This document shows positions 1 through 64,000 of a stretch of DNA of 64,000 nucleotides, piece by piece. The position numbers and the translations under genes were made by a program. The notes below the pieces were generated by a model. That model made no database searches, was not told the origin of the DNA, and saw only the letters and a program-made list of their open reading frames with translations. The stretch lies in contig CAZVVW010000003.1 in assembly GCA_964630685.1 (NCBI GenBank), positions 32,110-96,109 on the forward strand. Reading direction: 5' to 3'. How positions within the stretch are numbered: position 1 is the first letter of the stretch; each line of letters opens with the position of its first letter. Source of the stretch: an uncultured Methanosarcinales archaeon (GTDB lineage Archaea > Nanobdellota > Nanobdellia > Woesearchaeales > BS150m-G63).

Positions 1-939
1 TGCCAAGCAATTAAAAGAACAAAAGATGATGACACTTATAATTTATCTCGATTGGGGATTCCTTTAATTGAGATTGCTACTGCACCCGATATCTCTTCCC
101 CTCAAGAATGTCAATTGGTTGCAGAACATCTTGGTATGTTATTGAGAAGCACAGGTAAAGCCAAAAGGGGAATTGGTACAATAAGACAAGATGTTAATGT
201 TTCTATTTCAAAAGGTGCTCGTGTAGAAGTAAAGGGATTTCAAGAGTTGAAAAGCATTCCAAAAGTTATTGATTATGAAATAGACAGACAATTAACCTTA
301 GTAAAAAAACATAAAAAAATTCAAAAAGAGGTTAGAAAAGCAGAACCTGATATGACTACTTCTTTTTTAAGGCCCATGCCAGGGGCTTCGAGAATGTATC
401 CTGAAACAGATATAAAACCAATAGAAGTTACAAATGAATTGTTGAAAAAAGTTCCCAAAATTAGGCTGATAAAAGACTTGATAAAAGAAGTTGAGAAAAA
501 ATATAAACTCGGTAAAGAATTGTCTGTAGAGATTATAAAAAAAGGAGTGGATATAGATAAATTCGCTAGGAAATATCCTAATATAAGGGTTGAATTTATT
601 GCTCAAACTTTGATTAATTCTCCAAAAGAGGTTAAGAAAAGGTATGGATTGAAATTAAATGTTGTTGAAATTATAAGCCCTATTTTTGAGAAATTAAATG
701 ATGGTGAAATCACAAAAGAAGCTGTGTTTGAATTAGTTGTGTTAATTGCTCAAGGGAAAAAACCAAACTATAATAAATATAAACCTGTTTCAGAAGGTAA
801 TATAGTTGAAGAAATAAAAAAAGTTATAGCAAAAAATAAGGGGGCTCCGGTGAATGCTCTGATGGGTATTCTTATGTCTAAATACCGTGGGAAAATAGAT
901 GGTAAAAAGGCAATGGAGCTTATCAAAAAATACGCATAA
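1..939 (+). CDS. gatE: Glu-tRNA(Gln) amidotransferase subunit E, 5'-truncated by the window edge
   Basis: Frame is open from base 1. Motifs LGIPLIEIAT, RGIGTIRQDVNVSI and RPMPGASRMYPETD, plus a C-terminal YqeY-like tail (ALMGILMSKYRGKIDG). Confidence 0.95.
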   Translation, partial: CQAIKRTKDDDTYNLSRLGIPLIEIATAPDISSPQECQLVAEHLGMLLRSTGKAKRGIGTIRQDVNVSISKGARVEVKGFQELKSIPKVIDYEIDRQLTLVKKHKKIQKEVRKAEPDMTTSFLRPMPGASRMYPETDIKPIEVTNELLKKVPKIRLIKDLIKEVEKKYKLGKELSVEIIKKGVDIDKFARKYPNIRVEFIAQTLINSPKEVKKRYGLKLNVVEIISPIFEKLNDGEITKEAVFELVVLIAQGKKPNYNKYKPVSEGNIVEEIKKVIAKNKGAPVNALMGILMSKYRGKIDGKKAMELIKKYA

Positions 940-940
940 A

Positions 941-1687
941 ATGTTAAGCATAATAATTATAGCAAAAAATGAGGAAGAATTTCTTCCTAGATTATTGAAG
1001 AGTATAGAGGTGCAAGACTATGATGATTATGAAGTTATTCTGAGTGATGCAAAAAGCACTGATAGCACAAGAGATATAGCGAAAAGTTATGGGTGCAAGA
1101 TTGTTGAGGGTGGACTTCCATCTATTGGAAGAAATAATGGCGCCAAAGTTGCAAAAGGGGAATTATTGTTATTTTTAGATGCTGATGTAAAGATGCCTGC
1201 TCATTTTTTGGAGAATGCTGTGACGGAATTCAAAAAAAGAAAACTAGCTACTGGAACTCCTTTGTATAAACCCATTACAGACAAAACTATTGATAAGGTT
1301 TTATATGATGCGTATAATATATGGGCGGTTGCTACTCAACATTTTTATCCACATAGTGCAGGATTTTGTATTTTTTCAAGAAAAGATGTTTTTGATAATA
1401 TTAATGGTTTTGATGAAGATCTTTTAATGGCAGAAGATCATGATTATGTAAATAGAGGTAAAAAATATGGAAAGTTTAGAATTTTGAAAAAATCAAATAT
1501 TCTTGTTGATGTACGTAGGTTAGATAAAGAAGGAAGATTTGTATTAGCAAAAAAATACCTTCAAGGAGCAATTCATAGAACTTTCAAAGGTGAAATGCAT
1601 AAACCTCCTTTTGAATATGAGCTCCATGGTGGTGTGGAGATAACAAATGAAGTTAAAAAACTCAAGAAAAAGAAAAAGTCAAACTGA
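941..1687 (+). CDS. Glycosyltransferase family 2
   Basis: SIIIIAKNEE, DAKSTD, LFLDAD and AEDHD motifs. ATG at 941 follows the gatE stop; the ORF-track start at 899 overlaps gatE. Confidence 0.9.
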   Translation: MLSIIIIAKNEEEFLPRLLKSIEVQDYDDYEVILSDAKSTDSTRDIAKSYGCKIVEGGLPSIGRNNGAKVAKGELLLFLDADVKMPAHFLENAVTEFKKRKLATGTPLYKPITDKTIDKVLYDAYNIWAVATQHFYPHSAGFCIFSRKDVFDNINGFDEDLLMAEDHDYVNRGKKYGKFRILKKSNILVDVRRLDKEGRFVLAKKYLQGAIHRTFKGEMHKPPFEYELHGGVEITNEVKKLKKKKKSN

Positions 1688-2665
1688 TTTCTTTAAAATT
1701 CCTAATCCTTTGAAAGAGAGGTAAGTTAATCCTCCAAAAGTTATAATTATATCTCTAAATCTAATCAATAAACTGAGTACTACTCCTACACTCGCTCCTA
1801 AACCCATCAAACTAAATAAAGATGCTTGTCCACTTTCTAGTGCACCTAGTGCGGCAGGGACTGGAACAATATATGCAAAACCAACTACGGCAATAACTGA
1901 AAAAAGAGTGACTAAATTAACATTATAACCTATTGTTAATAAGAGCATCTTGTATTCTAAAAACATTATCATCCAAGTTCCTAAACTTATAAGTAATGCT
2001 AAAAGTGCATCTCTTTTGTGGTGTTTGAAAAAGATTATGACTTCTTCTTCTGATTTTTTTATTTCTTTTTTGTGTTTTTTGACAAACTTTAATTTGTTTA
2101 ATCTTAAGATTTTTAGGAGGGGATCAAATAATGGGCCTCCTTGCATTATTCTTCTATAAAATAAATAAATTCCTACCATTAAAATAATGGGGCCTATAAT
2201 CATTATGATTTTTGTGTTTTCAGATATCGCAAAGTGACTTATCAATACTAATGCACCCATAAAGGTAAACAATGCGTTGAATACCATTTCAAATGATTTA
2301 TCTAACACGACAGATGACGCTGCTACGTGAGGTTTTGCTCCATCTTTGATTAATAGATAACTACTTGCGATTCCTCCACCCATAAATGCCATAGGGGTTA
2401 AGAAACTAATAGACACTTCGGTTATTTTGCATAAAAATAATTTAAAAAATTTAATATCTGCGTTCTTTGTTTTGAGTATGACTGCCCATTTAAGTGCTCT
2501 TCCTATCAAAATTAAGAGAGAGACTAAAAAGAAAAGCCCTAAATATTTCATAGAAATCTTTGAAAAAACATTTAAAATATTATTTATGCCACTTCCGAAA
2601 AATGCGACTAAGAATAATGAAATTCCCACAATAAATGATGCTGCTAAAAATATTTTCTTTTTCAT
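1679..2665 (-). CDS. Lysylphosphatidylglycerol-synthase-TM / UPF0104 flippase-like membrane protein
   Basis: Polytopic hydrophobic pattern with RALKW, SFLTP..GG and PVPAALGALE...R.R motifs typical of this family. Confidence 0.8.
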   Translation of the reverse strand: MKKKIFLAASFIVGISLFLVAFFGSGINNILNVFSKISMKYLGLFFLVSLLILIGRALKWAVILKTKNADIKFFKLFLCKITEVSISFLTPMAFMGGGIASSYLLIKDGAKPHVAASSVVLDKSFEMVFNALFTFMGALVLISHFAISENTKIIMIIGPIILMVGIYLFYRRIMQGGPLFDPLLKILRLNKLKFVKKHKKEIKKSEEEVIIFFKHHKRDALLALLISLGTWMIMFLEYKMLLLTIGYNVNLVTLFSVIAVVGFAYIVPVPAALGALESGQASLFSLMGLGASVGVVLSLLIRFRDIIITFGGLTYLSFKGLGILKKSV

Positions 2666-2668
2666 CTT

Positions 2669-2698
2669 GATTATTAAAACGGACCAGGAGGGATTTGA
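2669..2698 (-). repeat. 30-bp direct duplicate of the tRNA-Arg 3' end plus downstream flank
   Basis: gattattaaaacggaccaggagggatttga is identical at 2669-2698 and 2825-2854. Confidence 0.95.
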
Positions 2699-2824
2699 GA
2701 CCTACAGTTTCGGCTGAATAGGCTACGAAAAGCGACACACTAAGACTTAGGTCTTAGAGGTCCCTTAATACCCTCTTCGATTCATTTCTTTAATTGAAAA
2801 TTTATATTATTATTTAATATAATC
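2699..2824. mobile_element. Short non-coding hairpin element between duplicated tRNA-Arg 3' ends (putative non-autonomous tRNA-targeted element)
   Basis: Carries modules shared with the tRNA-Ser locus (cctacagtttcggctg..taggc; ttaatacYctcttYgattYat) and the tRNA-Thr locus (gcgacacactaag-N8-cttagaggtccc). Confidence 0.55.
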
Positions 2825-2835
2825 GATTATTAAAA

Positions 2836-2910
2836 CGGACCAGGAGGGATTTGAACCCTCGATCCCTTCCTTAGGAGGGAAGTGCCTTATCCAGGCTAGG
2901 CTACTGGTCC
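2836..2910 (-). tRNA. tRNA-Arg(CCT)
   Basis: Reverse complement folds as a cloverleaf: acceptor GGACCAG/CTGGTCC, anticodon arm CTTCC-CTCCTAA-GGAAG, T-loop GGTTCAAATCC. Confidence 0.96.
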
Positions 2911-2965
2911 AATAAACACCAATTATAAGGTAAGCTTTTTATAACTTTTTCTTTTTCTAAGGTAT

Positions 2966-3955
2966 ATGTATAAGATAAAGCAAATTCCGGAAGATTTTGT
3001 TGTTAAAGAAGAATTAAAACTAAAATTGGGTAAGGGGGATTATTACTATTTCTCACTTAAAAAAATTAATTGGACCACACATCAATCGATTGAAAAAATA
3101 GCGAAAATTCTGAATCTGTCTGTGAAGAATATTGGTTGTGCAGGAAATAAAGACAAAAAAGCAGTAACTACTCAAACAATATCTATTAAATCTTCAAAAC
3201 CTCTTGAAAAGTTTAAATTAACTCGAGATAATTTAAAGTTGAGTTATCTTGGAAAAGGGAGTTCTCCAATTAGTTTGGGTGATTTGGATAAAAATAATTT
3301 TGAGATAATTGTGAGAGATATTACTGAAAAGCCTAAAAATGTAGCGGTTGTTCCAAATTATTTTGATGAACAAAGATTTAGTAAAAATAATGCAGAAATA
3401 GGTGGGTTGATTGTTAAAAAAGAATTTAAGGGTGCAGGAGAATTATTGAAACAAAATAAACATCATTCGTTTGAAGAACACCTAAATAAAAATCAGACTG
3501 ATTATCTTGGAGCTATTAGAAAGATTTCCAAAAAAATTCTTATGTTATATGTTCATTCTTATCAAAGTTTATTGTTTAATGAAATGTTAAATGATTATGT
3601 GAAAAAAAATTATAAACACAAAACAATTAAAACTAATTTTGGTGAATTATCTTTTCCCTTGGGGAGTATTAAACAATTCAAATTGCCATTAATTGGTTTT
3701 ATGACTAAAGAAAATAATACTGTAAAAGAAGTTCTGAAAAAAGAAAAGCTGTGCCTTAGGGATTTTGTGATAAGACAAATTCCTAATCTAAGTCAAGAAG
3801 GTCAAATAAGACTTAGTTTTATTTATTTAGCTGATTTAAAAATTTCTAATTTACAACAAGATGAATTTAATAAGCTAAAAAGTAAGGTAAAATTAAAATT
3901 TAGCCTCCCAAAAGGAAGCTATGCGACAATGGTTGTAAAGAATTTATTCCTCTAA
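2966..3955 (+). CDS. truD: tRNA pseudouridine(13) synthase TruD
   Basis: PEDFVVKE, GNKDKKAVTTQ, PNYFDEQRF and F.LPKGSYAT motifs. Confidence 0.95.
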   Translation: MYKIKQIPEDFVVKEELKLKLGKGDYYYFSLKKINWTTHQSIEKIAKILNLSVKNIGCAGNKDKKAVTTQTISIKSSKPLEKFKLTRDNLKLSYLGKGSSPISLGDLDKNNFEIIVRDITEKPKNVAVVPNYFDEQRFSKNNAEIGGLIVKKEFKGAGELLKQNKHHSFEEHLNKNQTDYLGAIRKISKKILMLYVHSYQSLLFNEMLNDYVKKNYKHKTIKTNFGELSFPLGSIKQFKLPLIGFMTKENNTVKEVLKKEKLCLRDFVIRQIPNLSQEGQIRLSFIYLADLKISNLQQDEFNKLKSKVKLKFSLPKGSYATMVVKNLFL

Positions 3956-4573
3956 TGCTTTTTCTACATTAGGGTATGCTTCTTCTAATTGAGGATTTGC
4001 GTCCACTGTTTTTAATATATTTTTGTTTTTATAAAATTCAATTAAAGGAGATGTTTGTTCACGAAACACATTTAATCTATTTTTGATAGTTTCTTCATTA
4101 TCATCATCTCTTTGAAATAATTCTCCTTTACAGGCATCACAAATACCTTCCACTTTTGGAGGCATATTTGTCATGTGAAAAATCTTTCCACACCTTTTAC
4201 AAGTTCTTCTTCCACTAAGTCTTTGCACTACTGTTTCTTCTGTGCAATCGAGTAATAATACTTTATCAATTTCTGCTATATTTTCAAGTGCTTCTGCTTG
4301 AGCGAGTGTTCTTGGAAATCCATCTAAAATATATCCATTTTCACAATCATCTTTTTTTAGTCTATCTTTAAGTAACTCGATTACTAATTCGTCTGGAACT
4401 AAATTTCCCTTGTCAGCGTATGATTTAAATTTTAGTCCTAATTCGCTACCTTGTTTAATGTTTTCTCTGATAATGTCTCCCATGCTTATTTGGGGGATAT
4501 TGTATTTTTTAGAAATCAGCTTAGCGTGACTTCCTTTTCCTGCTCCTGGTGCTCCCAATAATATTAGTTTCAT
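3944..4573 (-). CDS. adk: Adenylate kinase (bacterial-type, Zn lid)
   Basis: GAPGAGKG P-loop, LDGFPRT, CxxC...CxxC lid, QRDDD. Confidence 0.96.
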   Translation of the reverse strand: MKLILLGAPGAGKGSHAKLISKKYNIPQISMGDIIRENIKQGSELGLKFKSYADKGNLVPDELVIELLKDRLKKDDCENGYILDGFPRTLAQAEALENIAEIDKVLLLDCTEETVVQRLSGRRTCKRCGKIFHMTNMPPKVEGICDACKGELFQRDDDNEETIKNRLNVFREQTSPLIEFYKNKNILKTVDANPQLEEAYPNVEKALEE

Positions 4574-4604
4574 TGTATATATCTCACCTTTAATTTATTC
4601 AAAT

Positions 4605-4715
4605 AAGCCTCGGGAGCCAACTTTTAAAAAAGTTGGATCAAAAGGATGTGCGACACACTAAGGCTAAAGCCTTAGAGGTCCCACCAACTCTTTCGCTTCG
4701 CTCGACTTATTATAA
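4605..4715. mobile_element. Short hairpin element bounded by a 12-bp duplicate of the tRNA-Thr 3' end
   Basis: aagcctcgggag occurs at 4605-4616 and 4716-4727. Inside are the palindrome ccaactttt-aa-aaaagttgg (4617-4636) and the module gcgacacactaag-N8-cttagaggtccc (4650-4682), shared with the Arg locus. Confidence 0.55.
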
Positions 4716-4716
4716 A

Positions 4717-4811
4717 AGCCTCGGGAGGGATTTGCACCCACGACCTTGGGATATCTTTATTTTCTTGTGAAAATTTACAAGTCCCACGCTCTGCTAACTG
4801 AGCTACCGAGG
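4717..4811 (-). tRNA. tRNA-Thr(TGT) with 22-nt intron at 37/38 (intron 4753-4774)
   Basis: Acceptor GCCTCGG/CCGAGGC; anticodon arm TGGGA-CTTGTA|A-TCCCA after intron removal; relaxed BHB (CTTG/AAAG central helix, ATTTT/GAAAT outer helix); atypical T-loop TGCAAAT. Confidence 0.9.
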
Positions 4812-4865
4812 CATGAAGTCAAAAAGAAATAAGTGCTTTATAAATATTTCTAAAATAAGATTCAA

Positions 4866-5369
4866 TTATTTATATCTATATAAATTTAAGAAAGACTTAA
4901 TATTATCATGTATATCATTAACGTCTTTAATTAAGTTCTTTTTCCAAGAATCCATATAAGATTTATAGAAGAACTTATCAAATAATGCCCTTATAAAAAT
5001 AAACATAGGTTTTTGTTCCCATCTTTGTTCCCAGTCTGTGGTTAAATACCCATCAAAAACGAAATGAACCTTTCCTTTGTTCATTTTTATTTTAGTTCCA
5101 TCTTTTTCAATCTCTATTTCTGTGACATCTTTTAAGATCATTCTTATCTTTATCTCGTTTTTTACGTATTCTGTTTGTTTTTTCCAAGGCATTGATTCAA
5201 CTTCAATATATTTCCCTTTAGGTGTTACTTTTTCAATGGTTTTAAGCTCCCTTTTATCATAACCAGTATTTCTTAACCAATTATCTATGAGATTATAAAG
5301 ATCTGTAGCTTTGAACAAACCCTCATAAGTGAGCCTTACTTGCTCAATGATTAAATCCATTTCTGCCAT
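4866..5369 (-). CDS. Uncharacterised protein, paralog 3 of a tandem triplet
   Basis: 167 aa. Shares YxGxF..xLY..I..W and ..W.K.(T/S).Y.K..I patterns with the two upstream ORFs. Confidence 0.85.
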   Translation of the reverse strand: MAEMDLIIEQVRLTYEGLFKATDLYNLIDNWLRNTGYDKRELKTIEKVTPKGKYIEVESMPWKKQTEYVKNEIKIRMILKDVTEIEIEKDGTKIKMNKGKVHFVFDGYLTTDWEQRWEQKPMFIFIRALFDKFFYKSYMDSWKKNLIKDVNDIHDNIKSFLNLYRYK

Positions 5370-5424
5370 AGTAATATTCTCCTAAGGATAAATCCTTAAA
5401 AACTTTGCCTTTTTTGTGTGTTTC

Positions 5425-6045
5425 TTACCATACATCTTCAAAGGCATTTCCTTTTCCAGTCATATCTAAATATTCTTTGATTTGCCCTTCAAATTTTTCT
5501 ATAATATAATGAAGTCTGTCAGACCACATATTATCCATTGGTTTGAAAAATATAAATCTATCTAAGAATTTTTTTAGTTGAAGTCCGAATGGATTATCTT
5601 GGAATCTTTTTTGATAATCTGTTTCTACATCTCCCCAAAATTCAAGTATGAATTTACCTTTATACATTGTTTTCTTTTCCCCTTTTTCAACTATTTCTAT
5701 TTTTCTGACATCAAAAGTATGCATTTCTAACTTAATATTATATTTATAATACTCAGTTACTTTTCTCCAACCAGTCCATTTAAACTCTTCTTCCACTCCA
5801 AAAATTGTGGGTACTTTGTATTTATAATCTTCTTCTTCAAAAAAATAATGTCTATTTCTAAACCACTTTACTATAAAATGATATAGCCCATCCCAATCAA
5901 AAACTCCATCATAAATAATCCTAGAATAGGGGTGATTACCCATTAATTTAGAATCCCCTTCTTTTTCGTATTTTGGTGGACGTTTTACAGGAGTATATTT
6001 CTTTGCATCCTGATTTTCTTTTTTATTTCCCCCTTTTTTAGTCAT
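5425..6045 (-). CDS. Uncharacterised protein, paralog 2 of a tandem triplet
   Basis: 206 aa; YDGVFDWDGLYHFIVKWF, WRKVTEYYKY, GKFILEFWGDVETDY. Confidence 0.85.
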   Translation of the reverse strand: MTKKGGNKKENQDAKKYTPVKRPPKYEKEGDSKLMGNHPYSRIIYDGVFDWDGLYHFIVKWFRNRHYFFEEEDYKYKVPTIFGVEEEFKWTGWRKVTEYYKYNIKLEMHTFDVRKIEIVEKGEKKTMYKGKFILEFWGDVETDYQKRFQDNPFGLQLKKFLDRFIFFKPMDNMWSDRLHYIIEKFEGQIKEYLDMTGKGNAFEDVW

Positions 6046-6050
6046 GATAA

Positions 6051-6638
6051 TTATTCACCAACACCTTTTCTTGGAAAAAAGTTTCCTTGAGATTCTGATT
6101 CTGGCAAATCCATACGCACTTCAAGATAATCTTTTATTGCTTCTCTAAACCTATATGTTTCCCTATATAATTGATCCCTTAAACTCACTATTTTCTTTTT
6201 GAATAATCTGCTTCTGAATACATCGCTTATGTGTTTTAAGAAAAGATGATTCGCCCACCCACTCTCATAATCAGTAATAACCCAAGAATCAATAATAATT
6301 TCTATTTCACCCCAATTGGTTTTGAATTTTTTTCCGTCTTTCATTACTTCAACTGAACGGAGGAGGATAATATGTCCACTTATATTCATCTCCCATTTGT
6401 AATATTTACTTCCTGCAGGGGTTTTTGATGGCCTCCATACAAACCAGGCTTCTGTGCCCCCTAAAGCAGATTCGTTTTGTCCATTAAATATTTCTGGAAA
6501 ATCTTTATCACTTCTCGTTGCCCATTCTTCTTGGACTAACCATTCGTGCATTAAATAATAAAGATTTTTTAAATGGAAATGTTCTTTGAATTTTACTCTA
6601 AATTGAGCTGCTTTCACCTTTTTTGGATACATTGCCAT
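6051..6638 (-). CDS. Uncharacterised protein, paralog 1 of a tandem triplet
   Basis: 195 aa; FKEHFHLKNLYYLMHEWL, GEIEIIIDSWVITDY; GGGTG SD-like motif upstream. Confidence 0.85.
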   Translation of the reverse strand: MAMYPKKVKAAQFRVKFKEHFHLKNLYYLMHEWLVQEEWATRSDKDFPEIFNGQNESALGGTEAWFVWRPSKTPAGSKYYKWEMNISGHIILLRSVEVMKDGKKFKTNWGEIEIIIDSWVITDYESGWANHLFLKHISDVFRSRLFKKKIVSLRDQLYRETYRFREAIKDYLEVRMDLPESESQGNFFPRKGVGE

Positions 6639-6837
6639 AATGCACCCTAATTCTCAGTTTTATTTAAAAGTTTCGAATTACACAAAAAGAATAAAGAAAA
6701 TAAATTTTTTATGGTAAAAAATTGTTGAAAATCAGTTGCAAGTTTACAAAAATGTAAAAGTTAGGATTCTTCTTGTAAATTTTAAAATTAATTAAAATAC
6801 AAAACTTTTTTATATCCTTATTAGATTTAATGAAATT

Positions 6838-8037
6838 ATGTTAGTTGGTATCGTGGGGAAGCCAAATTGTGGAAAATCTACATTTTTTAAGGCGTTGACT
6901 TTGGCAGATGTAGAAATAGCTAATTATCCTTTTGCAACAATCAAGCCCAATCATGGAGTTGGTTTTGTGAGGGTTGAATGCGTGGATAAAGAATTTGACA
7001 CCCAATGTAATCCTAGAGAGGGGTTTTGTGTAAATCACACTAGATTCGTACCTGTTGATGTGATTGATGTTGCTGGATTGGTGCCTGGAGCGCATGAAGG
7101 AAAAGGCATGGGAAATCAATTCTTAAGTGACTTAAATCAAGCAAATGCACTTGTACATGTAATTGATTGTTCTGGAGGTACAAATGAAAAAGGGGAATCT
7201 GTTGATTCTGGTAGTTATGATCCTGCTAATGATATTCGTTTCCTTGAAACGGAACTTGACCATTGGTATTTTGGAATACTAAAAAAGGGTTGGGAAAAGT
7301 TTGCAAGACAAGTGCAACAAGAACATAGGGAGATTGCTGTCTCTTTGGCTAAACAGCTCTCTGGACTGGGTGTGGATGAAGATATGGCTAAAAAGGTTAT
7401 TTCTTCTGTTGGTGTAAATAAAGAAACCCCTGCTTCCTGGACAGAAAAAGAATTATTGGAATTAGCTACTCAATTTAGAAAACTTACAAAACCAATGATT
7501 ATTGCAGCAAATAAAATTGATGTTCCTGGAGCAATGGATAATTTTGAAAAATTGAAAAAGGAGTTTAGTGATTATATGATTGTGCCTTGTAGTGCAGAAT
7601 CTGAATTGGCGCTCAAAGAAGCTGTGAAACATAAATTAATTGATTATATTCCTGGAGGAGGGGTGTTTTCTGTTATTGATGATGTGGAGATTTCCGATAA
7701 ACAGAAAAATGCGCTGGAATTTATAAAATCCCGTCTTCTGGAAAAACTATCTACAACAGGAGTTCAGAAAGTATTAGAAAATGCAATATTCAAACTATTG
7801 GATTATATTGCAATATTTCCTGGAGGAACTAAAAAATTAGAAGATCAATATGGTAATGTGCTTCCTGACTGTTTTTTAATGAAAAATGGTGCTACTGCAT
7901 TGGATTTTGCGTATCACATTCATTCAGATATTGGGGATAAATTTATTCGTGCGATAGATGTTAAGACAAAAAGGACTGTAGGTAAAGAGCACCATCTTAA
8001 ACATAGAGATGTTGTAGAAATAATAACTTCCAAATAA
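6838..8037 (+). CDS. ychF: Obg-family YchF-like P-loop NTPase with TGS domain
   Basis: GKPNCGKST, YPFATIKPN, DVAGLV, ANKID and C-terminal TGS (TALDFAYHIHSDIG). Confidence 0.93.
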   Translation: MLVGIVGKPNCGKSTFFKALTLADVEIANYPFATIKPNHGVGFVRVECVDKEFDTQCNPREGFCVNHTRFVPVDVIDVAGLVPGAHEGKGMGNQFLSDLNQANALVHVIDCSGGTNEKGESVDSGSYDPANDIRFLETELDHWYFGILKKGWEKFARQVQQEHREIAVSLAKQLSGLGVDEDMAKKVISSVGVNKETPASWTEKELLELATQFRKLTKPMIIAANKIDVPGAMDNFEKLKKEFSDYMIVPCSAESELALKEAVKHKLIDYIPGGGVFSVIDDVEISDKQKNALEFIKSRLLEKLSTTGVQKVLENAIFKLLDYIAIFPGGTKKLEDQYGNVLPDCFLMKNGATALDFAYHIHSDIGDKFIRAIDVKTKRTVGKEHHLKHRDVVEIITSK

Positions 8038-8053
8038 TAATTCCAATAAAAAG

Positions 8054-8428
8054 TTATTTTTTTAGTTTTTTGAAGCTTTCAGGAATATCTATAACATATT
8101 TTCCTTCTTCTAATTTGAAAATAAGGGGTTCTCCTTTGAAAAGTTTAACGATATCTAGCTCGTATTGGCCTGGTTTTTTGATTTTAATGGATTCTAAGTC
8201 GAGTACTATTGGCTTTTCTTTTGGCATTTCGCCACCAACCATACCAATAATATCTTTTTCTATCTCTTTTTTCTCTTTTTTGGTTAATTTGGTGGTCTCT
8301 TCTTTAACTTCTTTTAATCTTTCTTTTCTGATATAGAAAAATAATTTTGCACCACATTTACATCCTTTTAGAATTTCTTCGGCACCATCTTCATAAAATG
8401 TATTGCACCTTACACATTGATGTGGCAT
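8054..8428 (-). CDS. oapC: Zn-ribbon protein OapC/ArvC (DUF2072-like)
   Basis: MPHQCVRC...GCKCG N-terminus and LESIKI..PGQYELD motif; third gene of a GTPase operon. Confidence 0.85.
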   Translation of the reverse strand: MPHQCVRCNTFYEDGAEEILKGCKCGAKLFFYIRKERLKEVKEETTKLTKKEKKEIEKDIIGMVGGEMPKEKPIVLDLESIKIKKPGQYELDIVKLFKGEPLIFKLEEGKYVIDIPESFKKLKK

Positions 8429-8434
8429 TTTAAC

Positions 8435-8839
8435 CTATTTCCTCTTTCTTTTTCTGATTACTTTTTTCTTAGATTCTTCAATCATAAACTGAAGTTTTTT
8501 AGGATCTTTTTTCACTTTTTTAACAATATTTGCAGGACCAACCAAAGTTAAACCTTGTCTATCGCCCAATAAAGCGTTTACAACAGTGCTTTTTACTTTT
8601 TCAAAACCAGTTAAAGCACCATTGTCTGTTGGATTCATAACTGCTAATTCAATTCCTTTGAATTCTTTGTTAATTTCTTCCATTGTTGTTTTGATTAACT
8701 CTGCTTCTTCTTCTTTTCTAAGTCTTCCGTGTAATAACACTACTTTGTTATCTTTTGCCATATTCAATAACTTTCTGATTCTCCCCACAGAACTCAATCC
8801 ATGGATTTCTGAATATGGAACTATTTGTAAAGTCAACAT
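8435..8839 (-). CDS. oapB: OapB/ArvB (DUF2073-like)
   Basis: LLHGRL..EEEAELI..TM..I...F.GIE and GLTLVGPAN motifs; lies between the GTPase and Zn-ribbon genes. Confidence 0.85.
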   Translation of the reverse strand: MLTLQIVPYSEIHGLSSVGRIRKLLNMAKDNKVVLLHGRLRKEEEAELIKTTMEEINKEFKGIELAVMNPTDNGALTGFEKVKSTVVNALLGDRQGLTLVGPANIVKKVKKDPKKLQFMIEESKKKVIRKRKRK

Positions 8840-8840
8840 T

Positions 8841-9473
8841 TTATTTTACCACCTTGAATAATGTATCATAGAAATTATCTATATTGTTTCCTTTTTTTGC
8901 GGAAATTCCAATAACTTCATATTGTGGAAACGCTGATTTTACTTTTTTTAATTTAGAACGTTTCAAGTCTACTTTATTTCCTACAACTAAAACTGGAATG
9001 TCTCTGGCAACTAAATTGCCTATGATTGTAATGTTTACTTGAGAGTATGGATCTTTTGTTGAATCTAATACGACAACTACACTGTCAACTTCATCTAACC
9101 ATTTAATAGAATCAATAACTCCTTTTGTTGCTTCTTTTGCTCTTTTTTTTGCTTCTTTTTCTTTAACCCCTAATTTTAAGAAATCTTCATAATCAATTTT
9201 TGTTGCGATTCCTGGTGTGTCTACGAGATTAAATGATATTTCTTTGTTTCCTGATTTAATATTTACTTGTTCTTTTATTTGTATCTCCCTAGTTTCGTGA
9301 GGTATATTAGAAGCAACTCCCATGTCTTCGCCTAACCAATCTTGGCAAATTCTATTAGCTAAAGTGGTTTTTCCTGCGTTAGGAGGGCCATATAGACCGA
9401 GTTTTATATGTTTTTTCTTCTTAAAAATATTATTAATGAACTTATTCAAAAACATCTGTAAAGCATTTAACAT
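8841..9473 (-). CDS. oapA: Small Era-like GTPase OapA/ArvA
   Basis: GPPNAGKTT, PHETR, DTPG, NKVD, SAK motifs. ATG 9473 has GGTGG upstream; the ORF track starts at 9491. Confidence 0.88.
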   Translation of the reverse strand: MLNALQMFLNKFINNIFKKKKHIKLGLYGPPNAGKTTLANRICQDWLGEDMGVASNIPHETREIQIKEQVNIKSGNKEISFNLVDTPGIATKIDYEDFLKLGVKEKEAKKRAKEATKGVIDSIKWLDEVDSVVVVLDSTKDPYSQVNITIIGNLVARDIPVLVVGNKVDLKRSKLKKVKSAFPQYEVIGISAKKGNNIDNFYDTLFKVVK

Positions 9474-9618
9474 ATTAATTCCACCACACAATATTTGTAT
9501 TGAAAATAAATAAGTTTTTGTTTATATAGTTTTCTATAAATCAATACTTATATTGAATTATGTTGGGTGGGTGGTTGGAGAATAGTGATTAACAGAAAAA
9601 CTTAAATAATCTGTATCC

Positions 9619-10197
9619 TTGATTGAAAGTATGGAAAGTCTTTCTAAAGATTTGAATGTAAGTGTCATTCAAAAAATAAAAAAAGGTGTTCTTGAAAGTA
9701 ATTTAGATTATCTTAAAAAAATAACTCAAGAGGCTCTTAATAATGCAAGTATATTCCAGGATGAAACTTCAATTTCCATTGCAATAATAAGTTATGCTAT
9801 CTATAAATTAACTGAAAGAAAACGTTTTGTAGAAATAAAGATACCCATTAGCATTTATAGGGACATCATTAAAAGTTTGGAGAATGTTTCTTTTTCTATT
9901 CTTAAAAATAATCAAAAGAAATTAAAACAAAATATTGGGAAGCTATTTGAAAGCATCGATAAACTGGATGGTAGATTGCCTGTTTATATTGGGGAAATTT
10001 TGGAAAAAGCAAAAGTAAAAAAAGCGTATATGATACATGAAAAAGGGATTTCTTTGGCTAGGGCTGCAGAATTAATGGGTACTTCTCAATGGGAATTAAT
10101 GCATTATATTGGAAAAACCCAAATTAGTGAACATATATCTAAAAAAATAGATGTAAAAACTAGATTAAATTTTACTAGGGGGCTTTTTAGATTATAA
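9619..10197 (+). CDS. Helical protein with C-terminal UPF0175-like HTH (putative antitoxin)
   Basis: C-terminal ISLARAAELMGTSQWELM resembles UPF0175; stop lies 1 bp before the PIN gene. Confidence 0.65.
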   Translation: MIESMESLSKDLNVSVIQKIKKGVLESNLDYLKKITQEALNNASIFQDETSISIAIISYAIYKLTERKRFVEIKIPISIYRDIIKSLENVSFSILKNNQKKLKQNIGKLFESIDKLDGRLPVYIGEILEKAKVKKAYMIHEKGISLARAAELMGTSQWELMHYIGKTQISEHISKKIDVKTRLNFTRGLFRL

Positions 10198-10198
10198 A

Positions 10199-10894
10199 AT
10201 GAAGACTTTATTATTTGATACTGGACCTATAATTAGTATGACTATGAATCATATTTTGTGGTCTTTAAAATTTCTTAAAAAACAATTTGATGGAAAATTC
10301 TTTATAACTGAAGCTGTGAAAAAAGAATTGGTAGATAAACCTCTTAAAACTAAAAAATTTAAACTAGAGGCACTTCAAACACTTCATAGAATAAATTCTG
10401 GAGTACTCGAAATTAAAACTGCTCCTGGAATCGATGAAAAAACAGATTATTTGCTAAATCTTGCTAATCATTGTTTTAGTTATGATTCTCATTATCTAAA
10501 AATTGTTCAGTATGCTGAAATAGAAACTCTTGCATTAGCACTTATAACCAATGCGGATGCTATTGTTATTGACGAAAAAACTACAAGACTTTTAGTGGAA
10601 GACCCAAAAAAATTAGAAAAAATTCTTTCTTATAAAGTGCATAGAAAAGTTTCTATGGATAAAGAAAATGTAAAAAAATTTACTCGAGCTGTGGAGGGTG
10701 TAAATTTAATAAGATCTGCAGAATTGGTTTCTATAGCTTTTGAATTAGGATTATTAGATAGATATATTTCTAATAGGCCAAATGCAAAAAAAGAATTGCT
10801 TGATGCATTACTTTGGGGCATTAAATTAGAAGGTTGTGCTATATCTGAAAAAGAAATTAGGATAATTAATAAATTGGAACTTAAAAAATTCTAA
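10199..10894 (+). CDS. PIN-domain protein (DUF3368/VapC-like)
   Basis: LLFDTGPII, AEIETLALA and IVIDEKTTR carry the acidic PIN residues. Confidence 0.8.
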   Translation: MKTLLFDTGPIISMTMNHILWSLKFLKKQFDGKFFITEAVKKELVDKPLKTKKFKLEALQTLHRINSGVLEIKTAPGIDEKTDYLLNLANHCFSYDSHYLKIVQYAEIETLALALITNADAIVIDEKTTRLLVEDPKKLEKILSYKVHRKVSMDKENVKKFTRAVEGVNLIRSAELVSIAFELGLLDRYISNRPNAKKELLDALLWGIKLEGCAISEKEIRIINKLELKKF

Positions 10895-10930
10895 TGTTTT
10901 TTGATAAATAGACGACAAAATCCAGTTTTT

Positions 10931-10949
10931 AGACGAAAAGTTTATATAT
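10931..10949 (+). promoter_or_regulatory. BRE-TATA promoter of the small repeat protein gene
   Basis: agacgaaaagtttatatat ~50 bp before the ATG; a near-identical motif occurs at 12904. Confidence 0.65.
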
Positions 10950-11000
10950 TTAAACCCTTTTTTCTCCTCTATAACTTAAAATATTGGGGGGTAAGTTAAA

Positions 11001-11234
11001 ATGGCTGAAAAAGTAGAAAAAGCAGGAGTTAAAAAAGAAGGTGGATATCTATATTTCGTTGACAAAGCAGGAGACATCTCAAGAGCTAAAATGGCTCGAG
11101 GCGGAAGAAAAAAGGGATCTACTGGTGTTGAAAAAGTAGCAAAAGTAGGTGCTAAAAAAGAATCTGGATATCTATATTTCGTTGACAAAGCAGGAGACAT
11201 CTCAAGAGCTAAAATGGCTCGAGGAAGGAAGTGA
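11001..11234 (+). CDS. Small basic two-repeat protein (candidate nucleic-acid-binding protein)
   Basis: 77 aa, Lys/Gly-rich, two copies of EKVxKxGxKKExGYLYFVDKAGDISRAKMARG; GGGGTA SD-like motif upstream. Confidence 0.88.
   Translation: MAEKVEKAGVKKEGGYLYFVDKAGDISRAKMARGGRKKGSTGVEKVAKVGAKKESGYLYFVDKAGDISRAKMARGRK
11042..11224 (+). repeat. Intragenic 60-bp perfect direct repeat, period 123 bp
   Basis: 11042-11101 is identical to 11165-11224. Confidence 0.95.
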
Positions 11235-11278
11235 TTACTTTCTTTTTTATTTTTTTCTTTTTTGTTTTATTTTTTTTG
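11235..11278 (+). terminator. Oligo(T) archaeal terminator
   Basis: Long run of T tracts directly after the stop codon. Confidence 0.6.
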
Positions 11279-11338
11279 GATATATAAATTCTTAAATAAT
11301 CTGATTAATTTCTTAATAAAAGGGTGTGTGGGGAAATA

Positions 11339-12544
11339 ATGAAATTTGCACATTTGGCAGATTGCCATATAGGAGCTTGGAAAGATCCAAAACTAAGAAA
11401 TGCTAATAGTAGAGCATTTACTAAGGCAATAGAGCTATGCATAGATAAAAAAGTAGATTTTATACTTATTAGTGGAGATTTGTTTAACACTTCTCTTCCA
11501 AGTTTGGATTTATTGAAGTTGGTAGTTATCAAACTTAAAGGGTTGAGAGATTTAAACATTCCTGTGTATGTTGTTCCGGGAAGTCATGATTTTTCTCCAA
11601 GTGGGAAAACTATTTTGGATGTTCTTGAAAAGGCAGATTTATTGATTAATGTGTTTAAAGGAAAAGTTGTTAAAAAAAGATTGGTGTTAGAATTTACGAC
11701 AGATAAAAAAACAGGCGCAAAAATAACAGGGATTATGGGTCGAAAAGGAATGTTAGAAAAACATATTTACCAAACTCTTGATAAAAAAATCCTTGAAGAA
11801 GAAAAAGGGTATAAGATTTTTATGTTTCATACTGCATTAACAGAATATAAACCTAAAGAGTTGAAACTGATGGAATCTGCCCCTGCCTCATTTTTGCCTA
11901 AAAATTTTGATTATTATGCTGGAGGGCATGTACATTATGTTTTTGAAAAAAAAGAAGGGAAGAGTGTTTTAGTTTATCCAGGACCTTTGTTCCCTAATAA
12001 TTTTAGAGAAATAGAACATTTAGGGGTTGGAAGTCTTTATATTGTAACTGATGGTAAACCAGAGTTTTATCCTATCCAAGTTTATCCTCCTCTTAGTTTG
12101 CACGTAAATGGGGAAGACAAAATTCCTGAACAAATTGAGGAAGAAATTAAAGAGATTATAAAAAATAAAGAATTTAATAACACTATTGTTACAATTAGGG
12201 TTAGTGGAAAATTAAAATCAGGAAAACCAAGTGACATTAATTTTAAATCTATATTTGCTGAGCTTTATCTTAAATCTGCTTATTTTGTAATGAAATCTAC
12301 TTCTATGTTGAGTTCAAAAGAATTTGAAGGTATTGTGATTGACGAATGTTCTACGGGGGATATTGAAGAGAATTTAATAAATAAGAGTTTAGAACAAAAT
12401 GGAGAAGTTTCAAAAAATGATTTAATCAAATCATTAATAATTTTATTAAATAGAGAAAAAGGGGAAGGGGAAACTGTAAATGATTTTGAGCGTCGCGTAA
12501 AAGAAGATTCCCTTAAGGTGTTAGGTGTGGACAAGTTATTCTAA
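11339..12544 (+). CDS. mre11: Mre11/SbcD-like DNA repair nuclease
   Basis: HLADCH, SGDLF, PGSHD, MFHT, GHVH and YPG phosphoesterase motifs plus capping domain. Confidence 0.88.
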   Translation: MKFAHLADCHIGAWKDPKLRNANSRAFTKAIELCIDKKVDFILISGDLFNTSLPSLDLLKLVVIKLKGLRDLNIPVYVVPGSHDFSPSGKTILDVLEKADLLINVFKGKVVKKRLVLEFTTDKKTGAKITGIMGRKGMLEKHIYQTLDKKILEEEKGYKIFMFHTALTEYKPKELKLMESAPASFLPKNFDYYAGGHVHYVFEKKEGKSVLVYPGPLFPNNFREIEHLGVGSLYIVTDGKPEFYPIQVYPPLSLHVNGEDKIPEQIEEEIKEIIKNKEFNNTIVTIRVSGKLKSGKPSDINFKSIFAELYLKSAYFVMKSTSMLSSKEFEGIVIDECSTGDIEENLINKSLEQNGEVSKNDLIKSLIILLNREKGEGETVNDFERRVKEDSLKVLGVDKLF

Positions 12545-12578
12545 GAACATTTAAATAGTACCTTAAATCTGTTATTTT

Positions 12579-12812
12579 ATGGTAAAAGAATCAAAAGATG
12601 AACAAATTGGTTTTCATAAAGGTTCGCTTTCAACATTGGCTAAAGAAAGACAAGAACTGCAAAGAATTCTTCAAATAGTTGAACAATTAATGCAGATACA
12701 TGTGTCTTCTTTAAAGGATTTGGGGGTAGATCTTTCTGAAGAAATAGAGCAAACAGCAGGGGAAACTGGTGACAAAAAAGCACCAAAAAAGCCAATAGAA
12801 GATTTACTTTGA
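12579..12812 (+). CDS. Small uncharacterised coiled-coil protein
   Basis: 77 aa with helical QIGFHKGSLSTLAKERQEL..LMQIH..L..LGV; coding-like composition. Confidence 0.75.
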   Translation: MVKESKDEQIGFHKGSLSTLAKERQELQRILQIVEQLMQIHVSSLKDLGVDLSEEIEQTAGETGDKKAPKKPIEDLL

Positions 12813-12903
12813 TTGGTTTTTGGGATTTCTTAATTAGTTTTGTTTGTTTAGGTAGTTTAATTTTTAATGTAAATTAGTAAAATCTTTACTAAATAGTGGT
12901 TAC

Positions 12904-12922
12904 AGACGAAAACTTTAAATAT
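12904..12922 (+). promoter_or_regulatory. BRE-TATA promoter upstream of the HD/synthetase/methyltransferase cassette
   Basis: agacgaaaactttaaatat ~40 bp before ATG 12965; matches the motif at 10931. Confidence 0.65.
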
Positions 12923-12964
12923 ATTCGACTCTAATTTAGAGATATAACTAGAATATATTAGAAA

Positions 12965-14251
12965 ATGAAGAATCTGCTTGAAAAATTTGATGATTTAAAA
13001 GAAACCCGTTCTGATGAAGTGTTAGAAGAAAAACTAAACAAACACCCTTATGACACACTATTAAATTTAGTAGAATATGGGCGATTGCTTAATGAATCTG
13101 ATAATATAAAAAATGAGCTTGTTTATGCTATTCTAGATATTAATCCTGCAAAGTTTGTGAAGCAAGATGGGACCAAACTCCTTGGAGATTATATAAATAA
13201 GATAGTAAAGGTGGAGGGTATTAATGTGAGAACTATTGATGCTTTTAATAATTTATTTCATAGAAATATACAAAAAAGATTTTCTGATGAAACTTTGAGA
13301 ACAATTCATCTTCAAACTTATCTTAGGGGTATGGGGAAGGAATTGGTGGAAAAGGTTTTTGGAAAAGGAACTTACTCTTTTTTTGATTTTGCTTATAAAA
13401 CTCATCTTAAAACAAAAGAAATGAGAGCATTAAAAAACACTTATTTTGCGCACCCAGTAAGGATTGCGCACCAATTAAAATCTTATAATCTCCCTAAAGA
13501 GTATATTTTAGTTGCATTATTACATGATGTTATAGAATCTATGCAGAAACAAAGAAAAAAAGATAAGGGTACATTATCAGACAAAATGAAAAAAGATAAA
13601 GGTGTGACTAATCAAGAAAAAATAAAATTGTATGATGATATGGCTGAAATTAATTATAAATTAAAAAATCCACCCGAATATAAACAGATTGAAAGAAAAT
13701 CTTATCATGGACAAAATGTTGGGAAAAGAATCATTGAGCCATTGAAAGCTGTCAGTAATGATTCAAAAATTGATTATGAAGATTATATTATAAAGCTATA
13801 CTTTAAATCTGAGAATTGCAAACATGGGGATAATGAAGGGATATGTGATATTGCACCCATTGTTAAACTGCAAGATGCAATTGATAATACAGAATCTTTA
13901 TATGGTATTGGTGGAAAGGCTCAATTAGAAAGGCTTGGCAGGAATGTAATTTTAAGTAATCACACTTATTCTTTTTTACAAAGAAATCAGATATCTAAAA
14001 AAGATAATTTTTTAATGTGGAATAGGATTGAAAAATTAATATATCTTTCAGCAACTAAAACAGAAGAGTATGAATCAATTTATTTGTTAAAATCTAAAAC
14101 TGTCAAAGATAAGATATTAATTAAAAATCATTATGATTCAAATCTTATTTATGCGTCAAACCGTTTTTCAGAAATTAGTTTAGGGGTAAAATCTATTGCC
14201 GAAAAAGTGCTTCCAAGAGAAATATTGAGAAACCTTTATGGTGGGAGATGA
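12965..14251 (+). CDS. RelA/SpoT-type HD-domain (alarmone hydrolase-like) protein
   Basis: R..KNTYFAHPVRIA, VALLHDVIES and IVKLQDAIDN match the RSH/Mesh1 HD signature (PY..HP..VA; ALLHD..ED; KLAD..DN). Confidence 0.75.
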   Translation: MKNLLEKFDDLKETRSDEVLEEKLNKHPYDTLLNLVEYGRLLNESDNIKNELVYAILDINPAKFVKQDGTKLLGDYINKIVKVEGINVRTIDAFNNLFHRNIQKRFSDETLRTIHLQTYLRGMGKELVEKVFGKGTYSFFDFAYKTHLKTKEMRALKNTYFAHPVRIAHQLKSYNLPKEYILVALLHDVIESMQKQRKKDKGTLSDKMKKDKGVTNQEKIKLYDDMAEINYKLKNPPEYKQIERKSYHGQNVGKRIIEPLKAVSNDSKIDYEDYIIKLYFKSENCKHGDNEGICDIAPIVKLQDAIDNTESLYGIGGKAQLERLGRNVILSNHTYSFLQRNQISKKDNFLMWNRIEKLIYLSATKTEEYESIYLLKSKTVKDKILIKNHYDSNLIYASNRFSEISLGVKSIAEKVLPREILRNLYGGR

Positions 14252-14258
14252 ATAACAA

Positions 14259-15245
14259 ATGTTAGAGAAAAAAATCAGTGAACTTTTAGTATATGTGGCA
14301 GATCCATTTAATGAACATAATTTGGATTCTCAAGATTATAGGATCATTAGAAAACAATTGAAAAATAGTTTTGAAATAGGTTACTCTTTATTGGATGAAT
14401 TGCGTTTAGATTGCGTGAATAATAATGGCCACATATCTAATTTTGAGCAATATCAAATAAATAATCCTTATGAATTACTAAAGATGATGATGATGAAAAG
14501 GCCGACCAGATTGAGACAAAAAATACAAAAATATTATCGTCTGTATCACAAGGTGGGGAATAATAATAAAAAAAGGGTTCCTTTGTCTAAATTAAGTGAA
14601 GATGAACTTAAGGTAATTGACCTTTCGAGATATACTCATCGGTGGAGGCAAGAAGTTGAAAAAAGACATAGGCCTGTTTATTCTAGTTTTGATGTTCTTA
14701 AAAAAAGAAAATTGGCTAAAGCAGAAGCGTATGTTCAAAAAAATAAGAATTTATGTAATCGCCCCCATGCAATATTTCAAAGGCAGAAACGTAGAAAAAG
14801 AATCATTGAGAAATTGGTTAAAAAAATAATAGATGAAAAAGATAGAGTTAGTAAAAAAGACGAATTTGATCCGGCTAACTGTTATGTTGAAGATTTTTTT
14901 GGGTTGAAAGTGTGTTGTACAGATTGGAATCCTAATAGTATTAATAGTCTATTGTATGGTTCAAAAACTAATAAATGGATTGTAGATAGTTTTGTTGATC
15001 ACAGGAAAGATGTTGATAAAAATATTAACCACATCAAATATTATTTACATAAAAGAGGAGAACCGGGAGTTCCTTTAGAACTGCAGTTTACAACCATCAA
15101 TGATTTTCTTTTAGATGAGTTTTTTAGTGCAGAAAATCATGTACATTATACGGGAAAAAGGAGAACAGAGATGAAAAAATACAAAAAAATGAAGGAATAT
15201 AAAGTGATGGAAGGGAGGTTGCAAAAAGCTCTTTCTTTTTTGTAG
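14259..15245 (+). CDS. Divergent RelA/SpoT synthetase-domain (SAS-like) nucleotidyltransferase
   Basis: RQKRRKRIIEK, EDFFGLKV, NHIKY, LELQFTT and AENHVHY in the order of the RSH SYNTH motifs (RxK..S..K; D..G.R; Y.S.H; E.Q.RT; H..Y). Confidence 0.7.
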   Translation: MLEKKISELLVYVADPFNEHNLDSQDYRIIRKQLKNSFEIGYSLLDELRLDCVNNNGHISNFEQYQINNPYELLKMMMMKRPTRLRQKIQKYYRLYHKVGNNNKKRVPLSKLSEDELKVIDLSRYTHRWRQEVEKRHRPVYSSFDVLKKRKLAKAEAYVQKNKNLCNRPHAIFQRQKRRKRIIEKLVKKIIDEKDRVSKKDEFDPANCYVEDFFGLKVCCTDWNPNSINSLLYGSKTNKWIVDSFVDHRKDVDKNINHIKYYLHKRGEPGVPLELQFTTINDFLLDEFFSAENHVHYTGKRRTEMKKYKKMKEYKVMEGRLQKALSFL

Positions 15246-15251
15246 GTTAAT

Positions 15252-15878
15252 ATGGATAAGGAATTATTTTTTAAACAAGTTAAAGAATTCGATAAAATGG
15301 CAGCTAAACTAACCCTTGCTGCTGCTCGGAATAATTTTTTTGTGCTTAATTCTAATAATTCTTCGATTGGTGTTAGGTGGTTAAATGAAAAAATACTTTT
15401 TGATGCTATTGAAAAAGCAGGGAAGGGTTTGGATAAGCCCACTTTTGTGGATCCTTGTTGTGGCTATGGGGTTTCGTTGGTTTTTGGAGCTAAATTAGGT
15501 TATGAAGTTTATGGTTCTGACATTGAAAATATGATGGTGAAGGTAGCTGATAAAATGACTTCTAATTTAGAAAAATATGGGATTATCCCTGAGGGAAATA
15601 TCAAAAAAATAACTGTTGGCGATATGTTGGATTTGAAAAATTATATTTCTTTAGGGGTGGGTTTTTCAGAAGTTGATATTTTTTATGATTATACATTTAG
15701 GGGTATGCAAGAAAAGTTTTTTCATTTATTTTCTGATTCTGCTAAAAAAGGAGCCAAATTAGTTCATGTTCCAGGATATAAGAAAATGAAAAGGGATTCT
15801 TTATTGGATCTTATGGGTAATATAGAACTAAATTATGAACATCCTGATAATATTTATCAGATTTATACTAAAAAATAA
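15252..15878 (+). CDS. Class I SAM-dependent methyltransferase
   Basis: FVDPCCGYG motif I, GSDIE motif II, VGDM, DIFYDY post-motif. Confidence 0.85.
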   Translation: MDKELFFKQVKEFDKMAAKLTLAAARNNFFVLNSNNSSIGVRWLNEKILFDAIEKAGKGLDKPTFVDPCCGYGVSLVFGAKLGYEVYGSDIENMMVKVADKMTSNLEKYGIIPEGNIKKITVGDMLDLKNYISLGVGFSEVDIFYDYTFRGMQEKFFHLFSDSAKKGAKLVHVPGYKKMKRDSLLDLMGNIELNYEHPDNIYQIYTKK

Positions 15879-15879
15879 T

Positions 15880-16338
15880 TTAATTAGAAACAACCCGCAA
15901 TCTTCTTTCTTTTGGAACATAATTAAGTATTACTCCTTGTTTATATCTTCCACATCCCAAAATATCTTTTTTGTGTTTTAATATTACAAAACCTAGAGAT
16001 TTGAATTCTTTAGTTATATCTTGTCCAGTTAACCATTCTTCAGCTTCTTTATCATTTAATTCTATAACATTTTTAGTTGCTTTTTTTCCAATCATTTGAC
16101 TGCCTTCAATAGATAATCTAACTTCCTCTCGTTTATATTCTCCAAAATATAATCCAATAGAATCTATTCTCAATTTTTCTAAGTTAATTTTTGCTAAATC
16201 TTTATTAATTATGTAAAGTCTATTTCTTTGATTCATTAAGAAAACATAATCTAATTTTTCTTTAAATCCAAATTGGGCTTCTAAAATTTGTAGAATCTTT
16301 TTTATTTCTTTATTGTTTAATATTTTAAGATTATGCAT
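15880..16338 (-). CDS. NIP7/PUA-like ribosome-biogenesis protein
   Basis: IDSIGLYFG, RLSIEGSQMIG and ILGCG..K...ILNYVPKERR are typical of archaeal NIP7/RsmF-C-terminal homologs. Confidence 0.75.
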   Translation of the reverse strand: MHNLKILNNKEIKKILQILEAQFGFKEKLDYVFLMNQRNRLYIINKDLAKINLEKLRIDSIGLYFGEYKREEVRLSIEGSQMIGKKATKNVIELNDKEAEEWLTGQDITKEFKSLGFVILKHKKDILGCGRYKQGVILNYVPKERRLRVVSN

Positions 16339-16368
16339 TTTGTTTTTTTTTTGAGAAAAAATTGGAAT

Positions 16369-17673
16369 CTATATCAAAAATATATTTTCGCTTCTTTCTG
16401 AAATTTCTCCCCTTATATTTTTGGAGTATAATTCTTTGACTTCTTTTTTAGTGTAGTTGCTTAAGAGCCATGCTAATTTTATGTATGATGTTTCTGGTGT
16501 TGTATCGCAGTAGTTTCCTAACACCCCTGCGTTGGTTAGTATCCTTCCAGGAGTGTATACATTCATATCTATTCTACCATAAATTGTCTGAGAAGTCATT
16601 ACTGTGACTGTTTTTTTACATAACTCTTTTATTGTGTTTAGTATTTTTTTGTTTTCTTTTGTGAATTTATCTGAATCTATGACTGGGGTGTGGCCTAGGC
16701 CTGTTCCTTCTATAACTAATCCCTCAAAATCTTTGTAGGAATTAAATTCTTCAGCATACATTCCAGGTCTTGATTTAATCAATCCTATTTTGAGATTATT
16801 GAATAGTTTTAGTTTTAGTTTTAGTTTTAGTTTTAGTTTTGATTTTTGTTTTATGGTTTTTGGTTTATTGATTAATTCTATCTTTTTATTTTTATAATCT
16901 ACTCTTGCAATTGGATTTTTATTGATAGATCTAAAAGCATCTCTTCTTGAAGTGTGCATCTTTCTTGCATTTAGGCCATCTATGATTAGGCACTTATCAT
17001 CTTCTTGGTTCTCATGCATACAGACTGTTACTTTAGGGATTTGTGTGTTTGCTGCGAAAATACAGGCAGAGATTAAGTTTATTGCTGCGTCACTGCTTCC
17101 CCTGTCTGAACTTCTCTGTGCACCGACTAAGATTACTGGTATGTCAAGTGATTCTAAAATAAAAGATAGGGCTGCTGAAGTGTAGTGCATTGTGTCTGTG
17201 CCATGAGTTACTATTATTCCTTGAGTTCCTTTTTCTACTTCTTTTTTTATCTCTTTAGCTATAAGATTGTAATGTGCAAATCTCATATTTTCACTCATCA
17301 TGTTTCCGATTAATCTGCTCTTTATGTTTGCTATTTTTCCTAATTCTGGAAACATGGCAACCAATTCTTCTGGTTTGAATTGAGCTACAACTCCGCCTGT
17401 TTTGTAATCTACCTTAGAAGCTATTGTTCCGCCAGTGTGTAAAATTGTTATGTTTGGAAGTTTTTGATTCTTTTTTACTTTTGGTTTGTTTGTTTGTTTT
17501 GGTTTTATTGTTTTTAATGATTTTATAGAGATTATGTTTCTTTTTTTAATGCCTATGTTATATCCATTATCTAATTTAATAAAATAGAATTCTTTTTCTT
17601 TTGGCATAAGGATACCTTTGATTGTTTCATCCTTAAGTTTTAATTCGACTAAGTCACCTGCTTTAGCTTCCAT
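16369..17673 (-). CDS. gatD: Glu-tRNA(Gln) amidotransferase subunit D
   Basis: HTGGTIASKVDY, HGTDTM, GAQRSSDR and KMHTSRRDAF asparaginase-like motifs plus the GatD N-terminal domain. Confidence 0.96.
   Translation of the reverse strand: MEAKAGDLVELKLKDETIKGILMPKEKEFYFIKLDNGYNIGIKKRNIISIKSLKTIKPKQTNKPKVKKNQKLPNITILHTGGTIASKVDYKTGGVVAQFKPEELVAMFPELGKIANIKSRLIGNMMSENMRFAHYNLIAKEIKKEVEKGTQGIIVTHGTDTMHYTSAALSFILESLDIPVILVGAQRSSDRGSSDAAINLISACIFAANTQIPKVTVCMHENQEDDKCLIIDGLNARKMHTSRRDAFRSINKNPIARVDYKNKKIELINKPKTIKQKSKLKLKLKLKLKLFNNLKIGLIKSRPGMYAEEFNSYKDFEGLVIEGTGLGHTPVIDSDKFTKENKKILNTIKELCKKTVTVMTSQTIYGRIDMNVYTPGRILTNAGVLGNYCDTTPETSYIKLAWLLSNYTKKEVKELYSKNIRGEISERSENIFLI
16804..16839. repeat. In-frame hexamer microsatellite (TAGTTT)x6 encoding a poly-(KL) run in gatD
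   Basis: Six perfect copies; protein reads KSKLKLKLKLKLKLF. Confidence 0.95.
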
Positions 17674-17762
17674 TAATTAAATAGATAATTAACTACTTTA
17701 AATAATTTACTAGAAAGTATTTAGTTAATACGCCTTATCAATTACAATTAATGGGAAAAGAT

Positions 17763-20030
17763 TTAGCCCATATAAGAAGGTGTTTCTTGGATTTCTTTTG
17801 CTCTTGCAGCTGCAAACTCTTCTTTTATGTTTTCGTACTTTTCTTCGATTTCTTTTGCTACAGAAGCCCTTACTATTTTTAGTGCATTATTAAAGTTGGT
17901 CATGTTGACTGTTTTAGATTTTATGTCTTTTCTTAATGCATCTATTGCTGATTCTCTACATACTGCTTCAATATCTGCTCCAACATAACCTTCTGTTTTT
18001 TCAGCTAATGTTTTTAGACTGACTTCTTTTAAGGGCATGTTTTCTGTGTGAATCTTAAATATTGCTTCTCTTGCTTTTTTATCTGGAACTGGTGCTAGTA
18101 TGATTCTATCAAATCTTCCTGGTCTTAGTAGTGCACTATCTATTATATCTGGTCGATTAGTTGCTGCGATAACAACAACTTCATGCATACTATCCAACCC
18201 ATCCATTTCTGTAAGCATTTGATTAACCACCCTTTCACTTACTTTTGCATCTGTGCTGGCCCCCCTCTTAGGGGCAATACTATCTATCTCGTCAAAGAAT
18301 AAAATTGTTGGACTATTTTGTCTTGCCTTTTGGAATATTTTTCTCATAGCTTTTTCACTTTCTCCAACCCATTTACTCATCATTTCAGGACCTTTAATCC
18401 AAATAAAGTTTGCTTTGCTTTCTGTGGCTACTGCTTTTGCTAACAAGGTTTTTCCTGTTCCTGGTGGACCATAAAGAAGAATACCTTTTGGTGGTTTAAT
18501 TCCCATGCTAGTAAATACTCCTGGTTGTTTTAATGGCCACTCAACTGCTTCTATTAATTCTTGTTTAACATTGGCCATTCCACCTACAGAATCCCATGGG
18601 ATGCTTGGAACTTCTACTAACACTTCCCTCATCGCACTTGGCCTCACTACTTTTAGTGCTTCTTCAAAATCTTTTTGCCTTACAACTAATTTTTCAAGTA
18701 CTTCTTTAGGTATATTGCTGTTTTCTTTTAACTTTAAGTCTGGTAAAATTCTTCTTAATACAACCATTGCTGCTTCTTTGGCTAATGAAGCTAAATCTGC
18801 TCCAACAAAACCATATGTAATATCTGATAATCCTTTTAGATCAACATTTTTCGCTAAGGGCATGTTTCTTGTATGAATTTTTAAAACATTCAACCTTCCA
18901 TCTTTATCGGGAACTCCAATTTCAATTTCCCTATCAAATCTTCCTGGCCTTCTTAATGCTTGATCAATCTCATTTACAATATTTGTGGCTGCGATAACAA
19001 CAACTCTTCCCCTAGATTTTAGCCCATCCATTTCAGCTAATAGCTGAGCTACCACTCTTTTTTCAACTTCCCCTTTACTTTCTTCTCTTTTAGAAGCAAT
19101 TGCATCTATTTCATCTATGAATATGATTGATGGTGCGTTCTTTTCTGCATCTTCGAACTTTTTTCTTAGGTTTTGTTCGCTCTGTCCGTAAAATTTACTC
19201 ATGATTTCTGGTCCGTTTATGAGTATAAAATGAGAATTTGTTTCATTAGCAACTGCTTTTGCTAATAAGGTTTTTCCTGTTCCGGGAGGTCCATGAAGAA
19301 GTACTCCTTTTGGTGCTTCGATACCTAATCTTTCAAATAGCTCTGGATGTTTTAATGGTAATTCTACCATTTCCCTTATTTTCTTGATTTCGTCTTCTAA
19401 TCCACCGATGTCTTCGTAAGCTATTTCTGGCAAGGTTTCTTCTTCTATCTTTACTGGTTCTGGATTAATGGTTAATTCTGTATTATTTGTGATAATCACT
19501 GCTTGTTTTGGAGCTACATCTGCAACCATAAATCTAATTCCTCCAATTCCAAAACTCATCCTTAGATCTCCTTCTAAAACTTTAAATATTTCATCAAAAG
19601 GACTGTGAGAAAGAACGTCTTTTCTTGTTTTTGTGCCCCCTATGCTGATGATGTCTCCCCTTACAACTGCTCTACCTAATAAACCTCTTTTGAATAGTTG
19701 AGGTGGTGCTTGGATTCTTCCAGAAAGAGGGGCTATTGTTACTTTTTTAGCTTCCTTAATGTCTTCTTTTTGAACTGAAACACTCTCACCAATACCTGTT
19801 TTAGCATTTCTCCTCATAAAGCCATCCATCCTGATAATACTTAGACCAATATCACCTGGATATGCCCTATCTACAATGCCCACAGTTTCTCTTTCACCTT
19901 TTATGCTCACAATATCTCCTGGTTTTACATCTATCTCTCTCATAAAACCATAATCAATTCGAACAATGCCTTTATTTACATCGTCCTGAAAAGCTTCTAC
20001 TACTTTTAGTTTAATTTTCTTTTCAGGCAT
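17763..20030 (-). CDS. cdc48: Cdc48/VAT AAA+ ATPase
   Basis: N-domain plus two AAA modules (GPPGTGKT twice, FIDEID/FFDEID, RPGRFDR twice); YMG C-terminus. Confidence 0.97.
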
Positions 20031-20037
20031 TCTCTGA

Positions 20038-20445
20038 TTACTTTGATTTTACTTTAGGCAAAGGAATTGGTGCAGGTAAATTAATTTCTCTACTCATTAT
20101 CAATGCTTCGATATTGCATTTGCTTAGAATATTACCCATAACTTCTTCAACAACATCATGAGGTAATTTTTTGTTCTTTTTCCACTCTGTTTCTATCTCT
20201 TTTACCTTATCTGCTGTTCCCATGTAGACTATTTCTCCACCAAGAGAGATGTTGCCTATATTTGGGTCGTATTTTGCCTCAAATAAGAATTCTAACTTTA
20301 GAGCTTTTTCTTTATTTTTTCCTAATTTAAGCTCAAAGCTCTTAACGTCTTTAATTCCTACATTGTTAGCAATACTTATTTTTCCTTTAGCGCCTTCTTT
20401 TCTTTCAGCGTTTATTTTTGTAAAGTTAAAACTTATTATACTCAT
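20038..20445 (-). CDS. Uncharacterised archaeal protein upstream of cdc48 (possibly SecB-like fold)
   Basis: 135 aa, four predicted strands then a helix and [10 protein letters not shown] tail; GGTGA SD; 7-bp gap to cdc48. Confidence 0.8.
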
Positions 20446-20672
20446 ATAACATCACCCAATTACAGCGTAATTATAGGGGTTTATAAAGTTTTTGTTGTTT
20501 TAGGATGGTTGTTTGAGGTGATAAAACGACAGCTTTTTAAAGCAAAATTTATTTTTTGGTGTTATATGTATTTTTCAAGCGCATTATTTGATACTGTACG
20601 TTATTCTGGTAGTTAGAATTCTTTAATTTAATTAGATTTTTTTGATTAGTTATTTGGAGGTTTTTTATAAAA

Positions 20673-21617
20673 ATGGCTTATGTGAAAGATTTTAAATGGA
20701 AAAAAGGCATGAAAGTGTCTGAATATGTGGGTTCTTTAGCAAATATTGGATTTCAAAGTGTCCAATTAGCAAATGCAGCAGATGTTTTTGTTAAAATGAA
20801 AAAAAATTCTGCTAAAATTTTCTTGACTTTCACTTCTAATATGGTGACTTCTGGACTTAGAGGGTTTTTTGCTCAACTGATAAAATTGAAGATGGCAGAT
20901 ATTGTTGTTACAACAGTTGGGGGTCTTGAAGAAGATATCATGAAGGCAAAAGGGGAGAAGTTTTCTATTGGTACTTTTAACACTGATGATGTAGAACTCC
21001 ATGAAAAAGGGATTAACAGGGTTGGAAACTTGATGATTAATAATGAGAGTTATATGAATTTTGAGGATGCTATTCTTCCGATTTTAAATGAGCTGTATAA
21101 GAAAAAGAAAATGTGGCCTGTTTCTGAATTTTTTAGGGAGGTTGGGCTGATGTTAGATGATGAGAACTCTATTCTTTATCAGGCAGCTAAAAATGATGTC
21201 CCGGTTTTTTGTCCAGCAATTACTGATGGGGCTTTAGGGTTTCATCTTTATATGTTTCAGCAGAAACATCCCGATTTTATAATTGATGTTGTGAAAGATT
21301 TTGGAAATATTCTTCTTTCTACAAATCAAGACGAGAAAAAAGGAGTGATTGCATTAGGTGGTTCGATTTCCAAACATCATGCAATTCTTTGTACTTTGTT
21401 AAATGGTGGAGCAGAATATGCTGTGTATATGACAACAGCACACAAAACTTCTGGAAGCATGTCTGGGGCTACGACTAATGAGGCAAAATCATGGGGGAAA
21501 GTAAAAGACGAGAGTGATATTTCTACAGTTATTGGAGATGTTACTATAATGTTTCCTTTAGCTATGATAAAAGCATTGGAAGAATTGGGAGAGGATGGTT
21601 TATTGAAAAATGGCTAA
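20673..21617 (+). CDS. dys: Deoxyhypusine synthase family protein
   Basis: TFTSNMVTSGLR, TDGALG, GSMSGATTNEAKSWGK (catalytic Lys) and GDVT. Confidence 0.92.
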   Translation: MAYVKDFKWKKGMKVSEYVGSLANIGFQSVQLANAADVFVKMKKNSAKIFLTFTSNMVTSGLRGFFAQLIKLKMADIVVTTVGGLEEDIMKAKGEKFSIGTFNTDDVELHEKGINRVGNLMINNESYMNFEDAILPILNELYKKKKMWPVSEFFREVGLMLDDENSILYQAAKNDVPVFCPAITDGALGFHLYMFQQKHPDFIIDVVKDFGNILLSTNQDEKKGVIALGGSISKHHAILCTLLNGGAEYAVYMTTAHKTSGSMSGATTNEAKSWGKVKDESDISTVIGDVTIMFPLAMIKALEELGEDGLLKNG

Positions 21618-22635
21618 ATTTGTAATCTCTAAGAGTAAAGTTTTGGAACAATATGATCTTTTAGAGAATTTGGGGGATGTGGTTTCTTATAGTTCAAAGA
21701 CTAATCAAGATGTTACCAAAATTTTAGAAAAAGAAACTGATTGCCTTTTTAGTGTGCATTTGACTAATGAGTTAGTCCATGTAAAAAATATGTCTAGGGT
21801 GATTTTTTTATCTCAAGGTTGGGAGAGAAAATTGGTAAATGATTTATTGAGCGAAGGTGTTAGGCATTTTATTGTAGATAATGAATCTGATCTTGATGTG
21901 TTGGAAAATGTTCTTGAGAATTATGATGAAAAAGTTGTGGTTTTTTTAAGGGTGAAGTTAAAGGAGAGAAGTCTGCGTACAGAAAGATATTTTGTGTTTG
22001 GAATGGGTGCCGAAGTTGTGAATAAAAGAATTGCTTCTCTTAAAGAAAAGTTTGGTGATAATGTTTCTTTAGGGGTTCATTTTCACCGTAAGACGCAAAA
22101 CATGAGTGAGTGGAACCTTCAGTATGAGTTAGAAAATATTTTGGGTGAAAAGAATTTAGAGATTATTGATTTTATTAATATTGGTGGTGGAATTCCTTCT
22201 GAGTATGCTAATACTAATATGGATGTTATTGATTCTATCTTTAAGAAAATTAAAGAGTTGAGATGTTGGCTTAAGGGGTTAGGGATTAAATTAATGATTG
22301 AGCCAGGAAGATTTATTGCTGCGCCTGCAGGAAAGTTGATATGTAAGATTATTAATATTTATGATAACAATATTGTTGTGGATGTGTCTGTTTATAATTC
22401 TGATATGGATGCGTTGATTGTTCCTGTTAAGTTGAAAATAGAAGGGGAATTAGAAAAAGGGGAAGGGTATGTTGTTAAGGGTGTTACTCCTTGTTCTATG
22501 GATTTATTCCGTTATAGGGTTTATCTAGATAATCCTAAGGTTGGTGATGGATTGGTGTTTCTTAATGCTGGTGCTTATAATTTTTCTACTGATTTTTGTG
22601 ATTTAAAGAAGTTAGATGTAGAGATTATTGATTGA
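21610..22635 (+). CDS. PLP-dependent Orn/DAP/Arg decarboxylase family (fold type III)
   Basis: YSSKTN (PLP Lys), VHFH, INIGGG, IEPGR, GVTPCSMD, NAGAY. Confidence 0.88.
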   Translation: MAKFVISKSKVLEQYDLLENLGDVVSYSSKTNQDVTKILEKETDCLFSVHLTNELVHVKNMSRVIFLSQGWERKLVNDLLSEGVRHFIVDNESDLDVLENVLENYDEKVVVFLRVKLKERSLRTERYFVFGMGAEVVNKRIASLKEKFGDNVSLGVHFHRKTQNMSEWNLQYELENILGEKNLEIIDFINIGGGIPSEYANTNMDVIDSIFKKIKELRCWLKGLGIKLMIEPGRFIAAPAGKLICKIINIYDNNIVVDVSVYNSDMDALIVPVKLKIEGELEKGEGYVVKGVTPCSMDLFRYRVYLDNPKVGDGLVFLNAGAYNFSTDFCDLKKLDVEIID

Positions 22636-22680
22636 TCGGTCTAGAAAAATTTAAAAGAAGGAAAATATATCAAATATAAT

Positions 22681-23433
22681 ATGTTACTCATAGATACACA
22701 CGCACACCTGAACGATAAATCATTTCAAGCAGATTTAGATGCTGTAATACAAAATGCAGAAAAAGTTGGGGTTAGAGTGATCATCAATGCGGGCACAAAT
22801 TCTCAAACAAATAAAGAAACTTTAGCTCTATCAAAAAAATATGAAATAATAAAACCTGCTTTAGGAATCCACCCGACAGATTGTGTTAAACTAACAATAG
22901 AGGAGATTTCAAAAGAACTAAAGTTTATAAAAAAAAATAAACAAGAAATAATAGCAATCGGAGAGATTGGTCTAGATTATCATTGGCATAAACATGAAAA
23001 AGAACAGGAAAAACAAAAAAGAGTTTTCAATCAATTATTACAACTGGCTGAAAAATTAAACAAACCTGTTTTTATTCATGCAAGAAATGCTGTTGATGAT
23101 TCTCTAGAAATTTTAAAAAAATATAAATTAAAAGTAATTCTACATTCTTTTGGAGGTACTAAAAAACAAGCTCAAGAAGCAATAAAACAAGGTTATTATT
23201 TTTCAATTCCAACTTCTGTGGTAAGAAGCACACACTTTCAGGAGTTAGTAAAAATTGTTCCCATTTCAAAAATTCTAACAGAAACTGATTGTCCTTACTT
23301 GGGACCAAAAAAGCAAGAAAGAAACGAACCAGCAAATATAATTTATTCAATAAAAATATTGGCAGAGATAAAAAAAATAACAGAAAAAGAGCTTTCGAAT
23401 CAAGCGTTTCTTAATTACCAGAATTTGTTTTAG
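22681..23433 (+). CDS. tatD: TatD family deoxyribonuclease
   Basis: DTHAH, GIHP, GEIGLD, IHAR, LTETDCPY. Confidence 0.93.
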   Translation: MLLIDTHAHLNDKSFQADLDAVIQNAEKVGVRVIINAGTNSQTNKETLALSKKYEIIKPALGIHPTDCVKLTIEEISKELKFIKKNKQEIIAIGEIGLDYHWHKHEKEQEKQKRVFNQLLQLAEKLNKPVFIHARNAVDDSLEILKKYKLKVILHSFGGTKKQAQEAIKQGYYFSIPTSVVRSTHFQELVKIVPISKILTETDCPYLGPKKQERNEPANIIYSIKILAEIKKITEKELSNQAFLNYQNLF

Positions 23434-25088
23434 GTACATGCCCCATTAATGCACCCATTTGAGCAATAAACATTATCATTTAAAACTGCGTTCCCTTCTG
23501 TATCACAAGACACTTCTTCTAAGTATGATGAATTTACACAATTATCAGATACAAATCCTAAACTACCTGCTACTTCATAGTTAGATCCTCTTGGGTGTGA
23601 TTCATCAACATCAGTATCTAAGCAAAGTGTTAGTTCTTCTTCTTCCCCTCCATTTTCTTCTTCTGCTAAATCAACTAACATACATACATTTTCTAAAGGA
23701 TCTTCTTCATCACTTCCATTTATCATTCTAGGGGTGGCGTTCTCACCATAATAAATAAGTAAAGTTCTTCTTTGCCCAGTTTCCATCATATAAAAAGAAG
23801 GTTGTTCTCCTGTGCCACCTAAAATCTCTGCTGCTGCTGTTAATACTTTTCCAGGTGGCCAGCTCATTTTTCCTTCTGGTGTTTCAACATCTATTGCAGT
23901 AAATTTATTAATTCCTTCTGATAAATTTAAAGAATAAATTTTTCCAGCATTAAGTAAACTATAATTTATATCAATATATTCTCCATTAAACATTATATCT
24001 ACAACATCTCCATCTTCATACATGTTATCCCATAAATTTACTTGAATTTGTGACTCATTTACAACTCCCCCTGCAAAAATTAATTCGCTATCATTTAATT
24101 CTATGCAACTCAGACATTTGCCGTCTTCACAACCTCTTGTACACGTATATTCCTCTCCAAAGATTTCTCCAGCACCACAATAAGATTCATTTAGGGTAGT
24201 TCCATTTAAACAAGAATCTACAACAAATTCTTCACCTAAAGAACTGTTTCCTTTTATAAAATACATTTTTCCTCTATCAGAGTCTTCGCAATGTATACAT
24301 CTGCCATCTTCACAACCATAAAGACATTCATGCTCTTGAGTTCTTGCTTCTCCAAAATAACAATACTGTTCATTTAAAGTTATATTATCTTCTTTACAAG
24401 AATCATTTACAGTATAATTTTCTGTTGAGTTAACAACCACAAATACTTCTCCAAAAATATCGTAATTTTTTCCCATATCATAATCTTGACATTTTGATTT
24501 ACAATATCCTTCATCACAAAAATAACCTTCAACACAATTAGTATCATTTACACATTTACACATTCCATTTTCACAACCAGCTTCACAATCAAAAATTTCT
24601 GATTTATTAATATCTTCTTCACAAAATAATTCAACTACTGCGGTGTCATTATGACAATGATCATATAATTCATTAGAACTTTCTGTATTTAAAAAACCCT
24701 TAATAGAAGTGTATTTACCATTGTCAGAATCAAAACAATATATAATTTCTTCTTCTTCAGATGATTCTGCTGGATTATTTGCTTGATGGGGGGCTTGTTG
24801 CGCTGGATATTCTGGAACTGAGGGTGGATCCCCTATATATACTTCTTCCCATTCATCCCCTAGCTCATCTATATTTTCTTCTTCTAATGCTCCTTCTATA
24901 ATTTCTATACCCTCACCTTCTATTTCTTCATTAACCTCTCGCACTCTCAAATACCATAAACCGCTAACAGATAATAATAAAATTATTCCAATAATTATGA
25001 AAGTAGTGACTTGTGCTTTTTTATTGGTTTTTTTAGAATTGGATACTAAAAGCTGTGGATCTCTTTTTACCATAATATTTTTAAACAC
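23430..25088 (-). CDS. Cys-rich surface protein with class III (pilin-type) signal peptide
   Basis: KKAQ|VTTFIIIGIILLL signal; repeats C.D(S/Y)D.G...D.C....L.E..C...C..GC..G.C. The exact start is uncertain. Confidence 0.8.
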   Translation of the reverse strand: MFKNIMVKRDPQLLVSNSKKTNKKAQVTTFIIIGIILLLSVSGLWYLRVREVNEEIEGEGIEIIEGALEEENIDELGDEWEEVYIGDPPSVPEYPAQQAPHQANNPAESSEEEEIIYCFDSDNGKYTSIKGFLNTESSNELYDHCHNDTAVVELFCEEDINKSEIFDCEAGCENGMCKCVNDTNCVEGYFCDEGYCKSKCQDYDMGKNYDIFGEVFVVVNSTENYTVNDSCKEDNITLNEQYCYFGEARTQEHECLYGCEDGRCIHCEDSDRGKMYFIKGNSSLGEEFVVDSCLNGTTLNESYCGAGEIFGEEYTCTRGCEDGKCLSCIELNDSELIFAGGVVNESQIQVNLWDNMYEDGDVVDIMFNGEYIDINYSLLNAGKIYSLNLSEGINKFTAIDVETPEGKMSWPPGKVLTAAAEILGGTGEQPSFYMMETGQRRTLLIYYGENATPRMINGSDEEDPLENVCMLVDLAEEENGGEEEELTLCLDTDVDESHPRGSNYEVAGSLGFVSDNCVNSSYLEEVSCDTEGNAVLNDNVYCSNGCINGACT

Positions 25089-25235
25089 TCTGCACTATTT
25101 ATATTTTATGTTAGATGTGTGATTTTTTCTCCAACTATTGCACACAACACCAACAAGTATTTAAATGAGTTGTGAATAACTTAATCACATCCGTTTAATA
25201 TAAAATAATTAATGTATAATTGGAGGAAAAATAAA

Positions 25236-25559
25236 ATGATTGAATTAACACCAAAAAACTTTGAAGAAGAAGTTAACAATGCAAAAACACCAGTGATAGT
25301 AGATTTTTGGGCAGAATGGTGTATGCCATGTAAAATGCTTGCCCCTGTATTTGAAGAGCTTTCAAAATTCTATGGAGAACGACTCAAATTCGCAAAAGTC
25401 AATACAGAAGAACAATCTGAATTATCATCTAAATTTGGAATTTCTGGAATTCCTGCTTTAGTTGTTTTCAACAAAGGAGAAATAGTTGACAGAATTATTG
25501 GATTTGCACCTAAAGAAACTATGAAACAAAAAATAGATGCAATAGTTGATAAATTATAA
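25236..25559 (+). CDS. trxA: Thioredoxin
   Basis: WCMPC active site; GGAGG SD before ATG 25236. Confidence 0.95.
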   Translation: MIELTPKNFEEEVNNAKTPVIVDFWAEWCMPCKMLAPVFEELSKFYGERLKFAKVNTEEQSELSSKFGISGIPALVVFNKGEIVDRIIGFAPKETMKQKIDAIVDKL

Positions 25560-25563
25560 TAAA

Positions 25564-25917
25564 ATGGTTGCAACAATAGAAGTGTTTACAAGTCCTACTT
25601 GTCCTCACTGCCCTTCTGCTGTGAAATTAGCTAAAGAATTGGCTAAAGAAATGGATGATGTTAAAGTTATTGAAAGTAGTACTGCTACATCTCAAGGACA
25701 AAAAAGAGCACAGAAATATAGTATTATGACTGTGCCAACAGTGTTGGTGTCTGGTCCAAGTCATCCCCAAAAGATTGGATTACAAGGTACACCACCAAAA
25801 AGCAGTTTAATAAAAGCTGTGGAAGTTTCTTTGGGATTAAGGCAATGGGAAAAAGAAAAACAAAAGAGTTTTTTTTCAAAATTATTAAAAAAATTAAATG
25901 TAAATATCAAATTATAA
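25564..25917 (+). CDS. Thioredoxin/glutaredoxin-like protein (CPHC) with basic amphipathic C-tail
   Basis: TCPHCP and IMTVPT cis-Pro motif. Confidence 0.85.
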   Translation: MVATIEVFTSPTCPHCPSAVKLAKELAKEMDDVKVIESSTATSQGQKRAQKYSIMTVPTVLVSGPSHPQKIGLQGTPPKSSLIKAVEVSLGLRQWEKEKQKSFFSKLLKKLNVNIKL

Positions 25918-25934
25918 AATGGAGGTCATAGAAT

Positions 25935-26843
25935 ATGGAAAAATATGATACGATTATAATTGGTTCTGGTCCAGCAGGACTTACTGCAGCTATATATACT
26001 GTTAGATATAATCTTAAAACTCTTGTTATCGGACAAGATTTTGGATTGATAACAGAAGCGCATAAAGTAGAAAATTATCCTGGTTTTGAATCTGCTTCTG
26101 GATTTGAGATAATGGAAAAAATAAATGCTCATGCTGTAAAATTGGGTGCAGAAATAGTTAATGATACTGTAATTGGAATTGAAAAGAAAGATGAATTTAT
26201 AGTTAAAACAGGATCTAAAAAATATCAAGCACCAACTGTTATAATTGCATCTGGGACTAAAAAAAGAAAACTAAACATTCCCGGAGAGGAAGAATTTTTA
26301 GGAAAAGGAGTTAGTTATTGTGCTACTTGTGATGGTCCTTTTTTCAAAAATAAAATAGTGGGGATTGTAGGTGGAAATGATAGTGCTGCAATTGCTGCAG
26401 AATTAATAGTTCAATATGCAAAGAAAGTTTATATTATATACAGGAAAGAAGAATTAAGAGCAAAACCTGCATTGGTTTCAGGAATAAAGAAAAATAAAAA
26501 AATTGAGATCATAAACAACACTAATGTGGTTAAAGTAGGAGGGGATGATATTTTGAAAAAAGCTATTTTTGATAATGGAAAAGAAATGGAACTAGATGGA
26601 TTATTTATAGAAATAGGGACCATTCCAGTAACTGCTTTAACGGATCCTTTAGGGGTTAGATTAACTAATGCAAAATTTATAGAAACTAATGAAGACCAAT
26701 CTACAAATGTTAAAGGTGTTTTTGCTGCAGGAGATATAACCACTAATTCAAATAATTTGAGGCAAATGATAACTGCTGCTTCAGAAGGTTCTATTGCAGC
26801 AACATCTGTATTTAATTATATTAAGGGGGCGAGAAAAAAATGA
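25935..26843 (+). CDS. trxB: Thioredoxin reductase
   Basis: GSGPAGLTAA, SYCATCDG, GGNDSA, FAAGDIT. Confidence 0.95.
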   Translation: MEKYDTIIIGSGPAGLTAAIYTVRYNLKTLVIGQDFGLITEAHKVENYPGFESASGFEIMEKINAHAVKLGAEIVNDTVIGIEKKDEFIVKTGSKKYQAPTVIIASGTKKRKLNIPGEEEFLGKGVSYCATCDGPFFKNKIVGIVGGNDSAAIAAELIVQYAKKVYIIYRKEELRAKPALVSGIKKNKKIEIINNTNVVKVGGDDILKKAIFDNGKEMELDGLFIEIGTIPVTALTDPLGVRLTNAKFIETNEDQSTNVKGVFAAGDITTNSNNLRQMITAASEGSIAATSVFNYIKGARKK

Positions 26844-28075
26844 ATCCATTTGAAAATGCACAGGCGCAATTAAAAAAAGCAGCAGAGCTAATGAAATTAG
26901 ATAAGAACACTTATGAGATTCTAAAACAACCTCAAAGGGTGTTAGAAGTCAATATCCCTGTAAAAATGGATGATAGAAAAGTAAAAGTTTTCAAAGGCTT
27001 CCGTTCACAACACAACCATTCAAGGGGCCCAACAAAAGGGGGGATTAGATTTCATCCTGATGTGACCAAAGAAGAAGTTATGGCGCTTTCAATGTGGATG
27101 ACTTGGAAATGTGCTGCTGTGAATATTCCTTATGGTGGTGGGAAAGGAGGGGTAATCGTTAATCCTTATGAATTGTCAGAAAAAGAGTTGGAGAGGTTGA
27201 GTAGAAATTATATTGAAGCTATAAAACCTATAATTGGCCCTAGTAAAGATATTCCTGCCCCTGATGTTTATACTAATCCAAAGATAATGGCTTGGATGAT
27301 GGATGAGTTTTCAAGATTAGAGGGATTCCATAGTCCTGCAGTTATCACAGGTAAACCTCTTGAAGTTGGAGGTTCACAAGGAAGGGGGTTTTCTACAGCA
27401 CAAGGTGGGGTGTATACCCTAAATGAAGCAGTAAAAAAATTAGGTATGGAAAAGAAAGATACTACTGTAGCAATACAAGGGTATGGGAATGCGGGTTATT
27501 TTACTGCAAAAATTCTTTATAAACAAGGATATAAAATAATCGCAGTTTCTGATTCTAAAGGTGGAATTTATTCGGAAAATGGATTTAATCCTATGGAAGT
27601 TTTTGAACATAAAAAGAAAACTGGTTCTGTAAAAAATTTTAAAAGTACAAAAAATATCACTAATGAAGAAATTTTGGAAGTGAAAACAGATGTACTTGTT
27701 CCTGCAGCATTAGAGAATCAAATAACTAAAAAAAATGCTTCAAAAGTTCAAGCAAAAATAGTGTTGGAATTGGCTAATGGTCCAACAACTCCTGAAGCTG
27801 ATGAGATACTTTTTAAAGATAAAGTTCTAGTGATTCCAGATATACTTGCAAACGCCGGAGGGGTGGTTGTAAGTTATTTTGAATGGGTGCAAAACTTGAT
27901 GAATTATTATTGGACTGAAGAAGAAGTACTTGAGAAATTAAAAAAGATGATGGCTCGCTCTTTTGACCAAATTTATGATATTCAACAAAAATATAAAACA
28001 GATATGCGAACAGCAACTTATGTTTCTGCAGTATCTAGAGTTGCTTCTGCTATGAAACATAGAGGTCATGCATAA
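26840..28075 (+). CDS. gdhA: Glutamate dehydrogenase (Glu/Leu/Phe/Val family)
   Basis: GPTKGGIRF, YGGGKGG, DIPAPD, QGYGNAG, ELANGP, NAGGV. Confidence 0.93.
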   Translation: MNPFENAQAQLKKAAELMKLDKNTYEILKQPQRVLEVNIPVKMDDRKVKVFKGFRSQHNHSRGPTKGGIRFHPDVTKEEVMALSMWMTWKCAAVNIPYGGGKGGVIVNPYELSEKELERLSRNYIEAIKPIIGPSKDIPAPDVYTNPKIMAWMMDEFSRLEGFHSPAVITGKPLEVGGSQGRGFSTAQGGVYTLNEAVKKLGMEKKDTTVAIQGYGNAGYFTAKILYKQGYKIIAVSDSKGGIYSENGFNPMEVFEHKKKTGSVKNFKSTKNITNEEILEVKTDVLVPAALENQITKKNASKVQAKIVLELANGPTTPEADEILFKDKVLVIPDILANAGGVVVSYFEWVQNLMNYYWTEEEVLEKLKKMMARSFDQIYDIQQKYKTDMRTATYVSAVSRVASAMKHRGHA

Positions 28076-28422
28076 TGGCGGTTTCATTTGCTTGTAAACA
28101 TATAGAGCTGGCAGAGATAATCAAATGTAGTTTTGATTTGAACAAAACAGAATATAACCTCTTATTATTTTTGATAAATTCCAAAGAAGAATTGATGATA
28201 AAAGAAATTTCAGAAAAACTTTCTTTAGATAGAAGCACAATACAAAAATCTATAAAATCCTTAACTGAAAAAGGAGTTGTAAAAAGAATTCAGACTAACC
28301 TTGAAAATGGAGGGTATGTTTTCTCTTACATTATAAAAAATAAATCTGAAATAAAATCTAAGATTTTGCAAAGCGTTGATAATTGGCACAATTCTGTAAA
28401 GAAATTGATTCTCAATTGGTAA
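28075..28422 (+). CDS. TrmB/MarR-type winged-helix transcriptional regulator
   Basis: CSFDLNKTE, LSLDRSTIQKSIKSL..KGVV, GGY.F.Y; start overlaps the gdhA stop. Confidence 0.85.
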   Translation: MAVSFACKHIELAEIIKCSFDLNKTEYNLLLFLINSKEELMIKEISEKLSLDRSTIQKSIKSLTEKGVVKRIQTNLENGGYVFSYIIKNKSEIKSKILQSVDNWHNSVKKLILNW

Positions 28423-28466
28423 TCCATATAGAAATTATTAAAAACTATTGGTTCCTATCCTGATTT

Positions 28467-29705
28467 ATGGGAAAAAGAGGTAGTTCTCAAGTTGATTGGG
28501 CAATAAGTCTAGCAGTATTTCTTCTTTACATAGCGTGGTTTTTCATATTTGTAACTCCTGTTTCAGAAAGGGCTGAACTAACTAATCTTATTCCTTTGGT
28601 GGAAGATCGATTGTTGGAAGATATTTCTTGGAAGGTTTATGGTGCTCCGATGATAATTACATCCAACATAAATTCAACTTATGAGCCAATAATAAGTGGA
28701 TTTCCATTTGATATTACTAATTTTTATCTAAATAATGATTATTGGGTTTTGGATAGGGGTAATCTTATTTTTTTAAGTGATTTATCTGGAGGGTTGAACA
28801 CTTTTTGGATTGTTGATTCTGACGAAACTTATTCTCTTCCTTTTGTGTTAAATGACCTTAACTCGAATTCAGAATTTAGCTCAACAATGGGGTTTAAAGC
28901 ATATTTTCATAATTCAATGCTTTACAAAACAGATTACCCCACACAAAAAATCAATAGTGTATCTTATGAATTAAATGATGTTTCTTTAGATGTTTCTAAA
29001 AATTCCTTTACAGATACTCCTATTGTTTCAATCTATAAAATTGAAGGACAATCTATCAACCATACATCTTATGTTTTTGCACAGAATCAGAAAGTGTATA
29101 ATTATATTGACGTGAATATAGAAGGGGAATATGTTTTCAAAATTTCTTTTGATTTGTTTAAGTATTCTAATTATTTTACAGACAATCTTTATACTGGTAC
29201 TTTTAATTATTCTCAAAATGAGAATATCACATATTCTGGTGATTTTTTAAATCTTTATTCTTCTAGCGATGTTGTGACTTTGATTTTTGAAGAAGAATCT
29301 GTGATTACATTACACCACACAAATAGTTCTAATCTTCAATTAGATGTAGAACTTCCTTTTTCTTCAGATACTTTTTATAAATTAATTTTCCATAGCGATT
29401 TGATTGAGGGCGAAGATTTTATATCTCCTTATTCTACAGAATTTGGTATGTTTGAAGAAGTTGAAGGGGTTTCATTAGAAAAATTATTAGGTCTAAATAG
29501 TTCTAATTATAATGATTTGAAATCTGATTATGGTTATCCGGAAGATAAGGATTTTTCTATTTTATTAACTAATTCAACGACGACTTTGATGAATAGAGGT
29601 CCTGTTGCACCTGTAGTAAATATTTATTCAAAAGAATCTACTCGATGGATGTTAGATGAGTTATCTGAAAAAAATAAACTAAATTTAATTATAAAAACAT
29701 GGTAA
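28467..29705 (+). CDS. Surface protein with class III signal peptide
   Basis: KRG|SSQVDWAISLAVFLLY signal followed by an S/N-rich beta region. Confidence 0.78.
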   Translation: MGKRGSSQVDWAISLAVFLLYIAWFFIFVTPVSERAELTNLIPLVEDRLLEDISWKVYGAPMIITSNINSTYEPIISGFPFDITNFYLNNDYWVLDRGNLIFLSDLSGGLNTFWIVDSDETYSLPFVLNDLNSNSEFSSTMGFKAYFHNSMLYKTDYPTQKINSVSYELNDVSLDVSKNSFTDTPIVSIYKIEGQSINHTSYVFAQNQKVYNYIDVNIEGEYVFKISFDLFKYSNYFTDNLYTGTFNYSQNENITYSGDFLNLYSSSDVVTLIFEEESVITLHHTNSSNLQLDVELPFSSDTFYKLIFHSDLIEGEDFISPYSTEFGMFEEVEGVSLEKLLGLNSSNYNDLKSDYGYPEDKDFSILLTNSTTTLMNRGPVAPVVNIYSKESTRWMLDELSEKNKLNLIIKTW

Positions 29706-30067
29706 AAAAAGCAAATATACACACACTTGAATCCTTTTTGGCATTTATGCTCACATTTGCATTTATAGCTATAATTAGCACACAATTTTATCCTTCAGAG
29801 CTTGATTTTCAAAAAACATCTGTGCTAAAAAATTTAGAACAAGATTCTGTATTTAGAAATTGTGCATTAGCTAAAGATGTTGATTGTTTAGATTCTTCTT
29901 TTATTGAAACAACTCCTAATTTTCCAAACAGGTACAATTATACAATTGCTATTGACTCTGTTCCTGAATTCCCTAAAAAACATATTTTTGTAGATTCTGT
30001 GTTTATAGCATCCAATCTAACTACTTATAATCCAGTTACAGTAAAACTTTATTACTGGGTTAAATAG
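29699..30067 (+). CDS. Pilin-like small protein (class III signal peptide)
   Basis: KKA|NIHTLESFLAFMLTF signal; overlaps the upstream gene. Confidence 0.75.
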   Translation: MVKKANIHTLESFLAFMLTFAFIAIISTQFYPSELDFQKTSVLKNLEQDSVFRNCALAKDVDCLDSSFIETTPNFPNRYNYTIAIDSVPEFPKKHIFVDSVFIASNLTTYNPVTVKLYYWVK

Positions 30068-30211
30068 TAAGTAATACGTTGGTCAATTTTTCAGTCAGAC
30101 AATTTAATTCTAAAGTTAAGATTTTCTGTATATGGTCCCTCTTAAGAACTATTAAGTCAGAAAAACAATAAAATAGTAATATTTTTATAATCTAAAAATA
30201 ACAATAGCAAC

Positions 30212-30490
30212 ATGAAAATAACAATTGATACTAAAACAGATAGCCAAGAAGAAATAAGAAAAGCAATAAAATTACTTGAGAGTTTATTGTCTTCTTCTGT
30301 ACATTTGGAATCTAACACTGTTGAAGAAAATCCTGGCATGTTTAGTATGTTTAATGACTCTTCTGATTCTTCAGAACCAATCCAAGAAGAAAGTGTTCCT
30401 CCTGTAACTGCTTATGGGGAAATTACACCAAAAAAAGAGGAATCTCCTAAATCAGAAACATTTAACATTAAAGAATTACTTGATGATTAA
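30212..30490 (+). CDS. Uncharacterised acidic protein
   Basis: MKITIDT..DS.EEIRKAI.LL N-terminus followed by a low-complexity tail. Confidence 0.75.
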   Translation: MKITIDTKTDSQEEIRKAIKLLESLLSSSVHLESNTVEENPGMFSMFNDSSDSSEPIQEESVPPVTAYGEITPKKEESPKSETFNIKELLDD

Positions 30491-30559
30491 TTCTTTAAGA
30501 AATTAAAGAATTACTTGATGATTAATTCTTTAAGAAATTAAAGAATTACTTGATGATTA
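30467..30559. repeat. 35-bp tandem repeat (2 full copies + 23 bp), containing an 11-bp perfect inverted repeat
   Basis: Unit attaaagaattacttgatgattaattctttaagaa starts at 30467, 30502 and 30537; stem ttaaagaatta/taattctttaa with a 9-nt loop. Confidence 0.93.
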
Positions 30560-30622
30560 GATTTTTATGATTTTGCTTTTTCGTCCAACATTGATTACTT
30601 TTGTTTTTCCAATTTTTTCTTT
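30557..30622 (-). pseudogene. Relic 3' end of a homologous metallophosphoesterase gene
   Basis: Translates KEKIGKTKVINVGRKSKIIKI*, versus EEKIGKTRVINVGRKGKIINL* at 30662-30727. Confidence 0.85.
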
Positions 30623-30661
30623 TAGGATTCATGAGGAATGAATGAATTGTTGAAGAAAAGA

Positions 30662-31264
30662 TTATAGATTGATTATCTTTCCTTTTCTTCCAACATTAAT
30701 CACTCTCGTCTTTCCAATCTTTTCTTCAATGCCTTCTGCCTCGTGAACATGACTGCATAACAAGAAGTTTGGCTGAAGTTTTTCTACTGCTTGTCTTACA
30801 CCTTTGCTTCCGGGAAAAAATTGAGTAAATTTTTCCATCTTAGTCTCACTTGGGTGTACATGAGTTACCATAACTCTTTTTTTAAGATAATCTATCTTAT
30901 CAAAACCTTTTTTCAGTAAATCATATAATTCTTTTTCGCTTAGTTGATTTGCTCCGATGTTTGCACCACCAGCTCCAAAGATTCCAACGTCTTTATATTT
31001 TACAGAATAGCCGTGGATGTTTTTAACATCATAAAAATCAGCTAAAAAATCGGCTGTTGCGACTCCTTCGTGATTCCCAGGTATTAATAGAACTTTTTCA
31101 TTTCTTTCAACAAAAGGCTTCATTATATTATCTGTAGATGTTTCCATGTAAGTTAGATCACCACACAAGATAACTAAGTCTACTTTTTCCTTTTTTGCTT
31201 TCTTAGCTAATTTCTCAGCTAATCCACTATCTCCGTGGATATCTCCTGCTGCTAGAATTTTCAT
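30662..31264 (-). CDS. Calcineurin-like metallophosphoesterase
   Basis: GDIHG, CGDLT, PGNHE, VTHVHP, SHVHE. Confidence 0.92.
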   Translation of the reverse strand: MKILAAGDIHGDSGLAEKLAKKAKKEKVDLVILCGDLTYMETSTDNIMKPFVERNEKVLLIPGNHEGVATADFLADFYDVKNIHGYSVKYKDVGIFGAGGANIGANQLSEKELYDLLKKGFDKIDYLKKRVMVTHVHPSETKMEKFTQFFPGSKGVRQAVEKLQPNFLLCSHVHEAEGIEEKIGKTRVINVGRKGKIINL

Positions 31265-31266
31265 AA

Positions 31267-31839
31267 TTATCTCTCTTTAACATCAACTTCTTCTTGTGTT
31301 AGATTAATTATATTAGAAGGCCTGCCCTTCTTTTCGTCTTCATAAATTATAAAATCAACTGCTGTTCTGATGCTATTATCTAAATTATTCAATGTAGTCA
31401 TGAAATTTTCTCCTACGACATTTGCGGAGGTCGTGACTATTGGAATCTTGGTTACTTTTGCAACTTGGGTAAACCAATGTCTTGGCATCCTTACACCTAT
31501 TGTATCTAAATTTGGTGCAACGTTATCTGCAATCGAATTTGTGTTTTTTAATTTTAAAATTAATGTGACTGGTCCTGGAAGTTCATTTACGTATTTTTCT
31601 GCTTTTTCACTAACTTCGCAGTTTTCTAAAATCCAATCTTTAGATGGAGCTATTACTGAAAACGGCATGTTAGGTCTTTTTTTTAATTCTCTTATTTTTG
31701 CAACTGCAGATTTATCTAAAGCATTGCATCCAATACCATAAATAGTATCTGTTGGATGTATGAATACGGCGCCATCTCTAATTAAAGATAGGAATTCATC
31801 TCCTTCTAACCTAAATTCTTCTTTATCTACCACCCTCAT
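31267..31839 (-). CDS. tsaC: L-threonylcarbamoyladenylate synthase (Sua5/TsaC)
   Basis: PTDTIYGIGC, KKRP..P, PGPVTLIL, TTSAN, PS.II. Start moved to ATG 31839 because the ORF-track extension overlaps another SD-led ORF and a TATA-rich stretch. Confidence 0.9.
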   Translation of the reverse strand: MRVVDKEEFRLEGDEFLSLIRDGAVFIHPTDTIYGIGCNALDKSAVAKIRELKKRPNMPFSVIAPSKDWILENCEVSEKAEKYVNELPGPVTLILKLKNTNSIADNVAPNLDTIGVRMPRHWFTQVAKVTKIPIVTTSANVVGENFMTTLNNLDNSIRTAVDFIIYEDEKKGRPSNIINLTQEEVDVKER

Positions 31840-31919
31840 ATTACTCTTAGAATTATTTACCCTTTTTAAATCTTTTTTTATAATTTTACTATAAAATTTA
31901 TAAAAACCTTCTTGAGTAC

Positions 31920-32045
31920 TTAACATCCACCTAAATTCTTTATATTTCTTCTTCTTACGCTCTGTTGCCACCAAAAAAAATCAAGAAAATCTATTTTGGC
32001 TTTATAATCATCCCACTTCATATATTTGGTTTGTTTTTTGAACAT
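31920..32045 (-). CDS. Small unannotated 41-aa protein
   Basis: MFKKQTKYMKWDDYKAKIDFLDFFWWQQSVRRRNIKNLGGC; AGGTGA SD overlaps the stop of the upstream small ORF. Confidence 0.65.
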   Translation of the reverse strand: MFKKQTKYMKWDDYKAKIDFLDFFWWQQSVRRRNIKNLGGC

Positions 32046-32054
32046 TTTTATCAC

Positions 32055-32168
32055 CTATGCGGCTAAATATCCAATCATGAATCCTTCTTCTGCGTCACTA
32101 ATTGCGTCGTTCATTATATATTTTTCAACAATATCTTCTTCATAAATATTCATTTCATCTTTAATCAT
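32055..32168 (-). CDS. Small unannotated 37-aa acidic protein
   Basis: MIKDEMNIYEEDIVEKYIMNDAISDAEEGFMIGYLAA; GAGGTG SD 4 nt upstream. Confidence 0.75.
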   Translation of the reverse strand: MIKDEMNIYEEDIVEKYIMNDAISDAEEGFMIGYLAA

Positions 32169-32276
32169 TTTACACCTCGTTTGATTTAAGTATTGTTTTG
32201 TACAACACCTTTTAGAAATAATATTGTCCAATTCTCTTTAAATATCTCACGCGCACATGTCCAGTGCTAGTGGGTT

Positions 32277-33347
32277 TTAGAATTCAGTCAATTTCTTTAC
32301 CCTAGAATAATCAACTAAAGTAGTGCTTCCTTCTGAACCACCAGTTATTTTTTTAATTGAGATGAATTTATTATCTGCTAATTTTTTGATGCTTCTCTGA
32401 AAAGTTTTATATGTTTTTTCTCCACCTTCAGATTTATATTTTTCATATAATTCCCCTATTTTTGCTTGGGGATTTTTTTTAATGATATTTAACACAAATT
32501 GGGTTTCATCATCTAAAGAAGAACTGCTTTTTATACTAAAACTATCTAGTTTTTCTATCGCTTTATTTACATCATCAATCTCTATCTTTTTGTTACCCCT
32601 ATTCTCAGCAATGTTTCCTGCTTCTTTCATTAGATAGAGTCCTGATCTTATGTCTTTTAGCTCAACAGTTTTATCTACAACTGCTTTGAATGCAGATTCA
32701 TCCCAAACTCCACTTACAAATGCGTAACCTTTTCTATACTTTAGAATATCTTCTGTTTCTTCTCTGCCATAAGGTTTGAATTCCATCATTTCAGCCATTA
32801 ATCTAGATTTTATTCTTTGATCTAAATTCTCGGCCCACTTGCTTTCGTTAGTAATTAAGATTATACTTTTTCTATAAATATCTTCAAGAATAGAATAAAG
32901 AAAACCTAATTCTTCGGCTTTATCGATTTCGTCAAATACAAAAACAACCGAAGCTTTGTTCAATGTTTTTTTGGCGATGTCTAATAATTCATCTGTTTTT
33001 TTATTATGAGTTAATCTATAATCTAATTTTTCACACAATTCGATTGCAACTTTATGGCTGGTGTTTTTTTGCCAGCAGTTAATATAGATTGGAATTATCT
33101 CGTCTGTTTCTTCTTCCACTATTCTCAGCATGTGGTTACACACAACTGTTTTCCCTATACCGCTTTGCCCAAATAAGACCATATTTGTGCCATTTCTTTT
33201 TTGATCTAAAGGTTTAATACAAGTAGCAATTTTTTTTTGTTCGTTTGTTCTCCCCCTAATTAATTTAGGCATATAATCATAATCTAATGCGACAGGATCT
33301 TTGAATAAACTTTCTCCAGACCCTAGCATATTTTCAAAAACTCCCAT
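32277..33347 (-). CDS. cdc6: Cdc6/Orc1 family replication initiator
   Basis: ALDYDYMP...R, GQSGIGKT, YINC, FVFDEID, LDQRIKSR, F.PY, C-terminal winged helix. Confidence 0.9.
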   Translation of the reverse strand: MGVFENMLGSGESLFKDPVALDYDYMPKLIRGRTNEQKKIATCIKPLDQKRNGTNMVLFGQSGIGKTVVCNHMLRIVEEETDEIIPIYINCWQKNTSHKVAIELCEKLDYRLTHNKKTDELLDIAKKTLNKASVVFVFDEIDKAEELGFLYSILEDIYRKSIILITNESKWAENLDQRIKSRLMAEMMEFKPYGREETEDILKYRKGYAFVSGVWDESAFKAVVDKTVELKDIRSGLYLMKEAGNIAENRGNKKIEIDDVNKAIEKLDSFSIKSSSSLDDETQFVLNIIKKNPQAKIGELYEKYKSEGGEKTYKTFQRSIKKLADNKFISIKKITGGSEGSTTLVDYSRVKKLTEF

Positions 33348-33404
33348 AAAACTCTAAGAAAAAAACTAGATTTATATACTTTTCCTCTAAAAATTGAAAA
33401 AGTT

Positions 33405-33560
33405 TCAGCGCTTTCTTATTCTTTTTACAATTCCATATAATATGAATCCTATTCCAATTAAAAAGAATAGGAAAAACTTCCAGAAATTGATAAGGGCAGA
33501 AGATAGTGCAACAACTAATCCTATTAATCCAAATGCAAAATCAGGTATTTCTCTTGACAT
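33405..33560 (-). CDS. Small unannotated two-TM membrane protein (51 aa)
   Basis: MSREIPDFAFGLIGLVVALSSALINFWKFFLFFLIGIGFILYGIVKRIRKR; GAGGT SD overlaps the serS stop; basic C-tail. Confidence 0.8.
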   Translation of the reverse strand: MSREIPDFAFGLIGLVVALSSALINFWKFFLFFLIGIGFILYGIVKRIRKR

Positions 33561-33565
33561 ATTTT

Positions 33566-34843
33566 TTACCTCTTTTTAATAATCTTTAATCCACCCATAT
33601 ATTTCTGCAATGCTTTAGGTATGGTTATATCTCCTTCTTTTGTTTGATTATTTTCCAATATGGCCACCATTGCTCTTGAAGTAGCTATGGCTGTGTTGTT
33701 GAGTGTATGAACATAAAACCTATTTCCTTTATCATCTGCTTTGATGTTCAGTCGTCTTGCTTGTGCTTCTTCCATATTTGTCAGTGAGCAAAACTCATTA
33801 TAGTCTTTTTTTCTTGGACTCCAATATTCTAAATCGCAACTTTTTGCTTTCAAATCTCCTAAATCTCCTGAACAACACTCCAACACTCTTGTTGGAATTT
33901 CTAGTTCTTTGAAAATGTCCTTTGAAATCTTAAGCATTTCGTCATAAAATTTGTAAGAATCTTTAGTTTTACATAACACGACCATTTCAACTTTATTGAA
34001 TTGGTGGGTTCTGAATAATCCTTTTTCATCAATACCATGACTTCCAATTTCTTTCCTAAAACATTGACTGTAACTGCAGATTTTTAATGGGAGTTCTTCA
34101 GCATCCACTGTTTGGTTAATAAACATCCCAATCAATGGGTGTTCTGAAGTTGCAATTAAGTATAGGTCTTCTTCTTCTATTTTGTAACTCATCTCTTCAA
34201 TTTCTTCATGAGAATAAACTCCATTTAACACTTCTTCCCTAATCATTAATGGTGGCTCGACAAATAAATAACCTTTTTTAATCATAAAGTCTATCCCAAA
34301 CCTAATTAATGCTTGATTTAGTCTTGCTAAATCTCCTTTCAGATAAAAAAATCCATTTCCAGAAACTCTTGCAGAAGCATCAAAATCTACTATACCTAAA
34401 TTTTCAGCCAATTCAACATGGCTTTTAACATCAAAAGTGAATTTCTTGGGTTTTCCAATTTTTTCTATTTCAACGTTTTTAGTGTGGTCTTCCCCTAATG
34501 GAACTGAGCTATGAATAATGTTGGGAATTTTATACAATAATTCTTTGATTTCTTGCTTTAGTTTGATGACTTTTTCTTCTTTTCCTTTTAATTTCTCTGG
34601 AATTTTTTTTGCTTCTAAAACCTTTTTCTTGATGTTTTTTCCTTCTTTCCTAAACTCATTTATTTCTTTACTTACAAGATTACGCTTGTGCTTTAACTGC
34701 TCCATATCATAAAGAATTTTTCTGTATTTTTTGTCTTTTTCAAGCACTTCATCTACATATTTTAATCTATCTTTTTGAAATCTTTTTTTGATGTTTTCTT
34801 TGATAAGTTGGGGGTTTTCCCTAATTAATTTGATATCTAACAT
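33566..34843 (-). CDS. serS: Serine--tRNA ligase (bacterial/standard type)
   Basis: MLDIKLIRE, LIATSEHP, CFRKEIG..G.FR.HQF.KVE, HTLNNTA.A..R. Confidence 0.97.
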   Translation of the reverse strand: MLDIKLIRENPQLIKENIKKRFQKDRLKYVDEVLEKDKKYRKILYDMEQLKHKRNLVSKEINEFRKEGKNIKKKVLEAKKIPEKLKGKEEKVIKLKQEIKELLYKIPNIIHSSVPLGEDHTKNVEIEKIGKPKKFTFDVKSHVELAENLGIVDFDASARVSGNGFFYLKGDLARLNQALIRFGIDFMIKKGYLFVEPPLMIREEVLNGVYSHEEIEEMSYKIEEEDLYLIATSEHPLIGMFINQTVDAEELPLKICSYSQCFRKEIGSHGIDEKGLFRTHQFNKVEMVVLCKTKDSYKFYDEMLKISKDIFKELEIPTRVLECCSGDLGDLKAKSCDLEYWSPRKKDYNEFCSLTNMEEAQARRLNIKADDKGNRFYVHTLNNTAIATSRAMVAILENNQTKEGDITIPKALQKYMGGLKIIKKR

Positions 34844-34873
34844 TTTATTTTTTGTTATTTTTTGTTATTTTTA

Positions 34874-36733
34874 TTAACCCATCACCCTTACTTTTTTACC
34901 TAAATCTAATGCCTCTAGTAGTTTTCTTCCTATTTTATTTCTTTTATGGAATTTTAAGGTTCCTTGATGTCCGATTTTAGCTGTCATTAAAAGATCATCT
35001 TCAATATAGAAGTCTACATCTTTCCCTCTCATTTTTCCGCTGAAATAAAACATAATTCCATTTTTGGATACTTTTGTTGTAAATTCGATTTCGTTGCCTT
35101 GGCTTTCTTGGTCATTGCTTTTAATATTTGTTTCGTTGAGTTCTCTTACATCTATACTAATTCCTAATTTTTTCTCGAATCTTTCAATATTTTTTCCTTG
35201 CTTACCAATCAATTTAGCAACATCCCTTTTTGGAACATACACTATACATTTATGATTTCCTGCCATTTCTGCTTTAACATTATCGCTATGTTTTCTAAAT
35301 TCTTGTTCTATACTTCTGGCTGCGAGTTCTTGACCTGGACTTTGTTGTTCCCCTTTAACTGGTACAACGACTGTCTCTTCCCCATAACTATATAATTCAT
35401 ATTCTGCTTTTTGGGTTTCAAAATCATTAACTACCACAATAGGCCTTGCTAAATCAGATTCAGTCATCCCACTGGGTACTTTGACAACCATACTTAAACT
35501 AAGCACTTTATTAACTACTCCGTTTTTGATAAATATTACAGTATCTATTATCTGAGGAATTACACCTAACTCAATTCTTCCAACAAATCTTTGTATTGCG
35601 TCTACTGGGTTTGTTGCGTGTACAACCCCTACCATACCAACACCACTTAATCTCAAATCTGCGAATAATTTAAAATCGCGAGTGTTTCTCATCTCATCAA
35701 ATAATGTATAATCTGGTCTTGATAACAATAAGATATCATGAATTTCTTGTGGGTTTCCATGGCTCATTGCATATTGTGTTACATTTTCAGGTAAAACTAA
35801 ATCCCTCGGAGCTTCTACTGTTTTTACAATCTTGTCTTGACTAGCGTAAAATTCTGCGAGTGCTTGAGCGAAGGTACTTTTACCCATTCCTGGTGCTCCA
35901 GCAATTAATACACCTTCTGCTTGTACACATACTCTTTCATTTAATTTTTCAGACAGAGTGTAATCAACTAAACTCAATCTTTTAACAGGTCTTACTGCAG
36001 TTATTTCCCAACCATCAGAAAAAGGGGGTTTAGTAATAACAATCCTGTATAAACCTAATTGAACTATTGTGCTTCCTGGTCTTTCTATTTCAATAAATCC
36101 GTCTTTTCGTATACTTGCTTCTTCAATTATTTCTCTACTTATATCTTGAATATCATCTCTTTCGAGAGGATTTTTTCCTACAGCTTCAAATGTCCAGTTT
36201 CCAGGCATACCTTTTTTAGCATAAGGAAGTACATTCTCTCTGAGATGTACGCTCATGGTTAATTTATCAAAGAATTTTTCTAATTTAAGTGTACCAACGA
36301 CTTGTTCAATCTTAATAAATATATTTTTAACGCCTTTTGCATTTGCAACTGTTGCTTGTACTTTATCAGCAGTAAATAATGTGCCGTCTTCTTCGTAGGC
36401 TAAATCTCTGATTAAAGCATCTATTTCTCCCCTTTTAGCATATTTCACTTCTACGGCAGTTGGTTTTCTTCCCCCAAACTGCACTTCAAATTTAGATTTG
36501 TTAGATAAATTTTTTATCTTTTCAATTTCTTCCAAACCTAGAAATCCTATAGCTTTGTTCAAATTTGCTTGGTGTTCAAGTTCTCTTAAAACAGCTTCAT
36601 GAAATAGAACAACACCAACTTTCAATTGTTTCTTTTGAATATATTTTGAAACAAGTCCCTCTATAATCACAGAAGTGTCTGGCACTAATTTTTCTACTTC
36701 ATAAACCTCTTTTATTTTTTCTGTTTTTTTCAT
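34874..36733 (-). CDS. PIN-domain ATPase with KH domain (PINA/MJ1533 type)
   Basis: N-terminal VPDTSVII PIN domain, GAPGMGKST, DEMR, GVVHAT, and KH motif LIGKQGKNI. Confidence 0.9.
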   Translation of the reverse strand: MKKTEKIKEVYEVEKLVPDTSVIIEGLVSKYIQKKQLKVGVVLFHEAVLRELEHQANLNKAIGFLGLEEIEKIKNLSNKSKFEVQFGGRKPTAVEVKYAKRGEIDALIRDLAYEEDGTLFTADKVQATVANAKGVKNIFIKIEQVVGTLKLEKFFDKLTMSVHLRENVLPYAKKGMPGNWTFEAVGKNPLERDDIQDISREIIEEASIRKDGFIEIERPGSTIVQLGLYRIVITKPPFSDGWEITAVRPVKRLSLVDYTLSEKLNERVCVQAEGVLIAGAPGMGKSTFAQALAEFYASQDKIVKTVEAPRDLVLPENVTQYAMSHGNPQEIHDILLLSRPDYTLFDEMRNTRDFKLFADLRLSGVGMVGVVHATNPVDAIQRFVGRIELGVIPQIIDTVIFIKNGVVNKVLSLSMVVKVPSGMTESDLARPIVVVNDFETQKAEYELYSYGEETVVVPVKGEQQSPGQELAARSIEQEFRKHSDNVKAEMAGNHKCIVYVPKRDVAKLIGKQGKNIERFEKKLGISIDVRELNETNIKSNDQESQGNEIEFTTKVSKNGIMFYFSGKMRGKDVDFYIEDDLLMTAKIGHQGTLKFHKRNKIGRKLLEALDLGKKVRVMG

Positions 36734-36773
36734 GTTTAGAGTAATCTTTTAATTGTTTTTAAATCTTTCTTGT

Positions 36774-36983
36774 TTATTTGTTAACATAATCTGCATTGAC
36801 GAATTTACTATAGGCATATTCAAATCCCTTTTCTCTTTCTATTTCTAACTCTCTTAATTTTTTTAGTCTTACTTTTTCTCCAAAATAGTGTATGCTCCAT
36901 CCAGAATTATCTTTGCTAGGTTCAAGCATACCTGTTTTTCCATCGCTCCTTTTGACTTCACTTTCTAGATTTTTTGAATTCAT
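36774..36983 (-). CDS. Small uncharacterised protein
   Basis: 69-aa ORF with GGTGA SD. Confidence 0.6.
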   Translation of the reverse strand: MNSKNLESEVKRSDGKTGMLEPSKDNSGWSIHYFGEKVRLKKLRELEIEREKGFEYAYSKFVNADYVNK

Positions 36984-37041
36984 TTTAATTCACCATGTAT
37001 AAAAAAGATTTAGTGCTTTATAATATTTTTTAAAATTATAG

Positions 37042-37378
37042 AGTTAATAAGACGTTATAAGGGACGCCGAGGGTGGGATTTGGAACCTACAGTTTCGGCT
37101 GTAGGCTTCGAAAGGCAATATAAATTAACAAAGTTAATTTAATTACTTAATACTCTCTTTGATTTATAATTTTATTAAAAGATTGAAGTTAATAAGAAAT
37201 TATAAGGGACGCCGAGGGTGGGATTTGGAACCTACAGTTTCGGCTGTAGGCTTCGAAAGGCAATATAAATTAACAAAGTTAATTTAATTACTTAATACTC
37301 TCTTTGATTTATAATTTTATTAAAAGATTGAAGTTAATAAGAAATTATAAGGGACGCCGAGGGTGGGATTTGAACCCA
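37042..37378. repeat. 145-bp tandem repeat of the tRNA-Ser 3' end plus hairpin element (2 full units + tRNA)
   Basis: gggacgccgagggtgggatttg starts at 37061, 37206 and 37351. Units 37061-37205 and 37206-37350 are identical and contain the hairpin cctacag-tttcgg-ctgtagg. Confidence 0.95.
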
Positions 37379-37436
37379 CGATCCCAAAGGGACAGGATTA
37401 GCAATCCTGCGCAATACCAGGCTATGCGACCTCGGC
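37355..37436 (-). tRNA. tRNA-Ser(GCT)
   Basis: Acceptor GCCGAGG/CCTCGGC, anticodon arm CAGGA-TTGCTAA-TCCTG, long variable arm TCCC-TTT-GGGA. Confidence 0.96.
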
Positions 37437-37530
37437 ATACTGTGAAGAAAGTGGCTCTTTTGTTTAAATATCTTTGCCTTTTTAAGATGTTTCCAAAACT
37501 TTTAAATATCACCCACAATAATTTAAATAA

Positions 37531-38286
37531 ATGCCTTCAATAACTATTTGGATATATTCTCTATTGAGCGTAGTTATCGTTAGCTTAATCGCTTTTGTGG
37601 GTATAATAACATTATCTTTAAAAACTGAAAAATTGCAAAAATATCTACTCTACTTGGTGAGTTTTTCAGCGGGAGCATTATTTGGGGGAGCATTTATCCA
37701 TTTATTACCTGAAGCGGCAGAAGAATATGGTTTCACCCTTCAAATTTCACTTTATTTGATTTTGGGGATATTGATATTCTTTATATTAGAAAAATTCTTG
37801 CATTGGAGACATTGTCACACACCAACTTCTAAATCCCATAAACATCATTTAGGAATTATGAATCTAGTTGGAGATGGTTTTCACAACCTAATTGATGGGG
37901 CAATAATTGCTGGAAGTTATTTAGCTGGAATTCCTATAGGGATAGCAACAACAATTGCAGTTATTTTTCATGAAGTGCCTCAAGAAATTGGAGATTTTGG
38001 GATTTTAATTTATGCTGGATTTTCAAAAACTAAAGCATTGTTATTTAATTTTCTTTCAGCCTGTACAGCAATAATTGGAGCAATATTGGCGCTTATTTTG
38101 AGTACTAAAATGCCTGGAATAACTTCTTTTCTACTTCCTTTCACTGCAGGGGGATTTATTTACATAGCTGGTTCAGACTTAATTCCTGAGCTTCACAAAT
38201 CCTGTGAGCCATCCAAATCTTTTCCACAATTTTTTGCTTTATTATTGGGTATATTTGTGATGCTTGCGTTGACATTTTTAGAATAA
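37531..38286 (+). CDS. ZIP family zinc transporter
   Basis: His-rich loop HCHTPTSKSHKHH; GDGFHN and HEVPQEIGDF motifs. Confidence 0.93.
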   Translation: MPSITIWIYSLLSVVIVSLIAFVGIITLSLKTEKLQKYLLYLVSFSAGALFGGAFIHLLPEAAEEYGFTLQISLYLILGILIFFILEKFLHWRHCHTPTSKSHKHHLGIMNLVGDGFHNLIDGAIIAGSYLAGIPIGIATTIAVIFHEVPQEIGDFGILIYAGFSKTKALLFNFLSACTAIIGAILALILSTKMPGITSFLLPFTAGGFIYIAGSDLIPELHKSCEPSKSFPQFFALLLGIFVMLALTFLE

Positions 38287-38361
38287 TTCTAATATAATTT
38301 CTTAATTTTTATCAAAACACTTATAAATAGCCCTATTTTCTAAATTTATACTCAAATTTAC

Positions 38362-38477
38362 AGCGGAGTAGGGCAGCCAGGAGTGCCCGTCGGGCCCATA
38401 AATAAAAACATGGATATATTTTCTATGTAACTTCTTAGGAAACCCGGAGGTCAGAGGTTCAAATCCTCTCTCCGCTA
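38362..38477 (+). tRNA. Initiator tRNA-Met(CAT) with 41-nt intron (38401-38441)
   Basis: A1:T72 pair, GGG/CCC anticodon stem and D-stem GGGC/GCCC as in archaeal initiators; relaxed BHB (CCCA/TAGG); C at position 33. Confidence 0.9.
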
Positions 38478-38520
38478 TTTGTCATTATTCTTAGAAAAAT
38501 AGTTTCATAATTTATGTATA

Positions 38521-38568
38521 TCTTTTACTTATGGGCAATTGGGCTGTTAATACTGCCCTACTCCGCGG
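38521..38568 (-). pseudogene. Degenerate inverted copy of the initiator tRNA 5' half
   Basis: Minus strand reads GCGGAGTAGGGCAG-tattaaca-GCCC-aatt-GCCCATAA-gtaaaa versus tRNA GCGGAGTAGGGCAG-ccaggagt-GCCC-gtcgg-GCCCATAA-ataaaa. Confidence 0.7.
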
Positions 38569-38586
38569 AAACTTTTTGTGAATAAG

Positions 38587-40650
38587 TTATTTTATTCTGA
38601 AAAATAATATTAGTCCTAAAATGAATAAGAAAGAAACGAGGTAAATGAAATATTTCTTTAATTTTGTTATTGGTGATTGGAAAACTACTTTTGTGCTGTT
38701 TATTGTGGTCATCCCTATTGGTAAAATATGTTTTGTATTTTGATAATTTAGATTATTTGTTTCTGTGTTGTTGTTTAGAGTGGTTGTTTCAGTTATGGGT
38801 GTGAGAATTACAGAAATATCTTTTGTGATTTCTTTATTAGTTGCTTGATTATCTTTGTTTATTTTTACTTTTAATTTATAATCTCCTGGTTCTGTATCTG
38901 TGATTGTGTTTGTCAAATTTAATAAGATGGATGTTTGGGGTGGAAGAATTAATGTTTTGAGATTTTTTGTTCTTTCTCCAGAATAAGATGTGGTGTGATA
39001 GTAAACATAGCTCCATATTGAAATGTTGTGTGCGTAATCATCATTATTTGTTAAATTTATTGTTGTAGTGATTAGTTCGTTATTTTTTATTTCTCGTTGG
39101 AAAGAGTCTAAGGAATAATAGAATCCACTTTCTGATTGAGTGTTGGTGGTTGTTGTTTGGGAACATGTTTGAGTGGGGCAAGAACAATCATCATTAGAGT
39201 TTTCTATGTATTCTATCTCGCAAAGACTGTTAGTTTTTCCAGATATTGAGATTGCTTTTTGATCAGAAGTTGAAAGCCCTTCTATGTATAAAATATAACT
39301 GCCATCGCCGTAATCCTCATCGCAATTTGGCTTGAGTTGTAAGGGCATTGTGAAAGAATACTGAGTGTATTTTTCGTTTAGAGTTATTTTTGAGGTTGCA
39401 CTGGTTATTTTTTTTCCATCTGCACCTTCAACCCAAGCCTCTAGAACTTTTTTTTGTGTGTTTCCTTTATACACTTCTACTTCTGCACGGATTGTCTCTC
39501 CGAAATGTATGGGGGAAGAGGAAGAGGAAGAAGAAAAAATATCTTGAATGTTGATATTAGATTCTTCCTCCAAAGTTATATTGTTGATTATCACTACTAG
39601 TTTTTCTGCTTCTGTAGTTCCAATATTATTGCATGCTAAATTAGCTATTCTATTTTTAATTAAAAGGGTTTTTTCAGTTGAGTCTATATTAGGTGTGTAA
39701 GTTTTTTGATTGAGATTTGTGGTATTTGTTTTTGATTTGATGATTGTTTCAAATAAATCTTCAATCCAATATTCAATTGTGAAAGGGAGAGAATCATTTG
39801 TTAGTGTGTTATAGTAAATTATTTGTTCTTGATTATTGTAGATTACTTTTTCTACAGAGAGGTTTATTGAAATATTGCAAGTGTTGTTAGTGGTATCTAT
39901 TATTGAAAATGTTTTACAATCTAAATTATTTTCTGAATTGTTATCAGGGTTTGAACTGTTAATTATTTCCCCACAAAGAGTGTAGTTTCCAGACGAATTG
40001 ATTAAGATTGTCCCTGTATCTGATGTAGTGTAAGAATTTATTGTAGAATTAAATTGTGCTTGTTTCACTATACTGTTGTTTTTGGTTAGATTATAATGTG
40101 TTGTGATATTTATTTGGTCTGTTTGTCCAGAAATATGATCTAAATTTGTAATCTTGAACAATCTATCATACTCTACATTGAGGTATATTGGTTCATCTAA
40201 ATTAACTTCTATTTTTAGGTCTTTATTGGTGGGATAAGTTTGATTGTCAGAAGAATTGGATTGGTTGGAGTGATTAATTGGTGGTGCAGATATATTTATC
40301 ATGATTGTTTGGTTATTATTTGAAATATTATTATCAGATATATTGATTATGGCGTTGATTGTGTATGTTCCATTTGATGTATTTTGCCAAATGGTTGAAA
40401 TATTTATTGTTTGGTTGGGGGTTAATTCTGGAATTGTGTGGTTTGAATGTGTTTGATTGTTTATTATGAAAAAAAGATTGGTGGTGTTGGTTGTTTGATT
40501 TCCTAAGTTAATTATTGTAGATATAAAAGTAAAATTATGGGAGTTATTTGATGCTTCTAAATTTATTATTGCTAAATCCACTCCTTGTTGGTCTGCTAAA
40601 ACAAATACTGTTAAGGTTATAGTTATTAAAAATAATACATATTTTCTCAT
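38587..40650 (-). CDS. Secreted Asn/Thr-rich surface protein with CARDB/Ig-like domains and C-terminal anchor
   Basis: Signal peptide, VDLAII.L...N.G..., DNNISNN motif, many N-x-S/T sequons, C-terminal TM. Confidence 0.8.
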   Translation of the reverse strand: MRKYVLFLITITLTVFVLADQQGVDLAIINLEASNNSHNFTFISTIINLGNQTTNTTNLFFIINNQTHSNHTIPELTPNQTINISTIWQNTSNGTYTINAIINISDNNISNNNQTIMINISAPPINHSNQSNSSDNQTYPTNKDLKIEVNLDEPIYLNVEYDRLFKITNLDHISGQTDQINITTHYNLTKNNSIVKQAQFNSTINSYTTSDTGTILINSSGNYTLCGEIINSSNPDNNSENNLDCKTFSIIDTTNNTCNISINLSVEKVIYNNQEQIIYYNTLTNDSLPFTIEYWIEDLFETIIKSKTNTTNLNQKTYTPNIDSTEKTLLIKNRIANLACNNIGTTEAEKLVVIINNITLEEESNINIQDIFSSSSSSSPIHFGETIRAEVEVYKGNTQKKVLEAWVEGADGKKITSATSKITLNEKYTQYSFTMPLQLKPNCDEDYGDGSYILYIEGLSTSDQKAISISGKTNSLCEIEYIENSNDDCSCPTQTCSQTTTTNTQSESGFYYSLDSFQREIKNNELITTTINLTNNDDYAHNISIWSYVYYHTTSYSGERTKNLKTLILPPQTSILLNLTNTITDTEPGDYKLKVKINKDNQATNKEITKDISVILTPITETTTLNNNTETNNLNYQNTKHILPIGMTTINSTKVVFQSPITKLKKYFIYLVSFLFILGLILFFRIK

Positions 40651-40801
40651 GATAAATTATATGAAAATTAAATTAATAACCTTTAGCTAAGAAAAATCGG
40701 AAATAATGTTTAAGGTTTTGAAAAAAGGAGTTGTTTAGTTGAAATATTTTCAATGATTTAATTGGTGGTGGAAGAATCTCTGGTTTTTCTGGATTATCTG
40801 A

Positions 40802-42508
40802 TTATATCTCTCCAGGATTTGCTTGATTGAAAATGAATGTATTTATGGTATCCCCTATTTTTTGAATAGGGGTTCTTTTTATGGTTTGAGATTCTGGAAG
40901 AAGTTCATCTTTAAGAGGTATTTCCATACCATTTTTTACAAGAGTGCTGAAAATTTTATTTTTTATTGTTGATGATTCATTTTCCCCTAATTTTTTATCA
41001 CTTCCGAATGCATTGTACCTATAAACATCTCCCTTAGAAATGTAATATATTGCTCCATCTATGATGTGATTATTTGTGTTATATGTTGCTGTATTTATGT
41101 ATTCTTGTTGGTTTACTGCATATATTGCTAATTTTTCAGGTATTCCCATTTTGTTAATTATATTGGATAATAAATCTTCATCTGTTATAGTCATGCCAGT
41201 TATGGGATCTAACACTTGTAATTTTCCTTGATTTTCTTTTACCTTTATTTTAGAAGTCGTTTCCGATCTTAATAGCGGTTCTATTGTTTCTATGATATCT
41301 TGAGTGTTTAGTGAGCTGTTTTTTAATTTCTTTATTGCTTTTGCAGAAGATTCTTTTGCCTTATTTAAGTCTATCACACTTCCGGTTTTTACCAAACTAG
41401 CAGTTTCTGTTAAATCTATTTCTAATGGTGGTTCTTGATCTTTTAATTTTGCTATTTCTTTTAATTTAGTGATTTCTTGAAGAATCTTTGTTGGTTCTTT
41501 TTCTAATGAGTGTGATGCTGTTATGCTATCCGTGTATGCCATTATGTTTGTTGGATCTAATTTTAATATTTTTTCTGTGGAATGGATTAATTCTTTTGAT
41601 AATCTTAATTTTTTTGCTACATCTCCTTTTGCTTCGAGTGCTTGTACTTGAACATCTGATCCTAAAGATTCTGCTTTTTTAACTATTTCATCTGCTTGTT
41701 TTCTTAGTTCGTTTGCTTTGTTCGAAGGTGTTGTTGCTGTTTTCTCTAATTCTAACAATTTTCCTTTGATAATATTGCTTCCTGCTTCAACTTGCAAACT
41801 TATATCTGATGAATGTTCATATATATTCTTTAAATCATCAAGTGCTTTTTGCGTATCTTCTTTTGATTCGATTAATTGTATTGCTTGCTCCAATGTTTTT
41901 GCTGCGACTTTTGAATCTATTATAACTGTGGGTTTGAGAGATACTTTTTCTCCCAACTCCTTTAATTGTTCTTTTACTTCTTGTTCTTTTTGAATCTGTA
42001 ATATTATTTCTTTTGCCCTTTCTTCTGTTTCCTTTACCTCTTTTTCTTTTATTTCTTCTAATTGCTTTTTGAGTGCATTTGCTTTTTTCTTTTTTGATTT
42101 TGAGCTTTTTTTGCCATATCTTTTTTCGATTGCTTCTTTTTCTTTTTCTGCAATGGATTTTCCTAATTCATTTATTTTTTCTTCTGTTTCTTCTAATTGT
42201 TGTTCGAGTGTTTCTTTAGTTTCTTCTAATTGTGATTTTTGTATTTCTGCTACTGCTTTTTGTGTTTCTGCCTCTCTTGCCGCACCTTCATCTATGGAAT
42301 CTTCTTGTAATGTTTCTTCTTTTGCTGACGGGGTGTCTTTTTCTGGTGAGATTTCTTTTGTTGATTCTTCTTTTGCTGAAGAGGTATCTTGTTCTGAATT
42401 TGCAATCGTGAATCCTGTTAAGGGGTCTTGAGTGCATCCGCTAAAGGACCATAAGACTATTGTTAATATTAGTAATATTCCTATTTTTGTTTGTAATTGT
42501 TTTTTCAT
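40802..42508 (-). CDS. Secreted/lipoprotein-like coiled-coil protein
   Basis: Signal LWSFSG|C followed by LTGFTI motif; long E/K heptad region. Confidence 0.75.
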   Translation of the reverse strand: MKKQLQTKIGILLILTIVLWSFSGCTQDPLTGFTIANSEQDTSSAKEESTKEISPEKDTPSAKEETLQEDSIDEGAAREAETQKAVAEIQKSQLEETKETLEQQLEETEEKINELGKSIAEKEKEAIEKRYGKKSSKSKKKKANALKKQLEEIKEKEVKETEERAKEIILQIQKEQEVKEQLKELGEKVSLKPTVIIDSKVAAKTLEQAIQLIESKEDTQKALDDLKNIYEHSSDISLQVEAGSNIIKGKLLELEKTATTPSNKANELRKQADEIVKKAESLGSDVQVQALEAKGDVAKKLRLSKELIHSTEKILKLDPTNIMAYTDSITASHSLEKEPTKILQEITKLKEIAKLKDQEPPLEIDLTETASLVKTGSVIDLNKAKESSAKAIKKLKNSSLNTQDIIETIEPLLRSETTSKIKVKENQGKLQVLDPITGMTITDEDLLSNIINKMGIPEKLAIYAVNQQEYINTATYNTNNHIIDGAIYYISKGDVYRYNAFGSDKKLGENESSTIKNKIFSTLVKNGMEIPLKDELLPESQTIKRTPIQKIGDTINTFIFNQANPGEI

Positions 42509-42511
42509 TTT

Positions 42512-43816
42512 TTATAATACTAAATAAACTAAAAAGATTATTGATAATATCTTAGTCGGTGTGCTTAATTCTTTTATTTTTCCTAAAAATAATTTAAATA
42601 AAAAGTAAATTATGAATCCTAATGCAATTCCTTTGGGTATTGAAAATGTTAAGGGGATTAATGCCATTGTTGCATAAGCAGGAAAATTATTGGAGATATC
42701 TTTTTTCTTTAATTTGCCTATCAAAGACACCATGCTAAATCCAGTTACAATAAGTATTGCAGAGATTAAGGCTATTGGAATTAGCGTTATTATCGATGAG
42801 AAAAATAATAATGAGATTAATAAAATTGCTGATGTTAGAGAAGTTAATCCTGTTTTTCCCCCTTCTTTTAATCCTGCTATATTTTCTGCTCTTGTTGAAA
42901 CGAATGGTACTCCAAAAAGGGTCCCTAATATTCCTGCAAGAGAATCTGAAATAAGTATTTTTTTTATCCCTTTTATGTTGTAATTTTTATTTAGATTAGA
43001 TTTCTTAGATGTACTTATTATGATTGTTGTTGTTGTAAAAAATATAATAATTAAGAAGGAAAATACTAATTCTGGAGAATTAAAGGCTCCAAGAATATCT
43101 AATTTTAAAGATAGTGGTGTGATCAATTGGGGTTGTGTTAAAAATTTTGTAGGGATTGTTGTGTTACCTATTAACCAAGAAAATGATGTTAAAATGAAAG
43201 TTACCCATAAAAATGCTCCTTTAATCCCTTTTGAAAGGAAAATAATTAATAAGAAAATTCCCACTAAAGTTAACATGGCTTTTGTTGTTAAAAAATTACC
43301 AAATAATAAGAAAAATTTATGATTTGATACTAACATTCCTGAAAGTTTTAATCCTATCAAAACTAAAAATATACCTATTCCCGCACCTATTGCTTTTTTT
43401 AATACTAAGGGTATAGATTCTAATAATATATCTCTTAATTTTGATGTAGCTATTATCAAATAGATTATTCCTGCAATGAATAATGCCCCTAATGCTGTCT
43501 GCCAGTAAATTCCTTTTCCAATTACTACTGAATATACAAAATAACTTGTTAATGCGAAACTTGGTGCAAGTACAAATGGTTTTTTTGCGAATAAAGACAT
43601 TAAAAGTGTTGCAAAAATAGATACTAAAACTATGGAAGTGAATACTGCCTCTTGTGGCATTCCTGCGTCTTTTAGGATTTTAGGAATCAGAAAAAATAAA
43701 TATGAAATGGAGATGAAGGATGTTAAACCTGCTAAGATTTCATTATTCCAAGAAGTATTTTTTAATTTATTGAGATTGTAAAATTTAATTAATCTTTTAA
43801 AACACAAATTATTCAC
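42512..43816 (-). CDS. NCS2/AzgA-type purine permease
   Basis: EILAGLTSF, KPFVLAPS, AIGAGIGIFL, E..AG..EGGKTGLT. Confidence 0.88.
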   Translation of the reverse strand: MNNLCFKRLIKFYNLNKLKNTSWNNEILAGLTSFISISYLFFLIPKILKDAGMPQEAVFTSIVLVSIFATLLMSLFAKKPFVLAPSFALTSYFVYSVVIGKGIYWQTALGALFIAGIIYLIIATSKLRDILLESIPLVLKKAIGAGIGIFLVLIGLKLSGMLVSNHKFFLLFGNFLTTKAMLTLVGIFLLIIFLSKGIKGAFLWVTFILTSFSWLIGNTTIPTKFLTQPQLITPLSLKLDILGAFNSPELVFSFLIIIFFTTTTIIISTSKKSNLNKNYNIKGIKKILISDSLAGILGTLFGVPFVSTRAENIAGLKEGGKTGLTSLTSAILLISLLFFSSIITLIPIALISAILIVTGFSMVSLIGKLKKKDISNNFPAYATMALIPLTFSIPKGIALGFIIYFLFKLFLGKIKELSTPTKILSIIFLVYLVL

Positions 43817-43891
43817 CCCTTTAGTGATTATATGTTTGTATGTTTATATAAGTATGGATATTCCTATATTTATATAAGTATTTAAATATTT

Positions 43892-44902
43892 TTATTCCCA
43901 CAATCCTTTTATGGTTGTGTTACAATTGCACTTGTTGTTTTTTATGTTGTTTTGGGTTATTGAGTAAACTGTTCTTTTTATTAATAATTTATTGCATTTT
44001 GGGCAATAAGTATTTTCTCCCTTAAGTGTCTGTATGTTACCAATATAAACATAATTGAGATATTTTTGTGCTATTTTTTGTGCTTTTGTTAATGTTTTTA
44101 GTAGAGTGGGATTTACGTTTGGCATTTTATAAGAAGGGAAAAATCTAGAAAAATGTAGAGGGGTATTTTTAGTTGTGTTTTTTGAAAGCCATTTGCACAT
44201 TTCTTCTATTTTTTTGGGTTTGTCGTTGTGTGTAGGAATTACTAAGTTGGTTATTTCTAGCCAAACTTTTTGTTGGTGTAATGTTTTTATTGTTTCTAGA
44301 ACTGGTTTTAGACTTGCAGAGGTTAATTCTTTGTAAAATTTTTCTGTGAATGATTTTAGATCTATATTTGCTGCATCAATATATTTACACCACTCTTTTA
44401 ATGGTTTTTGATTGATATATCCATTAGAAACTATTATATTTTTCAGTCCTGCTTTTTTAGCAAGTTTTGATGTCTCTAACACATATTCATAAAAAATTGT
44501 GGGTTCATTGTAAGTGTAAGCAATTATTTTACAACTATGTTTTAGTGCTTCTTTTATTATTTCTCGAGGTTGGATTTTTTTGGGCGTGGAATATTTTATA
44601 TCCCCTATGTTAATTTGTGATGTGTCTGCGTTTTGACAGAATTTACAGTGAAGATTGCACCCTGTAGTTCCAATTGATAATGCTTTTGCTCCAGGAAAAA
44701 AATGGAAAAGGGGTTTTTTTTCTATGGGGTCTATTGCGATAGATATTGGTTGTGTATAAACCAGACTCTGCAATTTTCCATTTATGTTTTTTCTTGCTTT
44801 GCAATCTCCTAATTGTGTTGGTTTTAATGTGCAGAATTTTGGACAAAGTTGACACTGAACTATTTTATTTTTTAATTTTTTATAATAAAGGGATTCTTTC
44901 AT
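43892..44902 (-). CDS. AmmeMemoRadiSam-type radical SAM enzyme
   Basis: VQCQLCPKFC, DPIEKKPLFHF, GCNLHCKFCQN, YTYNEP, HFSRFFP. Confidence 0.92.
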   Translation of the reverse strand: MKESLYYKKLKNKIVQCQLCPKFCTLKPTQLGDCKARKNINGKLQSLVYTQPISIAIDPIEKKPLFHFFPGAKALSIGTTGCNLHCKFCQNADTSQINIGDIKYSTPKKIQPREIIKEALKHSCKIIAYTYNEPTIFYEYVLETSKLAKKAGLKNIIVSNGYINQKPLKEWCKYIDAANIDLKSFTEKFYKELTSASLKPVLETIKTLHQQKVWLEITNLVIPTHNDKPKKIEEMCKWLSKNTTKNTPLHFSRFFPSYKMPNVNPTLLKTLTKAQKIAQKYLNYVYIGNIQTLKGENTYCPKCNKLLIKRTVYSITQNNIKNNKCNCNTTIKGLWE

Positions 44903-45030
44903 CTAAGGGTTTTATGAGTTGAATTTATTAAAAACTTTCTAAAAGAATTTGTTACTATTCTTGTGTAGTTCAAAAAGTTTTAATAAGCTATGTATTTATG
45001 TTGATTTAATTGATAGAGGAGAATATTGTA

Positions 45031-45951
45031 ATGGCATTTAACTTATTCAAAAAGAAACCTAAAAAAAATAAATCTGGCGCTGGAAATTTGCCGCCCAAAC
45101 CTAAATTAGAACCTTTAGCTAAACCAAATATCCCTGGTATTCCTGAAGTCCCTAATGCTCATGAAACTAATGTTCCTGGAATTCTGCCTATGAATCAACC
45201 AATTTCTTCTCCTGGAAATATTTCGCCACCCATTATACCTGAGGGTGTCGCCCCACCAATTCAACCAAGTATGGGGGCTCCTGAAATTCCTCCAATAAAT
45301 GCACCAAAGATGCCTCCAATTCAAGAACCACTAATTAAATCACCTAATCCTGTTGTCCCACCAAGGGAAAATCCTATTCCCCCAATACCTGTCAGATCAA
45401 AACAAGATATTGCTGAACCTATTGCACCAATGGGTGAAGGAATTGCTATACCTGCCCCTGAAATGGACAAACCATTTATGGCCCCATTGAGTGCTGGAGA
45501 ATCTAAAGAATTTAAAGATCCTGTTGAAGAAGAACTTATTCCTTTTGATAAAGAAGAAAAAACTGTAAATGATCCATTTACAAGTGAAAGTGGTGATGAA
45601 TTACCTTCATTTCCCGAATCTGGGGCTGTAAAATATACTGGAGAAATACCTAATCCCCCTGCTTATTTTTCTCGAATGGGTGAAATAAGAGAAGAAGTTG
45701 AAAGGGATAGTAGAATACACCATAGATTACTGAAAAAACCAATTTTTGTAGAGGTTAATGATTATAGAAAAATAGTAAAAGAAATAGGTTCCATTAAAAA
45801 AGATTCTAAAAAATCTAAAGATGTTACTCAATCCTTAGAGGGTTTGAAAACTAAAATGGAAAGTAAATTAAAGGTATGGAACAAGGAATTAGAAAAAATA
45901 CAAAGAAATTTAGTTTTCATGGATAAAGTTTTATTTGAAGAAAGTGGGTGA
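45031..45951 (+). CDS. Pro-rich disordered protein with C-terminal helical domain
   Basis: MAFNLFKKK start (GAGGAG SD), long Pro/Glu region, C-terminal PIFVEVNDY...W..EL...F.D..LFE. Confidence 0.85.
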   Translation: MAFNLFKKKPKKNKSGAGNLPPKPKLEPLAKPNIPGIPEVPNAHETNVPGILPMNQPISSPGNISPPIIPEGVAPPIQPSMGAPEIPPINAPKMPPIQEPLIKSPNPVVPPRENPIPPIPVRSKQDIAEPIAPMGEGIAIPAPEMDKPFMAPLSAGESKEFKDPVEEELIPFDKEEKTVNDPFTSESGDELPSFPESGAVKYTGEIPNPPAYFSRMGEIREEVERDSRIHHRLLKKPIFVEVNDYRKIVKEIGSIKKDSKKSKDVTQSLEGLKTKMESKLKVWNKELEKIQRNLVFMDKVLFEESG

Positions 45952-45959
45952 TTGGAAAT

Positions 45960-46193
45960 ATGACTGAAGAAAAAAATGCACCATTATTCATAAAGGTTGA
46001 AAATTATAGGGAAGTGTTAGAATTAATGAGAAGTATAAAGAAAAAAGTTATTGAGTCAAAAGCTACTTTGGAAAAAATTTATGAATTAAAAGGTGAAGAA
46101 GACCTCAAAATAGAAGAATGGGATGATATTTTAAAGGATTTAGAGAAAAAAGTTGATTTTATTGATGAAGGGTTATTTGAACCCAAAGTATAG
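45960..46193 (+). CDS. Small helical protein homologous to the C-terminal domain of the upstream gene
   Basis: PLFIKVENY...SIKK...W..IL...FID..LFE; GGTGA SD overlaps the upstream stop. Confidence 0.85.
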   Translation: MTEEKNAPLFIKVENYREVLELMRSIKKKVIESKATLEKIYELKGEEDLKIEEWDDILKDLEKKVDFIDEGLFEPKV

Positions 46194-46209
46194 ATAAAAT
46201 AAAGGTGAA

Positions 46210-46539
46210 ATGATGGGTAAATTCTATATGGGTATTAAAGACCCCATGGGACTAAGGAAAGCTTTGCTTGATTGTTCTAGAGGAATTTTGACTTCTTTAC
46301 AAAATTATGAAACTTATAATTCTATAAGAGAAAGAAAGGCTGCATACATTGCAAAATTAAAAGAAGATATTGCTGAAATAAATAGGTTGAGTGTTAAACT
46401 TCAAACTATATTGCCTGAAGAGGAAGAAAAAAAGAAAGCCCCTAAAACACATAAGAAAAAAACAGGAGAGTACGACATAGGAGATTTAAGTGAAGAATTA
46501 AGCGAAATTGAAGCCAAAATGGCAAAATTAGATATTTGA
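46210..46539 (+). CDS. Uncharacterised coiled-coil protein
   Basis: FYMGIKDP..LRK.LL...; AAGGTGA SD. Confidence 0.82.
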   Translation: MMGKFYMGIKDPMGLRKALLDCSRGILTSLQNYETYNSIRERKAAYIAKLKEDIAEINRLSVKLQTILPEEEEKKKAPKTHKKKTGEYDIGDLSEELSEIEAKMAKLDI

Positions 46540-46590
46540 TGGTAAGATTTTTATATTGGTCGGAATTCTTTTGTGTTATTAATGATTTAA

Positions 46591-46724
46591 GAGGGGGTAC
46601 CGAAGTCTGGTCAAACGAGCTGGACTCAAGTTATTGAGTTGTGAGGCAATAGCCGATGATTGTTGCCCGCTATGAGGAATCCAGTCCCTTAGTGGGTTCG
46701 AGGGTTCGAATCCCTCCCCCCTCA
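46591..46724 (+). tRNA. tRNA-Leu(CAA) with 48-nt intron (46631-46678)
   Basis: Acceptor GAGGGGG/CCCCCTC; CTGGA-CTCAAG|A-TCCAG; perfect BHB central helix CTCA/TGAG; long variable arm. Confidence 0.93.
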
Positions 46725-46788
46725 TCCAATAATTATCAAAAATAATTGAAATAAAAGAGATTAATAAACCAAAATAAACTAAATTAAA

Positions 46789-48123
46789 ATGATAGAAATA
46801 TGTACTGTTGGTGGTTATAATGAAGTTGGAAAGAATATGACTGCTGTAAAGGTGGACGATGAAGTGGTTATATTAGATATGGGGCTTTATCTTGAAAAAT
46901 ATATTAGGTATACTGCAGATGAGGATATTGTGAATATGAGTGGTATTGATTTGATTAAGGTTGGTGCTGTTCCAAATATCAATAAAATAAAAGATTGGTG
47001 GGGAAAAGTTAAGGCGATTGTTCCAACTCATGCCCATTTAGACCATATTGGGGCAATTCCTTTTTTAGCGGGTAATTTTAATGCCCCTGTTATTGGCACC
47101 CCTTTTACCATAGAGGTGTTAAAACTTATTCTAAAAAATGAAAAAATAAAATTGAAGAACCAATTAAAAGTGCTTGGTTCTGGTATGACATTGAGGATTT
47201 CTAAAAATATTGAAATTGAATTTATTAATATTACTCACTCTACCCCTCAAACTGTGATGATTGCCATCCATACTAAATATGGAATTATAATATATGCAAA
47301 TGATTTCAAATTTGATAAATTTCCCGTACTGGGAGAGAAGCCAGATTTCAAAAGATTGGAACAATTAGGTAAAAAAGGGGTTATTGGGTTAATTGTTGAT
47401 TCTACTTATGCTAGTTCTGCAAAAAAAACTCCTTCCGAAAGTGTGGCGAGAGAAATGTTGAAAGATGTTTTACTTGGAACTGATTCCAAGAAAAGGGCAA
47501 TCATTGTAACTACTTTTTCGTCTCATTTGGCCAGATTAAAGAGTATAATTGAATTTGGTAAAAAATTAAATAGGAAAATTATTTTTATGGGTCGAAGTTT
47601 GGGGAGATATACTGAAGCGGGAGAAAATGTTGGGTTGATTAAATTTTCAAAAGATGTTGAGATTGTTAAATATTCCAAGAAAATAAAAAAGAAATTTAGA
47701 TCTATAAGTAAAAATATCCATAAATATTTATTGGTTGTTACTGGCCATCAAGGAGAATTAAATGCTACATTATCTAAAATGGTGGATCAAGATATTGGAT
47801 ATAAATTGAAACCTGAAGACCACATCATATTTTCTTGTACTACAATCCCTACACCAACTAATATTGCCAATAGAACTGCACTTGAAGAGAAATTGAAGGG
47901 TTTTGGGGTTAGGATTTTTAAAGAAATTCATGTTAGCGGACATGCTGCAAGAGAAGATTTAAGAGATTTAATTAATTTAGTTAAACCTCAACACATAATT
48001 CCTGCGCATGGTGAATTAAAAATGACTTCTGCTTTATCTGATTTAGCATCTGAAATGGGTTATGATTTGGGTGAAAATGTACATGTAATGATGGACGGAC
48101 AAAAGCTCAAAATTAAGGGTTAA
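46789..48123 (+). CDS. rnj: Ribonuclease J (metallo-beta-lactamase/beta-CASP)
   Basis: GGYNEVGKNM, THAHLDHIG, HSTP, HVSGHA, IPAHG. Confidence 0.93.
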   Translation: MIEICTVGGYNEVGKNMTAVKVDDEVVILDMGLYLEKYIRYTADEDIVNMSGIDLIKVGAVPNINKIKDWWGKVKAIVPTHAHLDHIGAIPFLAGNFNAPVIGTPFTIEVLKLILKNEKIKLKNQLKVLGSGMTLRISKNIEIEFINITHSTPQTVMIAIHTKYGIIIYANDFKFDKFPVLGEKPDFKRLEQLGKKGVIGLIVDSTYASSAKKTPSESVAREMLKDVLLGTDSKKRAIIVTTFSSHLARLKSIIEFGKKLNRKIIFMGRSLGRYTEAGENVGLIKFSKDVEIVKYSKKIKKKFRSISKNIHKYLLVVTGHQGELNATLSKMVDQDIGYKLKPEDHIIFSCTTIPTPTNIANRTALEEKLKGFGVRIFKEIHVSGHAAREDLRDLINLVKPQHIIPAHGELKMTSALSDLASEMGYDLGENVHVMMDGQKLKIKG

Positions 48124-48190
48124 AAAACGTAGGATTTATATATGTGTTAGGATAATTATTGAGTAGTAATATTAAAAGTGGGGGATTAAA

Positions 48191-48943
48191 ATGAGATTAA
48201 GTTTAGCTGAACCAAAATACCTAAAAGAAAGTATATCTATAATTTCTGATCTAGTTAATGAAGGAAGATTTAAAATTACTAAAGATGCTATTGAATTAGT
48301 TGCTATGGACCCTGCCAATGTGGCTATGGTTATATTCAAATTACTATCTAGTTCTTTTGTTGAGTATGATGTTAAAGAAGAAATTGAAATTGCTGTAAAT
48401 TTAAGCAATATGAAACAAATTTTACGTAGAACAAAAGCTAATGATACTCTCACTTTAGAATTAGATTCAAAAAACAAATTACTTATGGAATTAAGAGGAC
48501 ATACAACTAGAACTTTTAGTTTGCCTTTAATAGACATAGAAGGAAAGGAACAAAAAATACCTGATTTAACTTTTTCTTCAACTGTTGAAACTGGTGCAGA
48601 TATTTTAAATGATGCTATAGAAGATGTCGATGTTGTAGGTGAATCAGTTAGTTTTATTGCAGATAAAAACATTTTTACAGTATCTTCAGAAGGAGATTTG
48701 AGCAAAGCTAATATTGTGATTAAAATAGGTGATGATACCTCTATTAAATGTGAATCCGAGGACAAGATTAAATCTAAATATAGCATAGAATATTTAAAAA
48801 AGATGATTGGAGGATCTAAATTGACAGAAAAAGGAAATGTATTAATCCAATTTGGAAAAGATTACCCTCTTAAATTAAGCTATAAAACATTAAATAAAGT
48901 TCAATTATCTTTTGTACTTGCACCAAGAGTAGAAAACGATTAA
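48191..48943 (+). CDS. pcn: DNA polymerase sliding clamp PCNA
   Basis: AMDPANVAM, F.LPLID, Y..EYL and F.LAPR motifs. Confidence 0.97.
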   Translation: MRLSLAEPKYLKESISIISDLVNEGRFKITKDAIELVAMDPANVAMVIFKLLSSSFVEYDVKEEIEIAVNLSNMKQILRRTKANDTLTLELDSKNKLLMELRGHTTRTFSLPLIDIEGKEQKIPDLTFSSTVETGADILNDAIEDVDVVGESVSFIADKNIFTVSSEGDLSKANIVIKIGDDTSIKCESEDKIKSKYSIEYLKKMIGGSKLTEKGNVLIQFGKDYPLKLSYKTLNKVQLSFVLAPRVEND

Positions 48944-49286
48944 TAGCTTGGTTTGAAAACCCTAAAGCCAGTATGAACTTTGGGGCCAAACTGGTGTTTT
49001 TAGTCGGCAAATACTAACATATTTATCTTCTAATTCTCCCATTACCTTATAGCGAAACGTTTAGTCTTTATAAAGACATTGTTCTCAACTCTGGTTTCCA
49101 CGCTAAATTTACATTCTGGCTGATGTGGGATAAAATAATATAAAGAAAGAAACAAGTATTCAATTATTAGATAAGAAATTGGCATTACTGCCTGTTTTGA
49201 TAATTAAGTTCTGCCTCTAAGTGGTTGAGGTTTATGGAGCAAATGGATGCTCCGTAGTATAAAAAACTTTGGAGGTAGAACTAAGA

Positions 49287-49604
49287 ATGCAGATAATAAC
49301 ATCTGATGATCTCACTAAAGAATTTGAGGTCCAGACTATAAAATGCAGAAAACTTGGAAATCAGCATACTTTCTATGTTCCAACGATCAATGCAAGTAAC
49401 TTTTTTGGGAATGGCTTAGAAGTCTTTCCAACGAGATATAGGGATGAGCAGGAGCAGTTGGGGTTGGCTTTTTTTCTTGATATGCCAAAGGATTACTTCT
49501 ACAAACCCTATAAGGTATACAAGCTAAAGAGACCTTACAAGCTTGCAGATGGCTCTTTAGTCTCATCTTCTTTTACCTCCAATTGTTTTTTTACAAGATC
49601 ATGA
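49287..49604 (+). CDS. Small protein with AbrB/SpoVT-like swapped-hairpin motif
   Basis: GGAGGT SD before ATG 49287; KCRKLGNQHTFYVP resembles the AbrB RKxGNSxxITIP motif. Confidence 0.5.
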   Translation: MQIITSDDLTKEFEVQTIKCRKLGNQHTFYVPTINASNFFGNGLEVFPTRYRDEQEQLGLAFFLDMPKDYFYKPYKVYKLKRPYKLADGSLVSSSFTSNCFFTRS

Positions 49605-51076
49605 GCTTTGCATTTTCCAACAATCACATCTTCATGATTCTCATATCGTTCTAGCAAAATAGTTTCTTCATTCAAGTCTTTGATCTGTTTGTCTTTGTCA
49701 TACGCAATGCCCATCTCGTTACAGTATGCTATGATCTTCTCAATTTTCTTAGAATACAATAATAAACAACCAGTTTGTCTAGCCCAATCAAATAGCTTAA
49801 TCCCCATTGGATTGTTCATAATCAGTACTGGTCGCAAAGAATTAAATTGAGGAATCTTTCTCATGTCAAATGAATATCCTTGAGACATACAACCAATCAT
49901 CGAGGTAATGTACCTCTTTCCTGCCATTCCCAAATATCTGCCTTTTTTGTCTCGCTTGATAGAAACAGCATATCCAGAAATAGGCACACCCATGATATCA
50001 TCATAAACATAAATCAGGTAATCAACTGGATCATTATCAAACTTCCAAACATCAACCAAACGCTTACCTTTCTCGTCTGTGTACTTATGTATGCTATCTT
50101 TATTGAACCAGCTAGGTATTTTCTTAGGGAAGTCCGCATTAAGCCTTATTTGTAGCTTATATCGCTTAATAAGATACATTACAAAGTAAAAGATAGCTTG
50201 CTCCTCAAAAGCAAAACCCAAAGTAGAATTATCAAGAATACTCTTTACAACTTCTTTTTTATGAATCTTTGGGACAAGTTCAGCAATTAGCTTCTCAGGT
50301 CGAGAAGGATTGTAATAATATCGCCTTTGCTTATAGGTATAAATTTTTACCCAGCTCACGCTTGCCAGCCTATAGATAAACCACGACTTGACAACATCTT
50401 CATCAAGCTTATATTTCACCTTGAGAACATCAATTGGATAAATCTCATTCGACTGAATGATATCTAAATAAGCAGTTCGAACTTCTTTAGGCATGAGATC
50501 AATCACTTTCAACCTAACTGCATCTTCATTCCTACCATACACATAACCAGGCTTTCTACCATGAATCATCTGCTTACCCGGAATAGTAAACTCACTCCGA
50601 TTGATCTTATTCGCAAGAAATAACTCCCGAATACACTGATACGTGTAATCCCAGTTTTTGTAATCTTCCATAGAAGGATAATCCTTCAACTGATAAAACA
50701 CCTCAGCTAATGTCAACCCAGTTTTGTTGTTCTGAAAAATCTCAAAAATCTTGCCCTTGATGCCAACAAATAAATCCTCAATATCAACTGCATTCTTCAA
50801 CTTCTCAATCTTCTTTCTTACTTCCTCTTCATTTACCCCATACACAAAAGAACGAGAACACATCCGCTTCTTAGACTGCACCCTCTCCTTGCTCTTCACA
50901 ATCAAATCATTCTTAAGAATCTGCTTCAAATAACTCGAAACATGATGCTTCTTCAAAGACGTATTCTTAAACTCCTCAGCAATCTCAGAACTAATCACAG
51001 CACGCTTTCGAACAATATACTTGTAAATCTTATACGTGAATCCTCCCGTATTGAACATTACGTTTTTGTCTGCCAA
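49535..51076 (-). CDS. Multi winged-helix protein with C-terminal Mrr-like PD-(D/E)xK nuclease domain
   Basis: Two wHTH repeats ending (F/Y)VYG(V/R)NE(E/D).VR.K and a third wHTH; then LGFAFEEQ, PVDYLI, AVSIKR, and DWARQTGCLLL. Confidence 0.65.
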   Translation of the reverse strand: MADKNVMFNTGGFTYKIYKYIVRKRAVISSEIAEEFKNTSLKKHHVSSYLKQILKNDLIVKSKERVQSKKRMCSRSFVYGVNEEEVRKKIEKLKNAVDIEDLFVGIKGKIFEIFQNNKTGLTLAEVFYQLKDYPSMEDYKNWDYTYQCIRELFLANKINRSEFTIPGKQMIHGRKPGYVYGRNEDAVRLKVIDLMPKEVRTAYLDIIQSNEIYPIDVLKVKYKLDEDVVKSWFIYRLASVSWVKIYTYKQRRYYYNPSRPEKLIAELVPKIHKKEVVKSILDNSTLGFAFEEQAIFYFVMYLIKRYKLQIRLNADFPKKIPSWFNKDSIHKYTDEKGKRLVDVWKFDNDPVDYLIYVYDDIMGVPISGYAVSIKRDKKGRYLGMAGKRYITSMIGCMSQGYSFDMRKIPQFNSLRPVLIMNNPMGIKLFDWARQTGCLLLYSKKIEKIIAYCNEMGIAYDKDKQIKDLNEETILLERYENHEDVIVGKCKAHDLVKKQLEVKEDETKEPSASL

Positions 51077-51281
51077 TTTATCCTACCTACTACAGTAATT
51101 GACAGAATTAGATTGGATAAATAGTTAGTTCGCCTATCTTCGACAGGAGTTTGCCTATTTCGAAAAACATTTATACATTAGCCGTATTCAACGGTTATGG
51201 GGTTGAATATGATTAAATGGGTTTGGATTTGTTTTCTTTTTTTATTTTTTGTTATTCTATTTTTTATTGTTTTTAGTTGAT

Positions 51282-51920
51282 CTATTTGATGTAAGCTTTT
51301 TCTATGATTATATCTTCAACAGGCCAATCTCCCATGCCATTTTTGGTGATGGTTTTTACTGATTTTATCTGATTTACTATTTCCATCCCGCTTACCGCTT
51401 TTCCAAATACTGCGTAACCAGGATTTCCTGGAGCGTAATTTAAGAAATCATTATCTTTTACATTTATGAAAAACTGAGAGGTTGCGCTATCTTGGATCAT
51501 TGTTCTTGCCATTGCTATTGTTCCCAAGTCATTTGTGAGGCCATTATTTGATTCTAGCTTAATTGGTAAATCTACTGGTTTTTGATTTCCATCTGGAGTA
51601 AACCCCCCTCCCTGAATCATAAAATCGTTGATTACTCTATGGAATACTGTACCATCATAGTGTCCTTTTTTCACATAATTAATGAAATTCTCAACTGTAA
51701 GTGGGGATTTATTAGGGTATAATTCTATTTCTATATTTCCTTTATTTGTTTCTAAAATTACATTGTTTGTATTTGCATTATCTGTGTTTGTATTATCCAT
51801 GTTTGCATCACCTGTTTGTTTGAATATTAATAAGAAAAATGCTAAAATTGCTATAATAAATACTGCTATGTGAATTGATTTTTTATGTTTTTTATAATGT
51901 TTTTTATAATGTTTTTTCAT
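51282..51920 (-). CDS. ppiA: Membrane-anchored cyclophilin-type peptidyl-prolyl isomerase
   Basis: FHRVINDFMIQGGG, GTIAMART, SQFFIN, GYAVFG; N-terminal TM helix. Confidence 0.93.
   Translation of the reverse strand: MKKHYKKHYKKHKKSIHIAVFIIAILAFFLLIFKQTGDANMDNTNTDNANTNNVILETNKGNIEIELYPNKSPLTVENFINYVKKGHYDGTVFHRVINDFMIQGGGFTPDGNQKPVDLPIKLESNNGLTNDLGTIAMARTMIQDSATSQFFINVKDNDFLNYAPGNPGYAVFGKAVSGMEIVNQIKSVKTITKNGMGDWPVEDIIIEKAYIK
51885..51917. repeat. 12-bp tandem repeat encoding KKHY-KKHY-KKH
   Basis: Minus strand aaaaaacattat twice plus aaaaaacat. Confidence 0.85.
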
Positions 51921-51930
51921 ATTAATGTTT

Positions 51931-53715
51931 TTATTTTTTAGTGTGTTTCTTTTTTATAAATTTAGGTAGTTGTAACCTTAATAAATGTTGTCTTTTGAAG
52001 AATTCTACAAGCAATAAAGAGACTGCAAAAAAGATTGCTATATAACTTAAAAGAATTAAAATATTGTTGCCCAAGGAATTTATTCCTTTTCCAAAAAGTA
52101 TTGATTTTCTTAAAAGTGTGCTACTAATCATAAAAGGATTTAGTTTTGCAAATTGAAGTATGTTTTGAGGCATACTTTCTAATGGAATTATTAGATCTGA
52201 AATAATAAACATTATGCTACTTAAGGAAACTGCACCTAGGGTGGATGTTTCCCTTGATCTAAATAAATATCCTATAAACATTCCTATTATTATAAACATT
52301 GTAGTGATTAATATAGATAGAAGAATTATTGTTAAAAAATTTGAAGAGAACACTGTGATTGGTATCTTGAAAACTAAAAGGCTAATTATGAATAAAATAA
52401 ATAATTGGAAGGTCATTATTACCATGCAAGTAATATATGTTGAAAAAAAGAAAATTGTACTATTTGTGGGAGTTATATTATTTCTAAAGTGTGCTTTGGA
52501 TGTTTTTTCCATCATAACTAAACTAGAAGCAAGTAAGATTGCTATAAACATTATCATTAAAGCTATTAAACTTGGAAAAAAGTAATTTAGGTGGCTTTTT
52601 TCAGTGGTGATTGGTTTGATTGTTGTTGTTATGGGATTCACTATTGTTCTTGCATCTTTTGAACTTATTGAAGAAAGGCTTGTTTTAATTTTAGAAATAG
52701 ATGTCTGAAGAGCTAAGAGTGATGCTCTGCTAGAACCTATTTTTTCCTCTAAAAACTCTATCTTGGTTAGACTTGTGGATTTTGAACTTGACGCTGTGCT
52801 TAATCTTGATTTAAGAGACGCGAGATTTTGGGAAAGTGTGCTAATTAAAGAGCTTATCTGATTTGATTGATTATGAGATTGATTGTAATTATGAGTTATA
52901 TTATTCCTTAAAGAAATTGTATTTGTTTCTATATCTGTCGTTATTGCTGTTATGCTGTCTTTTTCGGAACTTGAAATATTGAGTGCATTTACTTCTGATT
53001 CTACATCTGAAATTAAATCTGTTATATCATCTGTAATATTAATTCCTTTATATTCTAACGTGTTGAATAAATCATCTATCTGAGAATTTTTTGATGTTAT
53101 GCTTGTGGTAGAAAACTCGCTATCGCTAAAAGATACGTCCATTGTGTTTATTTTTTCTTTTAGTGATTCTAATTCTGTGGCGATATCATTATTTTTATTT
53201 ATCAGTGCATTTATGATGCTGTCTTTATCTGCCATCTCTGTTTCTGTTTCTTGCAATTTATCTATAATTGATGTTGTTAGGTTTAAACTCAATTCTGAAC
53301 TGCTTTCTGATAATTTGGAAGTTATGGTGTCTTTTACCATCCAAACTAAATTAATTTTAGAATAATCTACATAAAATGTGAGTTGATTTTGTGATTTATT
53401 TAAAGAAAGATTGGGTGGAAAAATTAGGCAAACATGAAAATGTCCTTCTTTTACTTTATTTATGCATGCTTCTTCTGTTATTGTTTTTAAGACTGTAAAT
53501 TGTTCTGTCTTTAAATTTTCTATAAAAGATTCTGTTAAATCTGTGTAGCCTTCTGAAAAAACACCAATGTTCATGCTGTAAGTGTTTGTATTATTAAACG
53601 CTAAACCAGTTAAGAGCATAATTAATAAAGGGCCGATAATAATTATTAGTGCAGAAGTTTTAGATCTAGCTAAAAGTTTAAAGTTCTTTCCTATTAGTTT
53701 GAATAATTTTTTCAT
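51931..53715 (-). CDS. ABC-2 type permease with large extracellular coiled-coil
   Basis: N-terminal TM, S/T/N-rich helical ectodomain, C-terminal ABC2_membrane segments (FFPSLIALMIMF; IIPLESMP). Confidence 0.88.
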   Translation of the reverse strand: MKKLFKLIGKNFKLLARSKTSALIIIIGPLLIMLLTGLAFNNTNTYSMNIGVFSEGYTDLTESFIENLKTEQFTVLKTITEEACINKVKEGHFHVCLIFPPNLSLNKSQNQLTFYVDYSKINLVWMVKDTITSKLSESSSELSLNLTTSIIDKLQETETEMADKDSIINALINKNNDIATELESLKEKINTMDVSFSDSEFSTTSITSKNSQIDDLFNTLEYKGINITDDITDLISDVESEVNALNISSSEKDSITAITTDIETNTISLRNNITHNYNQSHNQSNQISSLISTLSQNLASLKSRLSTASSSKSTSLTKIEFLEEKIGSSRASLLALQTSISKIKTSLSSISSKDARTIVNPITTTIKPITTEKSHLNYFFPSLIALMIMFIAILLASSLVMMEKTSKAHFRNNITPTNSTIFFFSTYITCMVIMTFQLFILFIISLLVFKIPITVFSSNFLTIILLSILITTMFIIIGMFIGYLFRSRETSTLGAVSLSSIMFIISDLIIPLESMPQNILQFAKLNPFMISSTLLRKSILFGKGINSLGNNILILLSYIAIFFAVSLLLVEFFKRQHLLRLQLPKFIKKKHTKK

Positions 53716-53722
53716 TATCCCC

Positions 53723-54679
53723 TTATTTTTTAGATACTAATGATTCAAACACCTCTGCTAATGATGGTTTGTTGAGGTCTATATCCAATAACGTTTCTTT
53801 ATTTTTTTCTATGATATGGAGTAAGGTGTGAAGTACTTTTTCTGCTTCGGGTGTGTAGATTATTAATTTAGATTCTTTGTTTAAGGTTTTTGGTATGGGG
53901 AGATTTTTCTCCTTTAATTCGGCCACCATTTTATCATAATTACCAGGTAAAGATTCTAAATGAATTTCAGTATTTTGAGTATACTCTTGTTTCACTTTAT
54001 CTACTGTGCCTTCTTTTATAATCTCCCCGTTATTGATTATACAAATTCTATCACAAAACGTTTCTAACTCTGTTAAAAGTTGTGATGCTATAACTATTGT
54101 TGTGCCATTTTTATTTATCTTTTTTAGAATATCCCAAGTTTCTTTTCTTAATACAGGATCTAAATTAGATGTTGGTTCATCTAAAAATAATATTTTAGGG
54201 CTATGAATCAAAGAGCACGCAAAACAAAGTCTTTTTTGCATTCCTCCTGATATATCTTTTCCAAATGAATGTTTTGCCTCATCTAATTCTACTAATTTGA
54301 GTAAGACGTTAGTGTTTTCTATTCCAAATTTTTTTGGTAATCCATAAAGGGTTGCGAAATGCTCTAAATTTTCTTGTACTGTGAGCATAGAATGGAAAGA
54401 TGGGTCTTGAAAAGAATAACCAAATAATTTTTTGATTTCGTCTGGTTTTTGTGATAACTGGTAGAAATTATTTGATTTTTCTAATTTGTAAGATATCTTT
54501 CCAGTATCTGGGTTCAAAAGATCTGTAAGCAAATTCAAAAGTGTGCTTTTTCCAGAACCGCTCATGCCAATAATTCCATAAATTTCTCCTTGTTTGATTT
54601 CTAAATCTATATTTTTAAGAATTTTGTGTTTTCCGAATTTTTTGGATAAATTTTCAACTTTTATAATTGAATCTGACAT
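53723..54679 (-). CDS. ABC transporter ATP-binding protein
   Basis: GMSGSGKST, ISGGMQKR, LFLDEPT. Confidence 0.95.
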   Translation of the reverse strand: MSDSIIKVENLSKKFGKHKILKNIDLEIKQGEIYGIIGMSGSGKSTLLNLLTDLLNPDTGKISYKLEKSNNFYQLSQKPDEIKKLFGYSFQDPSFHSMLTVQENLEHFATLYGLPKKFGIENTNVLLKLVELDEAKHSFGKDISGGMQKRLCFACSLIHSPKILFLDEPTSNLDPVLRKETWDILKKINKNGTTIVIASQLLTELETFCDRICIINNGEIIKEGTVDKVKQEYTQNTEIHLESLPGNYDKMVAELKEKNLPIPKTLNKESKLIIYTPEAEKVLHTLLHIIEKNKETLLDIDLNKPSLAEVFESLVSKK

Positions 54680-54733
54680 ATAAATATTAAAAGTGGCTTT
54701 AGTTTTTAAAGTTAATTAGTTGCTTTATAGTAG

Positions 54734-55362
54734 TTAATTCTTTTTTCTGCTTTTGATTAGATCAATAATTACATAAATTAACATTGCAAATAGCGCTCCA
54801 TAGAGAAACCATAAAGCTATATTTGGGTGGGCTATTGCTTGAGATGTAACTGATGATGTTGTGTTGATTGTTGGTGCTGTTGCTGTTGCGCCTTCTGATA
54901 TCATATCTGCAGCCATGGTAGATTCTGTTGATATCGCCTTAAATGTAGAAGTTACTCCACCAAAAACATTTTTTGAAAAAGTGTATAAAAATCCTGATGC
55001 TAATAAAGATACGAGTGCTACTGGGAGTATTTTTTTTAGTTTTTTTTGCTAAATTAGGAGTTTCTTGAGGTGCAATAATTATAAATTTATTTGATATTTT
55101 GTAATGATCTACTTCTCTGCCTTTTTTTTGAATAATGAAATTCATCTATTTGGACTAATTTGTTCTCTAAAAGATGTTTTAAATTATAATGCACTGTAGA
55201 AATGGGTATGTTTAAGGATTCTGTGATTTTTGATTCTGTAGAATCTTTTTTATTTGTCAAAAAATCTAATATTTTCCTACAACTTTCATTACCAATTATT
55301 TGAGCTAATTTTTTTGCTTTGGATTCTTTTAGAGATACTAAAAGGAATGATTCGTCTGTCGT
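54734..55362 (-). pseudogene. Frameshifted membrane-anchored ArsR-type wHTH regulator (reconstructed 208 aa)
   Basis: ACG start (55362). One extra A in each of two A8 runs (55122-55129 and 55040-55047) splits the frame: TDESFLLVSL...LNIPISTVHYNLKHL...HYSKK / GREVDHY...LAKK / LKKILPVALVSLL...LWFLYGALF. Confidence 0.85.
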
Positions 55363-55485
55363 GATTGTTGTTTATGATTTGGGGTATTTAAAGATTGTTT
55401 AAATTTCAATTTGAATTGAAGTTATAATGATTATTTCTTGTTTTAAATAGTAAAATATTTATAGAAAAAAACATTAGTTATTATT

Positions 55486-55890
55486 ATGGACAAAATAGGC
55501 CTTCATACTAAAAAAAAGTATGATGTTGTTGATATAACTGAAGATATTGTTAAAATTGTTAATAATTCTGGTGTTGATAGTGGTACTTGTTTTATTTATG
55601 TTAGGCATACTACTTGTGCAGTTATAATCAATGAGAACTATGATCCTAATATTTGTGATGACTTTTTAGATGCTCTTTCTGAATTGATTCCTGAAGGGAA
55701 ATGGATGCACGACAAAATTGACAATAATGGGGCTGCACATATTAAGAGCTCAATTATTGGACCTAGTGAATTTGTGTTTATAAAATCTGGGAAGTTGAAA
55801 TTGAGTAAATGGCAAAATATAATGTTGTGTGATTTTGATGGCCCTAGAGATAGGGAGATTCTTGTGAAGGTGGTTAAAGATGAGATGTGA
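55486..55890 (+). CDS. yjbQ: YjbQ/UPF0047 family protein
   Basis: HTTCAV.INEN, HD..DNNGAAHIKS, WQ.I...DFDGPR.R. Confidence 0.92.
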   Translation: MDKIGLHTKKKYDVVDITEDIVKIVNNSGVDSGTCFIYVRHTTCAVIINENYDPNICDDFLDALSELIPEGKWMHDKIDNNGAAHIKSSIIGPSEFVFIKSGKLKLSKWQNIMLCDFDGPRDREILVKVVKDEM

Positions 55891-56350
55891 TATGTGTGGT
55901 AAGGAAAGTAGATTGTTTAAGACATTAATTGAAGGTGTCGAACTTAATGTGTGTGATAATTGCGCAAAATTTGGTGCTGTTGTTAAAGCCGTTGCTGTTG
56001 AAAATAAGATTTCTCACAAACAAAAAATTAAAGAAGTTAAAAGAAAAAAGGTTGAAGAAGTGATTGAATTAATTGTGTCTGGTTATGGAAAGATTATTAA
56101 ATCTAAAAGAGAGAACCTTGGTCTAAAACAAGAGGAATTGGCACAGAAGATTGCTGAAAAAGAATCGTTAATTCATAATATTGAATCTGAAAAATTTGAA
56201 CCAAGTATTGAATTGGCAAGAAAGCTTGAGAGATTTTTGAGAGTGGATTTGGTTGAACAACAGAAAGTTGGAAAGTTTGAATCAAAAGAAGATGATGGTA
56301 AAGGGATGACCTTGGGAGATTTAATGGATGCAAAAAAGAAGAGGAAATGA
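55880..56350 (+). CDS. mbf1: Archaeal multiprotein-bridging factor 1 (Zn ribbon + HTH)
   Basis: CDMCG...VCDNC plus RENLGLKQEELA HTH and MTLGD tail. Confidence 0.92.
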   Translation: MRCDMCGKESRLFKTLIEGVELNVCDNCAKFGAVVKAVAVENKISHKQKIKEVKRKKVEEVIELIVSGYGKIIKSKRENLGLKQEELAQKIAEKESLIHNIESEKFEPSIELARKLERFLRVDLVEQQKVGKFESKEDDGKGMTLGDLMDAKKKRK

Positions 56351-56357
56351 AATTAAA

Positions 56358-57035
56358 ATGAAATGGGAAAAATTAACAATAATTATACCAACACTTAATG
56401 AAGAAGAGAGTATTGGGAAATTAATCAAAATATTACACAAAATGTATAATGGGGTGAATGTCCTTATTTCTGATGATGGAAGTAAAGATAAAACTAGGGA
56501 TATTGCTAAAGAATTGGGTGCAGGGGTTATTGATAGGTCTGATAAAGAGATTAGGGGACTTACAATCAGTGTGTTAGATGCTGTTAATGTTGTGGATACT
56601 CCCTATTTTGTTGTGATGGATGCAGATTTGCAACATCCCCCTGAAGCTGTTGGACGAGCCGCAAAGAAATTAGAGAGATTTAATGTTGTTGGGTGTGTAA
56701 GAAGAAAAATAATAGGGGATTGGGGTTTTTTTAGGAAATTGATGTCTAAAACTGCTATAATTTTGGGGAAAATTAGGTTGATGGGGCGAGTTAAGTTTAA
56801 TGATTTAATGACTGGTTTTTTTGGTGCAAAAACTGAATTTTTTAGGGATGTTGTTAGGGGGAATCATGATCGTTTTGAATTAGAGGGGTATAAAGTTTTC
56901 TTTGATTTATTGAAATTATTGGAACGTGGGACTCCTATAGGGTGTGTTAAATATGATTTTAATATCAGAGAAGCTGGGACGTCAAAGATAAGTAAAAGAC
57001 ATATTCTACTTTATCTAAAATCTTTATTCAAGTAG
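56358..57035 (+). CDS. Polyprenol-phosphate glycosyltransferase (DPM1-like GT2)
   Basis: IIPTLNE, DDGSKD, MDADLQHPP, F..REAG.SK. Confidence 0.9.
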   Translation: MKWEKLTIIIPTLNEEESIGKLIKILHKMYNGVNVLISDDGSKDKTRDIAKELGAGVIDRSDKEIRGLTISVLDAVNVVDTPYFVVMDADLQHPPEAVGRAAKKLERFNVVGCVRRKIIGDWGFFRKLMSKTAIILGKIRLMGRVKFNDLMTGFFGAKTEFFRDVVRGNHDRFELEGYKVFFDLLKLLERGTPIGCVKYDFNIREAGTSKISKRHILLYLKSLFK

Positions 57036-57060
57036 ATATTAGATATTGTGATATTTGGAT

Positions 57061-58566
57061 TTATTTCTCTGTTGTGAAGATGTGGTATGTTCTGTTATTG
57101 TATTGTTTTTCAAATACTTTTGTAAATCTATTTTGAATATCCGTGAATAAGTCTTGTTGTTTTTTTTCGCAGTGTTCGTCATAACAAACAAAAGAAGAAG
57201 GAGAATAAATTACTGCGTTTGCTTTAAGTCTATTTTGAATATAAATTTGGATTCCTTCATTTACTGAAAAATAATATGGGACATATTTATTATCTGTATA
57301 TGCTGATGGAACTGGGTCTGTTGTTAAAATAGACCCTTGTATATGGTTGTGTTGAAAGTATTTTTGGAATTCAGAAGTTATTGGGAATTCATGATTTACT
57401 CTCCACTCAAATTCTTCATTTATTTGATCTACGCTGTGTGAGATACTCAATATAGCGAATATCAAAAGAATTGTGTAAATTGGATATTTAAAGTAGTATT
57501 TTTGTTTTTTTGTTAATTTAATAAATTGGTGGATTCCATATGCAGACAAAATTATTATGTAAGGTAAAAATGCTAAAGAAAATCTTGGTTGTTTATTTAT
57601 TATGAGTGTGAAATATAACCAATATATTGATAGGGTGATGAATATTGTTGTTGCTTTATGATTTTTATATTCTTTGTTTTTTATAAGGAAAACTATTGCA
57701 ATGAAAATGAAAATAATTAACCCATTTTGTTGAATTAGAACTGAACAATAATGTGAAATATTGTCTAATAGTGATGGGACTGCGTGCAAAGGATTTGCTT
57801 GGTGTGAAAAACCTAAAATAAAAGGTCTAAAGATTGCGTGATATGCTTTTGAAGTATATTTCCTGTAGATTAAAAAATTGAATATGAGGAAAGGAAGAAC
57901 TGTTAAGAAGAAGGAAAGGATAAATGGGTAATAGCTCTTTTTTACGCTTGTTTTTAATTTTTTTAGTGTGTTTTTGATTGATTGTCTAGTTATTATTTCA
58001 TTTATGAATATTGAAAATAGGATTGCTATGAGTAAAAGTCCTTGAGGAAATCTGAAAAGGAATGTTAGTGCTGTAAAAAATCCTACAAGGGGTAAGTTTT
58101 CTTTTGAGATATAAATATAAATTGCTAAAAGTGCAAAGAAAGTTGAAGCTATTCCTGTTAAAATATATGAACTATAAAGAAAAAATAATGGAGTGATTGC
58201 TAATAATGCTGCAGCTATTGTTGCTGTTGTTTTGTTGAAAGTCTCTTTAGATATAAGGTACACTAAAAGGATATTTCCTAAAGAAAAGAATACTGCGAGA
58301 ATTTCTGCAAACAAGATTGTGTCGAGTTTTAATTTCCATATTGCTCCAAGAAGTAATGGAAGTCCGAGAGGTCTTATGGATTCCCAGAGTCCTGCTTTAC
58401 CAAATGAGAAAAGGAATTTACCCATTCCAATATAGACTGCTTCATCCCAAATTATTTGATGGACTTTTGTTGCAGTGATTATTTTAAGAAGAATAAAAAT
58501 AGCGAAAATAGATATTAGAATATAATTTTCTTTTATTTTTTTTATTGATTTTGTTATTATCTTCAT
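57061..58566 (-). CDS. GT-C (PMT/ArnT-like) membrane glycosyltransferase
   Basis: WDEAVY, RPLGLP, polytopic TMs, KQPRF.L..LP. Confidence 0.85.
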   Translation of the reverse strand: MKIITKSIKKIKENYILISIFAIFILLKIITATKVHQIIWDEAVYIGMGKFLFSFGKAGLWESIRPLGLPLLLGAIWKLKLDTILFAEILAVFFSLGNILLVYLISKETFNKTTATIAAALLAITPLFFLYSSYILTGIASTFFALLAIYIYISKENLPLVGFFTALTFLFRFPQGLLLIAILFSIFINEIITRQSIKNTLKKLKTSVKKSYYPFILSFFLTVLPFLIFNFLIYRKYTSKAYHAIFRPFILGFSHQANPLHAVPSLLDNISHYCSVLIQQNGLIIFIFIAIVFLIKNKEYKNHKATTIFITLSIYWLYFTLIINKQPRFSLAFLPYIIILSAYGIHQFIKLTKKQKYYFKYPIYTILLIFAILSISHSVDQINEEFEWRVNHEFPITSEFQKYFQHNHIQGSILTTDPVPSAYTDNKYVPYYFSVNEGIQIYIQNRLKANAVIYSPSSFVCYDEHCEKKQQDLFTDIQNRFTKVFEKQYNNRTYHIFTTEK

Positions 58567-59306
58567 TCTAAATATTCTTCACAATGGTTACTTGGAGTCC
58601 TATAACTATTACAAATTAATTTCCCCAATTCTTCTTTTTCTACAACTCTACTGTAGGGTGTATCTTCAATTACTATTGTAGGGTATAATTGGATATCGTG
58701 AATTGATTCCAATAAACCAATTATGGGTTCAGTTTGTTTTAGATCTACATCTATTGGGAAAACCAATAGATCTTCACCTAAAAGAGTTTTAAAATAACTG
58801 AGTATCATTCCTTGATTTGGACAAATTGGGCAGTTTTCTCTGGAAAAAAAATATAGGAGTGTAACTGCGTCCATATTACATTGTTTTTTACTTTTTTCTG
58901 CAAAAAGCCAATATTTTAAATTATCTATAGTAAATTTTCTAAGGAGTGCTTTGTATTCTTTTTTGTTGAGTTTTGTATTTTTTTCAAATTTTTCTAGGTC
59001 TTCTAGGGTTTCGCTTAGAGTTATCAGTGTTGTTTGTAATGTGTTACTAAGAATATGACAGCTTTTTTCTGTGTCTTCTATTGTGTTCAAATAAAGATAT
59101 TGGAGTTGTAAGCTTTGGTAATCTAACTCTTGTGCTTTACTTTGCTCTTCTATCCAGGTTATCCTTTTGTGATCCAATACAAACCCTAAAGATAATCCTA
59201 ATGCGAATATCAAGAGAGTTATTGTTCCTGCGATGATGTATCTTTCTATGCTGATTCTTCTGTTTATTGGTTTTGTATTCTTTGTTGATTTTGTTTGTTT
59301 TACCAT
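58563..59306 (-). CDS. Membrane-anchored coiled-coil protein with C-terminal thioredoxin-like domain
   Basis: N-terminal TM, helical region, YFFSRENCPICPNQG and YPTIVI. Confidence 0.75.
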   Translation of the reverse strand: MVKQTKSTKNTKPINRRISIERYIIAGTITLLIFALGLSLGFVLDHKRITWIEEQSKAQELDYQSLQLQYLYLNTIEDTEKSCHILSNTLQTTLITLSETLEDLEKFEKNTKLNKKEYKALLRKFTIDNLKYWLFAEKSKKQCNMDAVTLLYFFSRENCPICPNQGMILSYFKTLLGEDLLVFPIDVDLKQTEPIIGLLESIHDIQLYPTIVIEDTPYSRVVEKEELGKLICNSYRTPSNHCEEYLE

Positions 59307-60568
59307 TTTTGTCTCACTCCAAATATTAATTGTATTAATACTATCACTGAAATTATGCTGAGCATTGTATAATAGAAGAAAAAGTAGAATATAATATAAA
59401 TTATTCCATGTTTTCTTATTTTTTCATCTGTATTTTTGTGTGAAAGATAAAAAACTATTAATGCTGCAAAAAATAATGTGTATGCTATGAACATCATTCC
59501 CAAGTCCAATTCAAGAAGATTAAAATTAAAATCTATACTTCTTATATAATGGAGAAAATCAAATCTTATGAGATAAAGGTTGTGAATCTCTCTGAATAAC
59601 GGTTTAAAAGTGAAGTAACCAAAAAAGAATATTGTACATACACTTAGAATATAGGTAGCTAAATTTATTGGGAGTTGGAGCACTCCAAAATCCCCATATT
59701 TTCTATTGAAGAAAATTTGTTTATATTTATGAAGGTTTATCATACTTCCCTTGAACCACCTATTTCTTTGTTTGTATAATCCCTTTAAGTTGTGTGGTGC
59801 TGTAGTATAAACATATGCGTTATGGCATTGCCTTATGCCATAGTGATTTTTTTGTGCTCTGTATGCTATCTCTTGGTCTTCTGTGAGGTTATTAATATCA
59901 AATCCCCCTAATTTTTTGATTATGTCTGTCCTATATAGTGAAAATGGTCCTGGTGCCACGTATATCATATCTAAAAGTCCCATTAATCTTGCTAAAAACA
60001 TTGATGCCAGATATTCTAATCTCTGGAATTTTTGTGTGAGAGTTTTTGGATCTTTTACCCCCATTGCAGGTGTAACAATTGCTAAGTGGGGGTGTTGATA
60101 ATAAAATTTAATCATCTTTGTTAATGTATGTTTATCTACAAATGAATCTGCATCTAAGCAAGCAAAGAATTCTCCTTTTGCTATTTTTAATGCGTTGTTT
60201 AATGATTTTGCCTTTCCTTGATTTTTTTGGTCTATGAATATTATTTTTCTGTGTTTGTTGATGTTAATTGTTTCTTGTATTTTTTGTTTTGTGTGGTCTG
60301 TTGAGCCATCGTTCACTATTATGATTTCTGTTTTATTGGTTGGATATTTTAATTTTAATACTGATTTTATTGTTCCTGTTATTGTGTTTTCTTCGTTATG
60401 AGCTGGAATGATTATAGAAACTAAAGGAAATTCTGTGAGTTTCATTCTTTTTTTAGACTCTTGTTTCATGTGTTTTCTGTTATCTAAGAAAGAGAGTAGC
60501 CAAAACACTAAAATATATAGCAGGCCAAGATACGTTACCCATAATAGAATTTCTACTGCAAAATTCAT
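59300..60568 (-). CDS. Processive GT2 polysaccharide synthase (cellulose/PNAG/chitin-like)
   Basis: IPAHNEE, NDGSTD, GKA.SLN, LDADS, GPFS.YR, TED, QRNRW plus flanking TMs. Confidence 0.88.
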   Translation of the reverse strand: MNFAVEILLWVTYLGLLYILVFWLLSFLDNRKHMKQESKKRMKLTEFPLVSIIIPAHNEENTITGTIKSVLKLKYPTNKTEIIIVNDGSTDHTKQKIQETININKHRKIIFIDQKNQGKAKSLNNALKIAKGEFFACLDADSFVDKHTLTKMIKFYYQHPHLAIVTPAMGVKDPKTLTQKFQRLEYLASMFLARLMGLLDMIYVAPGPFSLYRTDIIKKLGGFDINNLTEDQEIAYRAQKNHYGIRQCHNAYVYTTAPHNLKGLYKQRNRWFKGSMINLHKYKQIFFNRKYGDFGVLQLPINLATYILSVCTIFFFGYFTFKPLFREIHNLYLIRFDFLHYIRSIDFNFNLLELDLGMMFIAYTLFFAALIVFYLSHKNTDEKIRKHGIIYIIFYFFFYYTMLSIISVIVLIQLIFGVRQKW

Positions 60569-60640
60569 TTTATTTTATGTTCTTATTATTTATGTTTTAC
60601 TTTTAATTATTTAATCATTATTTTTGAAAATAATTTGATT

Positions 60641-62083
60641 TTAGGTGTAAGTCCAGATTTCAACTTCTCCGAGATAGTATGCTCTTTTAAATCTTTCGCT
60701 GTTCTTTAATAAAAATAATAATCCTTGGTTTTCTTTTTCCCACACTTGTCCTGTTTTCATTTTTTTATCAAGCCAGATGTATTTTATGTTATACTTGTCA
60801 AGCAAATCTGTTGTTGTTTTTAGGTTTCTTGAATTAAAAATGGTGAGTGAGTGGTTATATCTTTGTTCTACGTTTGGAGCATAATCAAATAAAGGATCCA
60901 TTACTGTTGGTTTGTTTGCTATTGACTCTATCCAAAAACCTTTGGAGTAATGAGAGAATACTATTCCTTTTGGTTGATTATGTAACCATTCTAAACTGGA
61001 AATAATTTCTGTATCTGGATCTAAATGAGATATCCTATTAATATATGATGTTGTAGAAAAAATTAATCCACACATTATTGCTAAGATGGTTAAATTTTTG
61101 ATTATTTTTAGTTCCCATTTTCTTTTTAATAATAAGAATATTGCGCTTGCTGCTAGAAAAGATAACAATAGATTAAGGTATATTCTTAGATAAGGTATAT
61201 GATATGAAACAATAATTAAGAGTACTGCTAATAAATAAAATACTATGTTTTGGTGGTTTTTTTTGATTGAAGAAAAACCCACAAAAGCTAAAAAAATTGT
61301 GAAAATCCCAAATGCCATTAATGCTCCAAAATCAGAAATGAATGTATTGAATAAATTAAAAGTTAAGAAAGAAGGCGTTAGAGGTAATTGGTGTTGAGAA
61401 TATAAGGGTATAAACTTAAATAATGTTGAAATTAGTATTGCAAAAGAAATTATTGCAAATCTTGGGGTCTTTTTTCTTGTTACTAAGCTATAGGATGCTA
61501 TCAATAAAAATAAAGTTATTGCGTGGAATAACCCAAATAAAGGCACCACTAATGAAGAAATCAAAGCGATTAAAAAATATTTTTTTTCGTGAATAAAAAA
61601 ATAAAAAGTTAATAAACTGAGGATAAATGAGATTGTATGTGGATTTGGTGCAGTGAATAAAAAGATAAAGATTGGGGAGGATATAAAAACTAAATTAGTT
61701 AAAAATCTAGTTTTGAGGTCCATTTTTAATTTTTTTAATATTAAATAAAACAATAATAAGGATATTATTCCCAAGATAAAGGGTGTTATTTTTAATAAAA
61801 AATCTAAAGGTATTACTTTAGATAAACCAGACATCATTAAATGATAAGGATTTAGTAAATAATTTGTTCCTCCATATGAAAGAGAATCATATTCTAATGT
61901 TCCTTTTTCAGACATTGTTTGGGCGATTCTTGCATGATAATAAGGTTCTGATCCTATTAAGGCGTTGTTGTAAACTAATAACCTAATTAAGTAAGGGATT
62001 AATAGGATTATTACAGCTAAAAGAATTAACATGATTATGCTGTTTTTTTCGTTTAGATTTTTTAATACCATCATATCACGCAA
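60641..62083 (-). CDS. GT-C/STT3-like polytopic membrane protein
   Basis: EPYYHAR, many TMs, extracellular C-domain with SHYSKGFWI...A.KP and KYNIKYI. Confidence 0.75.
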   Translation of the reverse strand: MRDMMVLKNLNEKNSIIMLILLAVIILLIPYLIRLLVYNNALIGSEPYYHARIAQTMSEKGTLEYDSLSYGGTNYLLNPYHLMMSGLSKVIPLDFLLKITPFILGIISLLLFYLILKKLKMDLKTRFLTNLVFISSPIFIFLFTAPNPHTISFILSLLTFYFFIHEKKYFLIALISSLVVPLFGLFHAITLFLLIASYSLVTRKKTPRFAIISFAILISTLFKFIPLYSQHQLPLTPSFLTFNLFNTFISDFGALMAFGIFTIFLAFVGFSSIKKNHQNIVFYLLAVLLIIVSYHIPYLRIYLNLLLSFLAASAIFLLLKRKWELKIIKNLTILAIMCGLIFSTTSYINRISHLDPDTEIISSLEWLHNQPKGIVFSHYSKGFWIESIANKPTVMDPLFDYAPNVEQRYNHSLTIFNSRNLKTTTDLLDKYNIKYIWLDKKMKTGQVWEKENQGLLFLLKNSERFKRAYYLGEVEIWTYT

Positions 62084-63552
62084 TTTACTTTGTATATCTT
62101 AACTTCTTTATCATACACCAAAGGGAAACATCCTTTGTTTATGTATGCTATCTCTTTTATGTCAAATGTTGATTTTGCTTTTGGTGAAAAATAAATATAA
62201 TTTATATCATATTTTGTTAACACCCTTATTGAATTTGTTGAGAATTTGGATGTGTATATTATTTCATGTGCTTCAAATCTTTGATTGATATCTTTAATTA
62301 ATAAAAAATTCTGGTCGATAAAGTTTTTTCTTCCTGCAATAGAAGTGATTAAATGTCCTTCTGTATATGCTGAAACTATTGTGGAATTTTCAGGGGTGTT
62401 TTCTTTAATCCAATTCAATGCTGTTAATTCTTTGTCTGTAATAGCATTTATTGTTTCTTTTTTGGCATAAGATAATGATGGTAAAAAAGAAGTTAAAATT
62501 AAAATGGTCATTAAAATTGCAGTGTATATTTTTTTATGAGGTATTTTTGTTTTAGATATAAATGTTGAAAAATCCCTATAGTATTGACTTGAAAGAACTA
62601 CTAAAGATAAACCTAAAAGGATTAAACTTTCTGAAGGTTTGAGTAATTTAAACCAGATTAGAATAAATGATGCTGTGGTGGTTCCTGTAAAAATATAAAT
62701 TGACCTTTTTCTTTTTTTATAGATGTAATTGTAAATTATGTAAATTCCGAAAACAAAAGGAATTATCCCTATTGCATAAATCGCTTCTAAGATTCCTATA
62801 TCAAAAAAGTAATGTGAAAGAATTTTTTCTGGTGCGTTTTGCCAAATAGTATAATATCCGTGAAGTAGAAATGCGTTTTTAAATAATAATAGAAGAAACC
62901 AAATAACTACAAATGTAGAAAATAATATAATTTCTAATTCTAATTTACTTTGAGGTAAATTTATTGCTTTTATGAGTATAAGGTAAATTAGTAAACCTAA
63001 GATTAATAAAAAAGAACTTGCGTGAGTTAACATTAAAAAGATTAAAGATATTAAAAATAAATGAATATAGGATTTGTTCTTGTTGATGTTCATTAATGCG
63101 AACAAAGAAAGAAAAATTAGTGGCACTGCTAAAGAATAAACAGATATGCTATTTACTGTTTGTTTGAAAAATAAAGGAACAAATCCTGCAATAAAGGCAT
63201 TTATTAACGCTATATCTTTTCTTTTTGTTATTTCTAAAGAAATTAAATAGATTAATATTACTAATGTTGATGCTAATATATTGGGGATTAGTTTCCCAAC
63301 CAAAGTTAATGGAAGGAATAAATTAAAGAATGCTAACACATAATAAAATAAAGGGTGGAATGTGGTGGATCTACCCCCATAACTTAGATCATCATAGAAT
63401 AAAGGTGTTCCTGTTTCACTTATGTGTTTTACTTGGTTTAATGTGTGATATGCCTGATCTCCTGTAAAATTTGGTGTGCTGAAAGCGAAATAAAGCCTTA
63501 TACCTAAAACTAATAAAAATATGAATACTAATATCTTTGTTTTTTTATTCAT
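62071..63552 (-). CDS. GT-C/STT3-like polytopic membrane protein (paralog of the downstream gene)
   Basis: DQAYH, YGGR...HPLF, LNWIKENTPENS.I, KYDINYI. Confidence 0.75.
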   Translation of the reverse strand: MNKKTKILVFIFLLVLGIRLYFAFSTPNFTGDQAYHTLNQVKHISETGTPLFYDDLSYGGRSTTFHPLFYYVLAFFNLFLPLTLVGKLIPNILASTLVILIYLISLEITKRKDIALINAFIAGFVPLFFKQTVNSISVYSLAVPLIFLSLFALMNINKNKSYIHLFLISLIFLMLTHASSFLLILGLLIYLILIKAINLPQSKLELEIILFSTFVVIWFLLLLFKNAFLLHGYYTIWQNAPEKILSHYFFDIGILEAIYAIGIIPFVFGIYIIYNYIYKKRKRSIYIFTGTTTASFILIWFKLLKPSESLILLGLSLVVLSSQYYRDFSTFISKTKIPHKKIYTAILMTILILTSFLPSLSYAKKETINAITDKELTALNWIKENTPENSTIVSAYTEGHLITSIAGRKNFIDQNFLLIKDINQRFEAHEIIYTSKFSTNSIRVLTKYDINYIYFSPKAKSTFDIKEIAYINKGCFPLVYDKEVKIYKVNCVI

Positions 63553-63642
63553 ATGAATGGAATTAAGTGGAAAGGGTATATAAATTTAATCCTCATTTAT
63601 TAGGCAAAGGTTTATAAAATTGTGTGCTTAAAGGATATTAAA

Positions 63643-64000
63643 ATGAGATTCTCTTCTGGATTTGATGAATTGGATGAATTATTGGGTGGAGGATATAACT
63701 CTAGTGAAATCAATATGGTTTATGGTCCTGCTGCTTCTGGAAAAACTACTGCTTGTTTTTTAGCTGCGATAGTTGTTGCGAAGAAAGGTAAAAAAGTTTT
63801 GTTTATAGATACTGAAAGTGGATTTTCTGTTGAAAGAATAAAACAATTAGTCGGAGAGGGTTATGAAAAAATTATAGAAAATATTTTTGTGTTAAAGGTA
63901 GGTTCCTTTGAAGAGCAAAAGAAACAATTTTTGAAGCTATTTTCAGTTGTTGCTGAAGGTGATTTTGATTTAGTTATTATTGATACTCTTGGAGCCCATT
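63643..64000 (+). CDS. radB: DNA repair protein RadB, 3'-truncated by the window edge
   Basis: MRFSSGFDELDELLGGG, YGPAASGKTT, FIDTESGFSVER, LVIIDT; not in the ORF track because it lacks a stop. Confidence 0.88.
   Translation, partial: MRFSSGFDELDELLGGGYNSSEINMVYGPAASGKTTACFLAAIVVAKKGKKVLFIDTESGFSVERIKQLVGEGYEKIIENIFVLKVGSFEEQKKQFLKLFSVVAEGDFDLVIIDTLGAH

Follow-up and report, generated by a model that had tools for sequence, protein, structure and literature searches.

Why should the 3' end of a tRNA-Arg gene stand twice in an archaeal genome, with 126 bp of DNA between the two copies? The locus lies in a stretch of 64,000 nucleotides (the window, meaning the whole of the DNA analysed here) from a genome that is that of a Woesearchaeote. 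The duplication, which a preliminary description of this DNA gave as 30 bp starting in the T-loop, is exact: repeat X (GATTATTAAAACGGACCAGGAGGGATTTGA) joins 19 nt of tRNA 3' end to 11 nt of trailer and is the same in both copies (Table 1), the distal one being collinear with the tRNA 3' end of a relative (L009). The enclosed insert, E(Arg), consists of a core (2699-2785) with 44.8% GC, against 30.6% for the window, and a spacer (2786-2824) with 7.7% GC, and it folds with a z-score of -2.17 in the tRNA sense and of -1.33 in the opposite sense. One assembly (L006) possibly holds an additional unit at this locus.

Three modules of E(Arg) had been said to recur behind other tRNA genes, and all three were recovered, with chance ruled out by shuffling statistics. 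Module A (CCTACAGTTTCGGCTG) is found at 2701, 37086 and 37231 (0.16 chance matches expected), module B at 2732-2764 and 4650-4682 (0 expected), and module C at 2765, 37147 and 37292 (0.07 expected). The Arg and Thr copies of the module B stem differ by one compensatory change, A-T to G-C. The proposed mimicry of the T-loop was likewise borne out, since, read on the tRNA strand, GGTCTCAAAT comes after module A at Arg and GGTTCCAAAT at Ser, the real T-loops reading GGTTCAAAT. Upstream of each window insert stands an intact, normally scoring tRNA, and the direct repeats measure 30 (Arg), 28 (Ser) and 12 nt (Thr). At Ser there are two identical inserts of 117 bp (37083-37199 and 37228-37344), each with modules A and C; the tandem units match at 145 of 145 positions, and a third copy of the 28-nt repeat closes the array. 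The leftmost Ser copy, taken with its flank (37026-37087), is 87% identical to the next copy, which argues that the original Ser target duplication was about 60 nt long. The intron-bearing tRNA-Thr(TGT) is overlooked by ARAGORN at default settings.

No ORF lies inside the inserts of 99-126 bp, Pfam, applied to 48 of the 58 window ORFs that reach 110 aa, found no integrase or transposase domain, and no integrase or transposase was seen beside any of about 15 related inserts. The description of a tiny, non-coding, hairpin-rich family without an integrase, placed behind tRNA genes between direct repeats of tRNA 3' ends, is supported. The Arg copy is not its founder: its insert and those at Ser have diverged as paralogues (identity about 70%, as judged by eye), and the core motif predates the genus.

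Table 1. Features of the Arg, Thr, Ser and Met loci (positions within the window)
Feature	Position	Strand	Basis
tRNA-Arg(CCT), intronless, complete	2836..2911	-	ARAGORN 2835-2911; Rfam tRNA 2836-2910, 66.4 bits
Repeat X, proximal copy: trailer 2825-2835 and tRNA 3' end from T-loop 2836-2854	2825..2854		identical to 2669-2698
Repeat X, distal copy; 3 nt before ATG (2665) of LPG-synthase-like gene	2669..2698		exact identity; Pfam for ORF 1679-2665
Insert E(Arg), 126 bp	2699..2824		bounded by both X copies
Module A hairpin CCTACAG-TTTCGG-CTG(AA)TAGG, family-defining core	2701..2722		
Module B, two-part hairpin GAC-ACA-CTAAGAC/GTCTTAG-AG-GTC, common to Thr locus	2732..2764		
Module C (TTAATACCCTCTTCGATTCAT), common to Ser units	2765..2785		
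tRNA-Thr(TGT) with 23-nt canonical intron	4717..4812	-	Rfam; ARAGORN -i
Thr proximal 12-nt repeat AAGCCTCGGGAG (tRNA-Thr 3' end + 1 nt)	4716..4727		
Thr distal 12-nt repeat, 31 nt ahead of adenylate kinase start codon (4573)	4605..4616		
Insert E(Thr), 99 bp: hairpin 4617-4636, module B 4650-4682, motif D (TTTCGCTTCGCTCGA) 4691-4705	4617..4715		
tRNA-Ser(GCT)	37352..37437	-	ARAGORN; Rfam
Ser array, 28-nt repeat TTATAAGGGACGCCGAGGGTGGGATTTG at 37055-82, 37200-27, 37345-72	37055..37372		
Diverged further copy of AT-rich flank at Ser	37026..37054		repeat search
Empty site: tRNA-Met(CAT) 3' end (gene 38362-38477) + TTT, single copy	38461..38480	+	

Are these inserts arrivals? The empty sites that the preliminary description proposed to look for exist. 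The syntenic relative L009 has neither the Arg nor the Thr insert; its tRNA-Thr runs directly into the adenylate kinase leader, and the window sequence after the distal Thr repeat (TATTTGAATAAA) matches the sequence after the tRNA in L009 (TACTTTCAAACA). The reverse holds for tRNA-Met, empty in the window: in a sister species (L136-L138) the 20-nt target flanks one, at least two or at least three family units of 115 bp, and the flank downstream of the array is orthologous to the window. The window thus has inserts at Arg, Thr and Ser and not at Met, and the sister genomes have them at Met and Cys and not at Arg or Thr. Another tRNA-Arg(CCT) carries an insert in L034 and none in the close relative L035, and the Ser units number one (L128, L129) or at least two (L131) in other assemblies. 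By these comparisons of sequence, the inserts are gained, lost and multiplied fast among sister genomes, and they behave as small mobile elements of a previously undescribed kind.

The core hairpin A motif (CCTACAKTTTCGGCTGTAG) is also present in distant Woesearchaeota. A core string of 19-26 nt is identical in two groundwater-MAG loci and L112 and is 1-2 nt off in the marine clade. In L105 the core adjoins a second copy of the 25 nt that end a PfkB kinase gene, with the in-frame stop kept in each copy; in L125 it sits between two protein genes with no detectable flanking repeat; and in L102, the single locus returned by a scan of metagenome contigs, it belongs to a tandem array of at least three units of 171 bp with no tRNA fragment. 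Of the tRNA-homing element proposed earlier, the mobility and the association with tRNA ends stand, but strict homing does not, as the modules are in part scattered independently of tRNA 3' duplications at these three loci. Given the empty sites of relatives and the core copies away from tRNA genes, the family is real and mobile, yet not strictly tRNA-homing.

Duplication of tRNA ends around inserts is general in Woesearchaeota. Across 83 loci with 35 ARAGORN-called tRNAs, eight distinct genes have a copy of their 3' end, of at least 12 nt, within 600 nt downstream (nine entries, L101 and L102 being one locus), the window tRNA-Thr being a further case that the scan missed; in three of the scanned Woesearchaeal tRNAs a 15-nt copy of the 5' end lies upstream. 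A hairpin-rich insert separates the repeats in every scanned case, and one of them (L059) holds a MazE/PIN toxin-antitoxin cassette. Repeat lengths across the loci are 11, 12, 13, 14, 15, 18, 20, 24, 25, 28, 30, about 60 and 65 nt. In all orientable family members hairpin A faces the gene fragment and the tail faces the intact gene, a polarity rule limited to the A/D family and contradicted by the short motif matches in the L034 and L045/L055 inserts. Hairpin 2 retains its pairing through compensatory changes, as is seen on comparing paralogues and again on comparing tandem copies.

The sequences show, then, that the inserts arrive and that their targets are duplicated, that they are rapidly gained and lost from one sister genome to another, that they are amplified in tandem, and that the core is conserved. 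In light of these observations, what is the Arg insert? We tentatively propose, at close to an even chance, that it is a copy of a small Woesearchaeal mobile element, non-coding and non-autonomous, that inserts with a long and variable target duplication. The element would measure about 85-125 bp and run in a fixed order from hairpin A through hairpin 2, whose sequence drifts, and a pyrimidine-rich C/D motif to an AT-rich tail. It would enter at a hairpin-prone gene end, mostly between the T-arm and the 3' end of a tRNA and sometimes at the 3' end of a protein gene, and would duplicate 11-65 bp of the target, the far-side copy coming to abut hairpin A. One copy of the duplication would restore the gene, and an essential single-copy gene would therefore survive the event. 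The direct repeats would then allow unequal recombination or slippage, giving tandem arrays, changes in copy number and presumably loss. As to enzymology, the duplication may arise during insertion, as the element is joined into staggered breaks that are then filled in, and a protein acting in trans may recognise hairpin A.

There is a precedent in insertions that overlap gene 3' ends, have long and variable target duplications and carry no mobility genes (Furuta et al. 2010, PMC2853133). As at our Met and Thr loci, the target there is present once when empty and twice around the insert; the repeats vary over tens of bp, gene 3' ends are often overlapped, and mobility genes and inverted repeats are absent. 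The restriction-modification cassettes of those insertions have an analogue in the toxin-antitoxin cassette of L059. They differ in being kilobase-sized bacterial gene cassettes, whereas what recurs here, in DPANN archaea, is a conserved hairpin element that is non-coding, measures about 100 bp and keeps one polarity, and most Woesearchaeal repeats fall below the repeat cut-off of over 30 bp used in that study (PMC2853133).

Several points count against a mobile element of this kind. Terminal inverted repeats and a conserved right end were not found in the inserts, nor was a partner enzyme. The range of repeats, from 11 to about 65 nt, exceeds that of any characterised transposase, and the constant polarity is predicted by an asymmetric attP and not by a simple staggered cut. 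Copies within one genome share modules and not their full length, and apart from the tandem units nothing points to a very recent burst. The copy in L125 has no detectable flanking repeat, and a conserved, GC-rich, structured core would also suit a selected RNA.

The polarity brings up site-specific recombination. The preliminary description had set the duplications beside the attL/attR duplications left by tRNA-targeting integrases; an integrase att origin is not supported as stated, for the repeated segment differs from locus to locus (Arg, Ser, Thr, Met, Cys, PfkB) in lengths of 11 to about 65 nt, and no integrase was found in the ORFs searched or beside any copy. Ends as different as those of Arg, Ser, Met, Cys and PfkB adjoin one A core, and the T-loop letters alone are common to these ends, among the tRNA cases only; a fixed att core does not explain one core beside different duplicated targets. 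A miniature integrative element, or its scar, formed by Campbell-type recombination is a rival reading, though an unlikely one. Here attP would hold the end of the target gene beside hairpin A, and the integrase would come from elsewhere in the genome, a virus or a plasmid; recombination with the palindromic T-arm would restore the tRNA and leave the original 3' end as the distal repeat, and repeated integration or unequal crossing-over would yield the tandem units. This agrees with the constant orientation of hairpin A towards the fragment and with the layout of hairpin A itself, which has the inverted arms (7-11 bp) and 6-bp spacer of a recombinase core site. The junction of E and X resembles a hybrid T-arm (GTAGG-TTC(C)AAAT-CCCAC), its extra C appearing both at the window Ser and at the sister-species Met, and other junctions also fall within palindromes (TCTGCGGCAGA at PfkB, CCTCGGGAGG at Thr). 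Att sites typically vary in their length of identity. Repeats of both 3' and 5' tRNA ends are found, as in archaeal SSV- and pNOB8-type integrations, and a published model accommodates both (Sugahara et al. 2012, PMC3293823).

As in those archaeal att repeats, a repeat of the tRNA terminus brackets foreign DNA, the tRNA stays intact and crossover takes place within the T-arm or the 3' end (Sugahara et al. 2012, PMC3293823). For such integration a link to tRNA fragments and introns has been proposed, and tRNA-derived repeats have been regarded as possible site-specific events (Furuta et al. 2010, PMC2853133). Unlike them, the inserts here measure 44-190 bp and contain no integrase gene or fragment, and one core sits on many gene ends, including that of a protein gene, with no viral or plasmid counterpart found. 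Besides the negative searches for an integrase given above, the IMG/VR viral contigs held no match. With one core joined to at least five gene ends, attP would need re-targeting for each move; excised circles would measure just 56-155 bp; and neither the repeat-free L125 nor the L102 array, which has no gene fragment, fits.

Rather unlikely is a structured RNA, non-coding, transcribed together with the upstream tRNA or other gene and freed by tRNA 3' processing, in which hairpins A and 2 would be the functional parts. The copied tRNA 3' end would serve as a tRNA-like terminus, or would keep the processing site and leader of the downstream gene, and the distal repeats do lie close to downstream start codons at Arg and Thr (3 and 31 nt). 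The GC-rich core, its conservation in distant Woesearchaeota and the compensatory changes in hairpin 2 suit an RNA, as do the folding z-scores of four elements (-2.2, -4.3, -2.9 and -3.4 in the tRNA-sense, against -1.3, -2.6, -2.6 and -2.3 on the other strand). In L034 and L081 no T-run follows the proximal tRNA end, and read-through is therefore expected. One compensatory change fits a UCGG/CCGA pairing, a possible H-type pseudoknot in the A motif, but the covariation test for this almost invariant motif is not significant. Moreover, presence varies at four tRNA loci between sister species, which makes the insert dispensable at any single site; the neighbouring genes share no function; Rfam gives no match for the inserts even at E = 10; and motif D is in the tRNA-sense in related inserts with 5' repeats but reversed in 3' inserts, so that its relation to the transcript is not constant.

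Very improbable is a tandem duplicate of the tRNA gene whose downstream copy has decayed to hairpins and a 3' end. On the tRNA strand, the Arg insert does hold GGGACC (compare the acceptor GGACCAG), an 8 of 8 match (GTAGCCTA) to tRNA positions 7-14, and GGTCTCAAATCC against GGTTCAAATCC, all three resemblances being collinear, and the L081 unit folds like an acceptor/T minihelix. The A core, however, lies against four different tRNA ends as well as a protein-gene end, and cannot be a relic of each; the repeat with its trailer is 100% identical and the remainder unrelated; and module B is common to the Arg and Thr inserts. The PfkB case and the sharing of modules across loci of different tRNAs largely refute this reading. 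Scarcely credible is an origin of the repeats in short-read mis-joins, for although contigs frequently end at repeats (L007, L008, L130, L133), tandem copy number varies by assembly and sister-species scaffolds have N gaps within arrays, the full Arg arrangement recurs in at least four independent assemblies (JGI, ENA) and that of Ser in several, an identical single-unit X-E-X is found in JGI, ENA and Logan assemblies made independently from several samples, and X-E-X is also seen in other species and MAGs with different sequences.

Further candidates were tried and set aside. In Rfam 15 the tRNAs alone reached gathering scores, with nothing credible for the inserts up to E = 10, and no C/D-box, H/ACA, K-turn or CRISPR-repeat features were noticed in them by eye. 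Searching IMG/VR for the B pattern and for the A pattern, in exact or degenerate form, gave chance matches or none, and the module B match in GTDB, inside coding DNA of an actinobacterium (L001), is due to chance. A second tRNA, a split-tRNA 3' half or a minihelix was rejected on finding no acceptor 5' strand in nested order in the Arg, Ser and Cys inserts; the repeat pairs with the insert start only in L081 and Thr. A retroviral-type primer-binding site was rejected because the repeat contains trailer and no CCA, and the duplication is hence one at the DNA level. Simple tandem duplication of the 3' end with its downstream DNA would need a second E after tRNA-E-X, and an IS200/IS605-type (PATE) insertion was dismissed as the left flank has no conserved target tetranucleotide. 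The sister species has an active DDE (rve) insertion sequence that makes a 13-14-bp duplication; a MITE derived from it was discarded, the shared terminal repeat being no longer than 5-6 nt. This insertion sequence (L139, 62-1002), the only one found in the lineage, has just its terminal (C)TGTAG in common with one arm of hairpin A. The A-motif pseudoknot, with its one compensatory pair, is not significant against shuffles. A guide-plus-scaffold RNA was also rejected: relative to the target RNA, the repeat reads in antisense at 3' sites but would read in sense at D-oriented 5' sites, which makes RNA targeting unlikely.

Among known classes of small repeats, MITEs, Rickettsia palindromic elements and REP/BIME are short, non-coding, hairpin-forming, dispersed and non-autonomous, and are tolerated in compact genomes. 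The Woesearchaeal element is likewise short, non-coding, hairpin-forming and non-autonomous, but it has no terminal inverted repeats and no short fixed duplication, the insert ends are mutually unrelated, and it combines low copy number and modular similarity with a strong association with gene ends. Casposons duplicate 14-15 bp where they insert at the 3' end of a tRNA or other gene, and have a Cas1 integrase and terminal inverted repeats. Long target duplications are also known from an insertion sequence, the Mycoplasma IS1630 (Furuta et al. 2010, PMC2853133). The gene-3'-end location is shared with these, and many Woesearchaeal repeats measure 11-16 nt; unlike them, the inserts here have no inverted terminal repeats and no Cas1 or transposase, and the length of the duplication is not fixed (30, about 60, 65 nt).

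A last comparison is with tRNA introns. 'Transposition' has been proposed for the non-canonical archaeal tRNA introns of the bulge-helix-bulge (BHB) type (Fujishima and co-workers; review PMC4090602). The introns in the T-loop (59/60) of Woesearchaeal tRNA-Arg(CCT), of 17 to over 150 nt, are modular and hairpin-rich like our inserts, and a 12-nt motif (CTCGCTTCGCTC) is common to T-loop introns and some repeat-flanked inserts, with equal polarity in both. Across Woesearchaeota, tRNA-Arg(CCT) has T-loop introns, X-E-X inserts, both, or neither. The window inserts differ in lying outside the mature tRNA, in needing no splicing and in duplicating the exon end; the A motif was never seen inside introns, and by eye no convincing BHB surrounds hairpin A. 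That inserts and T-loop introns are two outcomes of one mobile modular hairpin element is quite improbable, and the link is weak but interesting. Under such a link, a spliceable landing inside a tRNA would become a BHB intron, and a non-spliceable landing (from the T-arm to the 3' end, or at the 5' end) would survive only with duplication of the gene end.

Few cellular genomes are as small and compact as those of DPANN archaea, whose tRNA genes are notorious for being broken by multiple introns and splits. The A motif, searchable by sequence, gives a handle on the question of which enzyme is responsible for moving such elements within a genome of about 1 Mb. In practical terms, repeats of tRNA fragments and tandem units break short-read assemblies, and such repeats can mislead the annotation of tRNAs and integrative elements in DPANN MAGs. 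Our findings also raise the questions of whether T-loop introns and tRNA fragments arise by this process too and of how essential single-copy genes are protected as an element inserts. If the link to introns were true, X-E-X structures would be snapshots of archaeal tRNA genes gaining or losing introns and fragmenting.

We show that a recurrent, conserved DNA family is inserted at gene ends, where the gene end is duplicated and the gene stays whole, and that sister species differ by gains and losses of these inserts, which are also amplified in tandem. Together, insertion, gene-end duplication, turnover and tandem amplification are the hallmark of a small mobile element of the non-autonomous kind.

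Behind tRNA-Arg(CCT), the repeated 30 nt comprise 11 nt of trailer and the final 19 nt of the tRNA, from the T-loop on; because the trailer is included and the CCA is not, this is a DNA-level duplication. Its copies lie 126 bp apart, with four parts between them (see table), and the core from hairpin A to motif C has a GC content of 44.8% vs 30.6% for the window (about the 99th percentile among 90-nt windows). Modules A and C, two of the parts shared among inserts, each recur twice behind tRNA-Ser(GCT), and module B recurs behind the intron-containing tRNA-Thr(TGT) (detected by Rfam and ARAGORN -i only), in all cases well above chance expectation. At the Ser locus three copies of a 28-nt repeat bracket two inserts, and the two 145-bp units match at 145/145 positions; the leftmost repeat copy runs about 30 nt further (87% identity), which puts the original duplicated target there at about 60 nt. 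Each of the three inserts separates a tRNA 3' end from the start of a same-strand gene downstream, these genes encoding an LPG-synthase-like membrane protein, an adenylate kinase and a 69-aa ORF. The preliminary description, which reported duplicated tRNA 3' ends around inserts with shared modules, was borne out in full. The same structures are present in independent JGI, ENA and Logan assemblies, so that an assembly artefact, including a chimera, is effectively excluded.

Coordinates of the inserts, their target genes and neighbouring features (window positions unless a relative's locus, L, is named)
Feature	Position	Strand	Remarks
tRNA-Arg(CCT), complete, without intron	2836-2911	minus	ARAGORN; Rfam 66.4 bits
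30-nt repeat at tRNA-Arg, GATTATTAAAACGGACCAGGAGGGATTTGA	2825-2854 and 2669-2698		0 mismatches between copies
Hairpin A of Arg insert	2701-2722
Hairpin B of Arg insert	2732-2764		two-part
Motif C of Arg insert	2765-2785
Spacer of Arg insert	2786-2824		GC 7.7%
12-nt repeat at tRNA-Thr	4605-4616 = 4716-4727		encloses 99-bp insert
Tandem 35-nt units, ATTAAAGAATTACTTGATGATTAATTCTTTAAGAA	30467-30571		three units
Orc1/Cdc6 gene	32277-33347
Empty site of sister-species insertion sequence	near 37470-37490
tRNA-Met(CAT)	38362-38477		39-nt intron; labelled 'Pro' by ARAGORN -i
Inverted copy of tRNA-Met start	38553-38566
Intron-containing tRNA, called Leu(CAG)	46591-46724		48-nt intron; found by ARAGORN -i only
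tRNA-Arg(CCT) of syntenic relative	L009 5801-5947
Toxin-antitoxin cassette	L059 482-1115	opposite
PfkB 3' end, three copies	L105 2892-3240	reverse
Sister-species insertion sequence	L139 62-1002; also L136 1-873
LAGLIDADG-like ORFs	L142 182-1207; L143 2329-2841
T-loop introns in tRNA-Arg(CCT)	L010, L013, L033, L034, L043, L044, L055, L060, L061, L064, L075, L083, L087, L105

Flanking genes assign the window to the Woesearchaeota (DPANN). Among species representatives, the Black Sea MAG BS150m-G63 is closest, with conserved synteny and a nucleotide identity of about 82%. In the syntenic relative L009, adenylate kinase lies 55 nt past an orthologous tRNA-Thr (88% identity, same intron), module B is absent, and the sequence past the tRNA resembles that past the distal Thr repeat of the window. 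The L009 tRNA-Arg(CCT) differs in sequence from that of the window and ends 16 nt ahead of the LPG-synthase ATG, a position collinear with the window's distal repeat and not with its tRNA. It carries two introns (in the D-loop and at 37/38), and its acceptor, D and anticodon stems differ from the window's at the orthologous position, so that the tRNA-Arg allele itself has been replaced between conserved flanks.

The cleanest empty/filled case is tRNA-Met(CAT), whose 3' end is in single copy in the window. In the sister species, whose ZIP transporter is 89% identical, the same 20 nt, AAATCCTCTCTCCGCTATTT, flanks 115-bp units that number 1, at least 2 or at least 3, depending on the sample; the downstream flank is orthologous to the window's. 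The units each end in GAGCTACTACCCAAAACGTAGGTTCC, an A variant followed by a T-loop-like GGTTCC as at the window Ser locus. In the MAG that contains L009, a 92-nt insert bearing an A variant lies behind tRNA-Cys(GCA) (L101), and after it come 18 nt repeated from the 3' end of that gene. A tandem array starts 113 nt upstream of this tRNA (L101/L102) and has 3 or more 171-bp units, which share 89% identity with the Ser insert across 62 nt (module A and hairpin 2) and contain no tRNA fragment. Inserts are thus present at Arg, Thr and Ser and absent at Met in the window, and absent at Arg and Thr and present at Met and Cys in relatives. At Ser, some assemblies have one copy and others two, counts that short reads do not fix.

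About 75 nt downstream of the window tRNA-Met, its first 14 nt recur in inverted form (CTGCCCTACTCCGC, the reverse complement of GCGGAGTAGGGCAG). On the minus strand this copy resembles a tRNA 5' half (acceptor, D-arm, CCCATAA loop), and it has been conserved in L136 of the sister species (about 2085-2100). It may be a processing stem formed by leader and trailer, or else a 5' half that is a relic or split. Elsewhere in the window, the tRNA called Leu(CAG) lacks a flanking repeat and is absent from the Rfam gathering list. Three tandem 35-nt units, each with an internal inverted repeat, occupy an intergenic gap about 1.7 kb from the Orc1/Cdc6 gene and hence may be a replication-origin repeat.

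A degenerate pattern for hairpin A, the core that defines the family, found members in distant Woesearchaeota whose TruD protein is only about 45% identical. One core lies about 175 nt from a tRNA-Ser, arranged as in the window with a decayed repeat (L112); another has a protein gene on either side and lacks flanking repeats of 10 nt or longer (L125); and a third adjoins 25 nt duplicated from the 3' end of a PfkB kinase gene (L105; Pfam 3e-41). L105 holds another hairpin insert, unrelated to the first, which a 65-nt copy of the same gene end flanks, so that three copies (25 nt, 65 nt and full length) are separated by the two inserts, all with an in-frame stop (EAHL*, EAHL*, EAHP*). The order is the same in every member with a readable orientation: gene-end copy, hairpin A, variable hairpin, C or D motif (D being a short motif of the Thr insert), AT tail and intact gene end.

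Gene-end duplication is widespread among the tRNA genes of Woesearchaeota. A scan of 83 loci (0.82 Mb) from this group covered 35 tRNAs called by ARAGORN. For 8 distinct genes (9 entries, L101 and L102 being one locus), 12 nt or more of the 3' end recur no more than 600 nt downstream, and for 3 tRNAs a 15-nt copy of the 5' end lies upstream; the window tRNA-Thr is a further 3' case, missed by the scan. The repeats always enclose hairpin-rich inserts of 44-190 nt, except at L059, where a 613-nt MazE/AbrB antitoxin and PIN toxin cassette lies between tRNA-Val and a copy of its 3' end (16-20 nt, according to how much of the flanking T-run is included). At L059 the inserted DNA is a gene cassette, and the gene-end duplication that came with it is of the same kind.

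Hairpin A is almost invariant, and one way to draw its plus strand is with an 8-bp stem capped by a UUCG loop; the loop could pair with a downstream YCGA as a pseudoknot, for which there is a single compensatory change and a non-significant test. Hairpin 2 varies freely in sequence while its pairing is maintained, as in its lower stem (GAC..GTC, AAT..ATT, GAT..ATC), in the paired changes CTAAGAC/GTCTTAG vs CTAAGGC/GCCTTAG and AAATTAAC/GTTAATTT vs AAATCAAC/GTTGATTT, and between tandem units of one array (ATGGGAT..ATCCCAT vs GTGGGAT..ATCCCAC). Predicted folding beats shuffles on both strands, the tRNA-sense strand being consistently the better, and no Rfam family matches the inserts.

How might such inserts arise? 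We propose that insertion would duplicate the target over a long and variable length, as in Furuta et al. 2010 (PMC2853133), because the sequence duplicated depends on the site (five different tRNAs and one kinase gene) and is anywhere from 11 to about 65 nt long. Transposition with long duplications does occur in the lineage, since the sister species carries, between tRNA-Ser and the ZIP gene, a 941-bp insertion sequence with a 287-aa rve (DDE) transposase and a 13-14-bp target duplication, TTTTAAGAGGTTT(C). This insertion sequence is absent from the window and shares with the inserts only a terminal (C)TGTAG. In L142 and L143, both from more distant relatives, ORFs directly upstream of the ZIP gene have weak, homing-endonuclease-like LAGLIDADG_3 matches.

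The main rival, Campbell-type integration by an integrase acting in trans, has archaeal precedents (reviewed in Sugahara et al. 2012, PMC3293823) and is favoured by the constant polarity, the palindromic crossover points and a junction resembling a hybrid T-arm (GTAGG-TTCCAAAT-CCCAC). We nevertheless judge it unlikely: it would need attP re-targeting for every move, the putative circles would be tiny, and no integrase was found. The inserts contain no ORF; Pfam scans of 48 of the window's 58 ORFs that reach 110 aa detected no integrase, transposase or Cas1; no such gene adjoins any of the relatives' copies; and IMG/VR holds no true match to the family. Still less likely, in our estimation, is a selected RNA cotranscribed with the tRNA, which is compatible with mobility; given the rapid turnover, such an RNA is unlikely to be essential at any single locus. 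A decayed tRNA duplicate is effectively excluded. The tiny tRNA-homing element first proposed is supported in part, as a small, non-autonomous, mobile family. It is not specific to tRNAs, the core also occurring at a PfkB gene end and between protein genes, and dependence on an integrase finds no support in the window ORFs scanned or beside the copies.

The tRNA-Arg(CCT) gene beside TruD also hosts T-loop (59/60) introns of 17 to more than 150 nt in 14 genomes (see table). Repeat-flanked 3' inserts occur at this gene in the window, L081, L058 and L034, of which L034 has both intron and insert; L035 and L020 have neither. The introns are hairpin-rich and composed of recurring modules, with a hairpin CAGCTTCTTGCTAAGCTGG, CACGCA, a variable hairpin and then GCTCGCTnnnGCTCGC; L013 has two module sets within one intron, and the intron-bearing genes were missed by ARAGORN. 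A 12-nt motif, CTCGCTTCGCTC, is common, in the same polarity, to these introns, the window Thr insert, the L101 Cys insert and the 5' inserts of L076 and L031, and this short motif is only suggestive of kinship between inserts and introns.

Both tRNA-end repeats around integrated elements (archaeal cases, PMC3293823) and insertions with long target duplications (PMC2853133) are already well known or described, and a full-text literature search found no description of the combination reported here. What appears to be new is a conserved, gene-less hairpin element of about 100 bp and fixed polarity that is amplified in tandem and turns over fast, with recurrent use of tRNA ends and occasionally a protein-gene end in DPANN archaea, and with a possible kinship to the abundant T-loop introns of the lineage.

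Follow-up and report, generated by a model that had tools for sequence, protein, structure and literature searches.

Bacterial stress physiology depends centrally on RSH enzymes, which in their toxSAS form are also central to phage defence. The locus described here raises the question of whether a Woesearchaeales archaeon carries a system built from such enzymes and, if so, what that system does. It lies in a 64,000-nucleotide stretch of DNA (hereafter the window), where the initial annotation had recognized an HD hydrolase, a synthetase and a methyltransferase and had proposed an undescribed DPANN system for nucleotide signalling, defence or host manipulation. Judging from sequence comparison and structural modelling, we find it very probable that genes 1 and 2 are a conserved pair of RSH-type homologs. 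The premise that RSH genes are a surprise here fell away, as annotatable RelA/SpoT genes have been reported in 41.7% of Woesearchaeota (PMC8407392).

Table 1. Features of the locus, in window coordinates.
Feature	Position	Strand	Length	Description
77-aa small-protein gene	12579-12812	+	77 aa	directly 5' of gene 1; conserved in relatives
Upstream regulatory block	12860-12924	+	65 nt	conserved; palindrome and BRE/TATA inside
Perfect palindrome	12874-12892	+		TTAGTAAA-ATC-TTTACTAA; within the 65-nt block
BRE+TATA	12909-12921	+		AAAACTTTAAATA (AAAAC TTTAAATA); operon promoter, 44 nt 5' of gene 1 ATG
Gene 1	12965-14251	+	428 aa	probable RSH-type HD phosphohydrolase homolog
Gene 2	14259-15245	+	328 aa	probable RSH synthetase-fold (RelA_SpoT-like) protein
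Gene 3	15252-15878	+	208 aa	class I SAM-dependent methyltransferase
Nip7-like gene	15880-16338	-		PUA-domain RNA-binding protein (PF13636 PUA, E 9e-11)

The coordinates of the open reading frames confirm three co-oriented genes with gaps of 7 and 6 nt (Table 1), and SD-like sequences, GGTGGGAG and AGGT, are found 5' of genes 2 and 3. The host-like BRE-TATA element described ahead of gene 1 is also real by two measures. The pattern occurs five times in the window versus 1.7 expected, and four of the five sites lie 23-75 nt 5' of a start codon in the correct orientation. Additionally, the BRE/TATA block is kept about 40 nt 5' of the gene 1 orthologs in relatives L001 and L006; L008 carries a variant of it. 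The whole regulatory block is identical between the window and L001 at 64 of 65 nt despite a dS of ~0.9. No further copy of the palindrome was found in the window; it is unique at gene 1 and therefore does not define a regulon. An Rfam search of positions 12500-16400 returned nothing except a chance snoRNA match (E 0.36).

Gene 2 consists of a unique helical N-terminal region (residues 1-150) followed by an RSH synthetase-fold domain (~150-328). Single-sequence searches of Pfam, NCBIfam, PADLOC and the PDB sequences gave nothing meaningful, and a profile of four sequences had no match in the PDB. The RelA_SpoT profile (PF04607) did not match the window protein and matched three of 33 family members below threshold (best E 3.4e-4). 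When the profile of all 33 members was searched against the PDB, the best six matches were all RelP or RelQ. An AF2 model of gene 2 (pLDDT 90.9, pTM 0.87; just four sequences gave an unusable pLDDT of 42) displays the SYNTH alpha/beta fold. The top ~45 Foldseek matches of this model in the PDB are all RSH SYNTH domains, with E-values to 1.1e-4 and a probability of 1.0, at modest TM-scores. Thus, the RSH synthetase motif series claimed for gene 2 is largely upheld by the family profile and by the model, with direct library matches absent, and the profile and structure searches that might have revealed a non-RSH fold point to RSH synthetases.

By alignment, R175, K177 and K185 make up the putative ATP-phosphate motif R-x-K-x3-S-x3-K, and D212-x-x-G215-x-K217 carries the predicted Mg2+ Asp of D-x-x-G-x-R. 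K177 and D212 are invariant (33/33) and H294 is nearly so (n=33); position 175 is R in 28 members and K in five, K185 is kept in 32/33, G215 in 29/33 and K/R217 in 32/33. D247 maps onto the SpoT DYI. Y261 is placed by hhalign on SpoT Y303, the acceptor-stacking G-loop Tyr of Y-x-x-x-H, with the HMMER alignment to RelP shifted by two residues; the column is Y in 25/33 members and aromatic or His in six more. The stretch E274-L-Q276-F-T-T is aligned by hhalign with SpoT E319-V-Q-I-R-T, for which HMMER gives a different register. At E274, which maps to the catalytic Glu, the family has E in 10/33 members and Q in 17, and the six that remain carry neither, so that Q, S, T, C or M replaces it in 23/33. 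There is a single copy, without paralogs, and the gene 2 product is basic (pI 9.7, upper-quartile for this Lys-rich genome). The dN/dS of gene 2 is 0.15 in the SYNTH-like domain and 0.18 in the N-terminal region.

RelP and RelQ (PDB 6ex0, 6fgk and 5ded) are the best matches of gene 2 in both sequence profile and structure. Gene 2 shares their topology (β1-α-β2-α-β3-β4-β5-α), their R-x-K...K, D-x-x-G-x-[RK] and H..Y motifs and possibly their Tyr and E-x-Q, at an identity of 12-18% and a TM-score of <=0.43. Unlike RelP and RelQ, it has the extra 150-aa helical region, with motifs of its own (ADP[FY] and YTHxW), a T for the R of E-x-Q-x-R-T, and a family in which half of the members have Q at the position mapped to the catalytic Glu.

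Gene 1 can be divided into an N-terminal domain (1-140), an HD core (~141-345) with a ~50-aa insert and a C-terminal region (346-428). It falls short of the curated Pfam and NCBIfam thresholds for RSH hydrolases: TIGR00691 was matched with E 6.6e-7, but at 28 bits versus a cut-off of 499, and HD_4 (PF13328) with E 0.0018, at 18.5 bits versus 27.2. RSH hydrolase HD domains made up 12 of the 15 PDB matches of the gene 1 family profile, with Mesh1/SAH (PDB 3nqw, 3nr1 and 5vxa) among them. The HD core aligned with SpoT/RelA in hhalign (probability 72.6%, E 3.2e-5; 37% identity to SpoT over 51 columns), and E. coli SpoT, used as the query, found gene 1 as its best match within the window. The protein has an H...HD...D metal-ligand set in an RSH-specific sequence context (R154, Y160, H163-P164, H187-D188, E191, D304 and N308); the ligands H163, H187, D188 and D304 are intact. 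This HD_4-type site and its R-x-x-G-x-x-Y-x-x-H-P context are common to Mesh1/SAH. The RSH/Mesh1 signature reported for gene 1 is thus sustained by its motifs, its family profile and hhalign, with direct library matches sub-threshold.

Gene 1 does not have the SAH architecture, which is a single domain of ~180-200 aa. It is more than twice as long and carries extra regions, including an N-terminal domain and an insert that both evolve fast. Its HDxxED motif also departs in the second acidic residue: the pair is E191-S192 in the window, with Ser replacing the Asp of RSH hydrolases, and EE, EN or EG in relatives, with the canonical ED in L018. In the HD partner of L009 the HD dyad appears degenerate, with R-D at the aligned position. 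Gene 1 evolves ~6x faster than its neighbours, with a dN/dS of 0.49 overall, 0.62-0.67 in the N-terminal domain and insert and ~0.3 in the HD core. Nucleotide identity falls sharply at the gene 1 ATG, which had hinted that the gene was swapped in by recombination; we rejected this, as its dS of 0.93 equals that of the flanks.

To survey the neighbourhood, we gathered the loci of gene 2 relatives with clade sub-alignments, the full 33-sequence alignment being too diverse. An HD-type gene lies immediately 5' of the gene 2 homolog in all 14 loci with upstream DNA, at gaps of -4 to +71 nt, and the HD partners in the other loci are 393-605 aa long. A candidate frameshift in the L012 gene 2 homolog was rejected, the break being a masked run of N. 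For the HD partners of clade b, neither BLAST nor a small HMM found a link to gene 1; their probable kinship is drawn from motifs, from position and from the L020 partner, which connects gene 1 with the L012 partner. Merging all HD partners in one alignment left an RSH signal of only E 0.1-0.3. Because this merged alignment dilutes the signal, the gene 1 profile of the window clade is the better evidence. The order of the pair is the HD-then-SYNTH domain order of long RSH (Rel/SpoT), and SpoT VEVQIRT aligns with gene 2 LELQFTT. Unlike long RSH, the domains are split over two genes, TGS/ACT are lacking and each half bears unrelated extra regions.

Nip7-like orthologs, 42-56% identical, adjoin the HD-SYNTH pair in 13/15 loci. 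In two distant clades the Nip7-like gene is on the same strand and overlaps (by 46 nt in L018 and as ATGA in L020). In the window it is convergent and not co-transcribed, and its stop codon is 1 nt from that of gene 3. The upstream context varies by clade (Mre11-like/77-aa versus Asn-synthase-like/DUF371), and the Nip7-like adjacency holds regardless. The 77-aa protein is 63-66% identical in L018, L019 and L020, against ~25% for gene 2 in these loci, and in L018 its gene is 19 nt from the HD gene. It had no match in Pfam, NCBIfam or the PDB, and it is possibly a fourth member of the module.

Gene 3 has motif I VDPCCGYG (66-73), D90 and G123-D124. Its family profile gave 63 matches in the PDB, nearly all of them class I methyltransferases (best 1ve3, E 1.4e-5), and its individual Pfam matches were sub-cut-off. 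These motifs and matches agree with the class I SAM fold assigned to it. Its assignment as a component of the system did not survive the neighbourhood survey: a methyltransferase is present in 5/15 loci, and the remaining 10 have a GNAT, a small ORF or nothing in this place. We therefore reject it as an obligate third component. Of the three genes, the HD-SYNTH pair recurs as a unit, whereas the methyltransferase is an accessory passenger that varies by lineage, in a slot of variable content. The Nip7-like gene, overlooked when the methyltransferase was named, is the partner that stays constant.

The cassette occupies the same site in all relatives, down to ~25% gene 2 identity. Its genes have the same dS as the flanks, and each of the three has a dN/dS below 1. 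These results show that genes 1 and 2 are vertically inherited and under purifying selection. The flanks are housekeeping blocks, as the initial annotation stated, but the cassette was not inserted between them. No relatives of gene 2 were found in viral contigs, phages or plasmids, and PADLOC gave no match for genes 1 and 2. We therefore reject a mobile or defence element; the syntenic locus and flank-like dS do not fit a patchy, mobile, defence-island or prophage-associated distribution. What stands of the proposed DPANN system is a divergent RSH-type pair that library profiles do not see, with a gene 2 family known to date from DPANN archaea alone (Woesearchaeota/Nanoarchaeia). The defence and host-manipulation part found no support.

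We infer a chemistry, an acceptor and a role for the HD-SYNTH pair as follows. Our model, which we favour tentatively as a full mechanism, is that of a divergent split-RSH pyrophosphokinase/hydrolase pair that works with the Nip7-like protein, preferably on an RNA end. Gene 2 would use ATP and Mg2+ to move pyrophosphate onto the 3'-OH of an acceptor, and gene 1, as its RSH-type Mn2+/HD pyrophosphohydrolase counterpart, would take the pyrophosphate off again. The pair would be resident in Woesearchaeota/Nanoarchaeia as a housekeeping or regulatory module rather than a mobile toxin or defence cassette, and would act together with the Nip7-like PUA RNA-binding protein and possibly also the 77-aa protein. 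The favoured acceptor would be an RNA 3' end, either tRNA CCA or an rRNA or AU-rich RNA end that the PUA protein would present. That the pair makes and breaks a purine-nucleotide alarmone instead is almost equally likely.

There is precedent for the RNA-end part of this model. In toxSAS systems, an RSH enzyme adds pyrophosphate to the tRNA CCA end and SAH enzymes take it off again (bioRxiv 10.1101/2021.04.30.441581). Archaeal Nip7 uses its PUA domain to bind RNA and inhibits the 3'-5' exosome (PMC2890523). The basic product of gene 2 and its constrained extra 150-aa domain also speak for the model. The toxSAS enzymes together with MESH1/ATfaRel thus provide an example of an RSH synthetase that acts on an RNA 3' end and is reversed by an RSH HD enzyme. 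The tRNA-pyrophosphorylating toxSAS (FaRel2, PhRel2 and CapRel; PDB 7ztb) have the same fold as gene 2, and CapRel is among its Foldseek matches. These enzymes are toxins in mobile TA/defence contexts, whereas gene 2 has a housekeeping context and a PUA RNA-binding protein, not an antitoxin, as its constant partner; here, RNA modification by gene 2 would be a reversible 3'-pyrophosphorylation of the same kind put to physiological use. In its most specific form, the idea is that of a non-toxic physiological switch: the SYNTH enzyme would cap the 3'-OH of Nip7-presented tRNA, pre-rRNA or AU-rich ends and so block aminoacylation, tailing or exosome attack, and the HD enzyme would uncap them. This form is unlikely.

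The alternative that fares best is a classical alarmone system, in which gene 2 makes (p)ppGpp or (p)ppApp from ATP and a purine nucleotide, gene 1 breaks the product down, and these archaea would thereby have a stringent-like signal. By default, enzymes of this fold make alarmones, the structures nearest to gene 2 are RelP and RelQ with pppGpp or GTP bound, and the HD partner resembles the SpoT/Mesh1 hydrolases. The conserved candidate equivalent of the G-loop Tyr and the invariant ATP and Mg2+ residues also agree with it. An alarmone that controls ribosome biogenesis, for example, would explain the Nip7 neighbourhood. Moreover, E. coli spoT and relA also adjoin RNA methyltransferase genes (spoT-trmH and relA-rlmD), so adjacency to RNA genes fails to discriminate. 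However, this reading leaves unexplained the operon overlap with the gene of a PUA RNA-binding protein, the conserved extra domain of gene 2 and the change from E to Q at the catalytic position, and many Woesearchaeota reportedly own canonical RelA/SpoT as well (PMC8407392). We regard it as somewhat unlikely.

It is less likely still that the RSH folds were kept and their chemistry changed or lost. Gene 2 would then be a nucleotidyltransferase/AMPylase or a non-catalytic RNA- or nucleotide-binding subunit, and gene 1 a generic HD phosphohydrolase or pseudoenzyme, which might be part of a Nip7-associated ribosome-biogenesis complex. The frequent replacement of E274, the variable ED pair and the apparently degenerate HD dyad of L009 fit this view, as does the extreme divergence of the proteins, with no Pfam-level match. 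MESH1 shows that RSH hydrolases may take other substrates, such as NADPH. Conversely, the invariance of K177 and D212 and the near-invariance of K185, G215, K/R217 and H294 argue for a maintained nucleotide-Mg2+ site, and the intact metal ligands of gene 1 and the low dN/dS of the SYNTH-like domain and HD core also speak against a change of chemistry.

Last, the genes could form a toxin-antitoxin or antiviral module of the toxSAS-SAH kind, like FaRel/ATfaRel, with gene 2 as a growth-arresting toxin, gene 1 as a type IV antitoxin that breaks down the product of gene 2, and gene 3 as a second modulator. As in the Cellulomonas marina tricistron ATfaRel-FaRel-AT2faRel (bioRxiv 10.1101/575399), an HD gene is followed at tight spacing by a synthetase-fold gene and a third gene, and both arrangements may share the logic of a hydrolase that degrades the product of its paired synthetase. 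Unlike the C. marina proteins, those encoded here are much larger, with extra domains, and score under every RSH profile threshold; the locus is chromosomal and syntenic, is passed on vertically in DPANN archaea and is Nip7-linked; and the third gene is optional, a methyltransferase or GNAT. Conflict genes often evolve fast, and the rapid evolution of gene 1, the variable third slot and the constant 5' position of the HD gene would suit such a module; we consider it improbable given the fixed locus beside the Nip7-like gene, the flank-like dS, the lack of gene 2 copies in viral contigs, phages or plasmids and of PADLOC matches for genes 1 and 2, the single copy among translation-related housekeeping genes, and a catalytic Glu that is not conserved across the gene 2 family.

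The HD-SYNTH family escapes Pfam, NCBIfam and PADLOC, yet a DPANN lineage conserves it throughout as an obligate pair, with a genetic link to an RNA-binding protein of the ribosome-biogenesis, exosome-regulating type. It extends the sequence space of the RSH superfamily with a new N-terminal domain and with an alternation of Glu and Gln at a supposedly essential catalytic site. It also offers an expressible enzyme pair with which to ask whether archaea own an alarmone-like or RNA-end-modification signal. To our knowledge, RNA 3'-end pyrophosphorylation is known only from toxSAS toxins. If the RNA 3'-end switch is true, it would be the first housekeeping use of toxSAS-type chemistry and, for archaea, the first RSH-type system to be inherited vertically across a whole lineage.

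The window encodes an RSH-fold synthetase-like protein (gene 2) with an intact ATP/Mg2+ site, whose obligate partner is an RSH-type HD protein (gene 1). The pair is vertically inherited and has a genetic link to an RNA-binding PUA protein. The initial annotation described three co-oriented genes, the third (gene 3) a methyltransferase, with gaps of 7 and 6 bp. We found the ORFs and the gaps (7 nt between genes 1 and 2, 6 nt between genes 2 and 3) as claimed. An SD-like GGTGGGAG lies just 5' of gene 2 and AGGT lies just 5' of gene 3.

Features of the locus (positions in the window; L001 is a related locus from a Woesearchaeota MAG)
Feature	Position	Strand	Remarks
Tandem-unit 77-aa ORF	11001-11234	+	two tandem ~35-aa units, each with …GYLYFVDKAGDISRAKMARG…
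Mre11-like metallophosphoesterase	11324-12544	+	
77-aa ORF, LKDLGVDL type	12579-12812	+	core EQIGFHKGSLSTLAKERQELQRILQIVEQLMQMH...LKDLGVDL
Intergenic block	12860-12924		64/65 nt identical to L001
Palindrome	12874-12892		TTAGTAAA-ATC-TTTACTAA; perfect, 8-bp arms
BRE then TATA box	12909-12921		AAAACTTTAAATA; 44 nt ahead of gene 1 ATG
Gene 1	12965-14251	+	ORF, 428 aa
Gene 2	14259-15245	+	ORF, 328 aa
Gene 3	15252-15878	+	ORF, 208 aa
Nip7-like PUA gene	15880-16338	-	PF13636, E 9e-11
GatD homolog	16369-17673	-	low-complexity insertion SKLKLKLKLKLKLF in linker region

As a single sequence, gene 2 has no match in Pfam, NCBIfam, PADLOC or PDB sequences, and only three other proteins among 5.8 billion are related to it. 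An exhaustive profile search added 39 more distant relatives, and the family tests are based on a 33-sequence alignment (A3) built from these. The six best PDB matches of the A3 profile were all small alarmone synthetases, in the order RelP/YwaC 6fgk (E 2.8e-4), 6ewz, 6fgj and then RelQ/YjbM. The RelA_SpoT profile (PF04607) does not match gene 2 by itself, but it is the Pfam family most often matched among the members (3/33, all below threshold). An AlphaFold2 model made with A3 was confident (pLDDT 90.9, pTM 0.87), and its top ~45 Foldseek matches in the PDB were all RSH synthetase domains, from RelP, RelQ, CapRel, RelSeq, Rel, SpoT, Tas1 and RelA (E down to 1.1e-4, probability 1.0, with modest TM scores of 0.43 or less). 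Among the viral matches are phage RelA/SpoT and YjbM proteins, and residues 155-310 of the model have the secondary-structure order of the SAS core. As the three independent tests (PDB profile, Pfam and AlphaFold2/Foldseek) agree, we consider gene 2 to be RSH-synthetase-like. The RSH synthetase motif series first read in gene 2 is supported by the profile, the model and the conserved ATP/Mg2+ columns.

In these columns, K177 and D212 are conserved in 33/33 sequences, K185 and K/R217 in 32/33, and G215 in 29/33; R175 is R in 28/33 and K in 5, and H294 is H in 28/33 and R in 5. The counts show that the predicted nucleotide/Mg2+ site is maintained. An hhalign comparison with E. coli SpoT/RelA scored weakly (E 0.046) because the template contained only two sequences. 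In this alignment, D212 falls on SpoT D259 and D247 on the DYI motif. Y261 falls on the Tyr in the G-loop GYQSLH and L-E274-L-Q-F-T-T on SpoT V-E319-V-Q-I-R-T, two pairings for which the HMMER register differs. At the position equated with the catalytic Glu, 10/33 members (the window clade included) have E, 17/33 have Q and 6/33 have other residues. Judged from the alignment, this substitution is the one real deviation of the family from RSH synthetases. The first 150 residues are helical and have no detected relative; this region is under as much constraint as the catalytic half (ω 0.18 versus 0.15) and has conserved motifs of its own, ADP[FY] and YTHxW. The protein is basic (pI 9.7).

The RSH/Mesh1 HD signature attributed to gene 1 was borne out by its ligand set and by RSH-specific profile matches. 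Direct matches were sub-threshold but specific: TIGR00691 spoT_relA gave E 6.6e-7 and HD_4, although below its curated threshold, gave E 0.0018, while the generic HD match had E 0.12. The profile of the window-clade gene 1 sequences (A2) had 15 PDB matches, 12 of them RSH hydrolase domains, including SpoT 7qps (E 4.5e-4), Lmo0812, Rel and Mesh1. With hhalign, gene 1 aligned to SpoT/RelA (probability 72.6%, E 3.2e-5, 37% identity over 51 columns), where TYFAHPVRIAH...ALLHDVIES pairs with PYITHPVAVAC...ALLHDVIED, and gene 1 was the top match when E. coli SpoT was searched against all ORFs of the window. The metal ligands are H163, H187, D188 and D304; R154, Y160 and N308 are also present, and VKLQDAIDNT is the counterpart of the RSH block KLADRLHN. 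At the Asp position of HDxxED, gene 1 of the window has Ser192 and its relatives have Glu. Gene 1 also carries a 140-aa N-terminal domain, an insert of ~50 aa and a C-terminal extension, which rule out a small SAH.

We recovered 16 independent loci, a small and metagenomic sample. In all 14 loci with upstream DNA, the gene directly 5' of the gene 2 homolog encodes 393-605 aa. This partner is recognisable as a gene 1 homolog in L001, L004 (a fragment), L005, L006, L008 and L020. The remaining partners bear RSH-style motifs: GGPYETHP...IIQHDIMEN (L012), LLHDKIEE (L011), LLRHDDVEG (L010), LFHDDVED (L018), AILHDVPEE (L019) and LVHDLGEE (L007); that of L009 appears degenerate (R-D). Co-occurrence holds for the HD gene and gene 2 (14/14), but not for the methyltransferase (5/15).

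Besides the HD gene, the most constant neighbour is the Nip7-like PUA gene, which flanks the pair in 13/15 loci and whose orthologs there are 42-56% identical. This linkage persists despite a clade-specific upstream context, with an Mre11-like and a 77-aa gene in one clade and Asn-synthase-like and DUF371 genes in the other. In L018 and L020 the Nip7-like gene is on the same strand as the gene 2 homolog and overlaps it (by 46 nt in L018 and as ATGA in L020); by this arrangement it is a member of the operon in both loci. The LKDLGVDL-type 77-aa ORF is 63-91% identical across all loci (63-66% in the distant loci L018, L019 and L020), usually lies directly 5' of the HD gene (19 nt away in L018) and has no relative in Pfam, NCBIfam or PDB. 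It could belong to the module as a fourth component or just be a conserved small protein with no tie to it.

Several other neighbours were recorded. The Mre11-like gene, whose L001 ortholog has a Metallophos domain, precedes this 77-aa ORF and has no adjacent ORF of Rad50 size. The tandem-unit ORF has counterparts in L001 (95% identity) and L006 (87%) and no match in Pfam. For the GatD homolog, the L001 ortholog has GatD_N/Asparaginase domains. In L007, L010, L011, L012 and L019 the pair follows a DUF371 gene (E 1e-30 to 1e-35), itself preceded in L010-L012 by an Asn-synthase-like PP-loop ATPase of 302-312 aa; DUF371 with or without this ATPase is a second conserved neighbourhood, that of the second major clade. 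In L018 (6534-11067) and L019 (6762-10893), aIF5B/IF-2, Trm1 tRNA methyltransferase, aEF-1beta and ribosomal protein aS21 are nearby. These translation-related neighbours in the most distant clades are consistent with a translation-linked role of the module but do not establish one.

Gene 3 has motif I (VDPCCGYG), D90 and G123-D124, and its family profile had 63 PDB matches, of which almost all were class I SAM-dependent methyltransferases (best match 1ve3, E 1.4e-5), in agreement with the class I SAM fold first assigned to it, though they point to no substrate class. Its proposed role as a third component did not hold up. The third slot is a methyltransferase only in the window, L001, L004, L007 and L012, a GNAT in L011 and a small ORF common to L008 and L010, and it is empty in the remaining seven of 15 loci. 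In E. coli, trmH (tRNA Gm18 methyltransferase) lies 6 bp after spoT (NC_000913.3, 3822400-3825204), and relA adjoins rlmD (23S rRNA methyltransferase). Given these precedents, an RNA methyltransferase beside an RSH gene is no evidence for a novel three-component system.

Of the named family members, one is a bin labelled Methanosarcinales and the others belong to Candidatus Woesearchaeota or Nanoarchaeia. Searches of viral contigs, phages and plasmids yielded no gene 2 relatives. Within the window, genes 1 and 2 have no paralogs, and a canonical RSH gene is likewise absent. Protein identity between the window and L001 is 79-95% for the flanks, 44% for gene 1, 75% for gene 2 and 68% for gene 3, and nucleotide identity falls at the gene 1 ATG. 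As dS is alike for all genes (0.6-1.1; 0.93 for gene 1), the genes diverged in place. The equal dS and the fixed syntenic locus contradict an insertion between housekeeping blocks, and the fixed locus and the lack of viral, phage or plasmid relatives argue against a mobile element and against the defence or host-manipulation reading of the initial annotation. The dN/dS values for this comparison, which are rough because dS is close to saturation, are 0.49 for gene 1 as a whole (N-terminal domain 0.67, insert 0.62, HD core segments about 0.3), 0.28 for gene 3, 0.16 for gene 2 and 0.02-0.16 for flanking genes. By these estimates, purifying selection acts on each of the three genes, and gene 1 is evolving unusually fast.

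The near-identity of the intergenic block, which takes in the BRE/TATA, contrasts with synonymous sites that are ~50% different (dS ~0.9) between the window and L001. At the position equivalent to the palindrome, L006 has another inverted repeat, TGTAAC-N9-GTTACA. Rfam has no match for the block, and the palindrome occurs only once in the window. The palindrome is probably the operator of some regulator. The BRE/TATA pattern occurs five times in the window (1.7 expected), four times in the correct orientation 23-75 nt 5' of a start codon, and is kept ahead of the gene 1 orthologs in L001 and L006, with a variant form in L008; this enrichment, placement and retention support a host-like promoter.

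RSH SYNTH domains use ATP to pyrophosphorylate the 3'-OH of GDP, GTP or ATP. For FaRel2, PhRel2 and CapRel the acceptor is the 3'-OH of the tRNA CCA end, and the RSH HD enzymes ATfaRel and MESH1 reverse both nucleotide and tRNA pyrophosphorylation; in FaRel2, D90 is the conserved Mg2+ residue and Y128 the stacking residue (bioRxiv 10.1101/2021.04.30.441581). The PUA domain of archaeal Nip7 binds U/AU-rich RNA, and Nip7 inhibits degradation and tailing by the exosome (PMC2890523). We propose that gene 2 would pyrophosphorylate an acceptor and that gene 1 would take the modification off again. The PUA operon fusion, the extra conserved domain, the high pI and the methyltransferase and GNAT neighbours lead us to favour an RNA 3' end as the putative acceptor. 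It is nearly as likely that gene 2 makes a nucleotide alarmone instead, because the RSH genes of E. coli also adjoin RNA genes (spoT-trmH, relA-rlmD) and such adjacency is not decisive. That the pair is a toxin-antitoxin system is improbable: the gene order is like that of C. marina SAH-FaRel-AT2 (bioRxiv 10.1101/575399) and the rapid evolution of gene 1 would fit, but here the locus is fixed and syntenic and lacks any mobile context.

Sporadic archaeal RSHs have been on record since Atkinson 2011, and 41.7% of Woesearchaeota have annotatable RelA/SpoT genes, ascribed to transfer from bacteria (PMC8407392). Thus, the presence of RSHs in this phylum is not new. In the literature we found no description of a split HD+SYNTH family with the following features. 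Unlike long RSHs (SpoT/RelA), the HD and SYNTH parts are in two genes, and this split family, with a gene 2 too divergent for any curated profile, appears to be new. The added domains on both proteins also appear new, as does the apparent alternation of Glu and Gln at the position mapped to the catalytic Glu, for which the HMMER and hhalign registers differ. Last, the lineage-wide vertical inheritance of the pair and its conserved link to Nip7 appear to be new.
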